Source: Chloroflexota bacterium (GTDB taxonomy: Bacteria > Chloroflexota > Dehalococcoidia > Lucifugimonadales > JACPCL1). Taken from it: a stretch of 64,000 nt of DNA. Below, piece by piece: positions 1-64,000 of the stretch. Position numbers and translations under genes: made by a program. The DNA lies in assembly GCA_016179765.1 (NCBI GenBank), contig JACPCL010000036.1, positions 134,110 to 198,109 of the forward strand, read 5' to 3'. Under the pieces are notes generated by a model, which worked only from the letters and a program-made list of their open reading frames with translations, ran no database searches and was not told the origin of the DNA. The first letter of the stretch is position 1; each line of letters begins with the position of its first letter.

Positions 1-774
1 AACGAAGTCATCGTTGAAACGAAAGGCCACGTAGCTATCATCACCATGAACCGCCCGGAGGCGCACAACGCCGTCAACGCGGAGGTGGGAGCTGGCCTGC
101 GCGCCGCCTTTCGCCAGTTCCGGGACGACCGTAACCTGCGCGCCGCCGTCCTGACCGGCGCGGGGGAGAAGGCCTTCACCGCCGGCGCCGACCTGAAGCG
201 CATGGCTCAGCGGGAGTCCGGCGACTTTGCCGACAGCTTCTGGTGGCCCAGCGGCGAATCGGGCTACGTGGAGGTGTGGAAGCCCGTCATCGCCGCCGTC
301 AACGGCTACTGCTACGCCGAAGGCCTGAACCTTCTGTGCGGCCTCACCGACATCCGTATCTCCTCCGACACCGCCACCTACTGCTACGCTGAGATTCTGC
401 GGGGTTTCAGCGGCACCGGCGTAGCCATTGAGCTGCTCCCCCGCCAGGTGCCCTACGCCAAGGCGATGGAGTGGCTTCTGATGGGCAAGGTGTTCAACGC
501 CCAGGAGGCGTACCAGGCGGGCCTGGTGAACGAGGTTGTCCCCCTGGCGAAGGTGAAGCAGCGCGCCGTGGAGATGGCCGAGCAGATCGCGGCCCTGGCG
601 CCCGTTGCGGTGCGCGCTCTGAAGGAGGCGGCGGTGCGCGGCCTCTCCCTGGATATCCCTAACGCTATGCGCCTGGCCAATACCATCGGCGTCCTCACCC
701 GTTATACGGAGGACGCCCGGGAAGGCCCGCGCGCCTTCGCTGAGAAGCGCCCGCCGGTGTACAAGGGACGATAG
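1..774 (+). CDS. enoyl-CoA hydratase/isomerase (crotonase) family protein, 5' end outside window
   Basis: Frame open from base 1 (NEVIVETKGHVAIITMNRPEAHNAVN...). Crotonase-type motifs GAGEKAFTAGADL and VIAAVNGYCYAEG. Track ORF 46..774 is the internal-Met version. Confidence 0.85.
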   Translation, partial: NEVIVETKGHVAIITMNRPEAHNAVNAEVGAGLRAAFRQFRDDRNLRAAVLTGAGEKAFTAGADLKRMAQRESGDFADSFWWPSGESGYVEVWKPVIAAVNGYCYAEGLNLLCGLTDIRISSDTATYCYAEILRGFSGTGVAIELLPRQVPYAKAMEWLLMGKVFNAQEAYQAGLVNEVVPLAKVKQRAVEMAEQIAALAPVAVRALKEAAVRGLSLDIPNAMRLANTIGVLTRYTEDAREGPRAFAEKRPPVYKGR

Positions 775-869
775 GGCAGATGGACATACGGACATAGGGG
801 AGACGGACGTCAGGAATCTTGCTTGTATGCGAGTATGTTCCTATGTCAGTTTTCCCACAGGAGGTAGCT

Positions 870-1652
870 ATGGCGAACGAAGTCCTGTACGAGGCCGATG
901 GACATGTAGCCATCATCACGATGAACCGCCCGGAGAAGCACAACGCCATCAACGACGCGGTGGGCGAGGGGGTTCGCGAAGGTTTCATGAAGGCGAAGGT
1001 AGACCGGAACATCCGCGCCGTGGTCCTGACCGGCGCGGGGGAGCGGGCCTTCTCCGCCGGTGCAGACCTCATTCGCATGGCCCAGCGGGAGTCAGGGGAC
1101 TTCGGCGACAGCTTCTGGTGGCCCCGCTCCCAAGGCGGCTGGGCCGACGATTTCTATAAGCCGGTCATCGCCGCCATCAACGGCTACTGCTACGCCGCCG
1201 CCATGAACCTTATGTGCTCCACCACCGACATCCGCGTCGCCTCGGACACCGCCACCTTCTGCTACGCCGAGATCCTCCGTGGCTTCAGCGGCGCCGGCCC
1301 CGCCATTGCCCTGCTGCCGCGCCAGGCCCCCTATGCCCTGGCCATGGAGTGGCTCCTGACCGGCAAGGTGTTTGATGCCCAGGAGGCCCACCGCGCCGGC
1401 CTGGTGAACGAGGTCGTCCCTCTTTCCCGGGTGAAAGAACGCGCTGTTGAGGTGGCCCAGGAGGTGTCCAAGCTGGCCCCCATTGCCGTGCGGGCCATTA
1501 AGGAGGCCGTGGTGCGCGGCCTCTCCATGGACGTGCCCAACGCCATGCGCCTGGCTAACACCATCGGCGTCCTCACCCGCTACACCGAGGACGCCCGGGA
1601 AGGCCCCCGCGCCTTCGCCGAGAAGCGCCCGCCGGTGTACAAGGGGCGGTAG
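870..1652 (+). CDS. enoyl-CoA hydratase/isomerase family protein (tandem paralog)
   Basis: ATG at 870 preceded by GGAGG. MANEVLYEADGHVAIITMNRPEKHNAIN... has the same motifs as the upstream gene, and the last 38 aa are identical to it. Confidence 0.85.
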   Translation: MANEVLYEADGHVAIITMNRPEKHNAINDAVGEGVREGFMKAKVDRNIRAVVLTGAGERAFSAGADLIRMAQRESGDFGDSFWWPRSQGGWADDFYKPVIAAINGYCYAAAMNLMCSTTDIRVASDTATFCYAEILRGFSGAGPAIALLPRQAPYALAMEWLLTGKVFDAQEAHRAGLVNEVVPLSRVKERAVEVAQEVSKLAPIAVRAIKEAVVRGLSMDVPNAMRLANTIGVLTRYTEDAREGPRAFAEKRPPVYKGR

Positions 1653-1762
1653 CCGGGTAGGGGCATAGAGCATAGGGCATGGGGCATAGAACGGGGGAAT
1701 CTGGCTGGATGCCTGTATACTCTTACGCCCTACCATAACCCAACCATCCCTCCATACTCTGC

Positions 1763-2680
1763 ATGACCTCCCGCACACCTCCACTGCTGCCTCCTCCAGA
1801 CCTCCAGCGCCTGCGCGCCCACGTGGAGGCCCTGGCTGCCTATGAGCGTTTCAACCACGACCGCCACGGCGAGTCCCTGGGCTACATTGACCAGGCCTTT
1901 GCTCTGCTCGGTCTGGCCGTGTCTGGCCACACGTTCACCTACCACGGGCGCGTGGGCATCAACCTGCTGGGCCACAAAGAGGGGAGCGACCCCAGCCTGC
2001 CGGCCCTGCTTGTCTGCGCCCATTACGATACGGTCCAGGGTTCCCTGGGGGCCGATGACAACGCCAGCGGCGTTGCGGTGATGCTGGAGTGCGCCCGCCT
2101 GCTTGCCCCGCTGGCTCTTCCTCGCACCATTGACTTCCTTGCCCTGGACATGGAGGAACGGCAGCCGGAGGAGGGACAAGGCCTGGTGGGCAGCGGCGCC
2201 TTTGTACGGGAGCAAGGGAAGGCCAGGGGTTACGCTGGCGTCTTCAACCTGGAGACCGTGGGCTTCACGTCCGGCCCCGGCGCCCAGAGGCTGCCACCAG
2301 GCTTCCCGGTGCTGTTTCCCGCCGTCTACCAGCGCCTGGCCCAGCGCGGTTTCCCCGGCGATGGCCTGGCGCTGGTGTCCAACAGGGCCAGTGCGTCCCT
2401 GGCTCAGGCATTGCTTGGCGCGGCCAGGGCAGGGGCGCAGGACCTGGAAATAGCGCTGGTGGAGTTGCCAGAGGGCGTCCCTCTACCTTTTGACCTCTTC
2501 CGCAGCGACCACGCCTCCTTTTGGGCGGCAGGCATCCCCGCTGTCATGCTCACGGACACCGCCAACTTCCGCAACCCTCACTACCACACCAGCACAGACA
2601 CGCCCGATACCCTGGACTACCGTTTCATGTCGCAGGTAACTGCGGCGCTGGCCGGCGCGTTGGCGGCGCTTGGGCGTTGA
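1763..2680 (+). CDS. M28 family zinc peptidase
   Basis: M28-type metal-ligand motifs: AHYD, GADDNASGVAVMLECARLL, DMEE, SDHASFW. Confidence 0.75.
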   Translation: MTSRTPPLLPPPDLQRLRAHVEALAAYERFNHDRHGESLGYIDQAFALLGLAVSGHTFTYHGRVGINLLGHKEGSDPSLPALLVCAHYDTVQGSLGADDNASGVAVMLECARLLAPLALPRTIDFLALDMEERQPEEGQGLVGSGAFVREQGKARGYAGVFNLETVGFTSGPGAQRLPPGFPVLFPAVYQRLAQRGFPGDGLALVSNRASASLAQALLGAARAGAQDLEIALVELPEGVPLPFDLFRSDHASFWAAGIPAVMLTDTANFRNPHYHTSTDTPDTLDYRFMSQVTAALAGALAALGR

Positions 2681-2838
2681 GCGAGGAGTGACGCTGAAGC
2701 GTGCTACGAGCAGCGATGGTTGCCGGAACAAGCGGACCGAGATAGGGGAGCGATGGAATCCCCTTCTCTGGACACTCCCCCAGAGGTAAGGTATACTGCG
2801 ACCACAGCCTTGGTGGGGCGGCCCGAAAACAGAAGGGG

Positions 2839-3147
2839 GTGATGCCCATGCAAGAGAGCTTAGAAAAAGGAAAACCCCAGGTAGAGGTCCGGTACTGTCT
2901 GGGCTGCGGCTATTTCCCCCAGGCGGCATGGATTGCTACGGAGTTTTGGTCCGAGTTCTCTGGCAACGTGGGCCTCACGCTCACCCCCGTAGAGGGTGGT
3001 CGGCTGGAAGTCCTGCTGGACGGTGCGGTGCTCTTTGACCGGTTGGCCCAGAATGGGGCCTTCCCCAACTGGAATGACCTTCGCGTTATGCGTCGTGCTA
3101 TCCGCAAGAAGCTGCCAGCCCCCAAGCTCCTTCAGCCCGTGGGCTAG
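2839..3147 (+). CDS. Rdx (SelW/SelT/SelH-like) thioredoxin-fold protein, Cys form
   Basis: About 100 aa with an N-terminal CxxC (VRYCLGCGY), typical of the Rdx family. No in-frame TGA. Start could be 2839, 2842 or 2848. Confidence 0.65.
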   Translation: MMPMQESLEKGKPQVEVRYCLGCGYFPQAAWIATEFWSEFSGNVGLTLTPVEGGRLEVLLDGAVLFDRLAQNGAFPNWNDLRVMRRAIRKKLPAPKLLQPVG

Positions 3148-3193
3148 CAGGGTGCTGAATAAAACCCACAAACCCTCTCAAGGCGGTTCAGGG

Positions 3194-3221
3194 TATCCGC
3201 CTACGGCGGATGGATTTTTTG
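3194..3221 (+). terminator. intrinsic terminator candidate after the Rdx gene
   Basis: Hairpin TCCGCC-tac-GGCGGA followed by a T6 run. Confidence 0.55.
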
Positions 3222-3320
3222 TCTGGGGGACACCCCCAGACCCCCGCCCCTTCGGCTACGCTCAGGGCAGGCTCCGGGGCTTCGCCCCTCTGGACTCCCC
3301 TTTCTTCCTCAGCCTGCTAG
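3222..3320. repeat. composite intergenic repeat, family C (GGCTTCGCCCCTCTGGAC...TTCAGC.CCTGCT)
   Basis: Shares GCTCCG.GGCTTCGCCCCTCTGGAC.CCCTTT and a CAGC.CTGCTA tail with copies at 22838, 45113, 59738 (inverted) and 62722. Confidence 0.7.
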
Positions 3321-3342
3321 CCAAGGAAGATCGGACGTGCAT

Positions 3343-3369
3343 GTAGGGCCTGGAACTTCCAGGCCCTAC
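3343..3369. repeat. GTAGGGCC...GGCCCTAC palindrome, family E
   Basis: Palindrome gtagggcctggaacttccaggccctac. Related GTAGGGGC/GCCCCTAC palindromes occur at 22838 and 52300-52371. Confidence 0.6.
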
Positions 3370-3505
3370 GCTTGTTCGGCGCATTTTCGCCGTCTTTGTC
3401 CCCCTGCCGGTAGGGGGCTACAGCGGGCGAGGTCAGTACACTATAATAGAGCCGCTCGCCACGCGGCGGGCGCATCAAACCCACCCCTCACTAAGGAGGC
3501 AGAAC

Positions 3506-5800
3506 GTGGTGCAATCGCAGACGTCTCTTGGCAAACGCGTGCGCAAGGCAGACGCCCTGGAGCGGGTGGTGGGCGAAGCTCGCTACAGCGCGGACTTCAG
3601 TCTGCCTGGGATGCTCTATGGCAAAATCCTACGCAGCCCTCATGCCCACGCCCGCATACGCCGCATAGACTACACCAAAGCCCTCCAGTTGCCCGGCGTC
3701 GTGTCCGTTATCACCGCTGGCGACTTCCGCTCCGGCCCCACGCAGCCCGCCGAGGTCCACGCTCCTGCTGGCACCTATGACCCGGGCCATGAGGAGGAGC
3801 ACGCCGCCGGCTCTCGTCCCAATGGCTCTCGAACCGTCTTCGCCGGGGCTAAGGCCCTGTGGGCCGGACAGCCGGTGGCCGCCGTGGCTGCCACCTCTCT
3901 TCAAGCCGCCGAGGAGGCCCTGGGCCTCATTGAGGTGAGCTACGAGGTCTTGAAGACCCTTGAGACGGCGGAGGAGGCCATGAAACCCGATGCTCCTCTG
4001 CTGCACCCCAACCTGTTCACCACCACACTGGGCAAGGCCGCCAGCAAGCCCAGCAACGTTGCCACCTACGTGGAGCTGGTCCGGGGCGACCTTGAGCGGG
4101 GCTTCAGAGAAGCAGATGTGGTCATAGAGGACACGTACCGCACCGGAATGGTGCACCAGGGCTACCTGGAGCCTCGCGCCACCCTGGCAAAGGCAGACCC
4201 CGATGGCAAAGTCACCATTTGGAGCAGTTCACAGGGCAGCTTCGGCGTCCAGCAGCAGGCCGCAGAGATCCTGAACCTGCCACTGGACAAGATCAACGTC
4301 ATACCCACGGAGATAGGCGGCGGCTTCGGCTCCAAGGGCCAGGGAGTGCTGGAGCCCATGGCGGCGCTCCTGGCCATCAAGACCGGCAGGTCAGTCAAGC
4401 TTGTCATGGGCCGGGACGAGGAGTTCAAGGCAGGCAGGCCAGGCGCTCCCTCCGTAATCTGGGTGAAGATGGGGGTGAAGCGGGACGGCACGATGACCGC
4501 TGGCCAGATGCGGGTGATCATAGACGGGGGCGCCTTCCCTGGGGGGCCTGTGGGCGCCGCCACAAACCTCGGTCTGGGGCCGTATAAGGTACCGAACCTG
4601 CGGGTGGAAGGGTACGATGTGGTCACGAGCAAGCCCTCGGTAGGGGCTTACCGAGCGCCTGGCGTGCCCCAGGCCGCCTTTGCAGTGGAGCAGCATGTGA
4701 ACCGCCTGGCCCAGGCTATTGGCATGGACCCCCTGGAGCTACGGCTGAAGAACATCACTGGCGAGGGCGACCGCCTCCCTAACGACGCCATTCTGCCTCG
4801 CGTTGGCTTCCGCACCACCCTGGAAACGGTGAAAAACCATCCCCTGTGGCAGAAGCGCCCCAACGGGCTTTTCCAGGGCCGGGGCATCGCCTGCGGCATG
4901 TGGCTGGGAGGCTTGCAGCCCAATAGTTGCTTCTTGAAGCTTAATGCCGATGGTTCCCTGGGCCTCATGGTGGGCACTGTAGACCTCACGGGCACTCGCA
5001 CCAGCTTCAAACAGATGGTGGCCAGCGAGTTCCAACTTTCCCCCGATGACGTAACCGTCACCACCCTGGACACCGATACCGCCCCCTACGCCTCCAACTC
5101 CGGCGGCAGCAAGACCACCTACACGATGGGGAACGCCATCAAGCAGGGGTGCGACAACATGAAGCGGCTCCTGCAAGAACGGGCGGCGGCCCTTTTGGAC
5201 CTGCCCAAGGACCAGGTGACTTACCGTGCCGGACTCTTCCACTCCATGCATGACCCCAGCCGAAGCGTCAGCCTGAAAGACTTGGGAACCCGCAGCCAGA
5301 CCACGGGCGGAGGCCCCCTGCTGGCCACAGGCTCCGCAGGCACCTTCCGGTCAGCTCCTTCCTTCGCCGCCCACGTGGTGGACGTGGAGGTAGACCCGGA
5401 GACGGGCAAGGTGACCATCCTGGGGTACTGGGCCTTCCAGGACTGTGGCTTTGCGGTCAACCCCACCCAGGTGGAGGGGCAAATGCAGGGCGGCGTCGCC
5501 CAGGGCGTCGGCTGGGCCTTGACCGAGGAGTACGTCTTTGCCAACGGCGTTATGCGCAACCCTACTTTCCTGGACTACCGCATGCCCACCTCCCTGGACT
5601 TGCCCCTCATTGAGCCTACCCTTGTGCAGGTGCCCAACCCGGAAAGCGCGTACGGCATCCGCGGGGTGGGTGAGGTGCCCATCGTGCCACCCATGGCGGC
5701 CATCGCCAACGCCGTCGCCGACGCCACGGGCGCCCGCATCACCGAGCTGCCCATGAGCCCGGAGCGGGTGTTTTGGGCAATACATAACAAGACAATGTGA
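3506..5800 (+). CDS. xanthine dehydrogenase/aldehyde oxidase/CoxL family molybdopterin-binding subunit
   Basis: 764 aa, GTG start after AAGGAGG. N-terminal a/b-hammerhead-type sequence (GKRVRKADALERVVGEARYSADF..GMLYGKILRSPHAHARI) and C-terminal GVGE motif. Confidence 0.85.
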   Translation: MVQSQTSLGKRVRKADALERVVGEARYSADFSLPGMLYGKILRSPHAHARIRRIDYTKALQLPGVVSVITAGDFRSGPTQPAEVHAPAGTYDPGHEEEHAAGSRPNGSRTVFAGAKALWAGQPVAAVAATSLQAAEEALGLIEVSYEVLKTLETAEEAMKPDAPLLHPNLFTTTLGKAASKPSNVATYVELVRGDLERGFREADVVIEDTYRTGMVHQGYLEPRATLAKADPDGKVTIWSSSQGSFGVQQQAAEILNLPLDKINVIPTEIGGGFGSKGQGVLEPMAALLAIKTGRSVKLVMGRDEEFKAGRPGAPSVIWVKMGVKRDGTMTAGQMRVIIDGGAFPGGPVGAATNLGLGPYKVPNLRVEGYDVVTSKPSVGAYRAPGVPQAAFAVEQHVNRLAQAIGMDPLELRLKNITGEGDRLPNDAILPRVGFRTTLETVKNHPLWQKRPNGLFQGRGIACGMWLGGLQPNSCFLKLNADGSLGLMVGTVDLTGTRTSFKQMVASEFQLSPDDVTVTTLDTDTAPYASNSGGSKTTYTMGNAIKQGCDNMKRLLQERAAALLDLPKDQVTYRAGLFHSMHDPSRSVSLKDLGTRSQTTGGGPLLATGSAGTFRSAPSFAAHVVDVEVDPETGKVTILGYWAFQDCGFAVNPTQVEGQMQGGVAQGVGWALTEEYVFANGVMRNPTFLDYRMPTSLDLPLIEPTLVQVPNPESAYGIRGVGEVPIVPPMAAIANAVADATGARITELPMSPERVFWAIHNKTM

Positions 5801-5837
5801 GAAGCAAAGCATACCGCCAGGAATCACCCAAATAGGC

Positions 5838-6542
5838 GTGATTCCTGGCGGAGTAACAAAAGCTCCGCAGACTCAACTTTCCTTAATGAGGTGCATCGTG
5901 CCGGCGAAAAAGGACGTGAAGAGGAATGTCAAACTTTCAAGAGAAGATCAAGAACAGATCCTACGGGTATTGCTGTTGAAATACCAAACCAACCCTAGGG
6001 CTGTCAAACAGTTGCTTCCCGAGGTTGCGGATATCCTTGTCAGCGTGGAGGGTAAACACATGCAAACTCCGGTTTCTCGCTTCTTTGAGCTCACTGGCAA
6101 GGAACAAGAAGAGAGAACGGAGGCTTATCTGTCAATTGTTAACCTGCTCAACATGCTAGGTAGAAAACTTCCGAGAGAAAAGGCCGTTGAGGCGCTTGAG
6201 AGCGCCGCTGCGTTGCAAGAGGCCTCTCTACAGGCTTCCATGGTGCTAGACGATGATGTTCTTCTAAGATTCGTGAGAATTGCCACGAGCTTGTCTCTGG
6301 AAAAGAAAGGGAGGCCAAAATCAAGCATTATTCGTGAAGGGGACATCAGTAGAACAGTCAGCCTGGTGCTTGGAATTAAAGCAAACCTTAGTTGTGACAA
6401 GCGCTTGCTTTCAATAGAGGTAGACCCGAAGGGGCTGGCAAAAGCGGCGAAGGCCTTTGCATTCCTAGGGGTTGGCAAGGACCCCAATCCTGACGTAGCT
6501 TTGCGTCACGATGAGTACGCCTTTGGGGATCCCCATGAGTGA
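5838..6542 (+). CDS. hypothetical protein, possible long partner (antitoxin-like) of the downstream PIN gene
   Basis: 234-aa ORF in a visibly AT-richer patch. Its stop TGA (6540-6542) overlaps the PIN ATG (6535) in ATGAGTGA. No family recognised. Start uncertain (5838, 5886 or 5899). Confidence 0.5.
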   Translation: MIPGGVTKAPQTQLSLMRCIVPAKKDVKRNVKLSREDQEQILRVLLLKYQTNPRAVKQLLPEVADILVSVEGKHMQTPVSRFFELTGKEQEERTEAYLSIVNLLNMLGRKLPREKAVEALESAAALQEASLQASMVLDDDVLLRFVRIATSLSLEKKGRPKSSIIREGDISRTVSLVLGIKANLSCDKRLLSIEVDPKGLAKAAKAFAFLGVGKDPNPDVALRHDEYAFGDPHE

Positions 6543-6936
6543 CACGGTGATAGTTGACACGTCCGCCTTCTATGCCATGACGGCTAGCGGTGACACGTTT
6601 CATGACAAGGCGATGGCGGTGTTTCGCCGCTTGGTCGGTAGCGAGTCTCGCCTTCTCACCAACTCCTACGTTCTGATTGAGAGCGCGAGCCTTATCCACC
6701 GGCGGTTGGGCTTTCAGGTGACGCAGGCCTTTATGGACTCGGTGATGGCAATTGTAGAGATTGTTTGGGTAGATGATTTGCTCCATCGCAAAGCCTGGGA
6801 TATAGTGTCGCGTCGCCAGGGTACACGCCTAACTCTTGTAGACGCCTCAGTCATGGCCTTAGCGCAGGACTTGAGCGCTATGGTGTTCTCTTATGATCAG
6901 GACTTTACCCAGGAGGGTCTAGTCGTAGTCGCCTAG
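6535..6936 (+). CDS. PIN domain (VapC-like) ribonuclease toxin
   Basis: MSDTVIVDTSAF... All four PIN acidic positions are present (VDTS, LIES, LVDAS, YDQDF). About 133 aa. Confidence 0.8.
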   Translation: MSDTVIVDTSAFYAMTASGDTFHDKAMAVFRRLVGSESRLLTNSYVLIESASLIHRRLGFQVTQAFMDSVMAIVEIVWVDDLLHRKAWDIVSRRQGTRLTLVDASVMALAQDLSAMVFSYDQDFTQEGLVVVA

Positions 6937-6971
6937 CATTCATCTGGTTTCATAACACCAAGGAGCGCCTG

Positions 6972-7661
6972 ATGCCCGATACCGTAACCACCGCCATGAT
7001 TGAGTTCAAGGCCAACGGCGGCGCCGCCCCTGGCTACCTGGCCTGGCCCAACCGCCGGGGACCAGTGCCCTGCATTGTCCTAATCCAGGAGTGGTGGGGA
7101 CTGGACGACCATATCAAGGAGGTCTCCCGCCGTTTTGCCGCCGAGGGGTATGCCGTCCTGGCCCCCGACCTCTTTCACGGCCAGGTCACCAGCGAGCCAT
7201 CCGAGGCCATGAAGCTGACCCAGGCCATGGACCGCGACCGGGCCATGAAGGAGTTGGGCGGCGCCGTCGCCTACCTCAAGAGCCAGCCCTTCTCTTCGGG
7301 CAAAGTGGGCGCCATCGGCTACTGCCTGGGCGGCGGCCTCTCCCTGTCCACCGCCTGCGCCAGCCGGGACGTGGACGCCTGCGTGGTTTACTACGGCGGT
7401 AATCCCAGCCCCGTTGACCTGGTGCGCAACCTGAATGGCCCCCTCCTGGGCATCTACGCCGAGCATGACGAGCGCGTCACCGCCGGGGTTCCCGCCCTGC
7501 GGGAGGCCCTGACCAGGGCTGGCAAGAGGTTTGAGACGCACGTCTACCCTGGCACCCAGCACGCCTTCTTCAACGACACCCGTCCCGAGATCCACAACGC
7601 CGCTGCCTCCCGGGACGCCTGGGCCAAGACCCTCGCCTTCTTTGCGGCCAACCTGAAATAG
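6972..7661 (+). CDS. dienelactone hydrolase family protein
   Basis: 229 aa alpha/beta-fold protein with the DLH-type pattern: VLIQEWWGL, GAIGYCLGGG nucleophile elbow, C-terminal HAF. Confidence 0.8.
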   Translation: MPDTVTTAMIEFKANGGAAPGYLAWPNRRGPVPCIVLIQEWWGLDDHIKEVSRRFAAEGYAVLAPDLFHGQVTSEPSEAMKLTQAMDRDRAMKELGGAVAYLKSQPFSSGKVGAIGYCLGGGLSLSTACASRDVDACVVYYGGNPSPVDLVRNLNGPLLGIYAEHDERVTAGVPALREALTRAGKRFETHVYPGTQHAFFNDTRPEIHNAAASRDAWAKTLAFFAANLK

Positions 7662-7689
7662 ACGAAGAAGAAAGGTTACGACGTCACCT

Positions 7690-8337
7690 ATGCAGCACAA
7701 CAGCCACAGCATTTCCATTGCTCAGGCCGTCATCCCTCGGAGCAACAGCGCAGCGATCAACCTGACGGTAGACGTGATCCTGATCGTGGGGTACGCGGCC
7801 CTGACGGGTCTGGCGGCCCAGCTCAAGCTCTTCTTGAACCCTGCGGTACCCATCACCGGGCAGACCTTCGTGGTGCTCCTGGCCGGCGCCGCCCTGGGCA
7901 GCAGGCGGGGCGTCGCCAGCATGGTGGTGTACCTGGCCGCTGGCATCGCCGGCATCCCTGTCTTCGCATCCGGGGGCGTTTTCCCAGGATCCAGCCGAGG
8001 CTACATCCTCGGCTTCGTTGCCGCTGCCTTTGTGGTGGGATATCTGTGCGAGCGGGGGTGGGGCCGCAACCCGCTGAAGGTGGTGGCCGCCATGCTGGCA
8101 GGTGAAGCGGCCATTTACCTCTTTGGTCTCTGGTGGCTGGCGTTCTATTTCACGCCGGAGCAGCTCGCCTCCTCGGTTGCGGCTGGTAAACTGAGCGACC
8201 CTTCAAGGCTTGCCGTGGTATGGCAGTGGGGCGTGCGCGATTTCATCATTGGCGACATCATCAAGCTCCTCCTGGCCGCCTTCACCGTACCGCTGGCCTG
8301 GGCCGGCATCCGCCGTCTGAAGGGCGACGTGGGGTAA
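7690..8337 (+). CDS. bioY: biotin transporter BioY (ECF S-component type)
   Basis: Polytopic membrane protein with BioY-like PITGQTFVVLLAGAALG...GIPVFA..GG. No bioMN genes adjacent. Confidence 0.75.
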   Translation: MQHNSHSISIAQAVIPRSNSAAINLTVDVILIVGYAALTGLAAQLKLFLNPAVPITGQTFVVLLAGAALGSRRGVASMVVYLAAGIAGIPVFASGGVFPGSSRGYILGFVAAAFVVGYLCERGWGRNPLKVVAAMLAGEAAIYLFGLWWLAFYFTPEQLASSVAAGKLSDPSRLAVVWQWGVRDFIIGDIIKLLLAAFTVPLAWAGIRRLKGDVG

Positions 8338-8340
8338 AGC

Positions 8341-9840
8341 ATGGGTGGGGCGGCGGCGTGGGCCTTGGATGGCGTCGTATCCCGAGAGTCATCTTACTGC
8401 AAGGGCTGCCGGATGGTAGTGAGAAGGGTAATGGGCGTTGCCCCGCTTCGCCTGGCGCTGGGGATGCTCTCCGCCGTAGCTGTGGCCCTGGGAGTCATTG
8501 GCGCAACCCACGGGCGCGATGAGCATGTGCTTCTCCTGCGGGTCAACGGCGTCATCAATGGCGTCACCGATGGTTACGTTGCCCGTGGCATCAGGGCGGC
8601 AGAGGAGGAAGGGGCGAGGCTGATTATCATTGAATTGGACACCCCTGGGGGGCTTCTGGACGCCACCAGGAAGATAACGGAGCGCCTGTTGGATTCCCCT
8701 GTCCCCGTGGTGGTGTACGTCACTCCGTCCGGGGCGAGGGCCGCCTCGGCGGGGGCGTTCATTACCGCCTCTGCTACCTTTGCCGTCATGGCGCCGGGGA
8801 CCAACATTGGCGCTGCCAGCCCCGTAGGCGGCGGCGGTGAAGACCTGCCTGAAACGCTGAAGTCCAAGGCGTTCAACGATGCCGCCGCTGAGATGCGGAG
8901 CATAGCTGACCTGCGAGGCCGGAACAGGGAAAAGCTGGAGGCCATGGTGACTCAGGCTATCTCCCTCACTGCCGAGGAGGCCCTGGCCTCAAATGTCGTG
9001 GATTTCGTCGCGACCGACAGTGGCGAGCTTCTGGGAAAACTCAACGGGCGGGAAGCGGTCATCCGGCCACCGGGCGGCCGACGGATAACGCTGGATACGC
9101 AGGGGCTGGTGCTGCGCCCCATGGACATGAGCCTGGTGGAGCGGTTCCTGCGGTTCATTGCTGACCCGAACGTGAGCTTCCTGCTTCTTTCGCTGGGCGG
9201 TTTGGGCCTTATGGTGGAGCTGTTGAATCCTGGATTGATCTTGCCGGGGGTGGTGGGAGCAATCCTGGTGGTGCTTGCCTTTCTTGCCCTGGGTAACCTT
9301 CCCGTGAACTGGGCGGGTGTGGTGCTCATCTTGCTCGCCGTGGTCTTGGCGGTGCTGGAGTTCTACGTGGCAGGCTTTGGCGTCCTGGGCGTTGGAGCCA
9401 TGGTGAGCTTCGCGCTAGGCGCCTTTCTCCTTTTCTATCACACAGGTGGGCCGTCACCTACCATGCCCCGCATCGGCATCAGCCTGTGGATTCTGACCCC
9501 TTCGGTGGTTCTCTTGGGCGGCGGAGGCGCTTGGGTGCTCTCCACTATCGTCCGGTCCAGGAAGGAGGCCCCGGAGGAGGGGGTCTCACGCCTGGTTGGC
9601 GCAACAGGCTACGCGGTGACGGAGCTAGCGCCCAGGGGCGTGGTGCAGGTAGGGAGCGAGCAGTGGAGCGCCGTTACAGGGACTGGACAGAGCATTGCAG
9701 CGGGCCAAGGGGTTCGCGTAACCCAGGTGAGAGGGGCAATCATGCTGGTGGCGCCAGCAGAGGCGCCACCAGCAGGTGCGGTGTCCAGGGAGCCCGGTGA
9801 CCATGGCGGAGAGCGATCCGATCCCGTTCCAGGAGGTTGA
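8341..9840 (+). CDS. NfeD family membrane-bound ClpP-class serine protease
   Basis: Signal/TM region, ClpP-like domain (IIIELDTPGGL, ARAASAGAFI), several TM helices and a C-terminal NfeD OB-like domain. Directly precedes the SPFH gene. True start may be 8431 (MGVAPLRLAL...). Confidence 0.8.
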   Translation: MGGAAAWALDGVVSRESSYCKGCRMVVRRVMGVAPLRLALGMLSAVAVALGVIGATHGRDEHVLLLRVNGVINGVTDGYVARGIRAAEEEGARLIIIELDTPGGLLDATRKITERLLDSPVPVVVYVTPSGARAASAGAFITASATFAVMAPGTNIGAASPVGGGGEDLPETLKSKAFNDAAAEMRSIADLRGRNREKLEAMVTQAISLTAEEALASNVVDFVATDSGELLGKLNGREAVIRPPGGRRITLDTQGLVLRPMDMSLVERFLRFIADPNVSFLLLSLGGLGLMVELLNPGLILPGVVGAILVVLAFLALGNLPVNWAGVVLILLAVVLAVLEFYVAGFGVLGVGAMVSFALGAFLLFYHTGGPSPTMPRIGISLWILTPSVVLLGGGGAWVLSTIVRSRKEAPEEGVSRLVGATGYAVTELAPRGVVQVGSEQWSAVTGTGQSIAAGQGVRVTQVRGAIMLVAPAEAPPAGAVSREPGDHGGERSDPVPGG

Positions 9841-9841
9841 T

Positions 9842-10711
9842 ATGGCCATCAACATCATCCGGCAGTACGAGCGCATGGTGGTGTTTCGCTGGGGGCGATA
9901 TGTGGGGCCACCCCGAGGGCCAGGGTTCCGTTGGACATGGCCAATCCTTGAAGCCCGCAGGGTAGTTGACCTGCGGGAGACCTTCATGGACATTCCCCGA
10001 CAGACGTGCATTACTAAGGACAACGCCCCTATAGGCGTAGACTTCCTCATCTATTTGCGGGTGATGGAGGACAGGCCAGAGGCCACGGTGTTGCAGGCGG
10101 CCGATTTCGTCGGGATGGCCCGCGGGCTGGCCACTACCACCTTGCGGGCCGTGGTGGGTGACATGGACCTGGACGAGGTCCTGTCCAAGCGGGATCAGGT
10201 GAATGCGATACTGCGCACCAAACTGGACGAGGCTACCGAGGCGTGGGGCGTGAAGGTGACCAGGGTGGAAATCCGGGAGATTGATCCGCCGCGAGAGGTG
10301 CAGGAGGCCATGAACCGGCAGATGGCCGCCGAGCGGGTCCGCCGCGCCACGGTCACCGAGGCTGAAGGGGAACGGCAGGCAGCCATTACGCGGGCTGAAG
10401 GGACCAAGCAGGCGAATATCTTACAGGCGGAGGGTGAGAGGCAGGCTGCCATTCTCCGCGCCGAAGGAAACCGCCAGGCCGCTATCCTCAATGCGGAAGG
10501 GTTCTCTAATGCCCTCAGGCAGATAAACGAGGCGGCCCAAACGGCGGATGCCCGGACTATGAGCCTCCAGTATTTTGAAACCCTGAAGCAGCTTGGCCAG
10601 GGGGCTGCTACCAAGTTCATCTTCCCTATGGAATTTACCAGCATGCTTCAGTCCTTCGTCACGGGCCTGAGCAGGAGGGGCGACAACGTGCCGCCTCCTG
10701 GAGATGGATGA
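9842..10711 (+). CDS. SPFH/band 7 (stomatin-like) protein
   Basis: ATG one base after the NfeD stop. MAINIIRQYERMVVFRWGRY..., then AEGERQAAI-type coiled-coil repeats. Classic NfeD-stomatin pair. Confidence 0.85.
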   Translation: MAINIIRQYERMVVFRWGRYVGPPRGPGFRWTWPILEARRVVDLRETFMDIPRQTCITKDNAPIGVDFLIYLRVMEDRPEATVLQAADFVGMARGLATTTLRAVVGDMDLDEVLSKRDQVNAILRTKLDEATEAWGVKVTRVEIREIDPPREVQEAMNRQMAAERVRRATVTEAEGERQAAITRAEGTKQANILQAEGERQAAILRAEGNRQAAILNAEGFSNALRQINEAAQTADARTMSLQYFETLKQLGQGAATKFIFPMEFTSMLQSFVTGLSRRGDNVPPPGDG

Positions 10712-10799
10712 AGCCTCCCCCTCCATTTGCCCAATCCCTGGACACCTGCTATTCTCTGAGGGTTGTTTTTAGCAAAAGGCAAAGGCAGGAAGGAACTAG

Positions 10800-11813
10800 A
10801 TGCAAGTAGCAGATGGCGTGTACCAGTTCAAGATCCCCATGCCCGTCAACCCGGGCATACCCGATGGCGGCCTCCGCTATACCCTGGTCTACGCCATACA
10901 GGTATCCCAGGGGTGGGTGGTCGTTGACGCCGGCTTGAACACCGACGAAGGGTTCGGGGCCTTCCAGGGCTTCCTGGCCGAGGCGGGCATAGCCCCCAAC
11001 GACATCAAGCTCATCTTCATCACCCACGGCCATACGGACCACGCTGGCCTGGCTAATCGCTTCAAGGAGTATACGGGCGCTCCCGTGGCGATGCACCGTC
11101 TGGACGTGGGCCAGAACCATAACCCCATGGGCCAGCGCGACCCCCAAGCTGTCCAGCGATGGATGCACCGCTACGGCGTGCCAGATGAAGAGGTCCAGCA
11201 GGGTTTTCTCAATCGCCCCCACATGGGGCCTCGCGGCCAGGATAACGCCGCCTGGCACACTCCTAACCCCAGAGTGGACATCCTCCTGGAGGGCGGCGAA
11301 GAGCTGCTGCCAGGCTCTAACCTGTGGGCCGTGTGGACACCTGGGCACTCCCCTGGACACATTTGCGTTTACGACAAGGGGCGCAAGCTCCTCTTCTCCG
11401 GCGACCACATCCTGCCGACCATTACCCCCCATGTGAGCCTTTTCCCTGGCGAGGAAGGCAACCCCTTGGCCTCCTTCATCAACGGCCATAAGGAGTTGCG
11501 AAAGCTGGACGCCGTGGCGGTGCACCCCGCCCACGAATACTCCATGCCAGACCTCAAGAAGCGCATAGACGAAATCCTGGAGCATCACCGCGAACGCCTG
11601 CATGAGGTGCTGGCGACCCTTCAGGAGGGTCCCAAGACAGCCTGGGAGGTGGCCGCCAACATCAAGTGGAACGTTGCGCCCTGGGCGCAGCTCAACGCCT
11701 GGACTCGCCGGGCCGCTATGATGGAAACCCTGGCGCACTTGCAGCACCTGGTGATGGAGGGGGAGATTGCCAAGCAGGAGGCTGGCCCGGTGGTCACCTT
11801 CTCCCGACGGTAA
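10800..11813 (+). CDS. MBL-fold metallo-hydrolase
   Basis: THGHTDHAG (HxHxDH) motif plus downstream His/Asp ligands. Confidence 0.8.
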   Translation: MQVADGVYQFKIPMPVNPGIPDGGLRYTLVYAIQVSQGWVVVDAGLNTDEGFGAFQGFLAEAGIAPNDIKLIFITHGHTDHAGLANRFKEYTGAPVAMHRLDVGQNHNPMGQRDPQAVQRWMHRYGVPDEEVQQGFLNRPHMGPRGQDNAAWHTPNPRVDILLEGGEELLPGSNLWAVWTPGHSPGHICVYDKGRKLLFSGDHILPTITPHVSLFPGEEGNPLASFINGHKELRKLDAVAVHPAHEYSMPDLKKRIDEILEHHRERLHEVLATLQEGPKTAWEVAANIKWNVAPWAQLNAWTRRAAMMETLAHLQHLVMEGEIAKQEAGPVVTFSRR

Positions 11814-11833
11814 CGCCCGCAGAAGAGTTGAAG

Positions 11834-11874
11834 GTAGAGATGGGTGTGCGGAAAAGCCGCACACCCATCTCTAC
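11834..11874. terminator. bidirectional hairpin between convergent genes
   Basis: Long perfect stem gtagagatgggtgtgcgg-aaaa-gccgcacacccatctctac between the MBL (+) and isochorismatase (-) gene ends. Confidence 0.55.
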
Positions 11875-11884
11875 TTACGCAACG

Positions 11885-12595
11885 CTACAGAATCGTCTTC
11901 ACCACCTGGATGCCGTTCAGGGCCATGTGGTACAGGAAGAGCAGGTGGAAGAGGTCGCCCGGGTGTGCCAGAGCGCCCAGAGCCTTCGCCGAGGTGATGG
12001 GCATGTCGTAGGTCTGCACGGCGTCTATGGGCAGGATGACGCGCACTTTGTAGCCGTGGGCGTTGGCCCGCAGCCGCAGGTGCATCGCTACGCTATAGAC
12101 GCACAGGTCGGTGCAGTCTCCCACCACCATGAGGTCTTGCAACTCCAGGTGCTGGTCCAGCCAGCGGTCAAGGCTGTTTCCCAAAGAGGGGTGCAGCGAG
12201 TTCTTCTCCATTACCAGGAAGTCCCCTGAAAAGGGGAGCGCCCGCAGCTCCTCAACGGTCTGGGACTCCTGGCTACCCTGAATGCAATGGGGCGGGAAGG
12301 CGTGAAACTCCTCGGCGTCCTGGCTGTGGGTGTCCTGGCACAGGATGAAGTGGCGGACGCCATGGTGGTATGCCTTCTGGAAGACGCTTACCGCCGTTGG
12401 GACAATAGCATGGACGCGAGGGCTGGCCAGGCTCCCCTGGCTGCAAAAGCCCACTACGAGGTCCGCGGCGAATACCGCCGCGCGCCTGGGGTCCCTCACC
12501 TCCTGGCGCAGGCTGAAGGGCTGTAGGGATTGATGCCAATCTTCTAGGTAGGCAAGCATGTCGGTGGTCTGCTGGGCGAGGCTTGGGTTGACCAT
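11885..12595 (-). CDS. isochorismatase/cysteine hydrolase family protein (nicotinamidase-like)
   Basis: D..K..C triad context including VVGDCTDLCV. 236 aa. Confidence 0.7.
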   Translation of the reverse strand: MVNPSLAQQTTDMLAYLEDWHQSLQPFSLRQEVRDPRRAAVFAADLVVGFCSQGSLASPRVHAIVPTAVSVFQKAYHHGVRHFILCQDTHSQDAEEFHAFPPHCIQGSQESQTVEELRALPFSGDFLVMEKNSLHPSLGNSLDRWLDQHLELQDLMVVGDCTDLCVYSVAMHLRLRANAHGYKVRVILPIDAVQTYDMPITSAKALGALAHPGDLFHLLFLYHMALNGIQVVKTIL

Positions 12596-12625
12596 AGCAC
12601 ACCTCCACGAGAGATACGGGTGCGG

Positions 12626-13072
12626 TCAGGGCTGTTGAAGCAACTGAAGGACATTGCCATCTGGGTCTTGGAAGGTGGCCACCCAGCCGCCCCAGTGCTC
12701 ATGCTCTGGTGGCCTGAGGAACACCACCCCCTTGGCCCGCATGCCGGCATAGGCCGCCTGAATGTCCTTCACCCCCAGGTTCACCATGACGCGGAAGGGG
12801 TCTTTGGCCGGGCCAGAGACGCCGTCGTGCTTGCCCACGCTCAGGCGCAGGTCTCCCATGAGGAAGGCAACGAAGGTGGGCTGCCAGGAGTGCACCTTGA
12901 GGCCCAGCACGTCGCGGTAAAAGCCTGCCAGGCGCTCCACATCCTCGGTCCAGAGGATGACCCCTGCAATGCCGTCAATCACCCAGCGGCTGCCAGTTGG
13001 AGTTGTACCCATTGGAGCACTGCCCCTCGGATGATGGTGAACGGGCGAGGTTACCTCGCCCCTACACCGCAC
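12626..13072 (-). CDS. VOC (glyoxalase/bleomycin resistance) family protein
   Basis: Paired beta-alpha-beta-beta-beta type sequence (GVILWTEDVERLAGFYRDVLGL...). Start may be the internal Met at 13012. Confidence 0.65.
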   Translation of the reverse strand: MRCRGEVTSPVHHHPRGSAPMGTTPTGSRWVIDGIAGVILWTEDVERLAGFYRDVLGLKVHSWQPTFVAFLMGDLRLSVGKHDGVSGPAKDPFRVMVNLGVKDIQAAYAGMRAKGVVFLRPPEHEHWGGWVATFQDPDGNVLQLLQQP

Positions 13073-13075
13073 CCT

Positions 13076-13528
13076 CTACTCCCCCTCGTTTGCCGCTATG
13101 ACCTTCAGCAGGTCATGGCGCGTCACAATGCCCACCAGCTCCTTGTCGCGCACAACGGGCAAGCGGTTCACCCGGTGCTTCAGCATCCTCTCCACCACCT
13201 CTCCAATGGGGACGTCCTCAGTTACCACCTCTACGTCCCTGGTCATGACCTCCTTTACCAGCCGGACTCGCACTTTTTCGGCGATGTCCTCAATCGCCTT
13301 GGGATCTGCCCAGGAACCCAGGAGCTGGTACAGGTTGTCCGCCAGAGGGAGAAGCTTGCGTTGGACACCAAAGTCGGAGTGTGTCAGGATGCCAACGATG
13401 TGCTTGCTTTCGTCCACGACCACCAGGGCGCTCAGATTTGATTGCAGCATCAGGTTAGCCGCCTCCTGTACGGTGGCTTCTGGCCCAATAGTGACGACGG
13501 GGCTGCTCATGATGTCTTTGACTTGCAT
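13076..13528 (-). CDS. CBS domain pair protein
   Basis: Two CBS repeats (MSSPVVTIGPEATVQEAANLM...; VMTRDVEVVTEDVPIGEVVERM...). ATG at 13528 preceded by GGAG. Confidence 0.8.
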   Translation of the reverse strand: MQVKDIMSSPVVTIGPEATVQEAANLMLQSNLSALVVVDESKHIVGILTHSDFGVQRKLLPLADNLYQLLGSWADPKAIEDIAEKVRVRLVKEVMTRDVEVVTEDVPIGEVVERMLKHRVNRLPVVRDKELVGIVTRHDLLKVIAANEGE

Positions 13529-13612
13529 TCTCAGCTCCTGAGTTGGTGTGCCTTTATAGTGAAGGCAAGAGGGGCGCAACGCAAGAGCGGTGGAAATTCC
13601 GGTTGCTTTGAC

Positions 13613-14872
13613 TTACCTCAAGAACCCTACCGCAAACTCCAGCCACAGGACGCCAATGGAGGCCAGCAGCGTCAGCGTTGTCACCACCAGTCCCACTTTC
13701 AGAAACTCCATGAATTTCATGACGATGCCTTCTCGGTAGGCCCCCTCCGCCACGATGATGTTGGCAACCGCCCCAATAATCGTGGCGTTGCCGCCCAGGG
13801 TTGCACCCGCGGCCAGGCTGATCCACAGGGTATCTCCTGGCACGCGCTCCACAAGCGGGATCATCAGCACCGTAAGGGGCACGTTGCTCACCAGTTGGGA
13901 CGCCACGGCGCTGACGGCGTGGATGGATACGATGCCGCCCACCGTGGAGGCCACATCCACCCTGTCCAGGAGCAGGTCCAGCACGCCCGCCTGGCGTGCT
14001 CCTCCTATCACCACAAACAGCCCTCCAAAGAAGAGCAGAAGCACCCAGTCCACCTTTTGAATCACCTCTGAAGGCTTGATGCCGCTCAAGAGCATCGCCG
14101 CCACCCCAGCCACCAGGGCCACCAGCGGCACGCGAATCCCTAGAAAAGAGCTGAGGAAGAAGGCTGCCATTGCCGCCACGAGCACGGGTGCGGACCGCTT
14201 CAGTCCCTGGTAGTTTATGGGAACGGGGGACGAAAACTCTATGGCCCTGCCAATGACCGCAGCCTCCTTCTTGGCCCACGTTCTGCTGTAGAAGACCCAC
14301 AGCACAGCTAGCAGGATGAGTGTGCTGGCGGCTGCGATAGGGGCCAGGTAGCCAAAGAAACGGGCGAAGGAGATGCTGGAGGTCACGCCAATGAGCATGT
14401 TCTGTGGGTTGCCCACGATGGTCGCCGTGGAGCCGATGTTGGAGGCCATGGCCTCTCCAATCAGGTACGGCACAGGGTTAAGGCTCTGGGTCCGGCAAGT
14501 CTGGACCACCACCGGCGTGAACAGCAGCACCACCACGTCGTTCACCATGAACGCGCTGGACACCGCCGTCACTAGGACCACGCTGGCCATAAGCTTGCCA
14601 GGGGTATTGGCGATGGCCACAGTGCGTGTAGCCAGCAGCGTGAAGAAACCCTGGCTCTGCATAACAACCACCAGAAGCATCATGCCAAGGAGCAGTGCAA
14701 GGGTGTTGTAGTCAATGGCCGCTACCGCCTCCTCAAAGGTCAGCACGCCCAGCGCTACCATGAGGACCGCCCCGGCCAGTGCAGCAGCGGGGCGGTCTAT
14801 GTTCACGCGGGGGAGCCTGGTGAAGGCCACGCCCAGGTACGTGGCGGCGAGGATCAGGGCAGCGAGGAGCAT
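13613..14872 (-). CDS. ArsB/NhaD (SLC13-like) superfamily permease
   Basis: 419-aa polytopic membrane protein with an N-terminus typical of this family (AATYLGVAFTRLPRVNIDRPAAALAGAVLMV..GV). Substrate not inferable. Confidence 0.65.
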   Translation of the reverse strand: MLLAALILAATYLGVAFTRLPRVNIDRPAAALAGAVLMVALGVLTFEEAVAAIDYNTLALLLGMMLLVVVMQSQGFFTLLATRTVAIANTPGKLMASVVLVTAVSSAFMVNDVVVLLFTPVVVQTCRTQSLNPVPYLIGEAMASNIGSTATIVGNPQNMLIGVTSSISFARFFGYLAPIAAASTLILLAVLWVFYSRTWAKKEAAVIGRAIEFSSPVPINYQGLKRSAPVLVAAMAAFFLSSFLGIRVPLVALVAGVAAMLLSGIKPSEVIQKVDWVLLLFFGGLFVVIGGARQAGVLDLLLDRVDVASTVGGIVSIHAVSAVASQLVSNVPLTVLMIPLVERVPGDTLWISLAAGATLGGNATIIGAVANIIVAEGAYREGIVMKFMEFLKVGLVVTTLTLLASIGVLWLEFAVGFLR

Positions 14873-15118
14873 AGAAGCGCGATGGCCTCCTGAAAGGCAA
14901 TGCCCCTATTCTACAGCGTGAAGCCTTTGGTTGCCCCATTCCCAGGCCTCTCAATTCCTCCTCATTGAGCTTACGCCTACCGTCCCTTTGCCCCAAGCTC
15001 TAAGAAGATCCTGGGGGTGGATACCCGCATTCAGTCAACGCGCCCTTTCCTCTAGCCCCGCAATTGACCTCCGCTTCCGATACCCCTAGAATCAGAGGTG
15101 AGGTAAGGAGGCGTTCCC

Positions 15119-16063
15119 TTGATACGCATTGGCATGAACCCGGACATCATCAACGCCGGCGGCTTTGTGCTGAGCTGGCATGGCTTCTTTACCTTCGTCG
15201 CGGTGGCCGTGTCGGTCTTCCTGGTGGCGCGCTGGGCCAGGCGGGACGGCATAGACACAGAGTCGGTGTACGCGGTGGCGGTGTGGGCCGTGGTGGCGGG
15301 CATCCTAGGCGCGCGAGCGGTGCACGTGATAGACCGGTGGGACTACTATAGCCAGAATCTTGGGCAGGTGTTCGCGGTGTGGCAAGGGGGTATTGCCCTG
15401 TGGGGGGCCATCCTCTTTGGCTTTCTGGGAGGCGCAGGCTACATCGGGGGGCGCAAGCTCCTGGGGCGCATCTACGCTGGGCAGACCATGGGCTGGTGGA
15501 AAAAGCTGGTGGGGGAGAGGATTGCCCAGGGCTACTTGAAGGGGGCCATGTACGCCCGCTTCAAGGAGTTCTCCATTGGCCGCCTGGCGGATCTGTCGGC
15601 CCCGGGGCTGCTTATTGCCCAGACCATCGGACGAATCGGTGACATCATTAACGGAGAGCACCTCTCGGTGCGGACGGACCTGCCCTGGGGGTTCGTCTAC
15701 AGCCATCCGGCCAGCGGGTCCTTCCAGCTGTGGGGGTTGACGGCCAGCCAGCCGGTTATCGCCTACGAGATGCTCTGGAACATGCTTGTCCTGTTTGTCA
15801 TCTGGAAGCTGCGCGGACGGCTAGCTCCTCCGGGAATGCTCTTTGCCCTGTACCTGATGCTCTACTCCCTTGGGCGGTTCTTCATCCAGTTCCTGCGGCT
15901 GGACAAGGAGTGGTTTGCGGGGTTGCAGGAGGCCCACCTGATCGCCCTGGTGGTGCTGGCCATTACGGTTCCGCTCCTGGCGTACAAGGCGCGCTTTGTG
16001 AAGCCCGCGCCTGCGCCGGCGGTTACCGCACGCCAGCGCCGTCGGGCGAGGGGGAAGGGATAA
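15119..16063 (+). CDS. lgt: prolipoprotein diacylglyceryl transferase
   Basis: TTG start after AAGGAGG. Lgt motifs W.GGIALWGAI and GRIGDIINGEH. Carries an internal insertion relative to typical Lgt length. Confidence 0.8.
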   Translation: MIRIGMNPDIINAGGFVLSWHGFFTFVAVAVSVFLVARWARRDGIDTESVYAVAVWAVVAGILGARAVHVIDRWDYYSQNLGQVFAVWQGGIALWGAILFGFLGGAGYIGGRKLLGRIYAGQTMGWWKKLVGERIAQGYLKGAMYARFKEFSIGRLADLSAPGLLIAQTIGRIGDIINGEHLSVRTDLPWGFVYSHPASGSFQLWGLTASQPVIAYEMLWNMLVLFVIWKLRGRLAPPGMLFALYLMLYSLGRFFIQFLRLDKEWFAGLQEAHLIALVVLAITVPLLAYKARFVKPAPAPAVTARQRRRARGKG

Positions 16064-16095
16064 ACGGGTATGTAGGGGCAGTGTTACCTTTTACT

Positions 16096-16126
16096 TTCAA
16101 GGAGGCTCCAAGGGAGCCTCCTTCTC
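16096..16126. repeat. hairpin repeat family B (TTCAAGGAGGCTCC-N4-GGAGCCTCCTTCTC), simple copy
   Basis: Between the convergent lgt and recJ ends. Same unit at 22429 and, nested, at 16855 and 18025. Confidence 0.7.
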
Positions 16127-16145
16127 ATGCCCCTGCACGGTTCTG

Positions 16146-18050
16146 CTACCCCGTCACCCGAAAGTCCAGCACCCGCAGTTGCAGCGACTCCTGTCCCGCC
16201 CACCGGTCCACCTCTACGACGTAGACGATGTCTAGCTGCGCTGCGCCCCTGGGCAAACGCTCCGCCTGGCTGAAGGCCACGGCGCTCCAGGCGACGCCGC
16301 GGTCCCGCAGGTTGAGGCGCAGGTGCTTGCCATTGGCGCCCAGCGGGCGCACCCCTGCCACCTGAACACCCCGGCTAAGGAAGACCGGCTCCGGGTTGCC
16401 GGGGCCAAAGGGGGCCAGGGCCTGCACCTGGTAGTACACCTCTTTGGGCAGCGCACCCAGGGGCAGCTCTAGGTCCACGTCCAGGCAAGGCGGTGGAGGC
16501 TCGGCGGCGGGCGAGTCTGTGCCAAAGGCCTGGCCCAGGGAGGCTCTGGCCAGCCTGAGAAGAGCCTGGCGCAGCCTGGGCAGGCGAGGGGTCTCCACTG
16601 TGAAGCCGGCGGCCTGGGCGTGGCCTCCGTGCCTGGCGAAGCCGCCAATCTCATCGGCCACCTGGTACAGAGCGCGGCCTATGTTGAACCAGGGCACGCT
16701 GCGGCAGCTTCCCCGGCTGGTCTTCTCCGCCAGGCTCACCACCACGGCGGGCCGGGCGAACTCCTCCGCCAGCCTGCCGGCTACCAGGCCAATAACGCCT
16801 GGAGAGAAGGAGGCGTCGCCTACCATAAGCAGGGCCTCCACCTCCTTATCTTCCTTCAAGGAGGCCCTATCTTCATTCAAGGAAGCTCCAAAGGAGCTTC
16901 CCTCTCGGAGGCCTCCCTCTCCTATGGCCAAGAGGGCCTTGGCCTTCTGGTAGGCCTCCTCGGTCATCTCCTGACGCTGGCGGTTCTGCTGCTCCAGGAC
17001 TTGGGCCAGGCTCTGGGCCTCTTGGGGCGATTGAGTCGTGAGCAGGCGGTAGCTGATCACGGCGTCATCAATACGGCCAGAGGCGTTGAGGCGTGGGGCC
17101 AGGACCCAGCCGACGGCCTCGGTGTCTATGGTGCGACCCTCCAGCTGCGCCGAGCGCATCAGGGCAGAAAGGCCAGGGGAAGGCGCGCTGGTCAGATAGT
17201 CCAACCCCTGCCGGACGATGGAGCGGTTTTCGTCCAAGAGAGGCGCAACGTCGGCGATGGTTCCCAGGGCGGCCAGGGTAAACAACGTCCCGACTGGTCG
17301 GGAGTGGGCGACCGTGGGAACAGGCGTGACGTCGTATAACGCCTGGGCCAGCTTCAGGGCCAGGCCCGCGCCGGTGAGGTCGGGGAAGGGGTAGCGGGAG
17401 TCCGGCAGGCGGGGGTCCACAATGGCCAGAGCTGGGGGCAGCCGGGCGGGAGGCAGGTGGTGGTCGGTGACGATGGTGTCCATGCCTGCCCGAGCAGCGG
17501 CGGCAATTTCTTCAGCGGAGGAGACGCCGCAATCCACGGTGATCAGAAGGCGGACGCCCTGGGCGGCCAGTTGTTGCACAGCCTGGAGGCTGAGGCCGTG
17601 GCCCTCGTCTATGCGGTGAGGAATATAGGGGATGACCTGGCAGCCCAGGGGCCGCAAAGCTGTGGCCAGCAGGGCTGCGGCAGAGACGCCATCCACGTCA
17701 AAGTCGCCGAAGACGGCCACGGGCTCCTTGCGCTGGAGGGCGCCCCGCACGCGCTGGACTGCCGCCTCCATGCCCGGCAAGGCAAAAGGGTCGTGGGAGA
17801 GGGGTTGGCCGGAGAGGAAGGCGCGGGCTAGGGAGGGTGAAGTGATGCCCCGGTTGACGAGGAGTTGCGCCTGCAAAGGGGGGAAAGGGGCCAGAGCGTG
17901 CCTTGCAGCCTGAGATATGGGCGGTCGGATGCGCCACGCCTTTTGCCCCCCGGCAAGCACCCCCGCGGTGGTCTCTTGATTGTTCGTGCTGTCCCCTCCC
18001 ATCAGTCGCCTATCGACATCCTCTTTCAAGGAGGCCCTATTATCCTTCAA
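16146..18050 (-). CDS. recJ: single-stranded-DNA-specific exonuclease RecJ
   Basis: DHH motifs (VFGDFDVDGVS, ITVDCG, VTDHH) and a DHHA1 region. Start more likely the Met at 18002, because codons 18003-18050 lie inside a repeat copy. Carries an in-frame repeat insertion at 16855-16921. Confidence 0.9.
   Translation of the reverse strand: MKDNRASLKEDVDRRLMGGDSTNNQETTAGVLAGGQKAWRIRPPISQAARHALAPFPPLQAQLLVNRGITSPSLARAFLSGQPLSHDPFALPGMEAAVQRVRGALQRKEPVAVFGDFDVDGVSAAALLATALRPLGCQVIPYIPHRIDEGHGLSLQAVQQLAAQGVRLLITVDCGVSSAEEIAAAARAGMDTIVTDHHLPPARLPPALAIVDPRLPDSRYPFPDLTGAGLALKLAQALYDVTPVPTVAHSRPVGTLFTLAALGTIADVAPLLDENRSIVRQGLDYLTSAPSPGLSALMRSAQLEGRTIDTEAVGWVLAPRLNASGRIDDAVISYRLLTTQSPQEAQSLAQVLEQQNRQRQEMTEEAYQKAKALLAIGEGGLREGSSFGASLNEDRASLKEDKEVEALLMVGDASFSPGVIGLVAGRLAEEFARPAVVVSLAEKTSRGSCRSVPWFNIGRALYQVADEIGGFARHGGHAQAAGFTVETPRLPRLRQALLRLARASLGQAFGTDSPAAEPPPPCLDVDLELPLGALPKEVYYQVQALAPFGPGNPEPVFLSRGVQVAGVRPLGANGKHLRLNLRDRGVAWSAVAFSQAERLPRGAAQLDIVYVVEVDRWAGQESLQLRVLDFRVTG
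16855..16921. repeat. nested family B hairpin repeat inside the recJ coding sequence
   Basis: 67 nt nearly identical to 18025-18091: an outer GGAGGCC/GGCCTCC stem encloses a complete inner unit TTCAAGGAAGCTCCAAAGGAGCTTCCCTCTC. Read through in frame as ...GSSFGASLNEDRASLKED... Confidence 0.75.
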
Positions 18051-18091
18051 GGAAGCCCCAAAGGGGCTTCCTTCTCTGGGGCCTCCCTCTC
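18025..18091. repeat. nested family B hairpin repeat at the recJ 5' end
   Basis: Same architecture as 16855-16921. The inner stem differs by a compensatory pair (GCTCC/GGAGC versus GCCCC/GGGGC). Confidence 0.75.
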
Positions 18092-18098
18092 GCTGCGC

Positions 18099-18572
18099 CT
18101 ACTGTTCCTGTACACGGAAGCGTTGCTGGATCCGGCGGCCGATGAGCGGGTAGCGGAAGTTGTAGCCCAGGGCGCAGCGGGTTGCCCCCATGACGGCGTA
18201 GAAAAAGACGAGGATAAGAAGCACCTGAACCCAGTAGAGCGGCGAGCTCATGCTGTTGCTTTCCCCTGTGTCCTGGATGAGGAAGCGGACGGGGGCGAAG
18301 ACCGTAAAGGCGATAGCTTGAAAGGTAAGGGCTTGCAGTCCCTGGAAGGCCATCCAGGGCGATGTCCTGCGCTTGAAGTAGTAGATGAGGATGGTGATAA
18401 AGAGGCCCAGGCCATACAGGGTGAGCACGGGCACGATGGCCACGTGGGCCAGGGCGGCCCACAGCTTCTCTTCTCCGGTGCGGTTGCGGTTTCTCATAGG
18501 AGGCCGGGTTGACCTTGTTCCTAGGGCTGTAAGAATACGGCGAGTGTAGCCTTTGCAGGGGGTGTTTGGCAA
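18099..18572 (-). CDS. DUF4870-like small membrane protein
   Basis: EEKLWAALAHVAIV... followed by TM helices, the pattern typical of DUF4870. Start may be 18497. Confidence 0.55.
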   Translation of the reverse strand: MPNTPCKGYTRRILTALGTRSTRPPMRNRNRTGEEKLWAALAHVAIVPVLTLYGLGLFITILIYYFKRRTSPWMAFQGLQALTFQAIAFTVFAPVRFLIQDTGESNSMSSPLYWVQVLLILVFFYAVMGATRCALGYNFRYPLIGRRIQQRFRVQEQ

Positions 18573-18629
18573 TGGGTTTGCCTCACCTCACCACCTGGTC
18601 CCCTCTCCTGCCGGGACACGGGGAAACAG

Positions 18630-18671
18630 GGAATGAGAAACCCTGGGCTTAAGCCCAGGGTTTCTCATTCC
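18630..18671. terminator. 42-bp perfect palindrome downstream of fabF
   Basis: ggaatgagaaaccctgggctt/aagcccagggtttctcattcc, 14 nt after the fabF stop. No U tract. Confidence 0.45.
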
Positions 18672-18684
18672 ACTCTTGCTGCTG

Positions 18685-19935
18685 CTAATGCAGGTCGGCA
18701 ACGGCGCGAAAGATGAGGGAGGAGTTGTGTCCGCCGAAGCCCAGGGAGTTGCTCATGACCGTCGTGAGCCTGCGGAAGCGGGCCTCGTTGGGCACGTAGT
18801 CCAGGTCGCACTCCGGATCGGGGTGGCGGTAATTAACGGTAGGCGGGATGACGCCCTTTTGGAGGGCCAGGACGCTGATGACGGCCTCCATGGCGGCGGC
18901 GGCTCCCAGGAGGTGGCCGGTCATGGACTTAGTGGAGCTGATGGGTATTCTCGGAGCAAGCTCGCCGAAGACGGATTTGATCCCCAGGGTCTCAAACCTG
19001 TCGTTAAGGGGGGTAGAGGTGCCGTGGGCGTTGATGTAGTCAATCTCCTCGGGTGCAAGGTCAGCGGCGCGCAAGGCCAGGCGCATGGCCCGCGCGCCGC
19101 CTTCGCCGCCGGGGGCGGGCTGGGTGACGTGGTAGGCGTCGGAGCTGGCCCCGTAGCCCATAAGCTCCGCAAGGGGGGGCGCGCCCCGTCGTCGCAGGCT
19201 CTCCTCCGTCTCCAGCACCAGGATGGCGGCGCCCTCCCCCATGACGAATCCATCTCGTTCGGCGTCAAAGGGGCGGCTGGCGGCCTTGGGGTCGTCGTTG
19301 CGGCGGGAGAGGGCCTGGCAGGAGTTGAAGCCGGCTACGGCGATAGGGCAGATGGGGGCCTCGGCCCCGCCGGCCAGGGCGATATCCGCATCGCCGTTGC
19401 GCAGCAGGTTCCAGGCGGCGCCGATGGCCTCGGCGCCGCTGGAGCAGGAGGAGGTGGTGCAGAAGTTGGGGCCTTTGGCGCCTAGGGCCATGGATACCTG
19501 GCCGGAGGCCATGTCTGGCAACATCATAGGGATGAGAAAGGGGCTGATGCGGGTCGGCCCCCGGTCCTTGAGCACCCCCCACTGTTCCGAAAGGGTGATG
19601 ATGCCGCCGACGCCGCTGCCTACGATGGTGATGACCCTGGTAGGGTCTACCTTCCCCATGTCAAGCTGGGCTTGGGTGACGGCCTCCTGAGCGGCCACCA
19701 GGGCGAATTGGGCGAAGCGGTCCGTCTGGCGGGCCTTCTTGCGGTCCAGGAAATCGGCGGGATTGAAGCCTTTGACCTCTGCGGCGAAGCGCGTCTCAAA
19801 ACCCTCGGGGTCAAAGGCGGAGATGTAGTCTATGCCGGTAACGCCGTTGGCCAGGTTGTTCCAGGAGGCGGGAGCGTCCAGGCCCACGGGGGTGATCATG
19901 CCCAGGCCGGTCACGAAGATGCGGGGGTAGGTCAC
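18685..19935 (-). CDS. fabF: beta-ketoacyl-ACP synthase II
   Basis: GTG at 19935 after GGAGG. VTYPRIFVTGLGMITPVG..., active-site Cys context (TTSSCSSGAEAIG), HGTSTPLND and GHLLGAAG motifs. Confidence 0.9.
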   Translation of the reverse strand: MTYPRIFVTGLGMITPVGLDAPASWNNLANGVTGIDYISAFDPEGFETRFAAEVKGFNPADFLDRKKARQTDRFAQFALVAAQEAVTQAQLDMGKVDPTRVITIVGSGVGGIITLSEQWGVLKDRGPTRISPFLIPMMLPDMASGQVSMALGAKGPNFCTTSSCSSGAEAIGAAWNLLRNGDADIALAGGAEAPICPIAVAGFNSCQALSRRNDDPKAASRPFDAERDGFVMGEGAAILVLETEESLRRRGAPPLAELMGYGASSDAYHVTQPAPGGEGGARAMRLALRAADLAPEEIDYINAHGTSTPLNDRFETLGIKSVFGELAPRIPISSTKSMTGHLLGAAAAMEAVISVLALQKGVIPPTVNYRHPDPECDLDYVPNEARFRRLTTVMSNSLGFGGHNSSLIFRAVADLH

Positions 19936-19969
19936 GGCGGAACCTCCATGACGGGTGTTCCTTGCACCC

Positions 19970-22042
19970 CTAGGCCTGTGCGGGACCGGCGCTCCACTGC
20001 GTCTCTGCCCACTGGCGCTTGAAGTCGGCCAGGGTGGAAGAGACGGCGTCTGCCAGTTCAATGAGCCGGGCGGAGAGGGCCTCTGCCATTTCCGTCCCTC
20101 CGCGGACGGGGCCGGCGGGGCCAGAGGCGTCGGGGCGGAGGAAGAGGGTGCCCCGCAGGTCACTGGCGCGGGTGGCGATGGCGCTGCGGATGTCTCCCAC
20201 ACGAGCGGCGACTACCTCGCCGATCTCGTCCAGCTTGGCAGAGGCGGCGTCCCGCAGGTCGCCCGTGGTAAGGGAGAAGCTGGACCTGAGCTCTGCCAGT
20301 CGCGAGGATAGGGTAGCGCCCAGGTCATCCATCTTGAGGGAGAGGGTCTCCTGGAGGTCGGCGACCTTGCCCCTGGCGGCCAGACGCAGCTCCACGGCGC
20401 GGGAGGCGCCTGGGGCGTTGGCCCCAGCGGTCCAGAGGGCGTAGGAGTCAGCCAGCTCGCTAATGCTGGCCAGGACGGCGTCACGGGTCTGGGAGAAGAC
20501 GCGGCGCAGGCCATCCTCAAGCTGGTTAACAGGGGCGTCAGTAGGTCGTGCAGAGGCGCGAGAGGTGGTGATGACCTGGCGAGTCTCCTCCTCACGCCTC
20601 TCCATGACTTCGTAGTAGGCCTTGCTCTTGAAGATGCGGAAGATGCGCTCGTACATCTTGTCAACGGTATGAAGGCTTCCGGTGTAACGGGCATAAAGCT
20701 CCCGAGACTCCTGAAGGCCCCAGCGCTTATCGTAGTGGACAAGCTGGCGGCCGGTGTACAGGTGGTAGGGGCGCATCTTGCCCTCGGGTAGGATGGAGCC
20801 ATCCTCATCAAGGGGCGTCAGGTTCCAGTTGATGGTGGCGGGCAGTGGTGTCAGTAAGTTGGCCGTCTGGTAGCGGCTGACGGTCTTGACCCACTCGGCC
20901 ATCTTCATGATGCTCTCATCGGTGTCGTAGGGCAGGCCGATGATGGTCATGGCGGTGACGATGAAGCCCATCTCGTTCAGGGTGGTCAGGTCTTTATGCA
21001 TCTGGCCTGGGTCCTGGCGCTTGTTCACGGCCTTGAGGTTTTCGGCGCTGCTGGACTCCACGCCCACGTACACCATGCGGATGCCTGCCTCTAGCATGGT
21101 CTGGGCCAGCTCTGGGTCCTGGCCAATCTCGGCGCGGCACTGGCAGATCATCCACATGTCGTCGGTGTGGCCCTTCCAGCCCTTCAGGCGCGCCAGGCGC
21201 TCGTCACGGAACTTGACGGCGCGCAGGGGCGGTGTGTGCAGGTCGTCGGAGATGAAGACGCTGAAGCGGCCATCCCGGGCGGTGTAGATAAGGCCGTCCT
21301 CGGCCAGCTTGTGAAGCTGGGCAAGGCGCTTGAGCTCAACGTCGCGGGGTACGACCCGGTAGCCAAGGAACTGCTGGATGACCTGGCAGTAGTTGCACTT
21401 TTCGGTGCAGCCGCGCACGGTCTCCATGACGCCTGCCGCCAGGGGGTTCCTGGAGGTCAGGTCTTTCATGGAGGCGAAGTCTGGCACCTCTACGAAGTGG
21501 GGGTGAATAGCGCCGTGCCTGGGGGTGACGACGGCCTTGCCGTCTTGCAGGTAGGCGATGCCTGGTATCTTGCTCAGGTGGGCGTACAGCTCCTGGCCGG
21601 AGTAGTTGAGGAGGATATCCGATAGGTGGCCGATGATGTCCTCGCCTTCACGCTGGACCACGACGTCTATCATGCCGAAGCGCAGGGCCTCTTCGTACAG
21701 GGGGCTCATGTGGGGGCCGCCGCCGATGATCTTGAGGTTGGGATGGGCCTGCCGCGCGCTGCGGGTAATCTGGTAGGCCCTGGGGGCCTCGTTGATGAGG
21801 GCGGTGACCATGAGGAGGTCCACGTGGTCCAAGTCTTTTTCCGGGTCCAGTTTGCCGTTGCGGTCCTCGTACCAGACCTCGCGCTCATAGCGGAACTCGC
21901 CATCCCACTGTTTGAGGGCGCCCGAGATGTACAGGGGTCCCTGGCGGGGGATGGCCACGTACTCAAAGTTGCCGCCGGTGGACTTGGGGGCGACCAGCAG
22001 CACGTTCTTGACGGGTCTTGATGATGCTACGGTGATGGCCAT
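19970..22042 (-). CDS. B12-binding-domain radical SAM protein with C-terminal 11-mer repeat tail
   Basis: ATG at 22042 after GAGG. N-terminal B12-type domain (NVLLVAP..., KIIGGGPH), radical SAM cluster motif GCTEKCNYCQV. The C-terminal roughly 200 aa include 7 tandem 11-residue repeats (20138..20368). Confidence 0.8.
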   Translation of the reverse strand: MAITVASSRPVKNVLLVAPKSTGGNFEYVAIPRQGPLYISGALKQWDGEFRYEREVWYEDRNGKLDPEKDLDHVDLLMVTALINEAPRAYQITRSARQAHPNLKIIGGGPHMSPLYEEALRFGMIDVVVQREGEDIIGHLSDILLNYSGQELYAHLSKIPGIAYLQDGKAVVTPRHGAIHPHFVEVPDFASMKDLTSRNPLAAGVMETVRGCTEKCNYCQVIQQFLGYRVVPRDVELKRLAQLHKLAEDGLIYTARDGRFSVFISDDLHTPPLRAVKFRDERLARLKGWKGHTDDMWMICQCRAEIGQDPELAQTMLEAGIRMVYVGVESSSAENLKAVNKRQDPGQMHKDLTTLNEMGFIVTAMTIIGLPYDTDESIMKMAEWVKTVSRYQTANLLTPLPATINWNLTPLDEDGSILPEGKMRPYHLYTGRQLVHYDKRWGLQESRELYARYTGSLHTVDKMYERIFRIFKSKAYYEVMERREEETRQVITTSRASARPTDAPVNQLEDGLRRVFSQTRDAVLASISELADSYALWTAGANAPGASRAVELRLAARGKVADLQETLSLKMDDLGATLSSRLAELRSSFSLTTGDLRDAASAKLDEIGEVVAARVGDIRSAIATRASDLRGTLFLRPDASGPAGPVRGGTEMAEALSARLIELADAVSSTLADFKRQWAETQWSAGPAQA

Positions 22043-22192
22043 GACACTACCTCGCTGGGTGAGAAGGTAAGGAGAGGCAAGCTTTTTGTACAAGTTTGGA
22101 AAGAAATGATTGAGAGATAGTATAGCAGATTTACGGTTTGTCAATTATGCCCCATTGGGGCAGGCAAAGTAACAGCCCTGAGGGAGGGTTCC

Positions 22193-22240
22193 GACCTCTC
22201 CCTCTGTGGTCCCCCTCTCCTCACAGGAGAGGGGGACGAT
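22193..22240. repeat. hairpin-plus-tail repeat family A
   Basis: gacctctccctctgtgg + tccccctctcc-tcaca-ggagaggggga. Confidence 0.65.
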
Positions 22241-22341
22241 TCAGAGCTTCGTTGACCAGGCGCGAGCGGGATGCTACTATGCTAAGGGAATGTGCCGCTG
22301 GCCAGAGGGGCGGCAGTGGTGTAAGGGCGTGTGTTCTGCGT

Positions 22342-22419
22342 GGTGGGCGTGGCCTAGTGGTTTAAGGCGCCAGGTTGTGGCCCTGGAGATCGAGGGTTCA
22401 AATCCCTCCGTCCACCCCA
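22342..22419 (+). tRNA. tRNA-His (GUG)
   Basis: Cloverleaf folded by hand: G-1, acceptor GTGGGCG/CGTCCAC, anticodon loop TTGTGGC, T-arm GAGGG-TTCAAAT-CCCTC, encoded CCA. Confidence 0.85.
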
Positions 22420-22428
22420 TTCCGTAGC

Positions 22429-22460
22429 TTTAAGGAGGCTCCAGAGGAGCCTCCCTCTCC
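22429..22460. repeat. hairpin repeat family B, simple copy
   Basis: tttaaggaggctccagaggagcctccctctcc directly after tRNA-His, followed by a short atcaatca tandem. Confidence 0.65.
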
Positions 22461-22517
22461 TTATCAATCAATATCAATCAATCTTCCTCCTTCCTCACAC
22501 CCTCTGGCGGGATACGT

Positions 22518-22594
22518 GCGCCCGTAGCTCAGCGGATCAGAGCATCGGTCTTCGGAACCGGGGGTCGTGGGTTCGAATCCCACCGGGCGCACCA
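22518..22594 (+). tRNA. tRNA-Arg (UCG)
   Basis: Acceptor GCGCCCG/CGGGCGC, D-arm GCTC..GAGC, anticodon loop CTTCGGA, T-arm GTGGG-TTCGAAT-CCCAC, discriminator A, encoded CCA. Confidence 0.9.
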
Positions 22595-22837
22595 TTGCTC
22601 TGATACCGTACAGCCCCATGGCACACGCAGGGGCCTCTTCCTTTGGCCGTTTGCTACCACTCTGCTACCGGATAGGTGCAAGCTGCACGTTTTCAGCCGC
22701 TCCCAGCCTTCACTACGGGGGCGCTGACCTCACCCCCTTGTGTTCCCCCTCTCCTAAAGGGGGCTTTGCCCGATAACTCGCCCTCTTGAAAAGAGAGTGG
22801 CAACTCTCGTTTTTCCCACCCACCTGCCCGCAAGGGT

Positions 22838-23008
22838 CTGTAGGGGATACCCCTACAACCCCAGGGGAAACCTGCGGTTTCCTCCACCTTCCCTTGGAGG
22901 CTCCGATTTTTCGGGCAAGGCCCCCGCCTCTTCGTCCGCCGCAGGCGGACGAAGGGCAGGCTCCGCGGCTTCGCCCCTCTGGACACCCCTTTTTTCAGCA
23001 CCCTACTG
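22838..23008. repeat. composite repeat, family C (plus an E-type palindrome)
   Basis: ctgtaggggatacccctac..., hairpin cgtccgccgcaggcggacg, then GGCTCCGCGGCTTCGCCCCTCTGGACACCCCTTTTTTCAGCACCCTACTG. Its tail overlaps the 3' end of the GltD-like gene. Confidence 0.65.
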
Positions 23009-24461
23009 CGGGGGCGCCGGCAGTAGGGGCTTTTCGCCTTTCGTTGAGGTATTGGTGGATCGCCTGGGCGGAACGCTTGCCGGCCCCGGCAGCCAGAATC
23101 ACGGTGGCCGAGCCGGTGACCACGTCTCCGCCGGCAAACACGCCTGGTTTGCTGGTGGCGCCCGTCGCAGGGTCCGCTTTGATGTGCCCATACCGGTCCG
23201 AAACCAGGTCTTGCGTGGACTGGGACACCGTGGGGTTGGGGTTTGTCCCAAGGGCCATGACCACCGTGTCTACCTCCATGAGGAACTCGGAGCCTGCCAC
23301 GGGAAGGGGACGGCGTCTGCCGGACTCGTCTGGGGATCCCAGTTCCATACGGATGCACTCCATGCCACGCACCCAGCCATCGTCCGAACCCACCAGTCGG
23401 ACAGGGTTGGTAAGCCACTGGAAGAGGGCGCCTTCCTCCGCGGCGTGGTGGTAGTCCTCAATACGGGCGGTCATCTCCTTTTCCGTGCGGCGATAGACGA
23501 TGTAGGCCTCCCTTGCGCCGACGCGGATGGCGGTGCGCACCACGTCCATGGCCGTATCGCCGGCGCCGACGACCACAACGCGCTGGCCCTTTTTGACCGG
23601 GGTGTCAAACTCTGGGAAGCGATTGGCCTTCATGAGGTTGATTCGGGTCAGGAACTCGTTGGCGGAGTAGACGCCTTTCAGGTTCTCGCCGGGGATGCCC
23701 ATGAACTTGGGCGAGCCCGCGCCGCTTCCAATGAATACGGCGCCAAAGCCCATCTCGTGCATCAGTTGGTCAATGGTAATCGTTCTGCCGATGACCGTGT
23801 TGCACTGGATCTCCACCCCTTGCTCCCGCAGCTTGTTTATCTCCGCGGCCACGATGCTTTTGGGGAGGCGGAACTCTGGAATGCCGTACATCAACACGCC
23901 GCCGGGGACGTGCAATGCCTCAAAAAGGGTCACGTGGTAGCCGGTGCGGGCCAGGTCGCCCGCGGCGGTGAGGCTGGCTGGTCCGCTGCCTACCACCGCC
24001 ACCTTGGCGGTGGGTTTGCCGGGAAGGCTGTTCACCAGGTTGCGATGATAGCCGTTGACGCTGGTTTGCGCCCCTTGGTGGGCCAACTCATAGTCCGCCA
24101 CAAACCGCTCCAGCGCGCCGATGGCCACCGGCTCCTGTTTACCTTTGATGACGCACTTGAGCTCGCACTGGTGCTCTTGGGGGCACACCCTGCCACAGAT
24201 GGCCGGCAAGGAGTTGACCTGCTTGATGGCGCGGACGGCCTCCAGAGGTTTGCCTTCGGCAATGAGCTTGATAAAGTCTCTGATGGGCACTCCAACTGGA
24301 CACCCCGCCTCACAGTTGGGTTCCTGGCATAGAAGGCACCGTTGGGCCTCGGCGAGCGCCTGGGTGGGGCTGTACCCCAGGCTCACCTCTTGGAACCCCA
24401 GGCGGCGCTGAATAGGGTCCAGGGCTGGCAGGGGCGTTTTCTTGAGTTGCACCATGGGCAT
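22995..24461 (-). CDS. NADPH-dependent glutamate synthase beta chain-like oxidoreductase (NfnB/SudA/GltD type)
   Basis: N-terminal Cys clusters (CLLCQEPNCEAGCP), FAD/NAD Rossmann motifs (VAVVGSGPASLTAAGDLA, VVVVGAGDTAMD). Confidence 0.85.
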   Translation of the reverse strand: MPMVQLKKTPLPALDPIQRRLGFQEVSLGYSPTQALAEAQRCLLCQEPNCEAGCPVGVPIRDFIKLIAEGKPLEAVRAIKQVNSLPAICGRVCPQEHQCELKCVIKGKQEPVAIGALERFVADYELAHQGAQTSVNGYHRNLVNSLPGKPTAKVAVVGSGPASLTAAGDLARTGYHVTLFEALHVPGGVLMYGIPEFRLPKSIVAAEINKLREQGVEIQCNTVIGRTITIDQLMHEMGFGAVFIGSGAGSPKFMGIPGENLKGVYSANEFLTRINLMKANRFPEFDTPVKKGQRVVVVGAGDTAMDVVRTAIRVGAREAYIVYRRTEKEMTARIEDYHHAAEEGALFQWLTNPVRLVGSDDGWVRGMECIRMELGSPDESGRRRPLPVAGSEFLMEVDTVVMALGTNPNPTVSQSTQDLVSDRYGHIKADPATGATSKPGVFAGGDVVTGSATVILAAGAGKRSAQAIHQYLNERRKAPTAGAPAVGC

Positions 24462-24467
24462 AGTGGC

Positions 24468-25298
24468 TTATCCTCCCGCGGCGACAGCGGTGGTCAGGGC
24501 GGCGCGCTCCTCTTCGGCATAGGTCTTGGAGCGCACGATGGCTTCAGCGAAGTTGACCTGGTGGGCGTCAAAGAAGGGGCCGTCCACGCAGGCGAATTTC
24601 AACTGGCCGTCCACCGTAAGGCGGCAGGCCCCGCACATGCCCGTTCCATCCACCATGATGGGGTCCATGGAGACCTGGGTCTTGATTCCCAGGGGACGAG
24701 TCGTTTCAGCCACGGCCCGCATCATGGCGATGGGGCCAATGGCAACCACCTGGTCAAAGGCCATGCCAGCCCGGACGAGGGCTTCAAGTTGCCCGGTGAC
24801 AAATCCGTGGAAACCCTGGGAGCCGTCATCGGTGCACAGGTACGTGTGGTCGCTGCTAGCTCTGACCTCTTTCTCCAGGATGATGAGGTCGCGGGTGCGC
24901 GCACCAATGATGGAGCACACCTCAACGCCCCTGGCAGCAAGCTCCTTGGCGAGGGAGAGGATGGCGCCCGTCCCGAAGCCGCCGCCCACCAAGGCAGCTT
25001 GGCCGTGTTTCGGTAGCTCTACAGGACGCCCCAAAGGGCCAACGAAGTCCAGTATGCGGTCGCCGCGCTCCAGAGACCGCAGCAAGTGGGTGGTCTTGCC
25101 CACCACCTGGACCACGATCGTAACGAGGCCCTTTGACCTGTTGGAATCGGTGATGGTCACGGGGATACGCTCTCCCTGTTGATTCACCCGGATCATGACG
25201 AACTGGCCCGGCTGGGCGTTGCGGGCTATAAGGGGAGCATTCACCTCAAAAAGGGAGGTTATGGGTGTCAGGTCCCGTTTTTCAACGATGATTGCCAC
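24468..25298 (-). CDS. ferredoxin-NADP reductase-like FAD/[2Fe-2S] subunit (NfnA/SudB/PyrK type)
   Basis: PyrK-like fold, RIPVTI FAD-binding region, C-terminal cluster motif GTGMCGACR...C. Confidence 0.8.
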   Translation of the reverse strand: MAIIVEKRDLTPITSLFEVNAPLIARNAQPGQFVMIRVNQQGERIPVTITDSNRSKGLVTIVVQVVGKTTHLLRSLERGDRILDFVGPLGRPVELPKHGQAALVGGGFGTGAILSLAKELAARGVEVCSIIGARTRDLIILEKEVRASSDHTYLCTDDGSQGFHGFVTGQLEALVRAGMAFDQVVAIGPIAMMRAVAETTRPLGIKTQVSMDPIMVDGTGMCGACRLTVDGQLKFACVDGPFFDAHQVNFAEAIVRSKTYAEEERAALTTAVAAGG

Positions 25299-25313
25299 GC
25301 CTGCTCCTCGTCG

Positions 25314-27605
25314 CTACAAATCAGGGTGGTCGTGCATGGCCTTCAGCCTGCGCCAGCGTCGCTCTACCTCCGCCGCAAACCGTTCCAGTGGCTCCCGGTA
25401 CTCGGGCAGGGTCAGGTGGCGCGTCTTGCCCATTGCTCCAAGCCACTGTGTTACCGGTATCTTGCGTCCCACCGTAGCGGGGTCGTAAGTGATGGTCGTC
25501 ACCCCCTCTTCCACCTCATAGAGGGGGAAGAAGTTGCAGTCCACGGCGGCCTGGACAACGTCCGTCCCCGACTCGTCAGGGGCGCGCCAGTTCAGGGGGC
25601 AGGAGATCAGCACCTTGCCAAAGGCGAGGCCCTGGTTCTTGGCATACCACTGGGCCTTTGCCCCTTTTTTGACCAGGTCGTCGGCGTAGCCCTCCACGGA
25701 GGAGAAGACGTAAGGGATGTGGCAGGCAGCCATGATCTGAAGGGTATCCTTGTGGTGGAAGGTCTTGCCGCCCTGGGCCTGTCCCACATGGCTGGTGGAG
25801 GTCATGTGCCCCAGGGGCGTGGAGTAGCTGAGCTGGCTACCGGTATTCATGTAGCCCTGGTTATCGTATTCAACGATGACCATGTTGTGGTTTCGCAGCG
25901 CCGCGCCAATGGTGGGGCCCATGCCAATGTCCATACCGCCGTCCCCGGTAATCATCACAAAGGTAATGTCTTCACCCTCGGGCAGTTCCCCCCGTGCCTT
26001 ACGCTCCAAGAACATCTCCACGAGACCGGAGAGGGTAGCCGACCCGTTTTGGAAGAGGTTGTGGATGTAGGTGACCCGGTGGGCGCTGAAAGGGTAACCC
26101 GTGGTGACCACCATGGCGCACCCCGTCTGATACAGCACCACAATGTCCCCCTCCATGCCCTTGAAAAGCTGGTCAAGGGCGGGGAAGATGCCACACCCGG
26201 GGCAGGCTCCGTGTCCCGGGGCAAAGACCCGTGAACGCACCGCCAGCTTCCACAGGGGTGGGGTGCGCACCTGGACCTTGCCGGAAGCGGCATCTTTTTC
26301 CACGCTCACCAGTCCCGGGCGCATCTCTTCCCTGGTGAAAGGGGGCAGCACCGGGGAGAGGGCGCCGTTGCGCGAGTTGCCTGGGGTGACGCCATGATAG
26401 TCAAAGGGGATATGCACCTTGCCTGAGCTAGCGGCGGCTAGGGCTAGCCGGAAGAGGGCCTCGGCGTCTTCATACAGGAAGTCCTTACCGCCCAGGCCAT
26501 AGATGCGGCTCAGGCACAGGGTCTTGTTGTCAGGGTCGTCCTTCAGGGCCGACTTGACCTCGTGGGTCAGGGCGTTGCCCTGCCCGCCGTAGGAGTCCGC
26601 GCGCTCGGCAATGAGGACAGCGCCCACGTGTTTGAGCGCCTCACGAATAGCATCGGCCGGGAAGGGACGCAGGACGTTCGGGCTCAAGACGCCCACCTTC
26701 TTGCCCTGCTTTCGCAACTCGTCGGCCACGTCTTTAGCCGTTTCGGCGGCGGAGTTCAGCAAGACCAGGACGGCCTCCGCGTCCTCTATCCGGTAGGCGT
26801 CTACCACGGGATAGCTGCGCCCGGAGAGCGTAGCATACTGCTCAAAGACCTGGGGCAGCACCCGCAGCGCCGCGTCCATAGCTAGCTTTTGCTGGTACTT
26901 GTTGTTGATAAGGTCAGGGTCATTCATATAGGGGCCCACGGTGATGGGGTTGCGCGGGTCCAGGGTTGAGCGCTGCGCCTGGAAGGGACCCAGGAACCCT
27001 TGCACCGGTTGGCGGTCAGGAAAATAGCTGACGCGTCGCTTCTGGTGGCTCGTGAAGAAGCCGTCGTAGGCCACGATGACGGGTAGGCGGACATTCGGAT
27101 GCTCGCCTAGGCGCACGGCGACGACGTTCATATCGTAGACCGCTTGGGGGTCCCGGGCCAGGAGTACAATCCAGCCTGTGTTCAGGGAGAAGTAGAGGTC
27201 AGAGTGGTCGCCGCGGATGTCCAGGGGCCCACTGACGGAGCGCGTGACCAGGTCCATGACCATGGGGTAGCGGGTGCCGGACTGGACGGGGAACTGCTCC
27301 AGGGCGTAGAGGAAGCCGTTGGCGCTGGTGGCGTTGAACACCCTGCCGCCGCCTGTGGAGGCGCCGTAGCAAATGCCCGCCCCGCCGTGCTCCCCATCGG
27401 CGGCGATCATGCGTATCTGATGCTCCCCCTGAGCAAACATTTCGTCCAGGTATTCGGCAATCTCCGTGGAAGGGGTGATGGGGTAGTAGCCCATCACGTG
27501 GAAGTTGATGTGGTTGGCGGCCAGGGCCGCCATCTCATTGCCGCTTTTGAAATCGGTAAGCTGAGGGAGGGCGCTCTGGCGAGCATGGCGTTCAGTAATG
27601 AGCAT
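25314..27605 (-). CDS. 2-oxoacid:ferredoxin oxidoreductase, fused alpha-beta subunits
   Basis: 763 aa. Alpha-type N-terminal half, and a beta-type TPP-binding C-terminal half (GHGACPGCG, ITGDGG.DIG). Confidence 0.8.
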   Translation of the reverse strand: MLITERHARQSALPQLTDFKSGNEMAALAANHINFHVMGYYPITPSTEIAEYLDEMFAQGEHQIRMIAADGEHGGAGICYGASTGGGRVFNATSANGFLYALEQFPVQSGTRYPMVMDLVTRSVSGPLDIRGDHSDLYFSLNTGWIVLLARDPQAVYDMNVVAVRLGEHPNVRLPVIVAYDGFFTSHQKRRVSYFPDRQPVQGFLGPFQAQRSTLDPRNPITVGPYMNDPDLINNKYQQKLAMDAALRVLPQVFEQYATLSGRSYPVVDAYRIEDAEAVLVLLNSAAETAKDVADELRKQGKKVGVLSPNVLRPFPADAIREALKHVGAVLIAERADSYGGQGNALTHEVKSALKDDPDNKTLCLSRIYGLGGKDFLYEDAEALFRLALAAASSGKVHIPFDYHGVTPGNSRNGALSPVLPPFTREEMRPGLVSVEKDAASGKVQVRTPPLWKLAVRSRVFAPGHGACPGCGIFPALDQLFKGMEGDIVVLYQTGCAMVVTTGYPFSAHRVTYIHNLFQNGSATLSGLVEMFLERKARGELPEGEDITFVMITGDGGMDIGMGPTIGAALRNHNMVIVEYDNQGYMNTGSQLSYSTPLGHMTSTSHVGQAQGGKTFHHKDTLQIMAACHIPYVFSSVEGYADDLVKKGAKAQWYAKNQGLAFGKVLISCPLNWRAPDESGTDVVQAAVDCNFFPLYEVEEGVTTITYDPATVGRKIPVTQWLGAMGKTRHLTLPEYREPLERFAAEVERRWRRLKAMHDHPDL

Positions 27606-27629
27606 AGTGGTGTCTCCTGGTGCAGCCGC

Positions 27630-28742
27630 TCAATGGTGATGGCGCTCGCCATTCTGGGAGAAGCCTTGCAGATGCGGAAAGAGGGGCACGCTATGCCGCT
27701 CAGCGTACCCCTCTTCTTCTCGCTCTGTGGAGAGCGCCAAGGTGGGACAGGCGTCAATGCACTTCAAGCACCCCTTACAGAATTGGTAGTCAATGCCCTT
27801 GAGGCGTATAGCCTCAACGCCATCCCCCTTTCGTTCCACGGCCCAGACGAAGCAGAAATCGGGGCAGACCAGGTCGCACAGAGCGCAGTCCACGCACCTT
27901 TCCCGGTGGAAAGCGGGCAGGAAGCCGTTGCGGGAGACTGAAAGGTCTTTCAGCGCCGTGTTCCCCGGATTCATGACAGCGCCGCCCAGGGGGGCATCCA
28001 GATAGCCGAAAGGTGGAGCGTGTCTGGCGTAGTTTTGGGGGACTGCGGCGGCTGCGTGGCTGAAGTCCTCCAATGCCAGCTCTTGAAATCCGCGGTCAAA
28101 GGCACGAAGGTTGCTTGCAAGCAATTGCGGATAGCGTTCACCCAGGGTAGCCTGAATGACCTCTTTGACGGCTTCAGGCTTGATGAAGCCGCTGGCCCGA
28201 GCCACAGCCCCCAGCATGACGGTGTTGACCCTGGAGCTTTCCTCCACGGCAATTGCTAGGGCGTTGACGGCGCCAACCTTGGCCGCGGGCCGCCCCAGGC
28301 CGTCCCACACCTGTGAGGGCGAGCGCAGAGAGTTTACGATGATGGCGCCCTCTGGCAGCAGTCCCCAGAGGACTGGCTCGGTCCTCACCAACCCCTCGTG
28401 AAAGACGGCCACCAGGTGGGGCCTATCCACGGGGCTGCTGGTGCGTACCTCCTGCTCTGCCGCGCAGAAGCGGACGTAGGCCTTGACGGGGGAGCCTTTT
28501 TTTTCAGAGCCATAGGAGGAGAAGTTGGCCCCATTGAGTCCCATGCGAAGGACGCCGGCCTGAGCGAGGATCTGCCCAGCCACGTGGGCACCCAGGCCAC
28601 CTATGGATTCCAAACGTATACCGAAGAACCCCTGGTTGTCGGTTTGCGGTAGCTGAGTGCGGGACTTGATGTGGGTTTTCGCCACGCTGTTTGCCGTATC
28701 CGTAAGTATTTGCGGGCATGGCGGCCCTTGCCAGGCGTGCAT
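27630..28742 (-). CDS. 2-oxoacid:ferredoxin oxidoreductase, fused gamma-delta subunits
   Basis: Gamma-type GIRLESIGGLGAHVAGQIL followed by two 4Fe-4S ferredoxin motifs (CVDCALCDLVCP, CKGCLKCIDACP). Start uncertain. Confidence 0.8.
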   Translation of the reverse strand: MHAWQGPPCPQILTDTANSVAKTHIKSRTQLPQTDNQGFFGIRLESIGGLGAHVAGQILAQAGVLRMGLNGANFSSYGSEKKGSPVKAYVRFCAAEQEVRTSSPVDRPHLVAVFHEGLVRTEPVLWGLLPEGAIIVNSLRSPSQVWDGLGRPAAKVGAVNALAIAVEESSRVNTVMLGAVARASGFIKPEAVKEVIQATLGERYPQLLASNLRAFDRGFQELALEDFSHAAAAVPQNYARHAPPFGYLDAPLGGAVMNPGNTALKDLSVSRNGFLPAFHRERCVDCALCDLVCPDFCFVWAVERKGDGVEAIRLKGIDYQFCKGCLKCIDACPTLALSTEREEEGYAERHSVPLFPHLQGFSQNGERHHH

Positions 28743-28757
28743 CCCCGTTAACCAGGG

Positions 28758-28786
28758 ATATTACCGATGCCGAGAAACGAAGTCAA
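28758..28786 (-). promoter_or_regulatory. sigma-70-like promoter candidate for the OFOR operon
   Basis: Minus strand reads TTGACT-17 nt-TAATAT within an AT-rich spacer. It lies very close to the annotated ATG (28742), which implies a very short leader or a downstream start. Confidence 0.4.
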
Positions 28787-28910
28787 TATAAAATGCATTG
28801 ATGTTTTGGATTGGAGCCATAGAAAACACTAGGGGTCAAAAAAAGGGTTGCTTACCTTGCGCGACTCACTTCTGAGGAAAGGCAGCGCCGACGGTCCCGA
28901 CCTGTCAGGA

Positions 28911-29582
28911 CTATCCCGTGCCCGTGGGGGGCTGCCCCCGGAAGCGGTAGCCCACGTTCCACACCGTCTCAATGTAGCTCTGGCCAGGGCCCTCAATCTT
29001 GCTGCGCAGGCGGCGGATGTGCACGTCCACGGTGCGGGTACCGCCGAAGTAATCGTACTCCCATATCTGGTTCAGCAGGGTCTCCCGGGAGAAGACGCGG
29101 CCAGGGCTGGAGGCCAGCAGGCACAGGAGCTGGTACTCCTTGAAGGTAAGTTGCACCCGCTGGCTACGGAGGAACACCTCGTACCGTTCCAGGTCAATGC
29201 GCAGGTCGCCCGTCTCCACAACCTTCTCGCCAGTCTGGGCCGTGCTCTGGCGCGTAGCCTGCCGGATGCGGGCGGAAACCTCTCCGGCGCGGCTGGGGAG
29301 AAGGATGAAGTCGGTGGCGCCCCAGGAGTGGTCATAGCGGGAGAGATGCCGGGAGGGGAGGGCGCACAGAAGGGGGATGGCCAGCTCCTGGCAGCGCTGC
29401 CCCAGGGGAGCCACGTCCCGCTGGGGCGAGATGCTTAGGTCAATCAGGGCGGCCTGGTGCTCCTTGGTGACCTCCTCCAGTGCCCTCGCCAGGGTATAGG
29501 ACACGCCTTCCTCATCCAGGGTGCGGAGGAGGCCGCCGTCTGGATCGCCGTCCTTGGTGAAGATAGCCAGGTGATATGGCAT
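28911..29582 (-). CDS. OmpR/PhoB-family winged-helix regulator with atypical (pseudo-)receiver domain
   Basis: C-terminal wHTH (LTFKEYQLLCLL...TVDVHIRRLRSKI..VWNVGYRF). The receiver-like N-terminus keeps the LIDLS Asp but lacks the DD pair context and the conserved Thr and Lys (PLLCALPS, DFILLP). Confidence 0.75.
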   Translation of the reverse strand: MPYHLAIFTKDGDPDGGLLRTLDEEGVSYTLARALEEVTKEHQAALIDLSISPQRDVAPLGQRCQELAIPLLCALPSRHLSRYDHSWGATDFILLPSRAGEVSARIRQATRQSTAQTGEKVVETGDLRIDLERYEVFLRSQRVQLTFKEYQLLCLLASSPGRVFSRETLLNQIWEYDYFGGTRTVDVHIRRLRSKIEGPGQSYIETVWNVGYRFRGQPPTGTG

Positions 29583-29763
29583 AGGGGTATAGCCATGAGG
29601 CCGCAGCCCTGTTGCGGCGGAATGCAGCACCCGACCATTATAGGGCCATGGGCTGCGGGGCGTAATGGCTGGGCTTTTTGGGGTTGTGAAAAAAGGGACA
29701 ACCCACCTGGACCTTTCGCGAATCCTTGACCACCTTCCAGGTGTGTGCTAGCCTTTCTCCATA

Positions 29764-30113
29764 GGCGACGACGGAGTCCAGTACGCAGGCCCTCCTGAGC
29801 CAGCGAGTCCGGTCCGGTGAAAGCGGACATCAAGGCCCCTGCCGAAGATCCCTCCCGAGCCTCCCGCCCAAAGCCTTCCATTGTGATTCCGAGCGTAGCG
29901 AGGAATCTCTCCTGGTAAGAGATTCATTCGGTCGGGCCGACCCCATCGGCCCTCCCTCAGAATGACAAGGTGAGCGAGTAGACCGGGACGGAGTTGTCCT
30001 CCGTTAACGCGGACAGGGCGTGCTAGCGCCGCACGAGTGCTCCCCATGGCATGGGGGCAAAAAGGGTGGTACCACGGGATTCGTGTCCCGTCCCTTTAGG
30101 GACGGGATTTTTG
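29764..30113 (+). promoter_or_regulatory. T-box riboswitch leader (probable Ile specifier) with terminator
   Basis: Stem I elements (GGCGACGACGGAG..CAGUA, AGCGAGUCC..GGUGAAAGCGGAC, closing CUCCCGAGCC..CGCC). Specifier region CGAAGAUCC. T-box motif AGGGTGGTACCACG at 30063-30076. Terminator tcccgtccc-ttta-gggacggga + T5 at 30086-30112. Confidence 0.75.
29881..29970. repeat. inverted-pair repeat family D inside the T-box leader
   Basis: gtgattccgagcgtagcgaggaatctc ... gattcattcgg...ccctcagaatgacaagg. Same family as 50677-50848 and 54924-55235. Confidence 0.65.
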
Positions 30114-30125
30114 TTACCCACTGAT

Positions 30126-30165
30126 TCTCCCTCTCCCTTGATGGGAGAGGGCTAGGGTGAGGGTG
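30126..30165. repeat. hairpin-plus-tail repeat family A
   Basis: tctccctctccc-ttgat-gggagaggg + ctagggtgagggtg, between the T-box terminator and the HAD gene start. Confidence 0.65.
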
Positions 30166-30879
30166 ATGATTTCGCTTCCAAAAGCCCTCTTGCTTGACCT
30201 GGACAACACGGTCCTGGCCTTTGACCAGGCGGTGGAGCAGTCGTGGGTCAAAGTGGCTACGGCCTATGCCCCGAAACTGGAGGGCATAACCTTCCAGCGC
30301 CTGCTGGAAGCCCTCCTCCGCAGCCGCGACCGTTTCTGGGCCGACCCCGTCCGTAACCGGTGGGGGCGCAACAACCCAGGGGAGGCTCACCGTCAGGTGG
30401 TGCGCGCCGCCCTGGCGGACCTGGGCCTGCGTAAGGCGTCCCTTGCCGATGACATCGCCCGGTCCCATACCAATACCTTTGACAGCACCGTGGCCCCCTT
30501 TCCGGGCGCGCTGGAGACCCTGGAACGCCTCCGACAGCAGGGTGTCCGCCTGGCCCTGGTCTCCAACGGCGGCGCAGAGGCGCAGCGGCGCAAGGTCAGC
30601 AAGTTTCGCTTAGAGACACTGGTGGATGCCATCTTCATAGAAGGGGAGCTGGGCTTTGGCAAGCCCGAAGCCCGCATCTTCCGGCAGGCATTGGAGCGCC
30701 TGGGCGCATCCCCCGCCGAGGCCTGGATGGCCGGCGACAACCTGGAGCACGACGTTGCGCCAGCCCAAGCCCTGGGGATGACAGGGATATGGGTGGACTG
30801 GCAAGGCAGGGGGCTGCCTCCGGGGAGCGCAGTGAGGCCGGACAGGGTGGTGCGCGGAATAAGGGAGTTGCTGCCGTAA
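30166..30879 (+). CDS. HAD family hydrolase
   Basis: MISLPKALLLDLDNTV (motif I DxDxT), SNG (motif II) and GDN..HD (motif IV) contexts. Confidence 0.8.
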   Translation: MISLPKALLLDLDNTVLAFDQAVEQSWVKVATAYAPKLEGITFQRLLEALLRSRDRFWADPVRNRWGRNNPGEAHRQVVRAALADLGLRKASLADDIARSHTNTFDSTVAPFPGALETLERLRQQGVRLALVSNGGAEAQRRKVSKFRLETLVDAIFIEGELGFGKPEARIFRQALERLGASPAEAWMAGDNLEHDVAPAQALGMTGIWVDWQGRGLPPGSAVRPDRVVRGIRELLP

Positions 30880-30882
30880 GCC

Positions 30883-30927
30883 GACCTCACCCCCTGTAGT
30901 CCCCCTCCCACTTCAGGGGAGGGGGAC
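30883..30927. repeat. family A repeat, left inverted copy flanking the DUF559 gene
   Basis: gACCTCACCCCCTgtag + tccccctccc-acttca-ggggaggggga. Tail on the 5' side. Confidence 0.7.
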
Positions 30928-30935
30928 AGAGAGTT

Positions 30936-31352
30936 GTGATGAGAAGGATACAAAAACCGAGAACTGGGTTGGATGTGAAGGGTATTGTTACAGACCAAGA
31001 CCTACCTGAAGAAAAACGTGTAGCCGCAAGGCAACTGCGTAAGGATATGACTGAGGCTGAACGTCGCTTGTGGCAGGCGTTACGCAACGGCCAGATGAAC
31101 GGCCATCGCTTCAGGAGACAGCAAGTCCTTGATGGCTACATCGTTGATTTTTACTGCCACAGCCTCGGTCTGGTTGTTGAGGTGGATGGACCAGTCCATG
31201 ACCAGCAACAGGAATATGACCAGGCACGAGACAAAACATTAGCCATGAGAGGGTTGACCATTCTCAGATTCAAGAACCAAGAAGTAATGGATGACATCCT
31301 CACCGTCTTGCGGCGAATTTCTACATATGCACTCAAGCAACCAACAAACTGA
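30936..31352 (+). CDS. DUF559 (Vsr-like endonuclease fold) domain protein
   Basis: RQLRKDMTEAERRLWQALR...GHRFRRQQVLDGYIVDFYCHSLGLVVEVDG..H is the typical DUF559 pattern. Visibly AT-richer than its neighbours. Confidence 0.8.
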   Translation: MMRRIQKPRTGLDVKGIVTDQDLPEEKRVAARQLRKDMTEAERRLWQALRNGQMNGHRFRRQQVLDGYIVDFYCHSLGLVVEVDGPVHDQQQEYDQARDKTLAMRGLTILRFKNQEVMDDILTVLRRISTYALKQPTN

Positions 31353-31362
31353 TTATCCCATA

Positions 31363-31404
31363 GTCCCCCCTCCCACTTTAGGGGAGGGGGCTAGGGGGTG
31401 AGGT
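31363..31404. repeat. family A repeat, right inverted copy flanking the DUF559 gene
   Basis: tcccccctccc-acttta-ggggaggggg + ctAGGGGGTGAGGT. Tail on the 3' side, the exact reverse complement of the 12-nt tail core at 30884-30895. Confidence 0.7.
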
Positions 31405-31411
31405 AAGAGCC

Positions 31412-34400
31412 ATGACCACCTTCAATCCCGTCAATCCACGTCCGGATTTCCCCGCCATGGAGCGGGAGCGCCTTGCCTGGTGGGACCAGACAGGCATGGT
31501 GCAGAAGTACCTCCGCCGCAACGAACAGGCGGAGAAACGCTTCTCCTTCATTGACGGTCCCATCACCGCCAACAACCCCATGGGCGTGCATCACGCATGG
31601 GGCCGCACCTACAAGGACATCTGGCAGCGCTTCAAGACTATGCAGGGCTACCGCCAGCGCTACCAGAATGGCTTTGACGGCCAGGGTCTGTGGGTTGAAG
31701 TTGAAGTTGAAAAAGAGCTGGGCTTCACGTCCAAAAAGGATATTGAAGCCTTTGGCATTGACCGCTTCGTAGAGCTGTGCAAGGAGCGTGTGCGCAAATT
31801 TGCGGGCGTACAAACGGCGCAATCCATCCGGCTGGGCTACTGGATGGACTGGGACAACTCCTACCACACCATGTCTGACGAGAACAATTACACTATCTGG
31901 CGCTTCCTGAAGGTGTGCCATGAGCGCGGCTGGCTGTATGAAGGCACGGACGTGATGCCCTGGTGCCCCCGCTGCGGCACCGGCATCTCCAATCAGGAGA
32001 TAGCTACCGAGGGGTACGTTGAATTGGAGCACGCATCGCCCTACCTCCGATTGCCCTTGGAAGGGCGTTCGAGGGAGGCGTTGCTCGTCTGGACAACCAC
32101 CCCATGGACGCTGAGTTCCAACGTTGCCGCTGCGGTCAACCCAACCCTGACCTACGCCAAAGTGAGGCAAGGCGATGAGACGCTGTACCTGGCGAAGAGC
32201 CGGCTTGGCGCCCTTCGTGGGAGCTACGTCGTAGAAGAGGAGCTGCCAGGTTCTGCGCTGGTTGGGCTGCTGTATCGCGGCCCCTACGATGAGCTACCCG
32301 CTCAGCAAGGCGTTGTGCATCGCGTTATCCCCTGGGATCAGGTGAGCGCGGATGAGGGGACCGGTATCGTGCACATCGCACCTGGGGCCGGTGCGGAGGA
32401 CTTTGTGCTGGGGAAGGAACATAGGCTGGCCGTTATTGCGCCGCTGGACGACGCTGGCGTATTTGTGGAGGGCTTTGGGTGGTTGACGGGAAGGAACGCC
32501 GCCGAGGCGCCGGACGCCATCTTTGCTGACCTGCGCCAGAAAGGCCTGCTGTACCACGTGGAGCGCTACCGGCACCGCTATCCGACCTGCTGGCGGTGCA
32601 GCACCGAGCTGGTCTTCCGTCTGGTGAGCGAGTGGTTCATCTCCATGAAGGACCTCCGGCGCCTTATCGCGGACGTCTCCCGCAAGGTCCGCTGGGTACC
32701 CGAGTTTGGCATGGAGCGGGAGCTGGACTGGCTTCGGAACATGAACGACTGGATGATCTCCAAGAAGCGCTACTGGGGGCTTGCGTTGCCTATCTACAAG
32801 TGCGTCTCCTGCGGCCACTTTGAGGTCATCGGCAGTGAGACGGAGCTGAAGCAGCGCGCCGTGGAAGGGTGGGAGCAGTTTGAGGGGCACTCGCCTCACC
32901 GTCCCTGGGTAGACGCGGTCAAGATAACCTGTCCCTCATGCGGCGCCAAGGTGTCAAGGATCGCCGACGTGGGGAATCCGTGGCTGGACGCAGGCATCGT
33001 CCCCTTCTCCACCCTCGCCTACCGCAACGATCGGGACTCCTGGCAGGAGTGGTTTCCCGCCGACTGGATATCGGAGAGTTTTCCAGGGCAGTTCCGCAAC
33101 TGGTTCTACTCTCTGCTCACCATGTCCACCGTGCTGGAAAACCGGGAGCCCTTTAGGTGCGTCTTCAGCTATGGCCTGATGCGTGACGAGAAGGGCGAGG
33201 AGATGCACAAGAGCAAGGGGAACGCCATCTGGTTTGATGATGCGGCGGAGAAGGCGGGCGTGGACGCCATGCGGTGGCTGTACTTCTCCTGCAATCCGGC
33301 GGCGAACCTGAACTTCGGCTATGGGACCATTGACGAGGTGCGCCGCCGCTTCATCATCCCTCTCTGGAACTGCTACTCCTTCTTCGTCACCTACGCCAAC
33401 CTGGACGGCTACAACCCCACGGCGTCGCCAAAGGTGCAGCCTGCCTCGGACATGGACCGCTGGATCATCTCGGAGCTACACCAGCTTATCAACGACGTGA
33501 CGCGCCATCTGGAGGAGTACAACCCCAGCGACGCCGCCCGCCGCATTGAGGAGTTCGTGGACAGGCTCTCCAACTGGTACATCCGCAGAAGCAGGCCCCG
33601 CTTCTGGAAACCTGTCCTGGGCGAAGCTGGAGGACAGCAAGGCGACCAGGACAAGCTCTCGGCGCACCAGACTCTGTACACCTGCCTGGTTACCATCACA
33701 AAGCTGATTGCGCCTGCCATCCCTTTCCTGGCCGAGGAGATGTACCAGAACCTCGTTTGCTCCGTAGACGACGCCACCCCGGACAGCGTCCACCTGGCGG
33801 ACTGGCCGGTGGCCGAGGCCGCCCTCATTGACGAAAGCCTGTCCGAGGGCATGCGCCTAGCGATGCACGTCGCCAGCATGGGGCGCGCCGCCCGCAGCAA
33901 GGCGGGTATCCGCGTGCGCCAGCCCCTATCGCGCATCTTGGTCACGACCCGCACCGCCCAGGAGTCCTCTGCATTGCAACGCCTGGCCCCCCATGTGCTG
34001 GACGAGCTGAACATCAAGGAGCTGGCCTCCCTGGGTAATGAAGGTGAGGTGGTGGAGTTTTCCCTGCGACCCAATCTGCCGCTCCTTGGCCCAAAGTATG
34101 GCAACCAGGTGGGCCGCATCCGCCAGGCCCTGGGCAGGGCCGACGCCGCCCGGGTCGCGACGGCCGTGCGCGGCGGTGACTCCGTGACGCTGGATGGCTT
34201 CACGCTCTTGCCTGAAGAGGTGCTGGTAGACGCCAGGGAGAAGCCAGGCTACGCCGTGGCCCTGGAGGGCAGCTACGTGGCGGCGGTGGACACTCACGTC
34301 ACGCCGGAGCTTGCGGACGAGGGCATGGCCCGGGAGCTGGTGCACCGCATCCAGAACATGCGCCGCTCCGCCGGCTACAACATCGCCGACCGCATCACGG

Positions 34401-34585
34401 TCTGGTACGGGGGCGACGCGAACATTGACCGTGTGGTAGAGAAGCACGCCGCCTACATCAAGGCGGAAACGCTGTCCCTGGAGCTGTCCCGGCTTGTCGG
34501 GACGCCGGAGGCCGGGGCGTATAGCGAGGCGCTAGAGATAGACGGCATGAAGGTGCGGCTGGCGGTGAGGAGGGGGAAGGTATGA
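31412..34585 (+). CDS. ileS: isoleucine--tRNA ligase (long, type 2-like form)
   Basis: 1057 aa. HIGH-type motif (PMGVHHAWG), KMSKS-type motif (HKSKGN), zinc-finger Cys pairs, editing domain. Confidence 0.92.
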   Translation: MTTFNPVNPRPDFPAMERERLAWWDQTGMVQKYLRRNEQAEKRFSFIDGPITANNPMGVHHAWGRTYKDIWQRFKTMQGYRQRYQNGFDGQGLWVEVEVEKELGFTSKKDIEAFGIDRFVELCKERVRKFAGVQTAQSIRLGYWMDWDNSYHTMSDENNYTIWRFLKVCHERGWLYEGTDVMPWCPRCGTGISNQEIATEGYVELEHASPYLRLPLEGRSREALLVWTTTPWTLSSNVAAAVNPTLTYAKVRQGDETLYLAKSRLGALRGSYVVEEELPGSALVGLLYRGPYDELPAQQGVVHRVIPWDQVSADEGTGIVHIAPGAGAEDFVLGKEHRLAVIAPLDDAGVFVEGFGWLTGRNAAEAPDAIFADLRQKGLLYHVERYRHRYPTCWRCSTELVFRLVSEWFISMKDLRRLIADVSRKVRWVPEFGMERELDWLRNMNDWMISKKRYWGLALPIYKCVSCGHFEVIGSETELKQRAVEGWEQFEGHSPHRPWVDAVKITCPSCGAKVSRIADVGNPWLDAGIVPFSTLAYRNDRDSWQEWFPADWISESFPGQFRNWFYSLLTMSTVLENREPFRCVFSYGLMRDEKGEEMHKSKGNAIWFDDAAEKAGVDAMRWLYFSCNPAANLNFGYGTIDEVRRRFIIPLWNCYSFFVTYANLDGYNPTASPKVQPASDMDRWIISELHQLINDVTRHLEEYNPSDAARRIEEFVDRLSNWYIRRSRPRFWKPVLGEAGGQQGDQDKLSAHQTLYTCLVTITKLIAPAIPFLAEEMYQNLVCSVDDATPDSVHLADWPVAEAALIDESLSEGMRLAMHVASMGRAARSKAGIRVRQPLSRILVTTRTAQESSALQRLAPHVLDELNIKELASLGNEGEVVEFSLRPNLPLLGPKYGNQVGRIRQALGRADAARVATAVRGGDSVTLDGFTLLPEEVLVDAREKPGYAVALEGSYVAAVDTHVTPELADEGMARELVHRIQNMRRSAGYNIADRITVWYGGDANIDRVVEKHAAYIKAETLSLELSRLVGTPEAGAYSEALEIDGMKVRLAVRRGKV

Positions 34586-34623
34586 TGCGACACGCATCAC
34601 AGATCCAATCAGCGAGGTGACCG

Positions 34624-35388
34624 ATGGGGCCCAAAGAACTGGCAACCTCCAACGAGATCTTGCGGGGCCTCGTTGGCTCTACTGTTCACGGCTTATCCGT
34701 GAAGGCTCAGGACGACCGTGATGAGATGGGCGTCTGCGTTGAGCCGCCGGACTACGTGTGCGGCCTGAACACCTTTGAGCAGTATGTCCACAGGACGCAG
34801 CCGGAAGGCGCCCGCAGCGGCCCGGGCGACCTTGACCTGGTCATCTACAGTCTGCGCAAATACGTGCGTTTGGCGGCCCGTGGCAACCCGACGGTGCTCC
34901 TCCTGCTGTTTGTCCCTGAGCAGGAGCTTGTTGTGAAGACGCCGCTTGGAGACCGCTTGCGCGCGGAGTCCCACCTCTTCGCCTCACGCGAGGCCGGGGC
35001 CAGATACCTTGGCTATCTGCAAAGCCAGCGGAGGCCGCTAATTGGGCAGAGCGGGAAGCGTAACCTGCCTAACCGGCCGGAACTGGTGGAGCAATATGGT
35101 TTCGATACCAAGTACGCAGGCCATACAGTGCGCCTGGGTTTCCAAGGTATTGAGTTTCTGCGCACTGGCCGGCTTTCGTTGCCCATGCGCGAGCCGGAGC
35201 GGATCTACGTACGGGACGTGCGCCTGGGCAAGTACTCCTTGCCAGAGGTGTTGAGGCAGGCGGAGGAGCTAGAGCGTGAGCTCCAGGACCTATGCACGAC
35301 CTCAAGCCTTCCGGAGAAGCCAGACTTGGGGAAGATTAACGACCTTCTCTACGAACTGCACACGGAGCATTGGGCAAGAAAACATTGA
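34624..35388 (+). CDS. predicted nucleotidyltransferase (Pol-beta superfamily, RlaP-like)
   Basis: N-terminal GS..HG...DD.D nucleotidyltransferase signature (GSTVHGLSVKAQDDRDEMGV). Family assignment from memory only. Confidence 0.55.
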   Translation: MGPKELATSNEILRGLVGSTVHGLSVKAQDDRDEMGVCVEPPDYVCGLNTFEQYVHRTQPEGARSGPGDLDLVIYSLRKYVRLAARGNPTVLLLLFVPEQELVVKTPLGDRLRAESHLFASREAGARYLGYLQSQRRPLIGQSGKRNLPNRPELVEQYGFDTKYAGHTVRLGFQGIEFLRTGRLSLPMREPERIYVRDVRLGKYSLPEVLRQAEELERELQDLCTTSSLPEKPDLGKINDLLYELHTEHWARKH

Positions 35389-35402
35389 GGGCGTCAAGAA
35401 GG

Positions 35403-35822
35403 TTAGCTTTGGCGCCTTGAGCGGGTGATTTGCTCGCCACCAGATATGACGGACTCTTTTCCTTGATGTCCGGGGCTTGCGAGGATTTGCGCGACATGCT
35501 GCGCGGCCTCCCGAAGTTTCGTTGCATCTTCAACGCTCAAGGATACGACTGCTTGAAAAGGTGGCCCAGCCAGCTTCCGCCGCTCCTCCCGTATGCGCTC
35601 GTCCAGCCAGCGTTTCATGAGCGCCTGGTAGCCCACACCCTCCCGCTCTGCGAAGGCTTTCAGCACGGCCAGCATGGCGGTCGGCAGCCGAATGCTAATG
35701 GCCGTCGCAGCCTTCGCCCGTGGGATGGCATCGGGGGCGTTCTTCCAGCCCCTGGTGGCTATGGTCCCTTCGTCCCAGGCTTTGGCCTCACGCGCCAGTT
35801 CCTTTTTGCTTGTCTGTGTCAT
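35403..35822 (-). CDS. brnA: BrnA-like RHH antitoxin with C-terminal extension
   Basis: ATG overlaps the BrnT stop (ATGA). KAATAISIRLPTAMLAVLKAFAEREGVGYQALMKRWL is the typical BrnA/CopG RHH. About 50 extra C-terminal residues. Confidence 0.7.
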   Translation of the reverse strand: MTQTSKKELAREAKAWDEGTIATRGWKNAPDAIPRAKAATAISIRLPTAMLAVLKAFAEREGVGYQALMKRWLDERIREERRKLAGPPFQAVVSLSVEDATKLREAAQHVAQILASPGHQGKESVISGGEQITRSRRQS

Positions 35823-36190
35823 GTGAACTTCTCCCAATACTTGACGCCCTGTTCAGGCTCAAAAGCCGTGATGGGTATCAAGTACCGTATGCCATTCTCT
35901 GTCCAGTCCTGACAGACGATGAACAGCCATCTATCCCACTGGGTAGCGCCCCAGAACAGTGTCCGGTTCGGGAAATCTGGGTGTCGCTTTGCTTCAACAT
36001 ACGGCGGAATCTCAAACAGCGCCTGCTCCACCTCGGCTTCACTGACCCCGTGGACTTCGGCGATGTGCTTTGCCCCAAACCTCGGATCATCTCGCTCCCA
36101 GACTATCCTGACCGCCTCCATTGTCGGGTTCGGCGATGCAGCCGCTGACAAATAGGCATCTACGATTCGGTGGAGGTCGTCGTCATTCAT
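35819..36190 (-). CDS. brnT: BrnT-like (DUF497) toxin
   Basis: Toxin-first gene order. AKHIAEVHGVSEAEVEQALF..., LFIVC......RYLIPITAF resembles DUF497. Longer N-terminus than usual. Confidence 0.6.
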   Translation of the reverse strand: MNDDDLHRIVDAYLSAAASPNPTMEAVRIVWERDDPRFGAKHIAEVHGVSEAEVEQALFEIPPYVEAKRHPDFPNRTLFWGATQWDRWLFIVCQDWTENGIRYLIPITAFEPEQGVKYWEKFT

Positions 36191-36369
36191 TCTGGAGCGA
36201 ATGTATATGCTTTAGTATATACAAATCCTTGGGGTGTATCAAGGTACTGGGCGACCCGTTGTGGCGGCTTCTTAACCCCACAACCCCTGGTCCACCGCTT
36301 GCCCCCTGCATTATAGTAGGGCAAGCCTACTTGTATCACGAAGTACCCTTACGAAAAAGGCGCTCCTCC

Positions 36370-36516
36370 ATGAAACGCAGCACGGACCACATCCTCACCA
36401 CCCACGTGGGCAGCCTGGTGCGCCCGCCGGAACTCATCCAGCTCATGCGGGTCTGGGACAGGCCGCCTGCCCAGTGGCACGCTCTCGCAAGGCGGGGTAT
36501 CCTAAGGGCAACCTGA
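36370..36516 (+). pseudogene. 5' remnant of a cobalamin-independent methionine synthase (MetE C-domain)-like gene
   Basis: [26 protein letters not shown] matches the characteristic N-terminus (TTHVGSLPRP) of that family, then diverges and stops after 48 codons, just before thiD. Confidence 0.5.
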
Positions 36517-36533
36517 TTCCCAGGAGGCCCCTC

Positions 36534-37334
<801 letters not shown>

Positions 37335-37714
37335 GAGGGTGGGCACGTTCAGCGTCACTGACAGCGGGTGACCCCCTTGGCGCTATGGTCCGGGCAGCAC
37401 ATCACCAAACGGACAAAGGCGTCCTCTCTTCCCTGGGCACCCCCTATCCCTAAAGACGGAGTAGTGGTGCGGGAGTAGGAGGGTCTTGACGCGTTCCTGG
37501 GAGCGCATATGCGTACGAAAGAACTGGTCAACGCCTAGGAATATCCCACTGGTGCGGCGTTTCTGCCTATTACCGACCAGGCCAAGGCAATCATTTTGCC
37601 AAAAGGCTAAACCTATCTTGCTATCCGCAGAGGGCTTGGTTTCTATCCTTCCACAAGGATTCCCTGTTTGACCGTTCGGAGCAGCCCAGGCACATCTCCC
37701 GAAAATGATGCAGG

Positions 37715-38368
37715 CTATGTCGCCTCTCGCATGAGCCTTTCAGCCACATCCGAGGTTAAAGTGTCATGAGTCTGAGTAGAGTCGAGGTTTGCCGAAACGT
37801 TTCTCGCACGGGCACTTTCCAACATCTCTTGCGGAACGTCTTGAACCAACGCCTGTCTAGAGCTTATCCATTTGCCATCAATATAAAAAACTGGGTAGGC
37901 GAAGTATCTTCCTGGGGTAAATGCCCGGGGATCCGAAAACCCGAGTGTTTTGTCCGTTCCTGCTGGGCCGAACAAGTAGTAGATAGCAACTTCTTGAGAA
38001 GAGTAACCTGCCAGCCTTATGGGAGCAAAAATTCCCGAGCCATGTAACGCCTCCGCCGACTCGGGGCTCTTTGCGGCATCAACTGCCGGTCCAACGTCCA
38101 CGAGCGCCACACCACCAAGCTTGAACAATTCTCGAGGGCTCCAGAGGAGGACACTTGAGGCTGTGACCCACCCGGCACGGGCACCGTCGTTGGCAAGGGT
38201 AAACGAAATCAACAAACTGAATGGAGTGTCTGGGCGAGCCGGAGGCATCCAGAAAACTCCGGAGGTATTCGCTCCGAACTTAAAAGGCTTTACTCTGGCG
38301 AGCCAAAGGCGATCAAATAGTGTGACAAGAAGTGCCGACACAGAGATGGCGACAGGGATAATATCCAT
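37715..38368 (-). CDS. hypothetical membrane-anchored protein
   Basis: 217-aa ORF (from MDIIPVAISVSALLVTLF, one N-terminal TM) in an AT-richer patch. No family recognised. Confidence 0.45.
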   Translation of the reverse strand: MDIIPVAISVSALLVTLFDRLWLARVKPFKFGANTSGVFWMPPARPDTPFSLLISFTLANDGARAGWVTASSVLLWSPRELFKLGGVALVDVGPAVDAAKSPESAEALHGSGIFAPIRLAGYSSQEVAIYYLFGPAGTDKTLGFSDPRAFTPGRYFAYPVFYIDGKWISSRQALVQDVPQEMLESARARNVSANLDSTQTHDTLTSDVAERLMREAT

Positions 38369-38861
38369 ACGACGCCCTCCCCGAAGCGTGAACGACAAAG
38401 GGGCACTATGTCAGGCGTGCAAGCCCTGGCCATCAGCTTCTTCATCGACAGCCAGCCTATCCACATCAAGCTCACGCTTTCTGCGGATGCCCTCTCTGAT
38501 ACTTGATCCGAGATTTCCCATTTGGCGCTAGGCCTGAACTCCTGCCAAGGCAGAAAGTGTGATGCGCACCCTACCGTTGCATTCTGGCCTTGTCAAGTGC
38601 CTCGTCCCCCGCCACCCGCCTCTTCCCCAAACCTCCGTCTGCCTCCTATCCTGTCTTGGCGCTGCCATGTTATCCATAGGAGGCCTTGCCATGCCCAACA
38701 CGAATCCCGTCTCCCACCTCCATCCCGCTTGTTTGAACTGCTGTCCCCAGAGCCTTCAATCAAGATGACCCATCCCGCCTATCTGCGCGCTCCATTCCAG
38801 CCCATCATGTTGCGAAAACTCTATCAAGCACAATCAACTCCAGTGGGTCGTGCCCTACATC

Positions 38862-40133
38862 CTACGGGGCTGATGCCCCTATCACCTCAAACCCCGTGTA
38901 GGGGTGCAGGCACTCTGGGATGACGACGGAGCCGTCCGCCTGCTGGAAGGTCTCCAGGAGGGCAATCATGATACGCGGTAGGGCCAGGCCGGAGCCGTTC
39001 AGCGTGTGCACGTACTCCGGGCGGCTCCTCGCCTCGCGGCGGAAGCGGATGCTGGCGCGGCGGGCCTGGAAGTCGGTGCAGTTGGAGCAGGAGCTGACCT
39101 CCAGCCACTCCTGGCAGCCCGGCGACCACACCTCCAGGTCGTAGCTCTTGGCCGAGGGGAAGCCCATGTCGCCGGCGCAGAGCTGCAGGACGCGGTAGTG
39201 GAGGCCCAGGCGTCCCAGGAGGTCTTCGGCGTCGGCCACCAGCCTCTCCAGCTCCTCGTCCGACCGCTCTGGCGCCACGAACTTGTACATCTCCACCTTG
39301 TCAAACTGGTGGACGCGCTTGATGCCCCGCGTATCGCGGCCCGCCGCCGTTCTCTCTTTGCGGAAGCAGGGCGCGTAGGCGGCGTAGTTGATGGGCAGGG
39401 AGCCAGGCTCCAGGATCTCGCCCGCGTGCATGGCCGTCAGCGTCACCTCCGCTGTAGGGGTCAGCCACAGGTCATCCTCGGCGTCGTGGTACAGTGCATC
39501 GGCGAACTTGGGCAGGTTGCTGCTGCCGATGAGGGTCTCCGCCTTCACCAGCGCAGGCGGATATATCTCCATGTAGCCGTGTTCCCTGGTGTGCACGTCT
39601 AGCATCCAGGTGATGAGGGCGCGCTGGAGGCGTGCGCCCTGCCCCCGTAGCACGTAGAAACGGGCGCCGGACATGCGGGCGCCGCGCTGGAAGTCAATGA
39701 TGCCCAGGGCGTCGTTCAGGTCCCAGTGGGCCTTGGGCGGGAAGGCGTAGGCGTGGGGCTGGCCGATGGTGCGACGCACGACGTTGGCCGAGGCGTCCAG
39801 GCCAGGGGGCACGTCGGGGCGCGGCAGATTCGGAAGGTTGAGGAGCGCCCTGGTCAACTCCTCCTCAAGCGCCTTGACCTGTTCCTCCAGGGCCTTGATG
39901 CGGTCGCCGACCTGGCGCATCTCCGCGACAAGCTGGGGCGAGCGCTCCTTGCTGCGTCCGATCTCCTGGCTGACCTGGTTGCGGCGGGCGCGTAACTCGT
40001 CGCCCTCGTGGATGGCCTCGCGGCGTTTGGCGTCCAGGGCCAGGATAGGCTCCAGGGCGGACTCCTCGCCACGGGAGGCCAGGGCGTCCCGCACTTGGTC
40101 TGGGTTGCGGCGGATGAGCTCTATGTCAAGCAT
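38862..40133 (-). CDS. serS: serine--tRNA ligase
   Basis: N-terminal coiled-coil arm (MLDIELIRRNPDQVRDAL...) and class II motifs (FRKE, GSGLALPR). Confidence 0.92.
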   Translation of the reverse strand: MLDIELIRRNPDQVRDALASRGEESALEPILALDAKRREAIHEGDELRARRNQVSQEIGRSKERSPQLVAEMRQVGDRIKALEEQVKALEEELTRALLNLPNLPRPDVPPGLDASANVVRRTIGQPHAYAFPPKAHWDLNDALGIIDFQRGARMSGARFYVLRGQGARLQRALITWMLDVHTREHGYMEIYPPALVKAETLIGSSNLPKFADALYHDAEDDLWLTPTAEVTLTAMHAGEILEPGSLPINYAAYAPCFRKERTAAGRDTRGIKRVHQFDKVEMYKFVAPERSDEELERLVADAEDLLGRLGLHYRVLQLCAGDMGFPSAKSYDLEVWSPGCQEWLEVSSCSNCTDFQARRASIRFRREARSRPEYVHTLNGSGLALPRIMIALLETFQQADGSVVIPECLHPYTGFEVIGASAP

Positions 40134-40140
40134 AGGGGCC

Positions 40141-40497
40141 TCAAAGGAGTAGGCCGCGCACGGGCACTAGCCGTTGACGGACAGGGTCAACCCCCAAACC
40201 CAAGGTTTCCAGGGTCACGACGCCCAATAGTGGCTGCGTCCCTTCATCGCCGAAAACCACTAAGGTGGGATAGACTTCCCCATGGAGCCGCACCAAGGCA
40301 ACGGCGATGTCATAGCGTTTGATCCGCCCATCGGCCACTTCAAACTCCCGCTGTCCTGTAGGTCGTATGCCGAGCCTCCGTAGCACAGAGCCAGGGACGA
40401 AGGTGTACGTGGCACCAGTATCTACAAGGGCCTCTATCTCTTCAGAAGGCCCTGAAGCTTCGGCTGCTAGCTCAATTCGCTGATAAAAGGCGCCCAT
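40141..40497 (-). CDS. retropepsin-like (clan AA) aspartic protease domain protein
   Basis: 118 aa with ALVDTGATYTFV (the DTGA catalytic motif). Ends 7 nt before the serS start. Confidence 0.65.
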   Translation of the reverse strand: MGAFYQRIELAAEASGPSEEIEALVDTGATYTFVPGSVLRRLGIRPTGQREFEVADGRIKRYDIAVALVRLHGEVYPTLVVFGDEGTQPLLGVVTLETLGLGVDPVRQRLVPVRGLLL

Positions 40498-40540
40498 AGC
40501 TCACCTACTGCTTCCCCCGACACATGAAGCTATCCCAAAA

Positions 40541-40623
40541 TCCCTCTCCTTTGAGGGGAGAGGGCAAGGGTGAAACACCCCTCATCCCAACCTTCTCCCA
40601 CAAGGGGAGAAGGGGTTACACCT
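40541..40623. repeat. two adjacent family A hairpin repeats
   Basis: tccctctcc-tttga-ggggagaggg+caagggtgaaac and ccttctccc-acaa-ggggagaagg. Confidence 0.6.
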
Positions 40624-40634
40624 GGTCAGCCCTT

Positions 40635-41159
40635 CTATCTAACTGATTTTGGGATAGGTTCATGATACATCTTCTCTGCCACTTCGGCCCGCTCTATGGC
40701 GGCGATGGCCAGCACGCGCACGTCCTCGGCCACGGGGATGGGGGGTGTCCCCGCTTCCAGGGCGATGCCTCTGCCTTGGCGCAGCGCCTCCAGGGATACC
40801 CACCGCCACGTGCCGGGCGGCGGCGTCTCAAGACCCCGGCTGGCGGGCACGGTGAAGTAGATGAGGTCAATGTGCTGGTGGGCAGGCTCAGAGGGGGTGT
40901 AAAGAATGTCCTCTATCATGATGGTGACGGGGGCAGTCAGTTGAGGGGGCATCTCATAAGAGAAGGCTGAAGCTGTTGGCAGGATTTCCACGGGGAAGCC
41001 GGCCTCCTCCAAAGCCTCGCGATGGGCTGCCTGGACGGGGTCTTCGTCCAGCTCAATGTGGCCGCCCGGGGGCAGCCACATGCGGTTCTTGGCGTGCCAG
41101 TGGAGCAAGGTCTGCCCTTGGACCGACACAAAGGCGGTCACAGTGAAGTGACGCTTCAC
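40635..41159 (-). CDS. NUDIX hydrolase
   Basis: Nudix box GGHIELDEDPVQAAHREALEEAG. GTG start overlaps the lysS stop (GTGA). Confidence 0.85.
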   Translation of the reverse strand: MKRHFTVTAFVSVQGQTLLHWHAKNRMWLPPGGHIELDEDPVQAAHREALEEAGFPVEILPTASAFSYEMPPQLTAPVTIMIEDILYTPSEPAHQHIDLIYFTVPASRGLETPPPGTWRWVSLEALRQGRGIALEAGTPPIPVAEDVRVLAIAAIERAEVAEKMYHEPIPKSVR

Positions 41160-42661
41160 GCCTCCGGCTCCTTGCTGGAGCCAAGGCTGCGAAGCTGGGG
41201 GAACAGCACCACGTCCCGGATGGAGCGCTGGCCGGTGAGCACCATGACCAGGCGGTCAATCCCCACGCCCAGGCCGCCGGTGGGCGGCATGCCGTACTCC
41301 AGGGACTCCAGAAAGTCCTCGTCCAGGCGGTCAAACTCCTCCTCGCCGTGCTGGCGGCGCAAGGCCTCCTGCTCCTCAAACCGCTGTCGTTGGACATCCG
41401 GGTCGTTCAGCTCGGTGAAGGCGTTGGCAACCTCCATGCCGCCGATGAAGGCCTCAAACCGTTCCACGTAGCGGGGATTGCCGGGTTTGGCCTTGGCCAG
41501 GGGGGACATTTCCACCGGGTAGTCCACCAGGAAGGTGGGTTGGATGAGCTTCGGCTCCACGAGCGAACCGACGAGCTTATCCATAATGCTCGTGCGGCTC
41601 TCGGTGCGTTGCACCTGCACCCCAAGCTCGGCGGCGGCGGCCACCAGCTTTTCGTTGGTGTCGTGCCGCTCAATGTCTACGCCGGCCTTGCGCAGCGCCT
41701 CTACCAGGGAGAGGCGCTGCCACGGGGGAGCCAGGTTGATTTCGTGGTCGTGGAAGGCCACCTTCATCTTCCCTAAGACCTCTTGGGCTGCGGTGGACAC
41801 CAGCTCCTCCACCATGCGCATCACATCATGATAGTCGGCATAGGCCTCGTAGCTCTCCATGGTGGTGAACTCCGGATTGTGGTCCAGGTCAATGCCCTCG
41901 TTACGGAAGACCTTGCCGATCTCGTACACTTTGTCCATGCCGCCGACGATGAGGCGCTTGAGGTGCAACTCGGTGGCGATGCGCAGGAACAGGGTGCGGT
42001 CCAGGGCATTATGCTTGGTGACGAAGGGCTTGGCCATAGCCCCGGCGGCCACCTGCACCATTACAGGCGTCTCCACCTCCATGAAGCCGAGGCCGTCCAT
42101 GAAGCGGCGGATGAAGGCGACGACGCGGCTGCGGGTGCGGAAAATGGCCGCTACCTCTGGGTTGGCCATAAGGTCCAGGTAACGCTGGCGGTAGCGTACC
42201 TCCACGTCCTTGAGGCCGTGCCACTTCTCCGGCGGCGGCGCAAGGGCCTTGGCGAGGAGGGTGATCACGGTGGCCTCCAGGGTGACCTCCCCTCGGCGGG
42301 TCTTGAAGAGGGGGCCGGTGGTTCCCAGGAAGTCGCCCAGGTCAAGCTCGGTCAGCAGGTTGTACCCAGCGCCAAGGATGTCGCTGCGGAGGTGGGCCTG
42401 CAGGCGGCCCGCGCCGTCCCGCAGGTCCAGGAAGCTGGCCCTACCCATGCCGCGCATGGCAGTGATGCGGCCGGCGATGGTCACGGCCTGGGTGTGGGCG
42501 GTAGCGCCCTGGTGAGCCTCGGCTTGCTGAAAGAGCTCCAGCGCCTGCTGGGTGGTGTGGGTGCGGTGGAAGTGGGGGGGATAGGGGTCAACGCCGCGGG
42601 CGCGCAGGCGCTCCAGCTTCTCACGGCGGGAACGCAGTAGCTCTGATTCGCGGTCTGACAT
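41156..42661 (-). CDS. lysS: lysine--tRNA ligase (class II)
   Basis: OB anticodon-binding N-domain and class II motifs (FRNEG, GGLGVGIDRLVM). Confidence 0.92.
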   Translation of the reverse strand: MSDRESELLRSRREKLERLRARGVDPYPPHFHRTHTTQQALELFQQAEAHQGATAHTQAVTIAGRITAMRGMGRASFLDLRDGAGRLQAHLRSDILGAGYNLLTELDLGDFLGTTGPLFKTRRGEVTLEATVITLLAKALAPPPEKWHGLKDVEVRYRQRYLDLMANPEVAAIFRTRSRVVAFIRRFMDGLGFMEVETPVMVQVAAGAMAKPFVTKHNALDRTLFLRIATELHLKRLIVGGMDKVYEIGKVFRNEGIDLDHNPEFTTMESYEAYADYHDVMRMVEELVSTAAQEVLGKMKVAFHDHEINLAPPWQRLSLVEALRKAGVDIERHDTNEKLVAAAAELGVQVQRTESRTSIMDKLVGSLVEPKLIQPTFLVDYPVEMSPLAKAKPGNPRYVERFEAFIGGMEVANAFTELNDPDVQRQRFEEQEALRRQHGEEEFDRLDEDFLESLEYGMPPTGGLGVGIDRLVMVLTGQRSIRDVVLFPQLRSLGSSKEPEA

Positions 42662-42673
42662 GGGAGGTGCTTT

Positions 42674-42749
42674 ACCTCTCCCCTAGCGCCTTCCGTTGAG
42701 GGGAGGGGGATTTCACCCCTTCCCTTGAGGGAAGGGGAAGGGGTTAGGT
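42674..42749. repeat. family A hairpin repeats (two units)
   Basis: cctctcccc...ggggaggggg and ccccttccc-ttga-gggaagggg+aaggggttaggtg between greA and lysS. Confidence 0.6.
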
Positions 42750-42750
42750 G

Positions 42751-43221
42751 TCACGCAATCTTGACAACGGTCAGCCTTATCTTGCCGGAGGGGGTGTCCA
42801 CCTCGGCCTGCTCTCCTACGCGGTGGCCCAGGAGGGCGCGGCCCACGGGAGACTCGTTGGAGATGCGGCCTTGGGCGGGATCGGCCTCGGTGCGGCCCAC
42901 GATGGTAAAGGTCTGTGTGCGGCCCTGGGGGTTGGTCACCGCCACCACCGAGCCAACCTCTACCCTGTCCGAAGGCTTGCGGTCGTCTGGGATGAGGACG
43001 ACGTCTTTGATGGCCTCTTCCAGCTCTCGGATTCGCCCTTCAATGAAGGCCTGCTGGTTTTTGGCGTCCTCGTAGTCGGCGTTGTCCACGGTTCCGCCCA
43101 CCGCTGTCGCCCGCTGGATGCGCTGGGCTGCCTCCGGCCGCCTGACCCTGCGCAACAGGTCCAGCTCTGCTTCAAGTTTTGTGAGGCCCTCAGAGGTGAG
43201 GAAGTTTTCCCGCCGCACCAT
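42751..43221 (-). CDS. greA: transcription elongation factor GreA
   Basis: ATG at 43221 after GGAGG. Coiled-coil N-domain (LTSEGLTKLEAELDLLR) and GreA C-domain (SPVGRALLGHRVGE). Confidence 0.9.
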   Translation of the reverse strand: MVRRENFLTSEGLTKLEAELDLLRRVRRPEAAQRIQRATAVGGTVDNADYEDAKNQQAFIEGRIRELEEAIKDVVLIPDDRKPSDRVEVGSVVAVTNPQGRTQTFTIVGRTEADPAQGRISNESPVGRALLGHRVGEQAEVDTPSGKIRLTVVKIA

Positions 43222-43344
43222 GGTGTGCCCCTCCACCCAAAGGCATTGAGGAAGAAACAACAAGCCAGGGCGCAGGGGACACATATCCCCCTCGCCCTGT
43301 GTGGCACCAGTGTAGCTTAGTTTGAAGGTGTTGTAAAGCGTTTT

Positions 43345-44976
43345 CTACGGCGTCGCCGCCGCGTGCCCATCGCCTCTGGGGTCAGAAGCGCCAATCTTGA
43401 TGCCCCGCCCGTGGTCAAGCTGGATGAGCTGCACAATGCCGTGGCTGATGCCCTCCTGTCCCCAGCCCACGGTGTGCCCCAGCCGCTCCAGGCCCCTGGC
43501 GACCTCCTCTGGCGCCCGAGGCTCCAACCGCACGCCAAAGGGCTGGGAGAGGGTGGCCGGGTTGCTGCCCGGCTCGTCCACCCAGCGGGGGGCGTCCACC
43601 GCCTCCTGGGCGCCCAGGCCGTAGTCCACGATGCCCGTGATGATCTGGGTGTTGCCCTGCACCTGGAAGTCGGCGCCCGGAGTGCCGGAGGCCAGGAAGG
43701 GCTTGCCATCCTTGAGCATCATGTAGGCGTTGAGGGTGTGCATGGGGCGCTTGCCGGGGGCTACCGTGTTGGGATGTCCCTCTTGCAGGCGGAAGCCCTG
43801 CTGGCGGTTGTTAAAGACGATGCCCGTGCCCTCGGCCACAAACCCGGAACCGAAGCCGGCATAGAGGCTGTGGATAAGGGAGACGACGTTGCCGTACCGG
43901 TCGGCCACGCAGAAGTAGCTGGTGTCGGCGCCGGCGGGCACCAGCGGCTCTGGAGAGACGGCAATGGCGGCGCGCGCCCTGTTGATGTGGGCGCGCCTGC
44001 GGGCGGCGTGCTCCTTGGAGATGAGGGTGTCCAGCGGGGTACTCACCTTGCGGGGGTCGCCCAGGTAGGCGTTGCGGTCGGCAAAGGCCAGCTTCTTGGC
44101 CTCAATCATGAGGTGGATGCCCTCTTGGGTCAGGTGGCCCAGGGAGGCCATATCGTACCCCTCCAGGATGTTCAGCATTTCCAGGAGGATCATGCCTTGG
44201 GAAGGGGGACGGTTTTCCATGACGGTGTAGCCGCGATAGGTGGTGGAGATGGGGTCGTAGACCTCCACCTCCTGGCTGGCCAGCGCCTCCTCGTCCAGGA
44301 TGCCGCCGGCGTCTCGGAAGGCCTTGGCGATGTCCCGTGCAAGCTGCCCGTGGTAGAAGTCGTCCGTGCCTGCTTGGGCGATGCGCTTGAGGGAGCGGGC
44401 CAGCTCCTTATTGGCAAAGAGGTCGCCGGGGCCGTAGGGCTGGCCATTCCTCTTGAGAAAGACCTTGACTGAAGAGGGGAACTTGGCCAGCTTCTCCATG
44501 CTGCCCTGGAAGATGCGCCCCACTCGGGGGGAGAGGGGGAATCCCTCTTCGGCGAGCTGGATGGCTGGTTCCAGGAGCTTGGCCAGGGGCCGGGTGCCAA
44601 AGTTGGCCAGGATGTACTTGTAGGCGTTGAGCTCACCAGGGGGAGAGGCGGCCAGGGGGCCTTCCGAGGGCATGTGGGCGTAGCCTTTGGCGCGGAAGAA
44701 GGCGGGCGTCGCCGCCCTGGGGGCGGGCCCGGTGGAGGTGAGGCCGACGACCTTCTGGGAGCGGGCCACGTACATGATGGCGAAGGTCTCGCCGCCGAAG
44801 CCGCACATGGGCGCCACCGTCACGGCCTCCGCTGCGGCGGTGGCGATGGCGGCGTCAAAGGCGTTGCCGCCATCGGCCAGCACGTGGACTCCTATGGAGG
44901 CCGCTAAAGGAGAGGTGGAGCAAACCAGGCCGCCAGTAGTCATCACCGGAGCGCGGGAAACGTAGGTTGCCGTCAT
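43345..44976 (-). CDS. ggt: gamma-glutamyltransferase
   Basis: Autoprocessing Thr context (GADTSYFCVADRYGNVVS), and SGTPGADFQ resembling the GGT glycine motif. Confidence 0.88.
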   Translation of the reverse strand: MTATYVSRAPVMTTGGLVCSTSPLAASIGVHVLADGGNAFDAAIATAAAEAVTVAPMCGFGGETFAIMYVARSQKVVGLTSTGPAPRAATPAFFRAKGYAHMPSEGPLAASPPGELNAYKYILANFGTRPLAKLLEPAIQLAEEGFPLSPRVGRIFQGSMEKLAKFPSSVKVFLKRNGQPYGPGDLFANKELARSLKRIAQAGTDDFYHGQLARDIAKAFRDAGGILDEEALASQEVEVYDPISTTYRGYTVMENRPPSQGMILLEMLNILEGYDMASLGHLTQEGIHLMIEAKKLAFADRNAYLGDPRKVSTPLDTLISKEHAARRRAHINRARAAIAVSPEPLVPAGADTSYFCVADRYGNVVSLIHSLYAGFGSGFVAEGTGIVFNNRQQGFRLQEGHPNTVAPGKRPMHTLNAYMMLKDGKPFLASGTPGADFQVQGNTQIITGIVDYGLGAQEAVDAPRWVDEPGSNPATLSQPFGVRLEPRAPEEVARGLERLGHTVGWGQEGISHGIVQLIQLDHGRGIKIGASDPRGDGHAAATP

Positions 44977-45112
44977 AGCGTTACCTCCACTGCATGAGTT
45001 GGCGCGAAGCGAGGGGCGCGTTGCTCCCGCGCCATTCGCGGCCCGCCGCAGGCAAGCAGCGGGGCCACCCCGTGGGGCGTCATGGCGATACCCTACACCA
45101 AGGGAGGGAGTG

Positions 45113-45148
45113 ACACAAGAGGGGGGTGTTTTTCAGCACCCTGCTAGG
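45113..45148. repeat. family C repeat, partial (tail unit)
   Basis: gaggggggtgtttttcagcaccctgctaggg, next to the MBL gene 3' end. Confidence 0.5.
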
Positions 45149-45167
45149 GCGCGGGGAGAAGGGAGGG

Positions 45168-46028
45168 TCAGAACTCCACGGGGCGGAAGTTGAGCCTGCC
45201 CTTGCGCTTTTCCAGGTAGCCCGCTCTGGTTTCCAGGCCATGGCAGAAGACGATAAGCCAGCCACACTTCTCCGCCTCGTACACCAGGTCCTTCTTGATG
45301 GCAAGGGTGTCCTCTGGAAAGGTATCTGTGGAGGAGATGCACGCCATTCCCAGGTGGTGGTGGGTGGGAATCAGGTCTCCCAGGAAGGCGACGCGTTCGC
45401 CGCCGTGGTTCACCAGCACCATCTGATGGCCGTTGCAATGGCCCCCTGTGAGGCGGACGCGGGTCCCCGGCGCCACTTCGGCGTCGCCGTCCAGGAGGGT
45501 GATCTGGCTGCGTTCCTTCAGCGGCAGGAAGTCCTCCTGCCGGTAGAGATCGCAGGCGCGCTCGTTGGGGCTGGCGGCCTCCTCCCAGGCCTTGCGCTGA
45601 ATGAAGTAGGTGGCGTTGGGGAAGGTGGGCACCGCCTCTCCAGAGCGGTCCAGACGGGTGCAGCCGCCGGAGTGCTCCTGGTGGAGATGGGTGAGCACCA
45701 CGGCGGTGACGTCCCGTGGGGTCAGGCCCATGGCGCGAAGGCTCTTCATCAGGTTGCTGCGGGTAAGCCCGAAACGTTCCTTGGTCTGCTCTGGATCCTT
45801 ATTGCCCAGGCCTGCGTCCACCAGGACGCAGCTATCGCCATTCTTGATGACGAGGCAATTGAGCCCCAGGCTGACGCGGTTTCTACGGTCAGGGGCCGCC
45901 AACTGCTCCCAAGCGGACTTGGGAAGCTGGCCAAACATAGCGCCGCCGTCGGTCTTGATGGTGCCATCGCTGACAAGGGACAGGGTGGTAGCGGAGGGTT
46001 TCATGTTCTGATACCCCTTTTGCAACAA
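45168..46028 (-). CDS. MBL-fold metallo-hydrolase (lactonase-like)
   Basis: LTHLHQEHSGG variant of HxHxDH, plus downstream His ligands. Start may be 46004. Confidence 0.75.
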   Translation of the reverse strand: MLQKGYQNMKPSATTLSLVSDGTIKTDGGAMFGQLPKSAWEQLAAPDRRNRVSLGLNCLVIKNGDSCVLVDAGLGNKDPEQTKERFGLTRSNLMKSLRAMGLTPRDVTAVVLTHLHQEHSGGCTRLDRSGEAVPTFPNATYFIQRKAWEEAASPNERACDLYRQEDFLPLKERSQITLLDGDAEVAPGTRVRLTGGHCNGHQMVLVNHGGERVAFLGDLIPTHHHLGMACISSTDTFPEDTLAIKKDLVYEAEKCGWLIVFCHGLETRAGYLEKRKGRLNFRPVEF

Positions 46029-46526
46029 CAGAGGGAAAAAGTCCAGGACCAGAGCAGGAGGAGTGGCGTGATGAGCACATAGACGTGGACACCCTCCAGG
46101 GATGGCCTTTGGCCAACGCCTTGGTGAGAGCAGTCCCTATGAGGAAATATCTAAGGACGCCGGGCATCCAGCGGGAACCGGCAACTCATGACTGGCCTCC
46201 CTGCGGGCGCTCTTTCCGTTTACACCCTTGGAAGCGCCGTTGCTGCCGGCGTGTTTGTATGCGGGCTTCACAATAGCACGGGCAGTGGCGCAGGTGTCAA
46301 GCGAAAGATGTGCTTGAAAAGGGGGGGAAAGGGGTTGATAAATGGGGCCAAAAAGTATATAAGGCCCTGCTGGATTTCTGCTCTTGGGCCAGCCGGGGAG
46401 AACGCCTTGTCCATTTTTTTTGCGGGGAACGCCTGATCCCTCCAGCCCAAGGACGGGATATGCCGCAGAGACAGAAATCTGTACAATGGCGGCACTCTAC
46501 TGATCCCTGCATATGAGGAGGAGAAG

Positions 46527-47357
46527 ATGACGACTCGGGCCCCTGCTGACCGCTACTTCCGCTCTGATACCTTGAGGATGCACTACCTGGACTGGGGCAA
46601 CGAGGGGGCCACCCCGCTGGTCCTTCTCCATCACATCAGCAGCAACGCCCATACCTGGGACCACTTTGCCCGCAACGTGTGCGACCGCTACCGAGTCCTG
46701 GCGCTGGATATGCGCGGCCACGGCGACAGCGACTGGGCGGGGGAAGGGAAGTATACCACGGAGCATTACGCCGCGGACGTGGCGGCCCTTGTGGACCATC
46801 TGGGGCTGCGCAGGGTCATTCTCCTGGGCGGCTCCACGGGCGGCCGCGTGGCGCTCGTCTCCGCCGCCCAGCATCCGGAACACACGGCGGCCCTTATCAT
46901 GGAAGACGTGGGCGCGGTGCGCCCTGCCTCCATCTCCCGGGGCTTCGCCGATCGCGTTGCTGGGGGTGATCCTCAGTTTGACACCCTAGATGAGTGGGCG
47001 AAGAGCCTCCAGGGGCAGAACCAGCGCACTCCCGCCCAGTATTTCCTGGACCTGGCGCGCTATGGCACCAAGCGGCTCCCCAACGGCAAGCTTGGCCTGA
47101 AACGGGACGTCGCCATCCAGCGGGACTTTGTGCCCCTGGAGCTGTGGCACTACGTGGAGAGAGTGAAGGCCCCCTTCCTTCTTTTGGTGGGCACCGAAAG
47201 TGAAATCGTGGGTCAGGACCAGCAGACTCGCTTCAAGCAGATACGGCCCGATGTTGAGATCGTCACCGTGCCGGGCGCAGGGCACATCATCGTCCACGAC
47301 AAGCCCCAGGAGTTTGAACGCCTGGTGGTGGACTTCCTCAAGAGACACGGGGTGTAA
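46527..47357 (+). CDS. alpha/beta hydrolase
   Basis: HHISSN oxyanion region, nucleophile elbow GGSTGG, C-terminal GHII. Confidence 0.8.
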   Translation: MTTRAPADRYFRSDTLRMHYLDWGNEGATPLVLLHHISSNAHTWDHFARNVCDRYRVLALDMRGHGDSDWAGEGKYTTEHYAADVAALVDHLGLRRVILLGGSTGGRVALVSAAQHPEHTAALIMEDVGAVRPASISRGFADRVAGGDPQFDTLDEWAKSLQGQNQRTPAQYFLDLARYGTKRLPNGKLGLKRDVAIQRDFVPLELWHYVERVKAPFLLLVGTESEIVGQDQQTRFKQIRPDVEIVTVPGAGHIIVHDKPQEFERLVVDFLKRHGV

Positions 47358-47379
47358 GCCAGGGGAAACGCAAGGGCGG

Positions 47380-48015
47380 CTATGACGTTAGCTCCTTGAA
47401 GACCCTGTGCCAGACATCACCGCCCTTCACCCCATACCCTTCCCTGAACGTAATGACCCCTGCCCTGTTGACCGCCACCTTGGTGGACTGGATAGTGATG
47501 TTGTAGGCTGGCAACATCCCGCTGGGTGCAACCGCCACAGGCCAGGGGTAGCCTTGGGCCTTCTTATAAGCCACGAGCACTCCCTTGTCCTCAAAGGGGT
47601 CAATGCCGATGGCGATAAAGGCGACCCCGTCCTCATACTGGGGATATATCTCTTTCAGCGACCGTAACTCGGCGCAGCAGGTGGGTCACCACGTCGTGAA
47701 AAAGTACAGCACCACTGGCCTGCCCTGGTCGCGCAGGGAAACCAGGCTCACCGTCTGGCCCGTGTCCAGTTCCAAGGTGAAGTCTGGAGCAGTGTTGCCT
47801 GGCTTGGGACCGACGGGTGGCAGCGGCGTTAAGGTGGGTGTGGGCGCGGCGCTCGGCGGGGTGGCACTGGCGATGGCGGCATCCGGTGTGGTTGCTCCTG
47901 CCCTAGCAGGAGGAGTTGGCGTGAGCGCTCCCACCTGGGGAGCGGCCTGGGGTGCGCCGCAGGCAAGCAGCAGCGCCCCTCCAAGCCAGAGGAGGGTTAT
48001 TGCTGCCCGTTTCAT
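47380..48015 (-). CDS. TlpA/ResA-like thiol:disulfide oxidoreductase lipoprotein with in-frame TGA (candidate selenocysteine, W-U-P-T-C)
   Basis: Track ORFs 47686..48120 and 47380..47580 are in the same frame, and the frame is open between them except for TGA at 47686-47688. The reading is ...VVLYFFTTW-TGA-PTCCAELRSL... Lipobox signal peptide MKRAAITLLWLGGALLLAC. Confidence 0.65.
47658..47675 (-). other. candidate bacterial SECIS hairpin
   Basis: RNA GCGCCG-AGUUA-CGG(U)CGC starts 10 nt after the UGA. The apical loop contains GU at about +18 from the UGA. Confidence 0.4.
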
Positions 48016-48251
48016 CGGCTTCAACACACTCTCCTCATCGCTGGCCGTCATGTATGAACTACGGCTGGCTAGGGGGGGCGGATGCATCCACGCCATCCTT
48101 TGCCGCCATAAGCGTATCATACCCCTAAGGTGAGGCTATGGTGTCCACCCGCGGCACCGGGACTGCGGGGTATCTAGCAGGTTGATGGATGCAAACCATT
48201 TCGTGTAATATGAGTCGCACCATAGCCTGAACGGAGGAGGGGTGGCGGGAA

Positions 48252-48578
48252 ATGACGAACAAACCAGCAAGAGCCGAAAAGCACTGGACCTTCTTCACCA
48301 ATCACGGGATGGTCTTCTTCCACATCCTGCAGCACCCAGGCGATACCATCCGTCGCATCGCCAATCACCTGGGGCTGGCGGAGCGCACCGTAGCCGGCAT
48401 CCTCCACGACCTGCGGGAGGACGGCTACGTGTCGGTGATGAAGGAGGGACGCCGCAACCGGTACGTGGTGAGGCCGGATTTGCCCATGCGCCACCATTCC
48501 CTCACTGAGTTTTCAGTGGAGGACTTCTTCTTTGAGCCCACGCCCGATGGGGATGACCGCACCCGCGCCGCCGACTAG
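48252..48578 (+). CDS. winged-helix (MarR/ArsR-like) transcriptional regulator
   Basis: 108 aa. HTH TIRRIANHLGLAERTVAGILHDLREDGYV followed by a wing. Divergent from the redoxin gene. Confidence 0.65.
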   Translation: MTNKPARAEKHWTFFTNHGMVFFHILQHPGDTIRRIANHLGLAERTVAGILHDLREDGYVSVMKEGRRNRYVVRPDLPMRHHSLTEFSVEDFFFEPTPDGDDRTRAAD

Positions 48579-48665
48579 CCGCGCCGCCGGACGCAGCTGG
48601 GTTTGGTGCTCCCAGGCGTTGCCCGCGAAGGGACCGGCGTGGTATGCTAGAGGCAGTTCAAAACC

Positions 48666-49399
<734 letters not shown>

Positions 49400-49480
49400 C
49401 CCCCTATCCCTGCCTTCCCCCGCAAGGGGGGAAGGGGCTTCCTCCCCCCTGACGGGGAAGGATTGAGGTAGGGGTGAAAC
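49400..49480. repeat. family A hairpin repeats
   Basis: ccttccccc-gcaa-ggggggaagg, cctcccccc-tgac-ggggaagg, tail gaggtaggggtgaaac. Confidence 0.6.
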
Positions 49481-49548
49481 GATCCGCTACTTGCAAGATA
49501 AGTTATCTTGTTGATGACCTATAAGGGAGGGGGGGAATTGAGAAAGAT

Positions 49549-50619
49549 ATGGCCATCCAAACGCCAACAACTCCCATGCATCACCCCAACCTGGTGGACG
49601 GCACACGGCGGCATATCCTTGACCTGGACGACTTCTCCCCGGAGGAGATAGAGCTGGTGATGGCCACCACTGACGCCATGGGCGAGGTGCTGGGCCGGGA
49701 GATCAAAAAGGTGCCAACGCTGCGGGGCAAGGTCATCGTCACCCTGTTTTACGAGGCCAGCACCCGCACCCGCGTCTCCTTTGAGGAGGCGGGCAAACTC
49801 CTCAGCGCCGACGTCATCAACGTCTCCTCCTCCGGCAGCAGCGTGGAGAAGGGGGAGTCGCTGCTGAACACGGTACGCACCCTTCAAGCCACGGGGGCCG
49901 ACCTGATCGTCGTGCGCCACCCGCACTCCGGCGCGCCCTACTTCATGGCCCGCAACCTTGAGCGCACCAGCGTCATCAACGGCGGCGACGGCTGGCACGC
50001 CCACCCCAGCCAGGCGCTGCTGGACCTGTACACCATCCGCCAGCACAGGGGCAGCATCAGCGGCGCAAAGGTGGTCATCGTCGGCGATATCCTGCATTCG
50101 CGAGTAGCCCGCTCCAACCTGTGGGGCCTGACCGCCGCAGGTGCTCATGTGGTGCTGTGCGCGCCGCCCACCCTCCTCCCCCAGGAGTTCCTGGACGGGA
50201 GCTACAGGGAGGATCCTGACTCGTCGGGACTGGCCTCGGTGGAGGTGACTTTCAACGTGGAGGAGGCCATCCAGGATGCCGACGTGGTGATGCCCCTGCG
50301 CCTCCAGCTTGAGCGCCAGCAGGCGGGCCTTTTGCCCACATTGCGAGAGTACTCCAAGATGTACCAGGTGGACGAGCGGCGGCTGAAGCTGGCCAGGCCC
50401 GGCGCCCTGGTGCTGCACCCCGGCCCCATGAACGAGGGGATAGAGATCAGCCCCCAGGTGGCCCACGGGGCGCAGTCCCTCATAGAGGAGCAGGTGCACA
50501 ACGGCGTGGCCGTACGCATGGCGCTGCTGTATCTGCTCGTGGCCAACAAAGAGGGACCGCCGTCAACTGCGCAAGACACTCCATCGGGTGAGTTGCCCAG
50601 ACGGATTAGGTTTCTGTAA
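49549..50619 (+). CDS. pyrB: aspartate carbamoyltransferase catalytic subunit
   Basis: STRTR, HP.Q and HPGP motifs. C-terminal extension of roughly 30 aa beyond typical length. Confidence 0.9.
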   Translation: MAIQTPTTPMHHPNLVDGTRRHILDLDDFSPEEIELVMATTDAMGEVLGREIKKVPTLRGKVIVTLFYEASTRTRVSFEEAGKLLSADVINVSSSGSSVEKGESLLNTVRTLQATGADLIVVRHPHSGAPYFMARNLERTSVINGGDGWHAHPSQALLDLYTIRQHRGSISGAKVVIVGDILHSRVARSNLWGLTAAGAHVVLCAPPTLLPQEFLDGSYREDPDSSGLASVEVTFNVEEAIQDADVVMPLRLQLERQQAGLLPTLREYSKMYQVDERRLKLARPGALVLHPGPMNEGIEISPQVAHGAQSLIEEQVHNGVAVRMALLYLLVANKEGPPSTAQDTPSGELPRRIRFL

Positions 50620-50676
50620 TAGCGCTTCTGCACCGCCGGCACTACTTGGATGGCAGTAGAGGTACGAGGTTTTCAC

Positions 50677-50848
50677 TGTCATGCTGAGATCGTCATGTAC
50701 TGAGTCCGCAGACGAAGGAGGGACGACGAAGCATCTAGGGCGTATGCTTTGATGGCAAAGGCCAGAACAACAAAGGCACAATACCTAGCGAGTGGTCGTC
50801 ATAGGCATATGCCCTAGATGCTTCGTCGCTTCGCTCCTCAGCATGACA
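50677..50848. repeat. long inverted repeat, family D, in the pyrB-pyrC spacer
   Basis: Left arm tgtcatgctgag...gacgaagcatctagggcgtatgc. Right arm gcatatgccctagatgcttcgtc...ctcagcatgaca. Confidence 0.7.
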
Positions 50849-50880
50849 AAAGCCGAGCGCCTGCAAGTAAACACACGAAC

Positions 50881-52263
50881 ATGATAAACACCACACAGCC
50901 TATCCTCATACGCGGGGCGCGCATCGTTGACCCCTCCCAGGGGTGGGACCGCGCCGGCGACCTGCTCATCGGAGACGGGCGCATCGTCAGGATGGCGCCG
51001 GCTATCCGCAACGGCAGCCTGCCAAAAGGTTGCGTCGTCGTGAACGGCGCGGGCCTGGTGGCCTGCCCCGGCTTCATTGACCTGCACGTCCACCTGCGAG
51101 AGCCGGGCTACGAAGACCATGAGACAATTTCCACGGGCGTCCAGGCGGCGGCCCGCGGCGGCTTCACCACCCTCTGCGCCATGCCCAACACCCGCCCGGC
51201 TATGGACAACGCCAGCGTGGTGGACTACGTCCTGCGGCGGGCGCGGGAGGCCAACGGCGTCCGCGTTCTGCCCATCGGCTGCGTCACCAAGGCGCGGGCC
51301 GGCCAGGAGCTCGCCGAGATGTGGGAGCTTGCCCAGGCGGGGGCCATTGGCTTTAGCGACGACGGCAGCCCCGTGGCAAACCCCCATCTGATGCGCCAGG
51401 CCCTGACCTACGCCCGGGGCCTGGACCTGCCCGTCATCAATCATCCGGAGGACCCGGCCCTCTCCCGGAGCGCCCCCATGAATGAAGGCCGCATCTCCAA
51501 CCGCCTGGGACTGGCCGGCTGGCCCGCCGTGGCCGAGGAGACCATGGTGGCGCGGGACATAGAGCTGGCGGCGCTCACTGGGGGCAGGCTGCACCTGGCC
51601 CACATCTCCACCGCCGGCTCCGTGGAGTTGGTGCGCCGGGCCAAGGAGCGCGGCCTGCCCGTGACGGCGGAGGCGACGCCCCACCACCTGACCCTCACCG
51701 AGGAGTGGGTGCGCGGCCACACCACCGAAGGGCCTGTGGCTGGCCCGCTGACCTACGCCGCCTACGACACCTCCACCAAGGTGAACCCACCCCTGCGCAC
51801 GCGGCGCGACGCCGAGGCCCTGCTGGCCGGCCTGCGGGATGGCGTCATAGACGCCATTGCCACCGACCATGCGCCCCACGCCGTCACCGTCAAACTGGTG
51901 ACCTTTGACGAGGCGGCCAGCGGCATCCCCGGCCTGGAGACGGCCTTTGGGGCGCTCATGACCCTGACGCACAAAGGTGATCTGCCTCTGATCACGCTGG
52001 TGGAGCGCATGACCCAGGGGCCACTGAAGGTGCTGGGTGGACGTGGCAGGGGCCTGGGCAGCCTGCGAGAAGGCTCCGTTGCCGATGTCACCCTCCTTCG
52101 CCTGGACGAGGAGTGGGTGGTGCGCGGCGCGGAGTTCGCCTCCAAGGGCAAGCAGACGCCCCTGGAGGGCGTGACCTTGAAGGGCAGGGTGGCAGCAACC
52201 ATTGCCGGAGGGCGAGTCGTGCATTCGCAAGTGACGGGGTTGGAGGCATCCGATAATACGTAG
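50881..52263 (+). CDS. pyrC: dihydroorotase
   Basis: MINTTQPILIRGARIVDP..., DLHVHLREPG, HISTAGS and DHAPH motifs. Track ORF start 50818 lies inside the repeat. Confidence 0.9.
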   Translation: MINTTQPILIRGARIVDPSQGWDRAGDLLIGDGRIVRMAPAIRNGSLPKGCVVVNGAGLVACPGFIDLHVHLREPGYEDHETISTGVQAAARGGFTTLCAMPNTRPAMDNASVVDYVLRRAREANGVRVLPIGCVTKARAGQELAEMWELAQAGAIGFSDDGSPVANPHLMRQALTYARGLDLPVINHPEDPALSRSAPMNEGRISNRLGLAGWPAVAEETMVARDIELAALTGGRLHLAHISTAGSVELVRRAKERGLPVTAEATPHHLTLTEEWVRGHTTEGPVAGPLTYAAYDTSTKVNPPLRTRRDAEALLAGLRDGVIDAIATDHAPHAVTVKLVTFDEAASGIPGLETAFGALMTLTHKGDLPLITLVERMTQGPLKVLGGRGRGLGSLREGSVADVTLLRLDEEWVVRGAEFASKGKQTPLEGVTLKGRVAATIAGGRVVHSQVTGLEASDNT

Positions 52264-52299
52264 GGGTGGACCAATGTGTCCGCCCCTACGCTGAGGCCG

Positions 52300-52371
52300 G
52301 GCAGACACGCAGGTCTGCCCCTACGCGCTACATTCCCCAATCGTAGGGGCGCAGCATGCTGCGCCCCTACG
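52300..52371. repeat. family E palindromes in the pyrC-carA spacer
   Basis: gggcagac-acgc-aggtctgccc and the perfect palindrome cgtaggggcgcagcatgctgcgcccctacg (52342-52371). Confidence 0.65.
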
Positions 52372-52404
52372 GGAACCCCAATCTACCGTGAGATAGAAAC
52401 TTAC

Positions 52405-53511
52405 ATGCCTACTGACGCATACCTGGTGCTGGAAGACGGGTCGGTCTATCAGGGTGAGTCCTTCGGCGCCACGGCCACAGCCTACGGCGAGGTGGTCTTT
52501 AACACCTCCATGACCGGCTACCAGGAGATCCTGACGGACCCTTCCTACGCCGGGCAGATCGTGGTGGCCACCTACCCCCTCATCGGCAACTATGGGGTCA
52601 ACGCTACGGATGTGGAGTCTCGGCGCGTCCAGGCGGCGGGGTACGTGGTGCGCCAGGTCGCGGCGTACCCCAGCCACGTGGCCAGCACCGGCGCCATCCA
52701 CGACTACCTAGCGGCCCAGGGGGTGCCCGGCATCAGCCAGATAGACACCCGCGCCGTCACCCGGCGGCTGCGCAGCCAGGGAGCCATGATGGGCTGCATC
52801 ACCACCGAGATGACGCCTCAGGAGGCCCTGGCGCGTTTGGCGCAAGCGCCCCGGTACGTGGACCTTGACCACGTCTCCCTGGTCAGCACGAAAGAGAAGT
52901 ATTCTTGGAAAAATGGCGCAGAAAGTAGAGACATTTCCAAAAATTCTGGTATAATGGTGGCCGTCACGGACTGCGGCCTGAAGTTAAGCATCCTCCGAAA
53001 CCTGCGGAGGCGCGGCTGCTCCGTTACCGTGGTGCCCGCCACCGCCACCACTGAAGAGGTGCTGGCCCTTAAACCCCAGGGCGTCGTGTTTTCGCCGGGG
53101 CCAGGAGACCCGGCCATGCTGAGTTACGCCATCAGGACTGTGGAGGGGCTGATCGGGAAGGCCCCGATTATGGGCATCTGCCTGGGACATCAGCTTCTGG
53201 CCAGGGCCTTCGGCGCCTCGACCTACAAGCTGAAGTTCGGGCATCACGGCGGCAACCACCCGGTGCAGGACCTCGCAACGGGGAAGGTGTACATCACCGC
53301 CCAGAACCACGGGTTTGCAGTGGATGCGGCCACGCTGCCCCAAGGCCTGGAGGTAAGCCACCTGAACCTGAACGATGGCACCGTGGAGGGGATACGCCAT
53401 CAGCGCCTGCCGGTAATGGGGATTCAGTTCCATTCCGAGGCGGCGCCCGGTCCGCTGGACAACGAGTACTTATTTGACAGGTTTCTGTCCATGATAAAGG
53501 AGGGAGTATGA
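52405..53511 (+). CDS. carA: carbamoyl-phosphate synthase small (glutaminase) subunit
   Basis: MPTDAYLVLEDGSVYQGESFG..., GICLGHQ catalytic Cys, and the C-terminal HSE of the His/Glu catalytic pair. Confidence 0.9.
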   Translation: MPTDAYLVLEDGSVYQGESFGATATAYGEVVFNTSMTGYQEILTDPSYAGQIVVATYPLIGNYGVNATDVESRRVQAAGYVVRQVAAYPSHVASTGAIHDYLAAQGVPGISQIDTRAVTRRLRSQGAMMGCITTEMTPQEALARLAQAPRYVDLDHVSLVSTKEKYSWKNGAESRDISKNSGIMVAVTDCGLKLSILRNLRRRGCSVTVVPATATTEEVLALKPQGVVFSPGPGDPAMLSYAIRTVEGLIGKAPIMGICLGHQLLARAFGASTYKLKFGHHGGNHPVQDLATGKVYITAQNHGFAVDAATLPQGLEVSHLNLNDGTVEGIRHQRLPVMGIQFHSEAAPGPLDNEYLFDRFLSMIKEGV

Positions 53512-54248
53512 CCACCAGAAGTCAACGGGAAATGAGCAATGGCAAGGCAGACGGTGTTGCTCAAGGGCCCCAGCGCTCGCGCAATGCCCGGGAGGCCGCA
53601 GAATACTCTCCCGCGGCGCAGGTCCTGGGGCTGCGCGCCCCCAGGGAGGGGCGCCAGGAGCGGCAAGAGCGGGAGGACCCTACGGAGAGCGTCGTCATGA
53701 GCGTGCCGCCCCGCAACCGGTGGCAGGTGCTCATGGTGGAGTACGAGCTGCTGGACAGCTCCATAGGCCAGGTAGGCCAGCGGGTGTGGACCAGTGGCCT
53801 GGTCCTCATTGGCCTGAGCTTGCTAGGGCTGGCCTCTATGGGCACCCTGAAGCCTGGGCTGGCCGACACCGCCAACGTTGTCTCCCTGGTGGGAGGCATC
53901 GGTTCGGTGCTGGCCCTGGGCTGGTTGGTGTTGCTGCGCCGCCTCTTCCTGGTCCAGCGCGTCGCCGAGTACCGCCGCAACGAGATTGATCGGGAGCTTG
54001 GCCTGCGCTCCGGCCTGTATTTGACCTTCCTGCGCCAGAGCCGCCGCATCGGCTCCAGCAGAAACTTCGCCATTGCCCGTCAGTTGTCTGAAGGGGATGC
54101 GGAGCTTGAAGAGGACCTGCGCGACCTGTCCCAAAGCCAGGAGGCCAAGGCAAGAATCCCCCGGTTCCTTTCCGACAAGCTGATCTGGAGCCTGGCTCCC
54201 TGGCTGCTCATCGCCGCCTGGATAGGCATGTACCTGGTGAAGGTGTAG
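53508..54248 (+). CDS. hypothetical membrane protein embedded in the pyr operon
   Basis: ATG overlaps the carA stop (ATGA). Charged, disordered-looking N-terminus, then three hydrophobic segments. No family recognised. Confidence 0.5.
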   Translation: MTTRSQREMSNGKADGVAQGPQRSRNAREAAEYSPAAQVLGLRAPREGRQERQEREDPTESVVMSVPPRNRWQVLMVEYELLDSSIGQVGQRVWTSGLVLIGLSLLGLASMGTLKPGLADTANVVSLVGGIGSVLALGWLVLLRRLFLVQRVAEYRRNEIDRELGLRSGLYLTFLRQSRRIGSSRNFAIARQLSEGDAELEEDLRDLSQSQEAKARIPRFLSDKLIWSLAPWLLIAAWIGMYLVKV

Positions 54249-54330
54249 GCGGGCCCTTGGCTTCGGCCAGAGGCTCACCTCCCATACCCCCCTCCGCTCC
54301 GGAGAGGGAGGACCAGGGACTGAGGTCGGA

Positions 54331-54813
54331 ATAGACGCCTACCTGGACATAGAGACCACGGGCCTAAGCCCCTCTCGTGACCGCATCACGGTCATTGGAG
54401 TTGGGCTGGCCCGTGGCCAAGGCATGGAGCACGTCCAGCTTTACGACGGCTCCCTGAACAGCGGCGCCCTGGGGGAGACCCTGGCAGGGGCCACGCACCT
54501 CTACACCTACAACGGCCATCGCTTTGACCTTCCCTTCATTGCCGAATGTCTGGGCCTAGACCTGGCCCAGCGCCTGCCCCATACCGATCTGATGTACGAC
54601 TGCTGGCGCCAGGGCCTCTACGGCGGCCTGAAGGCGGTGGAGGCGCACCTGGGCATCCGGCGGCGAGTGGTTGGCGTGAACGGCTACGAGGCGGTGCTCC
54701 TGTGGCAGCGGTATAAGGAGTATGGCGACGCACAGGCGCTAGCGACCCTTCTGGCGTACAACCGGGAGGACGTGGGCAACCTGCTGCGCCTGAGGGAGAA
54801 GCTGCGGCGTTGA
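54331..54813 (+). CDS. RNase H-fold (YprB-like DEDD) exonuclease domain protein, no canonical start codon
   Basis: Homology-like sequence begins at IDAYLDIETTGLSP (54331), but the first ATG/GTG/TTG in frame is at 54424, downstream of the DIETTG motif. ATA at 54331 follows GAGG by 5 nt. Confidence 0.5.
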   Translation: MDAYLDIETTGLSPSRDRITVIGVGLARGQGMEHVQLYDGSLNSGALGETLAGATHLYTYNGHRFDLPFIAECLGLDLAQRLPHTDLMYDCWRQGLYGGLKAVEAHLGIRRRVVGVNGYEAVLLWQRYKEYGDAQALATLLAYNREDVGNLLRLREKLRR

Positions 54814-54923
54814 TTGCCTGTAGGGGCGTTAAGGGTCTGCCCTGAGTATAGCCGAAGGGCCTTACGCCCCTGCTCCTGTTCATGTCCCAACACGCGGGGC
54901 CATTTTTGACGATTGCAGCCATG

Positions 54924-55235
54924 GTCATGCTGAGCCATGACGGCAGTCAGGCGAAGCATCCGAGGCGATTGCTGGTGTGGCGTCTCCTATTGACGCTTGC
55001 AGGCGTCTTCCCACGCGCAAGGCCTTAGATTCTTCGCGATGTTCGTCCCTTCCCCAGCAAGGCCAACGGGACTCACTCGCTCAGAATGACAGCGGTCCCT
55101 TTTGCGGTTGCCATTGCTGTCATGCTGAACGAGTCCCGACGAGTCGTGACATCGTGAAGCATCTAAGGCGTTCGCCCACTTCAACGTATGCCCTAGATTC
55201 TTCGGCCCATCGCAGTCGGGCCTCAGAATGACAAG
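54924..55235. repeat. cluster of four family D units in alternating orientation
   Basis: gtcatgctgagc..gaagcatccgagg / cttagattcttcg..ctcagaatgaca / gtcatgctgaac..gaagcatctaagg / ccctagattcttcg..ctcagaatgacaag. Confidence 0.7.
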
Positions 55236-55312
55236 ATACAAGGCTGCAAACCGCCCTTTTCCGCGTTGCCGTAACACCTTCGGCATGATAGAATCTCCAT
55301 GAGCTAAATATG

Positions 55313-55450
55313 GCAGAGGCCCCATCGTAAGCCTTGAAACCGGTCCTGTGAGGCTGGTAAGGTGGTAGCTGGGCCTGCCGGCCCTCCCGATGCAACATCG
55401 GGACGCCGCTAGGATTCAGTCCCTTGTCAGCTTCAGACAAGGGATTTTTT
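55313..55450 (+). promoter_or_regulatory. PyrR-binding attenuator 2 (upstream of carB)
   Basis: Near-duplicate of 48666-48801: CCTTGAAACCGGTCCTGTGAGGCTGGTAAGGTG.TAGCTGGGCC. Terminator agtcccttgtc-agcttca-gacaaggga + T6. Confidence 0.8.
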
Positions 55451-55518
55451 GTGCCACTCGGCACCCTGCATTCTAACCTTCTCCCGCCAGGAGAGAAGGG
55501 ACTAACTATAGGAAGGTC

Positions 55519-58500
55519 ATGACCACCACGCCACCCGTCACAAAAGTCCTTATTATCGGCTCCGGGCCAATTATCATTGGCCAGGCGGCGGAGTTTGACT
55601 ACGCCGGCTCCCAGGCGTGCCGCTCCCTGCGGGAGGAGGGCATCACCACGGTGTTGGTGAACTCCAACCCCGCGACCATCATGACAGACCAGGGCATCGC
55701 CGACGTGGTGTACATTGAGCCGCTGACGGTGGAGGTGCTGGAGCGCATCATTGCCCAAGAGCGACCCCAGGGCATCCTGCCCACCCTGGGCGGCCAGACG
55801 GGCCTGAACCTGGCCGTTGACCTTGCCGACGCCGGGGTGCTGGACAAATACAACGTCCGCCTGCTGGGCACGCCCCTGGAGACCATCAGGAAGGCGGAGG
55901 ACCGGGAGCTGTTTCGCCAGCTTCTGTTAACTCTGGGGGAGCCGGTGCCCGCCAGCCAGACGGTGAAAACGGTGGCAGAGGCCCGGGAAGCGGCCCTGCG
56001 CATAGGATTCCCCCTGGTCGTCCGGCCCTCCTTCACCCTGGGCGGCACCGGCGGCGGCGTGGCCCGCACCTGGGGGCAGCTTGACCAGGTGGTGCACGAC
56101 GGCCTCGCGGCCAGCCCCATCCAGCAGGTGCTGGTGGAGGAGTACCTGGAGGGGTGGAAGGAGCTGGAGTACGAGGTGATGCGCGACGGCGCGGACAACT
56201 GCATCACCATCTGCGTCATGGAGAACTTTGACCCCATGGGTGTGCACACTGGCGATAGCATTGTGACGGCCCCAAGTCAGACCCTCACCGACAAGGAGTA
56301 CCAGATGCTGCGCAGCGCGAGCCTGCGCATTATCCGCGCCCTGGGCGTAGAGGGCGGGTGCAACATCCAGTTCGCCCTGGCCCCTCACCCGTGGGCGGCG
56401 CCGCACCTGTATAAGGGTGGCAACTTACCCAGTCCCAGCTACTACGTCATAGAGGTGAACCCCCGGGTCAGCCGCAGCTCTGCCCTGGCAAGCAAGGCCA
56501 CCGGCTACCCTATCGCCCGCGTCGCCGCCAAGATCGCCATTGGCAAGCGGCTGGACCAGATAGCCAACGCCGTTACGGGCAAGACCCTGGCCGCCTTTGA
56601 GCCGGCTATTGACTACGTGGTGACCAAGATCCCGCGCTGGCCCTTTGACAAGTTCCCCACGGCCGACCGGCGGCTGGGCGTCCAGATGAAGGCCACGGGC
56701 GAGGTCATGGCCATTGACCGCGTCTTTGAGGCGTCGCTCCAAAAGGCGGTGCGCTCCCTGGAGTTGGGAGGCAGGTCGCTCCTGTGGGAAGACCCCAAGT
56801 GGAACCTGGGAGAGGAGGCCTCCCTTGACCAGCTCCCCTTGCGCGCCAACGACCTGCGACTGTGGGCACTCATGGCAGCCCTGCGAAGGGGTTTCTCCAT
56901 CCAGGAGCTGTCCGGACGCACTGGCATAGACCCCTGGTTCCTCAGCGGCCTGCAGAACATCGTGGATATGGAGCGGCGGCTGCTCTCGGAGCCGCTGTCG
57001 CCCAGGCTGCTGCGCCAGGCCAAGCGCATGGGCTTCTCCGACGAGCAGGTCGCAACCTTGGCTGACCGCCTGCCTGATCAGGTGCGTAACCTCCGGAAGG
57101 AGTGGGGCCTGCGCCCTGTCTACAAGACGGTGGACACCTGTGCGGCGGAGTTTGAAGCCCAGACCCCTTACTTTTACAGCGCCTATGAGCAGGAGAACGA
57201 GGCGCCGCCTTTGCCGGGCCCCAAGGCCGTGGTCATCGGCAGCGGCCCGATACGCATCGGCCAGGGGATTGAGTTTGACTATTGCAGCGTCCATGCCGCC
57301 TGGGCCTTGCAGGAGGAGGGGACGGCCAGCATCATCGTCAACTCCAACCCGGAGACCGTCTCCACCGACTTTGACACCAGCAACCGCCTCTACTTTGAGC
57401 CCCTGGACGATGAGAGCCTTCTGGACATCCTGGAGAATGAGGGTATGAACGCCGACGGGTCGCCGGGCCAGCCACCACCCTCGGTGGTGCAGTTTGGCGG
57501 CCAGACGGCCATCAACCTCTCCCAGTCCCTGGCCCGCTACGGTATGCCCATCATGGGCTCCTCCGCCCAGGCTATAGACATCGCCTCGGACCGGCACAAG
57601 TTTGAGGACTTCCTGGCCCGCCTGGGCATCCCGCAGCCTCCTGGGGCCACCGTCACCTCCGTGGAGGAGGGGCTGAACGTTGCCCAGGGCATCAGCTATC
57701 CCGTGCTGGTGCGCCCAAGCTACGTGCTGGGCGGCAGGGCTATGGAGATCGTCCAGAACGCTACTGAGCTGATTCACTACCTCACCTCCGCCGTGGAGGT
57801 GGGACACGGGAAGCCGGTGCTCATTGATAAGTACATGGAGGGTCGGGAGGTGGAGGTGGACGCTATCTGCGATGAGGAGCAGGTGCTCATCCCAGGCATC
57901 ATGGAACACATAGAGCGGGCGGGCGTCCACAGCGGCGACTCCATGTCCATTTACCCCGGCCTGACTCTGAGTGAGGCGGAGGTGAAGACCCTGGTGGAGT
58001 ATGCCACGCGCATCTCCCTAGGGCTGGGGATGAAGGGCCTGATCAACATCCAGTTCATCATCATGGGAGGGGAGAAGTACCGCGACCCGGCCACCTACCG
58101 GGAGAGCCACCCGCAGCAGGCGGGGGACTCCACCGTCTACGTCATAGAGGCCAACCCGCGGGCCAGCCGCACCGTTCCCTTCCTCTCCAAGGTGACGGGC
58201 GTGCCCATGGTGCGCATCGCCACCAAGGTGGTGTTGGGGCGCAGCCTGAAGGAGCAGGGGTATGCGGGCGGCCTGTGGCCCTATAACGGCGTCGTGGGGG
58301 TGAAGGCCCCCGTGTTCTCCATGTCCAAGCTGGCGGGCGTGGACACGTACCTGGGGCCGGAGATGAAGTCCACTGGCGAGGTGATGGGCGTGGACGATAG
58401 CTTCCGCCCTGCGGTGGCCAAGGCCCTGCTGGCCAGCAACCTGAGCCTGCCCAAGAGGGGCGCGGTGCTGGTGAGCATCGCTGACAAGGACAAGCCGGAG

Positions 58501-58872
58501 TCCATGCTTCTGATGCGGGCCTTTGCTCAGGCGGGCTACCGGCTGTACGCCACCGAGGGTACCGCCGCCATGATACAGGCCCTGGGGCTGGAGGTGACCA
58601 TGACCCCCCGGCGCCTGGACGAGGGACACCCCAACATGGTGGACGTGATCAACGATGGCCTGGTGCAGGCGGTGGTGAACACCGTGGGCCAGGCCACGGC
58701 TACGCTGCGGGACGGCTTTGAGATACGGCGGGCGGCGGCGGAGCGGCGCATCCCCTGCTTCACGTCGCTGGACACGGCGCGGGCGGCGGTGGAGAGCCTG
58801 CTGCACGGCGACGGCGGGGCGTACCAGGTGCTGCCCAGCGACGCGTACCTGCGGATGGGGAGGAGGACCTAA
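55519..58872 (+). CDS. carB: carbamoyl-phosphate synthase large subunit
   Basis: 1117 aa. Duplicated ATP-grasp halves ([22 protein letters not shown] and [18 protein letters not shown]) and a C-terminal MGS-like domain. Confidence 0.93.
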
Positions 58873-58965
58873 CCCCTAGCCCCACCGACCTCACCCCCTG
58901 TTGTCCCCCTCTTCCTTCGCTTCGCTCAAGGACAGGCTCTAAAGCGAGAGGGGGACAGTAATGGG
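58873..58965. repeat. family A repeat with another element nested in its loop
   Basis: gacctcaccccctgttg + tccccctct[tccttcgcttcgctcaaggacaggctctaaagcg]agaggggga. Confidence 0.6.
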
Positions 58966-59077
58966 CTTGCCCTTGGCCGGGAATTGATTTGGCGGTTCAA
59001 CAACAGGGATAACCCATATCTGTTCAGGGATACGTTAGTTAAGTTACTGAGGGCCGAACGAGTTGAGTACAGGGTGC

Positions 59078-59656
59078 TTACGGCGGCTTGAATGGCGGGA
59101 ATCTCATTCTTGGGCTGTGTGCATCTACCCTTTCCTCAAGTCTGTCCACGCGCTGTGAAAGCCCCATCAAAATTGTCTGCACATCCTTGAGCACACCAAT
59201 GATCTGGCTGAAGTTAGTTTGAACCCCGATTGCGCTGGTCTCTAATTGGGTTAGGTCACTCTCTAACCGGCTGATGTTGGTCTTGAGCCGTTCTTCTAAC
59301 TCTTCTACCTGATGATATGTTGAGGAGGCCAACTTCCCCGTGGCTGATGCCCTTAAACGCAGGTCGCCAATCGCTTTATTGAAGAGGAAGGCTACTATTC
59401 CGATGAACAGTCCGCTAACAATCACAGCTACAGTCACCGACGCAACAGCCGTGCCATTAAAGGAGGCAGCCTTGCCCTCCAATAGCGGCCTCACAACGTT
59501 GATGATGGGGTTAATCATATGGGCGTAGATTAGGTCAATCATCCACGCCGCTATCCCAAGAGCCACTAGGACGATAAGAACCGTAGCGAATAGGCGTCCG
59601 GCCTTACCCAATCTATCTTCCATCACTTTGAAGACTCCTGGTAATAGCTCTTCCAT
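59078..59656 (-). CDS. hypothetical membrane protein with C-terminal coiled coil
   Basis: 192-aa ORF, AT-richer. Two or three TM segments, then heptad-like VEELEERLKTNISRLESDLTQLE...VDRLEERV. Confidence 0.45.
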   Translation of the reverse strand: MEELLPGVFKVMEDRLGKAGRLFATVLIVLVALGIAAWMIDLIYAHMINPIINVVRPLLEGKAASFNGTAVASVTVAVIVSGLFIGIVAFLFNKAIGDLRLRASATGKLASSTYHQVEELEERLKTNISRLESDLTQLETSAIGVQTNFSQIIGVLKDVQTILMGLSQRVDRLEERVDAHSPRMRFPPFKPP

Positions 59657-59737
59657 TGCGCTGCCTCAGTTGAGAGATGCAGCAATTCTACTACGCCAAC
59701 CGTGTCACGTCTAACAGGCTGCGGAAGAAAGGGGAGT

Positions 59738-59860
59738 GCAGAGGGGCGAAGCCCCTTTGCCGGGAGTCTGAGGGTGTCCCTCAGATACAAATCAATCCCC
59801 GAAGGGGATACCTTGAATCCCCTTGAAGGGGTTTGGGGGTGTTTTTCAGCAGCCTGCTAT
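59738..59860. repeat. family C composite repeat, inverted relative to 62722-62800
   Basis: gcagaggggcgaagcccctttgccgggagtctgagggtgtccctcagat is the reverse complement of atctgagggacaccctcagactcctggcaaaggggcttcgcccctctg at 62725. Confidence 0.7.
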
Positions 59861-60083
59861 AATCGCCATTGATTTGCTCTTATTTCAGGGTGTTCTTAGC
59901 TTGAGTTGCAATGTGGGATTCGTTTTATTTTTGGAGAAACAAATCCGAAATTCGTCGTGGCGGCTGAGGGTTTGCCAAATGGATGGTCTGTCTGCATGGA
60001 ACGAGGGTAGCAGGCGGGGGTGGGGCTGGGGAAGGGGCGGGTGGCAGGGGGGAAGGGAAGGGGTATGGTAGGATACGGGCGGA

Positions 60084-60371
60084 ATGTCCTCGTGTAGGAG
60101 TCTATTCATGCGAATATTGCGTCAGCGTAAGCTCCTGCTGTTAGGGAGCGTATTCGGAGCGTTCATTTTGGGTGCTGCAGCTTACGCGTGGGGTACGGCA
60201 TACTTCTTGGAGGAAGTTTGCGTTCAGTGGAACCGTTTTAACCCCATCGCTGGGTGTTTACGGTATGGCATGCGCACAAATAGAGAGGCTGTGACTTGGT
60301 TCACATGGGCAGCCATCACGCTCGGGGCGTGTCTCGGTGCGTTCATCGCTCAGAAGTGGCGGAAAGGATGA
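60084..60371 (+). CDS. hypothetical small membrane protein
   Basis: 95 aa with two hydrophobic helices (LLLLGSVFGAFILGAAAYAW, FTWAAITLGACLGAFIA). No family recognised. Confidence 0.4.
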   Translation: MSSCRSLFMRILRQRKLLLLGSVFGAFILGAAAYAWGTAYFLEEVCVQWNRFNPIAGCLRYGMRTNREAVTWFTWAAITLGACLGAFIAQKWRKG

Positions 60372-60534
60372 GGCGTCTGCACTGTTGGTGAGCCAATAAC
60401 AGTAAGCGGACCGACCTTGCACAATTGGCCCGGATGTTCGCTTCCATAGGAAATAATGTGTTAACCACTGCGTTTGTGTGTGAGAGCAATGCATTGCAAA
60501 GTAGTACCGCATGTAGTACCATGCTAGGTGTGTA

Positions 60535-60771
60535 ATGCCTCCGCTAGACAAGCTCATTGAGCGCATCAAGGCACGTCCGCCTGAGGCCGATTTCAGTGAC
60601 GTGCGGCAATTGCTGGAAGGCTTTGGCTGGGCGCTGGCCCGGGAGAAGGGCAGCCATGCGATGTTCACGAAGGAAGGCCAGCGGACCATTGCCGTGCCCA
60701 AGGTGGGCGGGCGTAAGGTGAAGCGCACGTACCTGAACCAGATTTGCGAGATTCTTGGGCTGGAGAAGTAA
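60535..60771 (+). CDS. hicA: HicA family mRNA interferase toxin
   Basis: 78 aa. ...FSDVRQLLEGFGWALAREKGSHAMFTKEG... is the typical HicA (YcfA-like) pattern. Confidence 0.8.
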   Translation: MPPLDKLIERIKARPPEADFSDVRQLLEGFGWALAREKGSHAMFTKEGQRTIAVPKVGGRKVKRTYLNQICEILGLEK

Positions 60772-60772
60772 T

Positions 60773-61195
60773 ATGGCAACTGCAAGGGCGATTACCAGGA
60801 AGAAGATGCAGCGCAAGCTTCTTGAGTATTACCTTGCCCTGCAATACCCGCTCAATGTCTACGCTGAGCCGGAGGGCGGATACACGGCGGTGTTCCCGGA
60901 CTTGCCCGGCTGCATGACACAGGGGGAGACGCTGGAAGAGCTTGTGGCAATGGCGGAGGATGCTCGCGCGGGGTGGATTGAGACGGAATACGAGCGGGGC
61001 AACGAGATTCCACTGCCGTCCTATACAGAGGAGTACAGCGGCAAGTTCAACGTGCGGATTCCGAAGTCGCTGCACCGGTCAATGGCAGAGGCGGCGGAGC
61101 GGGAGGGCATCAGCCTGAACCAGTACGTGGTGTATCTGCTGTCGCGCGGGGACGCGCAGGCACGGGTGGAGCGGCTTCTGGTGGAGCGGCAATAG
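60773..61195 (+). CDS. hicB: HicB family antitoxin with C-terminal RHH
   Basis: ATG 1 nt after the hicA stop. GGYTAVFPDLPGCMTQGETLEEL (HicB fold) and KFNVRIPKSLHRSMAEAAEREGISLNQYVV (RHH). Confidence 0.8.
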   Translation: MATARAITRKKMQRKLLEYYLALQYPLNVYAEPEGGYTAVFPDLPGCMTQGETLEELVAMAEDARAGWIETEYERGNEIPLPSYTEEYSGKFNVRIPKSLHRSMAEAAEREGISLNQYVVYLLSRGDAQARVERLLVERQ

Positions 61196-61251
61196 GCCCC
61201 CTCGCGGCGGTGTGGTACAGTTGGGGGGACTCGTTGGGTGAAGGGGGCGCT

Positions 61252-61509
61252 ATGGCGACCAAGACCAAGAAAAGAATAGGCACGGTGGTGGACGAGGAGC
61301 TACTGCGACGGGCAAAGGTGGCGGCGGCGCGGGAGGGCATTCCCCTGAGCCAGCTCCTGGAGAGGACGCTGCGCCTGTACTCGAGGAGCGCCGCCGAGGA
61401 AGATGCCCACGCGCCAGTAGGCAACAAATACCCCTTGCGTGGCCTAGATTTCACCTATATCAACCCCACGGAGCCTGTGGCTGAGAAGGGCTGGGGGGCA
61501 GCCTCGTGA
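61252..61509 (+). CDS. orphan ribbon-helix-helix (antitoxin-like) protein
   Basis: KRIGTVVDEELLRRAKVAAAREGIPLSQLLERTL is RHH-like. No toxin ORF follows. Confidence 0.5.
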   Translation: MATKTKKRIGTVVDEELLRRAKVAAAREGIPLSQLLERTLRLYSRSAAEEDAHAPVGNKYPLRGLDFTYINPTEPVAEKGWGAAS

Positions 61510-61701
61510 CGGTGTTGCAAACACACATCTGATTCACGATGAATCTGCCCCATCCGAAAAGGCGATGGGCGAGGCAACGCCTCGCCCCTACGGTACGCTG
61601 GTGCACCGTCCGTTGTTGCACCCGCATCTGGTTCCCAGCATACCTCTTCCCGTATACTCTCGCTGTGCCATTGACAAGCTACCCCACAGGAGGCGCTACC
61701 C

Positions 61702-62670
61702 ATGAAGGCCATCAGGGTGCATTTCACCGCCACGGAGAGCACGCTGCGCATGGATGAGGTGCCGAAGCCGGAGCCAGTGGCGGACCAGATCGTCATCAGG
61801 GCGCAGGCTATCGGGCTGAACCGGGCGGACCTGGGACGGCGCCGCATGGCGCAGCCTGGGCAGCCGGAGCAGCCGGCCACGCCCGGCCTGGACGTGGCGG
61901 GCAGTGTGGAGGCCGTGGGCGCCGAGGTGCGAGGGTGGCGTCGGGGCGACCAGGTGATGGCCCTGGTGCGCGGCGCATACGCCGAGTACGTGGCGACCCG
62001 CGCCGTGACGGCCTACCATCCACCCCGCGGGATGCGCATGACCGATGCGGCGTCGTTGCCCTGCGTGTTCCTGACGGCCTACTACGCCCTGACGAAGCTG
62101 GCGGGCCTCAAGCGTGGCGAGACGGTCCTTATTCACGCAGCGGGCAGTGGCGTAGGCATGGCGGGCATCCAGATCGCCCATGCCCTGGGCGCTCGCGTGC
62201 TGACCAGCGCGGGGAGTGACGAGCGTGTGGCCCGGGGCCGCCAGCTTGGGGCGGAGGCCGGGGTGAACTACTCGTCCCAGGACGTGACCATGGAGCTGAA
62301 CCGCCTGACCGGAGGGCGGGGCGTCAACGTGGTGCTGGACTCGGTGGGCGGCTCAATCTTTGACGCGACGCTGAAGGCGCTGGCCCCCGGTGGACGCATC
62401 GTGACGGTCGGCGGCCCTGCCGGCCCGCGCACCGCCTATGATGAGGGGGCGCTGACGGCGAAGGGCCAGTGGGTGAAGCCGATGACGGTTTTCGCTGAGG
62501 CCCAGGCGGACACGGAGCAGAAGGGGTGGGCGCAGCTTAAGGCGTGGTTTGAGAGTGGCACGCTGCGCACGGTGGTGCAGCAGGTTATGCCGTGGACGCA
62601 GGCGGAGGCGGCGCAGAAGCTCCTCACCGACCGGGGGGTCTTCGGCAAGATCGTGATGACGGTGGGATAG
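61702..62670 (+). CDS. NADPH:quinone oxidoreductase / zinc-type alcohol dehydrogenase-like (MDR) protein
   Basis: MDR fold, Rossmann motif HAAGSGVGMAGIQIA, C-terminal GKIVM. Confidence 0.85.
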   Translation: MKAIRVHFTATESTLRMDEVPKPEPVADQIVIRAQAIGLNRADLGRRRMAQPGQPEQPATPGLDVAGSVEAVGAEVRGWRRGDQVMALVRGAYAEYVATRAVTAYHPPRGMRMTDAASLPCVFLTAYYALTKLAGLKRGETVLIHAAGSGVGMAGIQIAHALGARVLTSAGSDERVARGRQLGAEAGVNYSSQDVTMELNRLTGGRGVNVVLDSVGGSIFDATLKALAPGGRIVTVGGPAGPRTAYDEGALTAKGQWVKPMTVFAEAQADTEQKGWAQLKAWFESGTLRTVVQQVMPWTQAEAAQKLLTDRGVFGKIVMTVG

Positions 62671-62679
62671 AGGACGAAC

Positions 62680-62718
62680 CATCCCCCTGACCCCCTTCCT
62701 GGTCAGGAAGGGGGAAGA
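62680..62718. repeat. family A-like hairpin
   Basis: cccccttcc-tggtca-ggaaggggg with flanking ccatccccctga. Confidence 0.5.
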
Positions 62719-62721
62719 ATC

Positions 62722-62800
62722 CGTATCTGAGGGACACCCTCAGACTCCTGGCAAAGGGGCTTCGCCCCTCTGGACACCCCTTTTTTCATCATCCTGCTAA
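62722..62800. repeat. family C composite repeat
   Basis: atctgagggacaccctcagactcctggcaaaggggcttcgcccctctggacaccccttttttcatcatcctgctaaggg. Confidence 0.7.
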
Positions 62801-62898
62801 GGGACATACCCTCGCCCTGCCTGGCGTGGTATCCTGATACCAGGGGCGGGGGCTCCTCGCCCTGGGTTACGGATTGACCGAGTGGCTATGGGAGAAGG

Positions 62899-63981
62899 AT
62901 GAGCGCAACGCCAGGGACCTCTTCTGGGGAGGGTGCGCCGACCCCGCGCCGCCCACATAGGTGGCGTGGCCGGCGCACTGCCCATCGGGATGCTGGGGAG
63001 GGCCGCCAGCCTGACGCCAGGCAACGTCCCTCCACCGCGCATCGCCCCCCCCGCTCCCCATCCCTCTCCATCGCCGCCCCTGTCCCCCACTACGACGTGC
63101 CTGAGGGCCATCGCCCCTTCTCCCACTCCAGCGAGGAGGAGGTTTCGCGCATTCTGGACTTCTACGGCCTGAAGTGGCTGTACGAGCCGCGCTCCTTCCC
63201 TCTGCGCTGGAACGGTGAGCAGGTGACGGAGATGTTCACGCCGGACTTCTACCTACCCGAGCTGGACCTGTACGTGGAGCTGACCACGATGAAGCAGAGC
63301 CTGGTGACGGCCAAGAATCGCAAGCTGCGCCGCATCCGGGAGCTGTACCCAGACGTGAACATCCGCCTGCTGTACCGGCGCGACATTTACCGGCTGCTGG
63401 CCAAGTACGGCTTCGGCCCTCTGGTGCATGGCGAGTTGCCCCTGGTAGAGAAGGTGCTGTTCACCCGCCCGGAGATAGAGAGGCGCGTGGCGGAGCTGGG
63501 CAGCGCCATTACCAGGGACTACGCGGGACAGGAGATCGTGCTGGTTGGCGTGTTGCGTGGGGTCTTCTGCTTCATGGCGGACCTCATGCGCCACATCCCC
63601 CTATCCACCTCCGTGGACTTCATGTCCATCTCCCACTACAGCGGCTCTGGCGGGGAGGGCGGCGCGCGCATCACCAAGGGGCCGGACGTGGACATGGGTG
63701 GCAAGCACGTGGTGCTGGTGGAGGACATTGTGGACACGGGGATGACCCTGAACTACCTGTTACGCTATCTGCAGGAGCAAGGCCCCGCCAGTCTGAAGGT
63801 GTGCGCCCTGCTGGACAAGCGGGCGCGCCGGCTGGCTGACGTGCGGGTGGACTACGTGGGCTTTGAAGCGCCGGACGAGTTCCTGGTGGGCTACGGGCTG
63901 GACTACCTGGAGCGGTACCGGAACTTGCCGTTCATTGGCATTCTGCGGCCAAAGGAGTTGCCGCAAGTGGGGGAGGGGTAG
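62899..63981 (+). CDS. hpt: hypoxanthine phosphoribosyltransferase fused to an N-terminal PD-(D/E)xK-like domain
   Basis: C-terminal roughly 180 aa are HPRT (VLVGVLRGVFCFMADL, VVLVEDIVDTGMTLNYL, VGYGLDY). They are preceded by roughly 115 aa with FTPDFYLPELDLYVELTTMK. The true start is probably GTG near 63097 rather than 62899. Confidence 0.8.
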   Translation: MSATPGTSSGEGAPTPRRPHRWRGRRTAHRDAGEGRQPDARQRPSTAHRPPRSPSLSIAAPVPHYDVPEGHRPFSHSSEEEVSRILDFYGLKWLYEPRSFPLRWNGEQVTEMFTPDFYLPELDLYVELTTMKQSLVTAKNRKLRRIRELYPDVNIRLLYRRDIYRLLAKYGFGPLVHGELPLVEKVLFTRPEIERRVAELGSAITRDYAGQEIVLVGVLRGVFCFMADLMRHIPLSTSVDFMSISHYSGSGGEGGARITKGPDVDMGGKHVVLVEDIVDTGMTLNYLLRYLQEQGPASLKVCALLDKRARRLADVRVDYVGFEAPDEFLVGYGLDYLERYRNLPFIGILRPKELPQVGEG

Positions 63982-64000
63982 GCAAAAGAGATGTCCCAAG

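Follow-up and report, generated by a model that had tools for sequence, protein, structure and literature searches.

In an uncultivated groundwater bacterium of the class Dehalococcoidia (Chloroflexota), the gene for isoleucine–tRNA ligase (ileS) is probably under read-through control of an isoleucine-specific T-box leader from which it is separated by 1.3 kb and two genes, one for a HAD-family hydrolase and one for a DUF559 protein. Chiefly on comparative sequence evidence, we put the probability of this reading at roughly 0.7. Judged by its occurrence in related genomes, the T-box–HAD–DUF559–ileS order is a clade-wide, inherited arrangement and not a private accident, and this is the new element of the analysis.

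The DNA analysed, here called the window, is a stretch of 64,000 nt from assembly GCA_016179765.1 (contig JACPCL010000036.1, positions 134,110–198,109 of the forward strand). All coordinates are window positions, and the leader, genes and hairpins described lie on the + strand. Because 29500–29940, 29923–30335 and 30138–31900 are each spanned by same-strain contigs with zero differences in groundwater metagenomes from two separate studies, the gene arrangement is not a chimera. The comparison set comprised about 113 Dehalococcoidia ileS leaders, the specifier loop being readable in 98. A metagenome contig scan returned no IleS more than 70% identical to that of the window, and none of the RNA sequencing runs searched for the locus carries it.

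The isoleucine T-box leader

The original prediction of a recognisable T-box at 29764–30113 was borne out by the RF00230 covariance model, which matched 29759–30098 on the + strand over its full length (cmscan; model positions 1–219, not truncated) with 74.1 bits and an E-value of 3.1e-16. This score is below the RF00230 gathering cut-off of 93 bits, which is an annotation threshold and not a structural feature, and a whole-window Rfam scan at the gathering score reports no T-box leader (74.1 < 93). The low score is due to a 103-nt insert in the Stem II region (29878–29980), which is left unaligned by cmscan. In a seven-way alignment, length variation among related leaders is confined to this insert region and the core is invariant; the leaders of L161, L162, L163 and L001 score 63.7–79.4 bits, and those of L006 (105.1 bits) and L072 (95.5 bits), with a compact Stem II, are both above the cut-off. 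The insert has copies elsewhere in the genome, as indicated by a metagenome depth of about 5-fold over it and by same-depth contigs from other loci that carry copies resembling 29903–29968; it has no significant match in the rest of the window (best score 30; shuffled sequences 24–31). A T-box-like motif at 50941 was rejected as a second T-box.

Stem I (29764–29862) was assessed for a GA/K-turn base, a specifier loop of the form AGUA...GAA, an AG bulge and a distal loop GGUGNRA, and all of these are present in the cmscan alignment: a GA (K-turn) base, the specifier loop AGUA...GAA-G-AUC-C, the AG bulge and the distal loop GGUGAAAG. The distal elements named in the original prediction (CAGCGAGUCCG...GGUGAAAGCGGAC) align to the RF00230 model as AG bulge and distal loop. 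In the RNAalifold consensus of nine leaders, Stem I has 23 pairs, of which 11 show compensatory double changes, and the specifier loop is unpaired. Downstream, the antiterminator (30061–30097) aligns in cmscan and folds at −16.2 kcal/mol into the canonical bulged helix with a 7-nt bulge, UGGUACC, and the T-box sequence AGGGUGGUACCACG described earlier lies at 30063–30076. The terminator, GUCCCGUCCC-UUUA-GGGACGGGAU followed by UUUUG (30085–30113), was recovered by both the terminator scan and the minimum-free-energy fold, with the hairpin at 30085–30108 and the U-run after it, in line with the earlier description. The sequence CCCGUCCC is common to the 3′ arm of the antiterminator and the 5′ arm of the terminator, making the two helices mutually exclusive; a terminator of the same type is present in 86 of the 113 related leaders under a strict pattern. 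On these alignments and folds, an isoleucine-specific T-box leader extending over 29759–30113, predicted to act by transcription attenuation, is confirmed as genuine.

The specifier region had been said to allow either GAU (Asp) or AUC (Ile), with the latter favoured, and its text, CGAAGAUCC, lies at 29843–29851. In the model's 8-nt register (GAA-N-codon-N, before the CUCC helix), the codon is AUC at 29848–29850. Every one of the 98 related leaders whose loop can be read has ATC, and the position before it changes freely (A in 36, G in 27, T in 24 and C in 11), and the specifier is thus AUC, not GAU. Isoleucine specificity of the leader is shown by this conservation pattern, and the codon matches the regulated gene, with an Ile specifier upstream of ileS. 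The antiterminator bulge reads UGGU, as claimed, at 30067–30070; this sequence, present in 108 of the 113 related leaders, predicts discriminator A73 in the cognate tRNA, and bacterial tRNA-Ile has A73. ARAGORN, run on the window and all fetched loci, reported neither a tRNA-Ile nor a tRNA-Asp gene.

Passenger genes, hairpin repeats and their conservation

Pfam and TIGRFAM matches agree with the gene order given in the original prediction. The first gene of the operon (30166–30879) encodes a 237-aa HAD-IA family hydrolase (PF00702, 88.2 bits, 1.2e-24; PF13419, 79.6 bits) with motif I (DxDxT) as DLDNT at the N-terminus; it exceeds the cut-offs of TIGR01549 and TIGR01509, both generic HAD-IA models, and no NCBIfam equivalog model passed. 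The second (30939–31352) encodes a 137-aa DUF559 protein with a Vsr-like PD-(D/E)XK endonuclease fold (PF04480, 6.4e-38, 129.4 bits versus a gathering score of 20.6, besides a weak PF18741 match), and its GC content is 49–53% as against 60–70% in the flanks. It is followed by ileS (31412–34585; 1057 aa; PF00133, PF08264 and PF19302), whose product matches the IleS equivalog TIGR00392 with 708.6 bits versus a cut-off of 621.4 and belongs to what we label type A, type A and type B being labels of this analysis. Both passengers are under purifying selection, with dN/dS of 0.22–0.31 for the HAD gene and 0.08–0.18 for DUF559.

Each of the three spacers carries a GC-rich hairpin without a U-tract. 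Copy 1 (30111–30169, core 30129–30151; −32 kcal/mol, z −4.6), of repeat family D1, carries the HAD ribosome-binding site within its 3′ arm, CTAGGGTGAGGGTG, and its extended stem pairs with the HAD Shine–Dalgarno sequence and AUG; orthologous copies exist in L161 and L001. A metagenome depth of 25–30-fold with many different flanks identifies it as a dispersed repeat. Restriction of the hairpin to this locus, suggested by a strict regular expression with three matches, was refuted by this depth and by looser matching. Copy 2 (30884–30927; −30.2 kcal/mol) is inverted, with its outer arm ACCTCACCCCCT on the 5′ side, and forms the left terminal inverted repeat of the DUF559 unit, kept in L161 and L162. 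Copy 3 (31362–31404; −33.4 kcal/mol) has the outer arm AGGGGGTGAGGT, a perfect inverted repeat of 30884–30895 that carries the ileS ribosome-binding site, and a hairpin directly 5′ of ileS is found in L161, L162 and L163 too. The likely role of the hairpins is in RNA stability or processing and in providing ribosome-binding sites, not in termination, although at −30 to −33 kcal/mol they could pause, process or partly terminate transcripts. Two metagenome joints were rejected as variants of the locus: 29968→30900, considered as a deletion variant, derives from a different locus that carries similar repeats (side 28, with 6 mismatches in 49 nt), and 30079→31496 is from a relative present at low depth.

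The complete T-box–HAD–DUF559–ileS order is also found in L161 and L162, while T-box and HAD lie upstream of ileS in L163, L166 and L168, and HAD lies upstream of ileS in L169, whose contig begins at HAD with the leader outside it. HAD orthologs in the same position in at least six other lineages are 53–79% identical, and the DUF559 orthologs in the same slot of L161 and L162 are 76–78% identical. L163 was ruled out as an 'empty site' for DUF559 by a persisting DUF559 3′ remnant. HAD and ileS of L166 are separated by an opposite-strand ORF of 511 aa, and the coupling of leader and ileS may be broken in at least this lineage. In the IleS tree the type-A HAD loci group together as a single clade (support 96), and the type-B IleS of L163 and L168 are 37–44% identical to that of the window. 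The HAD clade was found solely by HAD protein search; among the passengers of the 80 genome loci, none is a HAD homolog in the leader–ileS position. HAD homologs no more than 49% identical lie away from ileS.

Comparison of ileS loci across the class showed the T-box directly adjoining ileS in about 82 of the 113 leaders, the commonest state. In about 31 of the 113, unrelated passengers stand between an intact Ile T-box and ileS, with at least 15 gains or losses; elsewhere in this slot they include a methyltransferase, an MBL hydrolase, a GNAT protein, an AlaX-like protein and an arrestin-like protein. Displacement of the leader by insertions, as originally proposed, would imply an event that is recent and private, but the order is shared by relatives and the passengers are under selection. 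The best explanation is that the passengers joined the operon no later than the common ancestor of a Dehalococcoidia sub-clade.

Proposed transcription as one operon and rival explanations

A candidate sigma-70-type promoter, TTGACC-N17-TAGCCT (29726–29754), precedes the leader, and transcription is expected to start near 29761. The motif CTTGAC(C/A)-N17-TA(G/C)(C/G)CT recurs at equal distance upstream of the leaders of L161, L162, L163, L166, L168 and L001, with looser variants in L006 and L072. Within 29600–31450 a relaxed form of the pattern matches only the leader promoter, and no second match occurs between leader and ileS in the window, L161, L162 or L163; such scans rest on consensus patterns and may miss Chloroflexota promoters, and a stricter scan did not report even the leader's own candidate. 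HAD, DUF559 and ileS are all on the + strand with spacers of 52–59 nt, and no terminator-like site other than that of the T-box was detected on the + strand of 29400–31700. The earlier statement that the spacer before ileS holds a repeat hairpin and no second leader also stands: cmscan at E ≤ 10 on 30850–31450 gave chance microRNA-type matches on the hairpins and no leader. Leader, HAD, DUF559 and ileS most likely form one transcription unit, the promoter, the co-transcription and the roles of the hairpins being what we infer from these patterns.

In the proposed mechanism, the promoter near 29726–29754 would drive transcription of the Ile-specific leader. Uncharged tRNA-Ile would base-pair at two sites, its GAU anticodon at the AUC specifier and its NCCA terminus at the UGGU bulge, stabilising the antiterminator, so that RNA polymerase would pass the terminator and proceed through HAD, DUF559 and ileS. 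With charged tRNA-Ile the terminator would form, and all three genes would go down together.

The original prediction had left open whether ileS is still regulated by read-through or has been uncoupled by the intervening genes. Read-through is favoured by the single conserved promoter and the lack of both a same-type internal promoter and an internal terminator; the leader would still govern ileS because intact Ile leaders upstream of passengers and ileS in about 31 of 113 cases are otherwise hard to explain. If it were uncoupled, the T-box would control HAD and perhaps DUF559, and ileS would be expressed mainly from a promoter of its own in the DUF559 3′ end or the hairpin-3 spacer. We regard this as unlikely, although L163 has kept the DUF559 3′ end, hairpin 3 and the ribosome-binding site 5′ of ileS despite deletion of the rest of DUF559, ileS of L166 must be expressed by other means behind its opposite-strand ORF, and promoter scans are weak tests. 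However, a leader-type promoter is absent from the interval in four lineages, the retention in L163 could equally be an incidental deletion end-point, and there is no obvious reason for an Ile leader to serve only a generic HAD hydrolase, yet AUC and all core elements are invariant across the clade. That the T-box is a decaying relic, disabled by the 103-nt insert in an operon expressed constitutively, is very hard to credit. The sub-cut-off RF00230 score and the size of the Stem II insert would suit such decay, but the insert is confined to a region variable in all relatives, with no functional element damaged. Moreover, related leaders with other inserts reach similarly low scores and have been kept over dS 0.5–1.9, and Stem I shows compensatory changes.

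The nature of the passengers raises two further possibilities. Compatible with read-through control, HAD may be a functional partner in isoleucine or tRNA-Ile metabolism that is co-regulated with ileS; the T-box–HAD pairing is kept down to 53% HAD identity and precedes IleS of two strongly diverged lineages (L163 and L168 having type B), and the HAD dN/dS points the same way. We nevertheless consider this improbable: the generic HAD-IA matches give no tie to a known step of the Ile pathway, the more distant HAD homologs are not near ileS, and the unrelated passengers in the same slot elsewhere favour neutral or opportunistic hitch-hiking. More speculatively, the Dehalococcoidia leader-to-ileS interval could be where a mobile system of DUF559 nuclease and palindromic repeats preferentially inserts, in a manner like that of RAYT and REPIN elements, a doubtful proposition drawn by analogy. 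DUF559, vertically inherited and under strong purifying selection, may then spread or maintain the dispersed hairpin family, and the hairpins may mediate repeated gain and loss of passengers such as HAD and supply ribosome-binding or processing signals to ileS. If true, this would explain the persistence of T-box–HAD before two different IleS lineages, and DUF559 with its flanking palindromes is possibly the more original lead.

Relation to known systems and significance

Bacillus subtilis cysE–cysS is a T-box operon with a distal synthetase. In Firmicutes, the cysteine and asparagine tRNA ligase genes occur as the second gene of T-box operons (PMC2494555), which likewise have a non-synthetase first gene and a synthetase reached by read-through. 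Their first gene usually belongs to the same amino-acid pathway, whereas the window has a generic HAD gene and then a selfish-looking gene of endonuclease fold, and neither DUF559 nor HAD has a known link to isoleucine. The Dehalococcoides ileS T-box leader is known from comparative genomics (Wels et al., 2008; PMC2494555) and shares with the window leader its phylum, class, Ile specificity, association with ileS and terminator/antiterminator mechanism; the window differs in the HAD and DUF559 genes in between, the Stem II insert and the sub-cut-off Rfam score. Actinobacterial ileS T-boxes (see 10.1101/2020.06.17.157016) are of the translational type. They share the AUC specifier, the control of ileS and a non-Firmicutes phylum with the window leader, but sequester the ribosome-binding site, whereas in the window leader Stem I is full-length and a clear intrinsic terminator is followed by a U-run. 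The arrangement is only a modest variation on known biology.

The spacer hairpins have a parallel in Proteobacteria, where REP/BIME hairpins are intercistronic and REP/REPIN sequences are associated with RAYT. The likeness lies in GC-rich palindromes without U-tracts in operon spacers, a dispersed family and one conserved nuclease-type gene between inverted copies. It is architectural only, with mobility and an RNA-stabilising role putative, as RAYT is a Y1/HUH transposase and the flanked gene of the window is a DUF559 gene (PF04480).

For annotation, Ile T-boxes of this class can score below the Rfam cut-off through repeats inserted in Stem II and can be 1–3 kb from the synthetase served; pipelines that consider the next gene only, or less than 500 nt, would give the riboswitch to the HAD hydrolase and call ileS unregulated. 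For the biology of the class, a riboswitch-controlled essential gene appears repeatedly to tolerate unrelated genes between leader and target, and passengers in this slot would become responsive to isoleucine starvation by position. The loci with HAD, methyltransferase, MBL, and GNAT plus AlaX-like passengers offer natural constructs for asking whether passengers are neutral or adaptive.

The Ile T-box leader and its specifier

The leader upstream of ileS is a genuine Ile T-box, as the original prediction had proposed. In a scan of 29650–30200 with an E-value threshold, RF00230 matched 29759–30098 (+) over the full model (1–219; 74.1 bits, E 3.1e-16), though below the Rfam gathering cut-off of 93 bits, and the model was absent from the whole-window Rfam scan at gathering score. 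The score falls short because 103 nt inside Stem II (29878–29980) cannot be aligned to the model, while the GA motif at the base of Stem I, the specifier loop (AGUA...GAA), the AG bulge and distal loop (CAGCGAGUCCG...GGUGAAAGCGGAC), Stem III and the T-box sequence AGGGUGGUACCACG (30063–30076) all align. Stem I is backed by covariation across the compared sequences, with compensatory double changes in 11 of its 23 pairs. The 3' end has two alternative folds, an antiterminator with the bulge UGGUACC (-16.2 kcal/mol) and the terminator GUCCCGUCCC-UUUA-GGGACGGGAU with its U-run (30085–30113), and the strand CCCGUCCC is common to both. The unalignable Stem II insert stands at about 5-fold metagenome depth, and other contigs at this genome's depth carry copies resembling its 29903–29968 portion; no significant match was found elsewhere within the 64-kb window.

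The specifier had been read as either GAU (Asp) or AUC (Ile), and only the latter stood. Read in the model register, the loop has GAA-G-AUC-C on its 3' side, ahead of the CUCC helix, so the codon is AUC. Among 160 fetched related ileS loci (designated below by L numbers, as are related HAD loci), 113 leaders were found by the T-box motif, and in all 98 that met a strict loop pattern the specifier is AUC, with a variable preceding base (A36/G27/U24/C11); the GAU reading is therefore an accident of this sequence. The base following the codon is mostly C (59) rather than the usual purine, and the UGGU bulge recurs in 108/113 leaders.

Probable transcription unit and read-through

The predicted string was borne out in coordinates and gene identities: a HAD-IA family hydrolase (HAD, 30166–30879), a DUF559 protein (PF04480, Vsr-like PD-(D/E)XK endonuclease fold, 30939–31352) and IleS (31412–34585). 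Same-strain contigs from groundwater metagenomes of two studies cover the junctions without differences, so the gene arrangement is real. A permissive Rfam scan of 30850–31450 detected no leader, in line with the absence of a second one before ileS noted from the sequence. A promoter-like motif, CTTGAC(C/A)-N17-TA(G/C)(C/G)CT, stands a fixed distance upstream of the leaders of the window (29726–29754), L161, L162, L163, L166, L168 and L001, with looser variants upstream of those of L006 and L072; for the window, L161, L162 and L163, the relaxed pattern matched nowhere else between leader and ileS. The T-box terminator is the sole terminator-like site on the + strand of 29400–31700. The evidence for a single unit is circumstantial, and control of ileS by read-through from the T-box is the most likely reading, at a probability of about 0.72.

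Each of the three spacers (52, 59 and 59 nt) carries one copy of a single palindromic family, folding at -30 to -33 kcal/mol without a U-tract, and the hairpin 3' arms (GGGTGAGG...) also serve as the HAD and ileS ribosome-binding sites. In the extended stem of copy 1 (30111–30169; -32 kcal/mol, z -4.6), the ribosome-binding site and AUG of HAD are paired to GUUACCC and the U-tail of the terminator, a fold that might lower translation of HAD from transcripts that read through. Downstream, within 34586–35388, an RlaP-type nucleotidyltransferase gene starts on the same strand 38 nt past ileS with no terminator predicted in the interval, and this gene may share the transcript of the T-box operon. 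In L166, a 511-aa ORF without a Pfam match (L166:5723–7258, minus strand) lies between HAD and ileS and should break T-box read-through in that lineage.

Age and distribution of the intervening genes

L001, whose IleS is the closest to the window's within the genome collection (75% identity), runs promoter, T-box, terminator, one hairpin repeat, ileS, and first suggested an insertion private to the window; loci from a HAD protein search overturned this. The whole string, from a divergent response regulator through T-box, hairpin, HAD, hairpin, DUF559 and hairpin to ileS, is repeated in L161 (HAD 79%, DUF559 78%, IleS 94% over 220 aa) and L162 (70% and 77% for HAD and DUF559). L169, whose contig begins at HAD and hence excludes the leader region, reads HAD, 166-aa ORF, ileS; L166 reads T-box, DUF559 (49%), HAD, opposite-strand ORF, ileS; L163–165 and L168 read T-box, HAD, ileS. 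L163 was rejected as a DUF559 empty site, as its HAD–ileS spacer keeps the last ~40 codons of DUF559. HAD homologs of 49% identity or less do not lie near ileS. On the IleS tree (154 loci), the five HAD-bearing loci of the window's IleS lineage form one clade (support 96), neighboured by L001 and L081/L005. Against L161 and L162, dN/dS is 0.22–0.31 for HAD, 0.08–0.18 for DUF559 and 0.065–0.09 for IleS at dS 0.45–1.9, so both intervening genes are long-standing, maintained genes. The separation of ileS from its T-box thus stood, but as an old, clade-wide operon architecture and not a recent insertion. Further upstream, two tRNA genes directly adjoin the response-regulator gene in L161 (L161:89–1098), whereas at 22343–29630 of the window a 2-oxoacid:ferredoxin oxidoreductase/Nfn-like operon (about 22995–28742) separates a tRNA-His/tRNA-Arg pair from it, a gain or loss of about 6 kb.

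The same T-box–HAD module precedes divergent ileS genes in L163 (L163:5881–9243) and L168 (L168:5764–7914), whose products share only 44% and 37% identity with the IleS of the window and fall on a long branch, apart from the 152 remaining sequences. They pass the ileS equivalog model, and their type is widespread in Dehalococcoidia and SAR202; possibly the resident ileS was exchanged at this site, or the module itself relocated.

Across the class, ileS lies within 330 nt of the leader in about 82/113 cases and behind intervening genes in about 31/113, and the tree requires at least 15 changes between these states. The intervening families are mutually unrelated: a class I methyltransferase accounts for at least 11 loci, an AlaX-like editing-domain protein for 7 (six also with GNAT), HAD for 7, DUF559 for 5 and an MBL-fold hydrolase for 3, alongside singletons. 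The methyltransferase (class I SAM, ~270 aa, N-terminal motif HWTHRLFVE) sits between Ile T-box and ileS in at least 11 loci (L017, L021, L023, L031, L037–L039, L042, L051, L089, L091, L092, L119), a distribution for which the IleS tree calls for about 7 gain or loss events. The order Ile T-box, GNAT acetyltransferase, AlaX-like tRNA-editing-domain protein, ileS occurs in L072 (L072:2344–4038), L078, L079, L080, L113 and L121, and L156 has the AlaX-like gene without GNAT; these GNAT/AlaX-like loci belong to another Dehalococcoidia/Anaerolineales group. The AlaX-like protein (PF01411 C-terminal part plus PF07973) is a tRNA-related gene product under predicted Ile control.

Palindromes around DUF559

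Metagenome depth rises 25–30-fold across 30129–30166 with many different flanks, and further hairpin-family copies lie in the window near 22191, 40541 and 58885, which marks the family as dispersed. The leaders of L162, L163, L166 and L168 carry a copy within Stem II. Elsewhere in the window, a long palindrome (50715–50839) with symmetrical chance microRNA-model matches on both strands is probably another repeat element in a pyr spacer, a T-box-like 13-mer nearby (50941) is not a T-box, and a PyrR binding site (RF00515, 48681–48803; 57.4 bits, gathering score 54) lies upstream of pyr genes.

Three independent DUF559 insertions are flanked by this one palindromic family. In the window (30884–31404), copies 2 (30884–30927) and 3 (31362–31404) form ~44-nt inverted repeats around the gene, with a perfect 12-nt outer arm (ACCTCACCCCC/GGGGGTGAGGT); L166 (L166:4525–5000) has its own matching arm variant (ACCTAACCCC/GGGGGTTAGGT), and L002 (L002:5150–5990) a full repeat element on each side. 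Together with the DUF559 dN/dS of 0.08–0.18 and the dispersed repeats, these flanking palindromes recall RAYT/REPIN systems. Since an Ile T-box has been described in Dehalococcoides, as have T-box operons whose second gene encodes a synthetase (PMC2494555), the kind of system is already known, and the moderate interest of the locus rests on the comparative pattern and the association of DUF559 with the palindromes.

Follow-up and report, generated by a model that had tools for sequence, protein, structure and literature searches.

A candidate lipid-anchored TlpA/ResA-like selenoprotein gene, with an in-frame TGA at the active-site motif, in a Dehalococcoidia genome

When a thioredoxin-fold gene is interrupted by a single in-frame TGA at its active-site motif, is this codon a stop that breaks the gene or a codon for selenocysteine (Sec)? 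The question is raised by a locus on the minus strand of the 64-kb stretch of DNA analyzed here (hereafter, the window), in which the frame at 48015..47380 is interrupted solely by TGA at 47688-47686 and terminates with TAG at 47382-47380, as judged from the sequence, the ORF list, and the translation. The minus-strand ORFs 47686..48120 and 47380..47580 share this frame, and the TGA is the only stop between them. A sequence-only reading of the window had reported this arrangement of two ORFs in one frame with a single TGA at 47686-47688 and had proposed a selenoprotein; we re-derived the frame and obtained the same result. Translation through the TGA gives the product ...GRPVVLYFFTTW-[TGA]-PTCCAELRSLKEIYPQYEDGVAFIAIGIDPF..., and with ATG 48015 as the start codon the protein consists of 211 amino acids with Sec as residue 110. 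An alternative start is the in-frame TTG at 48024, which lies 6 nt after a better-placed GGAG (48034-48031). The read-through CDS of 211 amino acids including Sec110 (47380..48015, minus strand) is delimited by the sequence and its ORFs, by Pfam, and by the collinear orthologs in two related loci, L001 and L002.

Three parts can be distinguished in the product, all encoded on the minus strand. A lipoprotein signal peptide, MKRAAITLLWLGGALLL-A-C (47959..48015), ends with the lipobox Cys19, whose codon occupies 47961-47959, and is followed by a Pro/Thr/Ala-rich low-complexity linker of approximately residues 20-68 (47812..47958), which would connect the lipid anchor with the redoxin domain; both elements, assigned from the sequence, are present at the N-terminus as had been claimed. 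The remaining part, approximately residues 69-211 (47383..47811), is a thioredoxin-fold TlpA/ResA-like redoxin domain according to Pfam, NCBIfam, and PDB comparisons, and contains W-U110-P-T-C113 followed by C114. The in-frame TGA (47686..47688) is the proposed Sec110 codon on the basis of sequence and conservation, and the sequence and alignment place the resolving Cys113 (TGC 47679-47677) and an extra Cys114 (TGC 47676-47674) directly beside each other at 47674..47679. At the position of Cys114 most orthologs have Arg (CGN), and alignment column 13 is C in >90% of the sequences and T in the window. The extra Cys directly after the motif (U-P-T-C-C) is a local peculiarity of the window protein and is possibly relevant.

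In Pfam, the read-through product scored above the cut-offs of AhpC-TSA (PF00578, 58.1 bits vs a cut-off of 26) and Redoxin (PF08534, 51.1 bits vs 26.6), consistent with the earlier description of a thioredoxin-fold redoxin of the TlpA/ResA type, and PF13098 (Thioredoxin_2) was matched weakly (17.3 bits vs a cut-off of 27). The best sequence matches in PDB were 2ls5 (TlpA-like, 3e-13) and the ResA structure 3c71 (9e-10). The best NCBIfam matches, ResA (46.1 vs 170), StoA (37.8 vs 210), and DsbE (36.3 vs 359), were all below the cut-off; because these scores are far under the equivalog cut-offs, the window protein is not an ortholog of ResA, StoA, or DsbE. Assignment to the peroxiredoxins (Prx/BCP) was also considered and rejected: the context L-Y-F-F-T-T-W-U-P-T-C has Thr at -3 and no Pro at -7 for PxxxTxxC(U), the UxxC motif is as in disulfide reductases, and the BCP score was 20 bits against a cut-off of 140. 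In the structure alignments with ResA, DsbE, StoA, and 2ls5, the TGA column coincides with the first Cys of WCxxC. Homologs have Cys at the same column, namely WCPTC in P0003, WCPVC in P0005, WCPAC in P0006, and WCGPC in P0009, so that the identity of the TGA position with the first Cys of CxxC, on which the sequence-only reading relied, holds for these four proteins as well as for the ResA, DsbE, and StoA structures. A Cys-form paralog is also carried by one of the related loci, L035. In the cis-Pro column, judged by sequence alignment only, the window protein has Ser ('QSTK') opposite the Pro of 'PTT' in ResA; Pro is found there in many paralogs (QPSK, QPTK) and Ala in others. The Ser at the position aligned with cis-Pro means that the chemistry of the window protein may differ from that of ResA/TlpA.

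A single base change (TGY to TGA) would be enough to turn a TGC or TGT Cys codon into a stop, and gene callers do report two fragments at this locus. The gene could accordingly be read as a pseudogene, or as the product of a sequencing or assembly error, that encodes a truncated, non-functional protein; the relatives of the gene bear directly on this reading. In the protein collection searched, the closest relatives were truncated fragments only: P0001 (88% identity), P0002 (71%), and P0011 all stop exactly at ...YFFTTW, and P0004 is a stretch between two TGAs, beginning after one stop and ending before the next. At the DNA level, the homologous codon was TGA at each of the eight sites in the window and the four related loci L001-L004, with the redoxin frame running on. 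L001 and L002 share synteny with the window, having pyrR-pyrB on one side and an alpha/beta hydrolase gene and a metallo-beta-lactamase-fold gene on the other, and the protein identity between L001 and the window is 85-97% across 16 kb. L003 has three tandem redoxin copies, and in L004 a single ORF spans two redoxin domains and contains two TGAs.

The same codon was then sought with a degenerate DNA pattern, V-V-x-Y-F-F-x-x-x-TGA-Pro-x-Cys, run on 185,579 species-representative genomes; the pattern corresponds to approximately 40 bits, and by our estimate about one chance match is expected. The scan yielded 53 stretches with approximately 70 real sites, which are distributed over 37 MAGs of Dehalococcoidia/Chloroflexota (complete long-read chromosomes in many cases), 6 Planctomycetota, and one Desulfosarcina MAG of the Desulfobacterota. 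Two of the 53 matches (Mucilaginibacter and Roseburia) look like chance. In the others, the homologous frame is open for at least 100 codons past the TGA wherever the locus does not end first. With the same pattern, metagenome contigs gave 28 further real sites. We also calculated dN/dS (Nei-Gojobori) between the window and six relatives; the ratio was 0.18-0.26 over the 100 codons that follow the TGA and, where computable, 0.06-0.30 over the 45 codons that precede it. Since the downstream dN/dS is as low as the upstream one, the 3' part is translated, and it is neither a pseudogene nor untranslated. The codon is thus TGA in independent JGI, Logan, ENA, and NCBI assemblies, long-read complete chromosomes included, and this state is common to approximately 70 sites across 44 genomes; past the codon, the frame is intact and shows the same purifying selection as the upstream part, and a conserved, covarying hairpin, described below, follows the codon. 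The sequencing error or nonsense-mutated pseudogene that the sequence-only reading had named as its alternative is excluded by the TGA in L001, L002, and the sites in 44 other genomes together with this selection. We regard the pseudogene or error reading as effectively refuted by the comparative data, with a negligible probability left to it.

The same data bear on the possibility that the locus makes two products, with termination at the UGA giving a lipid-anchored linker with half a domain and the 3' part being either untranslated or started at GTG 47580. ORF lists and public gene calls show exactly this split form, and some termination at the UGA is expected from inefficient Sec insertion. 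However, the split cuts through the active-site motif and leaves an incomplete thioredoxin fold on either side, the protein sequence of the 35 codons from the TGA to GTG 47580 (PTCCAELRSLKEIYPQYEDGVAFIAIGIDPFEDKG) is conserved throughout the family, and the Cys-form homologs are single polypeptides. Two separate products are, in our judgment, highly improbable.

What follows the UGA in the mRNA is a hairpin, GCGCCG-AGUUA-CGGUCGC (47675..47658, minus strand), which begins 10 nt past the UGA and consists of a 5' arm (47675-47670), a loop (47669-47665), and a 3' arm (47664-47658) with one bulged U, as defined by the fold and by covariation. The sequence-only reading had placed this hairpin 10 nt after the UGA with a GU-containing loop about 17 nt downstream; we found the element as described, with 16 nt from the UGA to the loop. 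When the minus strand past the UGA was folded, as that reading had proposed, the hairpin was seen in both the MFE and the centroid folds, and the 31-nt segment folded at -7.7 kcal/mol. In the published bSECIS model, the loop has 3-9 nt, the upper stem 4-16 bp, the spacing is 16-37 nt, and the MFE is -7.5 kcal/mol or lower (PMC13188914); in addition, one of the first two nucleotides of the loop is a G, and the next is usually G or U (PMC13188914). With a loop of 5 nt, a stem of 6 bp, G-U at loop positions 2-3, a spacing of 16 nt, and -7.7 kcal/mol, the window element passes this model, and the pass is marginal in that the spacing is at the minimum and the energy is just past -7.5 kcal/mol. The stability of the window hairpin alone was no better than that of shuffled sequence (z = -0.09). 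Because the lone fold is no more stable than chance, the evidence for the hairpin is comparative, not thermodynamic. No SECIS family was detected by Rfam in the whole window at gathering thresholds or in a permissive scan of 47550-47750. The Rfam matches in these scans were two tRNAs, a PyrR site, and a chance REN-SRE match only.

The comparative evidence comes from an ungapped alignment of 53 distinct Dehalococcoidia-type sequences. The upper four pairs were paired in 212/212 cells, and the pairs changed in composition: five types occurred at pair 16-28 (UA 24, AU 11, GU 9, GC 5, and UG 4), two at pair 18-26 (CG 36 and UA 17), and three at pair 19-25. The covariation score was 0.403 vs 0.146 in shuffles, none of 500 shuffles reached 0.403, and slid registers gave 0.03-0.24. 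All 53 sequences form at least 6 bp, either as a continuous helix (27) or with a one-nucleotide bulge in the 3' arm (26, the window among them). U22 and U23 of the loop are invariant, and the loops are AGUUA (21), AGUUG (18), AUUUG (8), AGUUU (3), and CGUUG (3); the AUUUG loop, found in paralogs (8/53), lacks a G at both its first and its second position and fails the G rule of the bSECIS model. Upkeep of the pairs needs coordinated amino-acid changes, such as Ala...Arg-Ser (GCC...CGG-UCG), Thr...Arg-Leu (ACC...CGG-UUG), and Ser...Gln-Thr (UCU...CAG-ACC). Three Cys-form homologs served as a control, and the hairpin was absent from the equivalent place in all of them. One of the three, L090, encodes a similar peptide, CRNDLKNLK (WCPTCRNDLKNLK). 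As the hairpin lies inside the coding sequence, some of the covariation could reflect correlated amino-acid preferences. From the spacing, the fold, and the covariation we infer that the window hairpin is a SECIS element, for which SelB binding is predicted.

Whether the residue inserted is Sec depends on the genetic code and on the decoding machinery. TGA terminates 20/54 predicted genes of the window (GC3-based set), including those read as IleRS and LysRS; because it is an ordinary terminator of these genes, UGA is not reassigned. Within the 64-kb window, none of selA, selB, selD, and tRNA-Sec was found by ARAGORN, Rfam, or tblastn, and ARAGORN gave no tRNA-Sec in the window and 63 related loci. 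The tblastn probes, E. coli SelD, SelA, and SelB sequences, matched SelA only, in three related loci (L033, L024, and L058), with nothing in the window; SelB and SelD gave no match in the window or the related loci with these E. coli queries. On chromosome OZ220698.1 (L033), a full-length selA (TIGR00474, 572 bits vs 268) lies approximately 4 kb from the redoxin ortholog, and L024 has a partial selA; in two loci, selA is located within approximately 4 kb of an ortholog. Furthermore, the SelA of L033 as a query matched contigs of 2,373,081, 2,006,147, 2,186,624, and 2,400,261 bp, which are the sizes of four redoxin-bearing chromosomes; the presence of SelA and the redoxin on one chromosome was confirmed directly for the 2,400,261-bp contig only. 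In the three Dehalococcoidia contigs inspected, selB did not adjoin selA. Split genes near selA in L058 were considered as further selenoproteins and rejected; their frames are interrupted by TAG stops or frameshifts and not by an in-frame TGA.

SelA is not known to have any role besides making Sec-tRNA(Sec). The sequence-only reading had made its proposal dependent on the Sec machinery in the rest of the genome, and this expectation was borne out in part: SelA is present on ortholog-bearing chromosomes of relatives, while SelB, SelD, and tRNA-Sec were not located there. The presence of the machinery in the organism of the window is inferred from the relatives and from the intact, selected gene. 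With 49 and 46 selenoproteins, two MAGs of Dehalococcoidia rank among the ten richest bacteria in BSepDB (PMC13326102).

These observations also bear on decoding of the UGA as another residue, either by a reassigned code (Trp/Gly) or through a near-cognate tRNA or a Cys-charged tRNA(Sec) that inserts Trp or Cys with stimulation by the hairpin. What the sequence reveals is the read-through of the codon, not the inserted residue, and the searches of the window and related loci yielded no SelB, SelD, or tRNA-Sec; both points leave room for such decoding. On the other hand, the use of TGA as the stop of 20/54 window genes excludes reassignment, the codon lies at the redox-active Cys column, a hallmark of Sec/Cys pairs, SelA is encoded in ortholog-bearing genomes, twice within approximately 4 kb, and the hairpin fits the SelB-dependent SECIS model. 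We consider insertion of a residue other than Sec very unlikely. Taking all lines of evidence together, we conclude, with a probability of roughly 90%, that 48015..47380 on the minus strand is one functional selenoprotein gene and that its TGA is a genuine Sec codon.

Two further observations concern the rest of the window. The Cys-form SelW-like gene that had been noticed at 2839..3147 was verified by TIGR02174 (38 bits vs a cut-off of 34.2). A crude scan of the window for other in-frame-TGA candidates gave only adjacent same-frame genes; its GC3 filter missed the redoxin itself, so that the scan is not exhaustive.

By comparison with the known bacterial mechanism, UGA 47688-47686 would be read as selenocysteine when the mRNA hairpin at 47675-47658, through its loop AGUUA, brings SelB-GTP-Sec-tRNA(Sec) to a ribosome that has the UGA in its A site. 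The sequence of the N-terminus suggests that the product would be exported via the Sec translocon, cleaved and lipidated at Cys19, and that the Pro/Thr linker would tether the redoxin domain to the membrane on its outer side. Of the 72 family sites, 58 are preceded by a lipobox-type signal peptide, and most of the remaining sites are cut by the locus end, are fused second domains, or are of the Planctomycetota type; the lipobox signal peptides of the window and of these 58 sites predict a protein that is outside the cytoplasmic membrane and tethered to it. The distance from the lipobox Cys to Sec varies among the orthologs, with linkers of approximately 60-200 residues. One related chromosome (L058) carries a gene for signal peptidase II (Peptidase_A8).

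Outside the membrane, the selenol/thiol pair of U110-P-T-C113 may carry out thiol-disulfide (selenenylsulfide) exchange, as do the CxxC motifs of the homologous ResA, TlpA, CcmG, and StoA, with a low-pKa selenol in place of the nucleophilic Cys. Re-reduction would probably be performed by a membrane electron carrier of the CcdA/DsbD type; no ccdA or cytochrome c maturation gene adjoins the gene in the window. Candidate substrates are apocytochrome c, copper-centre assembly factors, oxidized exported proteins, and peroxides. A more speculative reading, which we hold to be rather unlikely, is that the Dehalococcoidia clade constitutes a functionally distinct, lineage-specific group of lipid-anchored selenoproteins that do not perform classical disulfide reduction of the ResA/TlpA type, and that has been amplified in tandem (up to three copies), includes fused two-Sec forms, and has apparently lost the cis-Pro in many members including the window protein. 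Such proteins might serve in selenol-based handling of metals or chalcogens, or in the reduction of peroxides or disulfides at the surface of monoderm Chloroflexota. If this were true, the clade would give the selenium demand of these bacteria, which are abundant in marine, sponge-associated, and groundwater settings, an additional large, surface-exposed component.

For annotation, the consequence of the main reading is immediate. Gene callers split the gene in two, and the closest database entries (P0001, P0002, P0011, and P0004; NCBI/ENA) are truncated at the TGA; owing to this splitting by standard callers, the window gene and dozens of its Dehalococcoidia orthologs need re-annotation. In a widespread and mostly uncultured class, the family would place a selenol on the outside of the membrane, its predicted location, with a bearing on the selenium requirement and on extracytoplasmic redox maintenance in Dehalococcoidia. 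In addition, the short SECIS lies within the codons for C-R-x-E-L-R/Q-x-L, where two amino-acid positions change together while the base pairs are kept, which makes the element a clear case in nature of a protein sequence constrained by an RNA structure.

Among known systems, ResA/StoA of Bacillus, CcmG/DsbE, and TlpA resemble the window protein in the W-C-x-x-C context, in being membrane-tethered outside the cytoplasm, and in their similar domain size. In contrast to these proteins, the window protein has Sec in place of the nucleophilic Cys, a predicted lipid anchor instead of a transmembrane helix, and Ser at the position aligned with their conserved cis-Pro. The Prx-like thiol:disulfide oxidoreductase selenoprotein family was reportedly described by Kryukov and Gladyshev in 2004, and it is also covered by Zhang and colleagues in 2006 (PMC1794560). 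Selenoproteins of this family (PF00578, UxxC/UxxU) are established high-confidence predictions, and the 'thiol:disulfide interchange protein' (PF13098) is another listed UxxC selenoprotein family of thioredoxin-type fold (PMC1794560, PMC13188914). The window protein and the Prx-like family have in common an AhpC-TSA/Redoxin domain, Sec as the first residue of UxxC, and Cys homologs, and both are predicted from an in-frame UGA with a bacterial SECIS, thiol-disulfide exchange being the presumed activity. Most members described so far come from Deltaproteobacteria (Geobacter, Syntrophus, and Desulfotalea), whereas the window clade belongs to Dehalococcoidia/Chloroflexota, combines a lipoprotein signal with a Pro/Thr linker, and frequently occurs as tandem or fused copies; this comparison is by description only. 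The TlpA-like UxxC selenoproteins based on PF13098/cd02966 share the TlpA-like thioredoxin fold, UxxC, and a predicted extracytoplasmic redox role with the window protein, which differs from them in matching PF13098 only weakly (17.3 vs 27 bits).

Like the SECIS of the E. coli fdhF type, the window element is a stem-loop within the CDS just 3' of the UGA, with a small apical loop and a one-nucleotide bulge in the stem; compared with the SECIS consensus model (Zhang & Gladyshev 2005, via PMC13188914), it is very short (6 bp) and has its bulge on the 3' arm. The sequence-only reading had regarded an exported lipoprotein form as unusual. This was overstated, as lipoprotein or extracytoplasmic selenoproteins, namely SaoX, SaoB, and SaoC, have already been described (bioRxiv 10.1101/2022.07.06.499078). 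Thus, the window gene adds to the known UxxC selenoproteins of the Prx-like/TlpA-like type and represents no new class of system; what is specific here is the Dehalococcoidia clade, the combination of lipid anchor and linker, the tandem or fused multi-Sec versions in relatives, and the compact SECIS element.

The Sec-redoxin gene is flanked on both sides by genes that recur beside its relatives. A 108-aa protein, which by eye has the look of a winged-helix DNA-binding protein and has no Pfam match on record, is encoded divergently from it (window 48252-48578, plus strand). This protein is kept at the same position, with 92-95% identity, in L001 and L002, the two loci syntenic with the window, and it could be a regulator of the selenoprotein gene. 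On the other side lie a convergent α/β-hydrolase gene (46527-47357, plus strand) and a metallo-β-lactamase-fold gene (45168-46028, minus strand). Both genes adjoin Sec-redoxin genes in distant Dehalococcoidia MAGs as well, with identities to the window copies of 68-72% for the hydrolase (L041 and L017) and about 59-61% for the metallo-β-lactamase-fold gene (L025, L026, L028, L037, and L049). A pyrimidine operon (pyrR, pyrB, dihydroorotase, and carA), divergent relative to the selenoprotein gene, is immediately preceded by a PyrR-binding attenuator RNA (48681-48803, plus strand; Rfam 57.4 bits against a gathering threshold of 54); the genes that follow the RNA occupy 48803-49399 and 49549-50619.

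In two Dehalococcoidia genomes, a distance of just 4 kb or so separates the Sec-redoxin gene from selA, the gene for L-seryl-tRNA(Sec) selenium transferase (L033 5623-6981, minus strand; L024 14-829, plus strand), and selB adjoining selA was seen in 0 of the 3 contigs inspected. Tandem duplication of the Sec-redoxin gene is found in many Dehalococcoidia MAGs, as two copies that are mostly spaced by about 900 bp (further duplicated loci: L005, L007, L009, L011, L012, L019, L022, L028, L030, L035, L047, L055, and L062), and L003 carries three copies in tandem, at 9726, 10568, and 11563. In L004 (the same contig as L046), two redoxin domains, at 9980 and 10655, are joined in one ORF with two in-frame TGAs, and the predicted product of this fusion would be a two-Sec protein.

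Beside the Dehalococcoidia type, the degenerate DNA pattern around the TGA matched two further subfamilies of UxxC redoxin selenoproteins. The Planctomycetota/soil type (L027, L031, L034, L038, L050, L057, L064-L068, L071-L073, L077, and L087) has the motif FFEE[TG]-U-P-x-C and is extended at its C terminus by about 265 residues, and the Desulfobacterota type (L051, L059, L061, L076, L081, and L086) has FFQDW-U-P-G-C. In both, the RNA 3' of the UGA is unlike the Dehalococcoidia hairpin. The window also encodes, at 2839-3147 (plus strand), the Cys-form (CLGC motif) Rdx/SelW-like protein named in the sequence-only reading, and its assignment to the SelT/SelW/SelH family was borne out by TIGR02174 (38 bits, above the cut-off of 34.2); its score against NF041051, a Campylobacter-type (seleno)protein model, was 47 bits, under the cut-off of 88.

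Alignment with orthologs revealed an additional Cys right after the redox motif of the window protein (U-P-T-C-C; codon 47676-47674, minus strand, immediately outside the hairpin stem), where most orthologs, including the 88%-identical one in L001, have Arg (CGC), a single C-to-T difference. In a sequence-based alignment with ResA, the column of the conserved thioredoxin-fold cis-Pro (PTT in ResA) was occupied by Ser in the window protein (Q-S-T-K, about 47475-47464, minus strand) and its closest relatives. Many paralogs carry Pro there (QPSK, QPTK), and others carry Ala (HASA).
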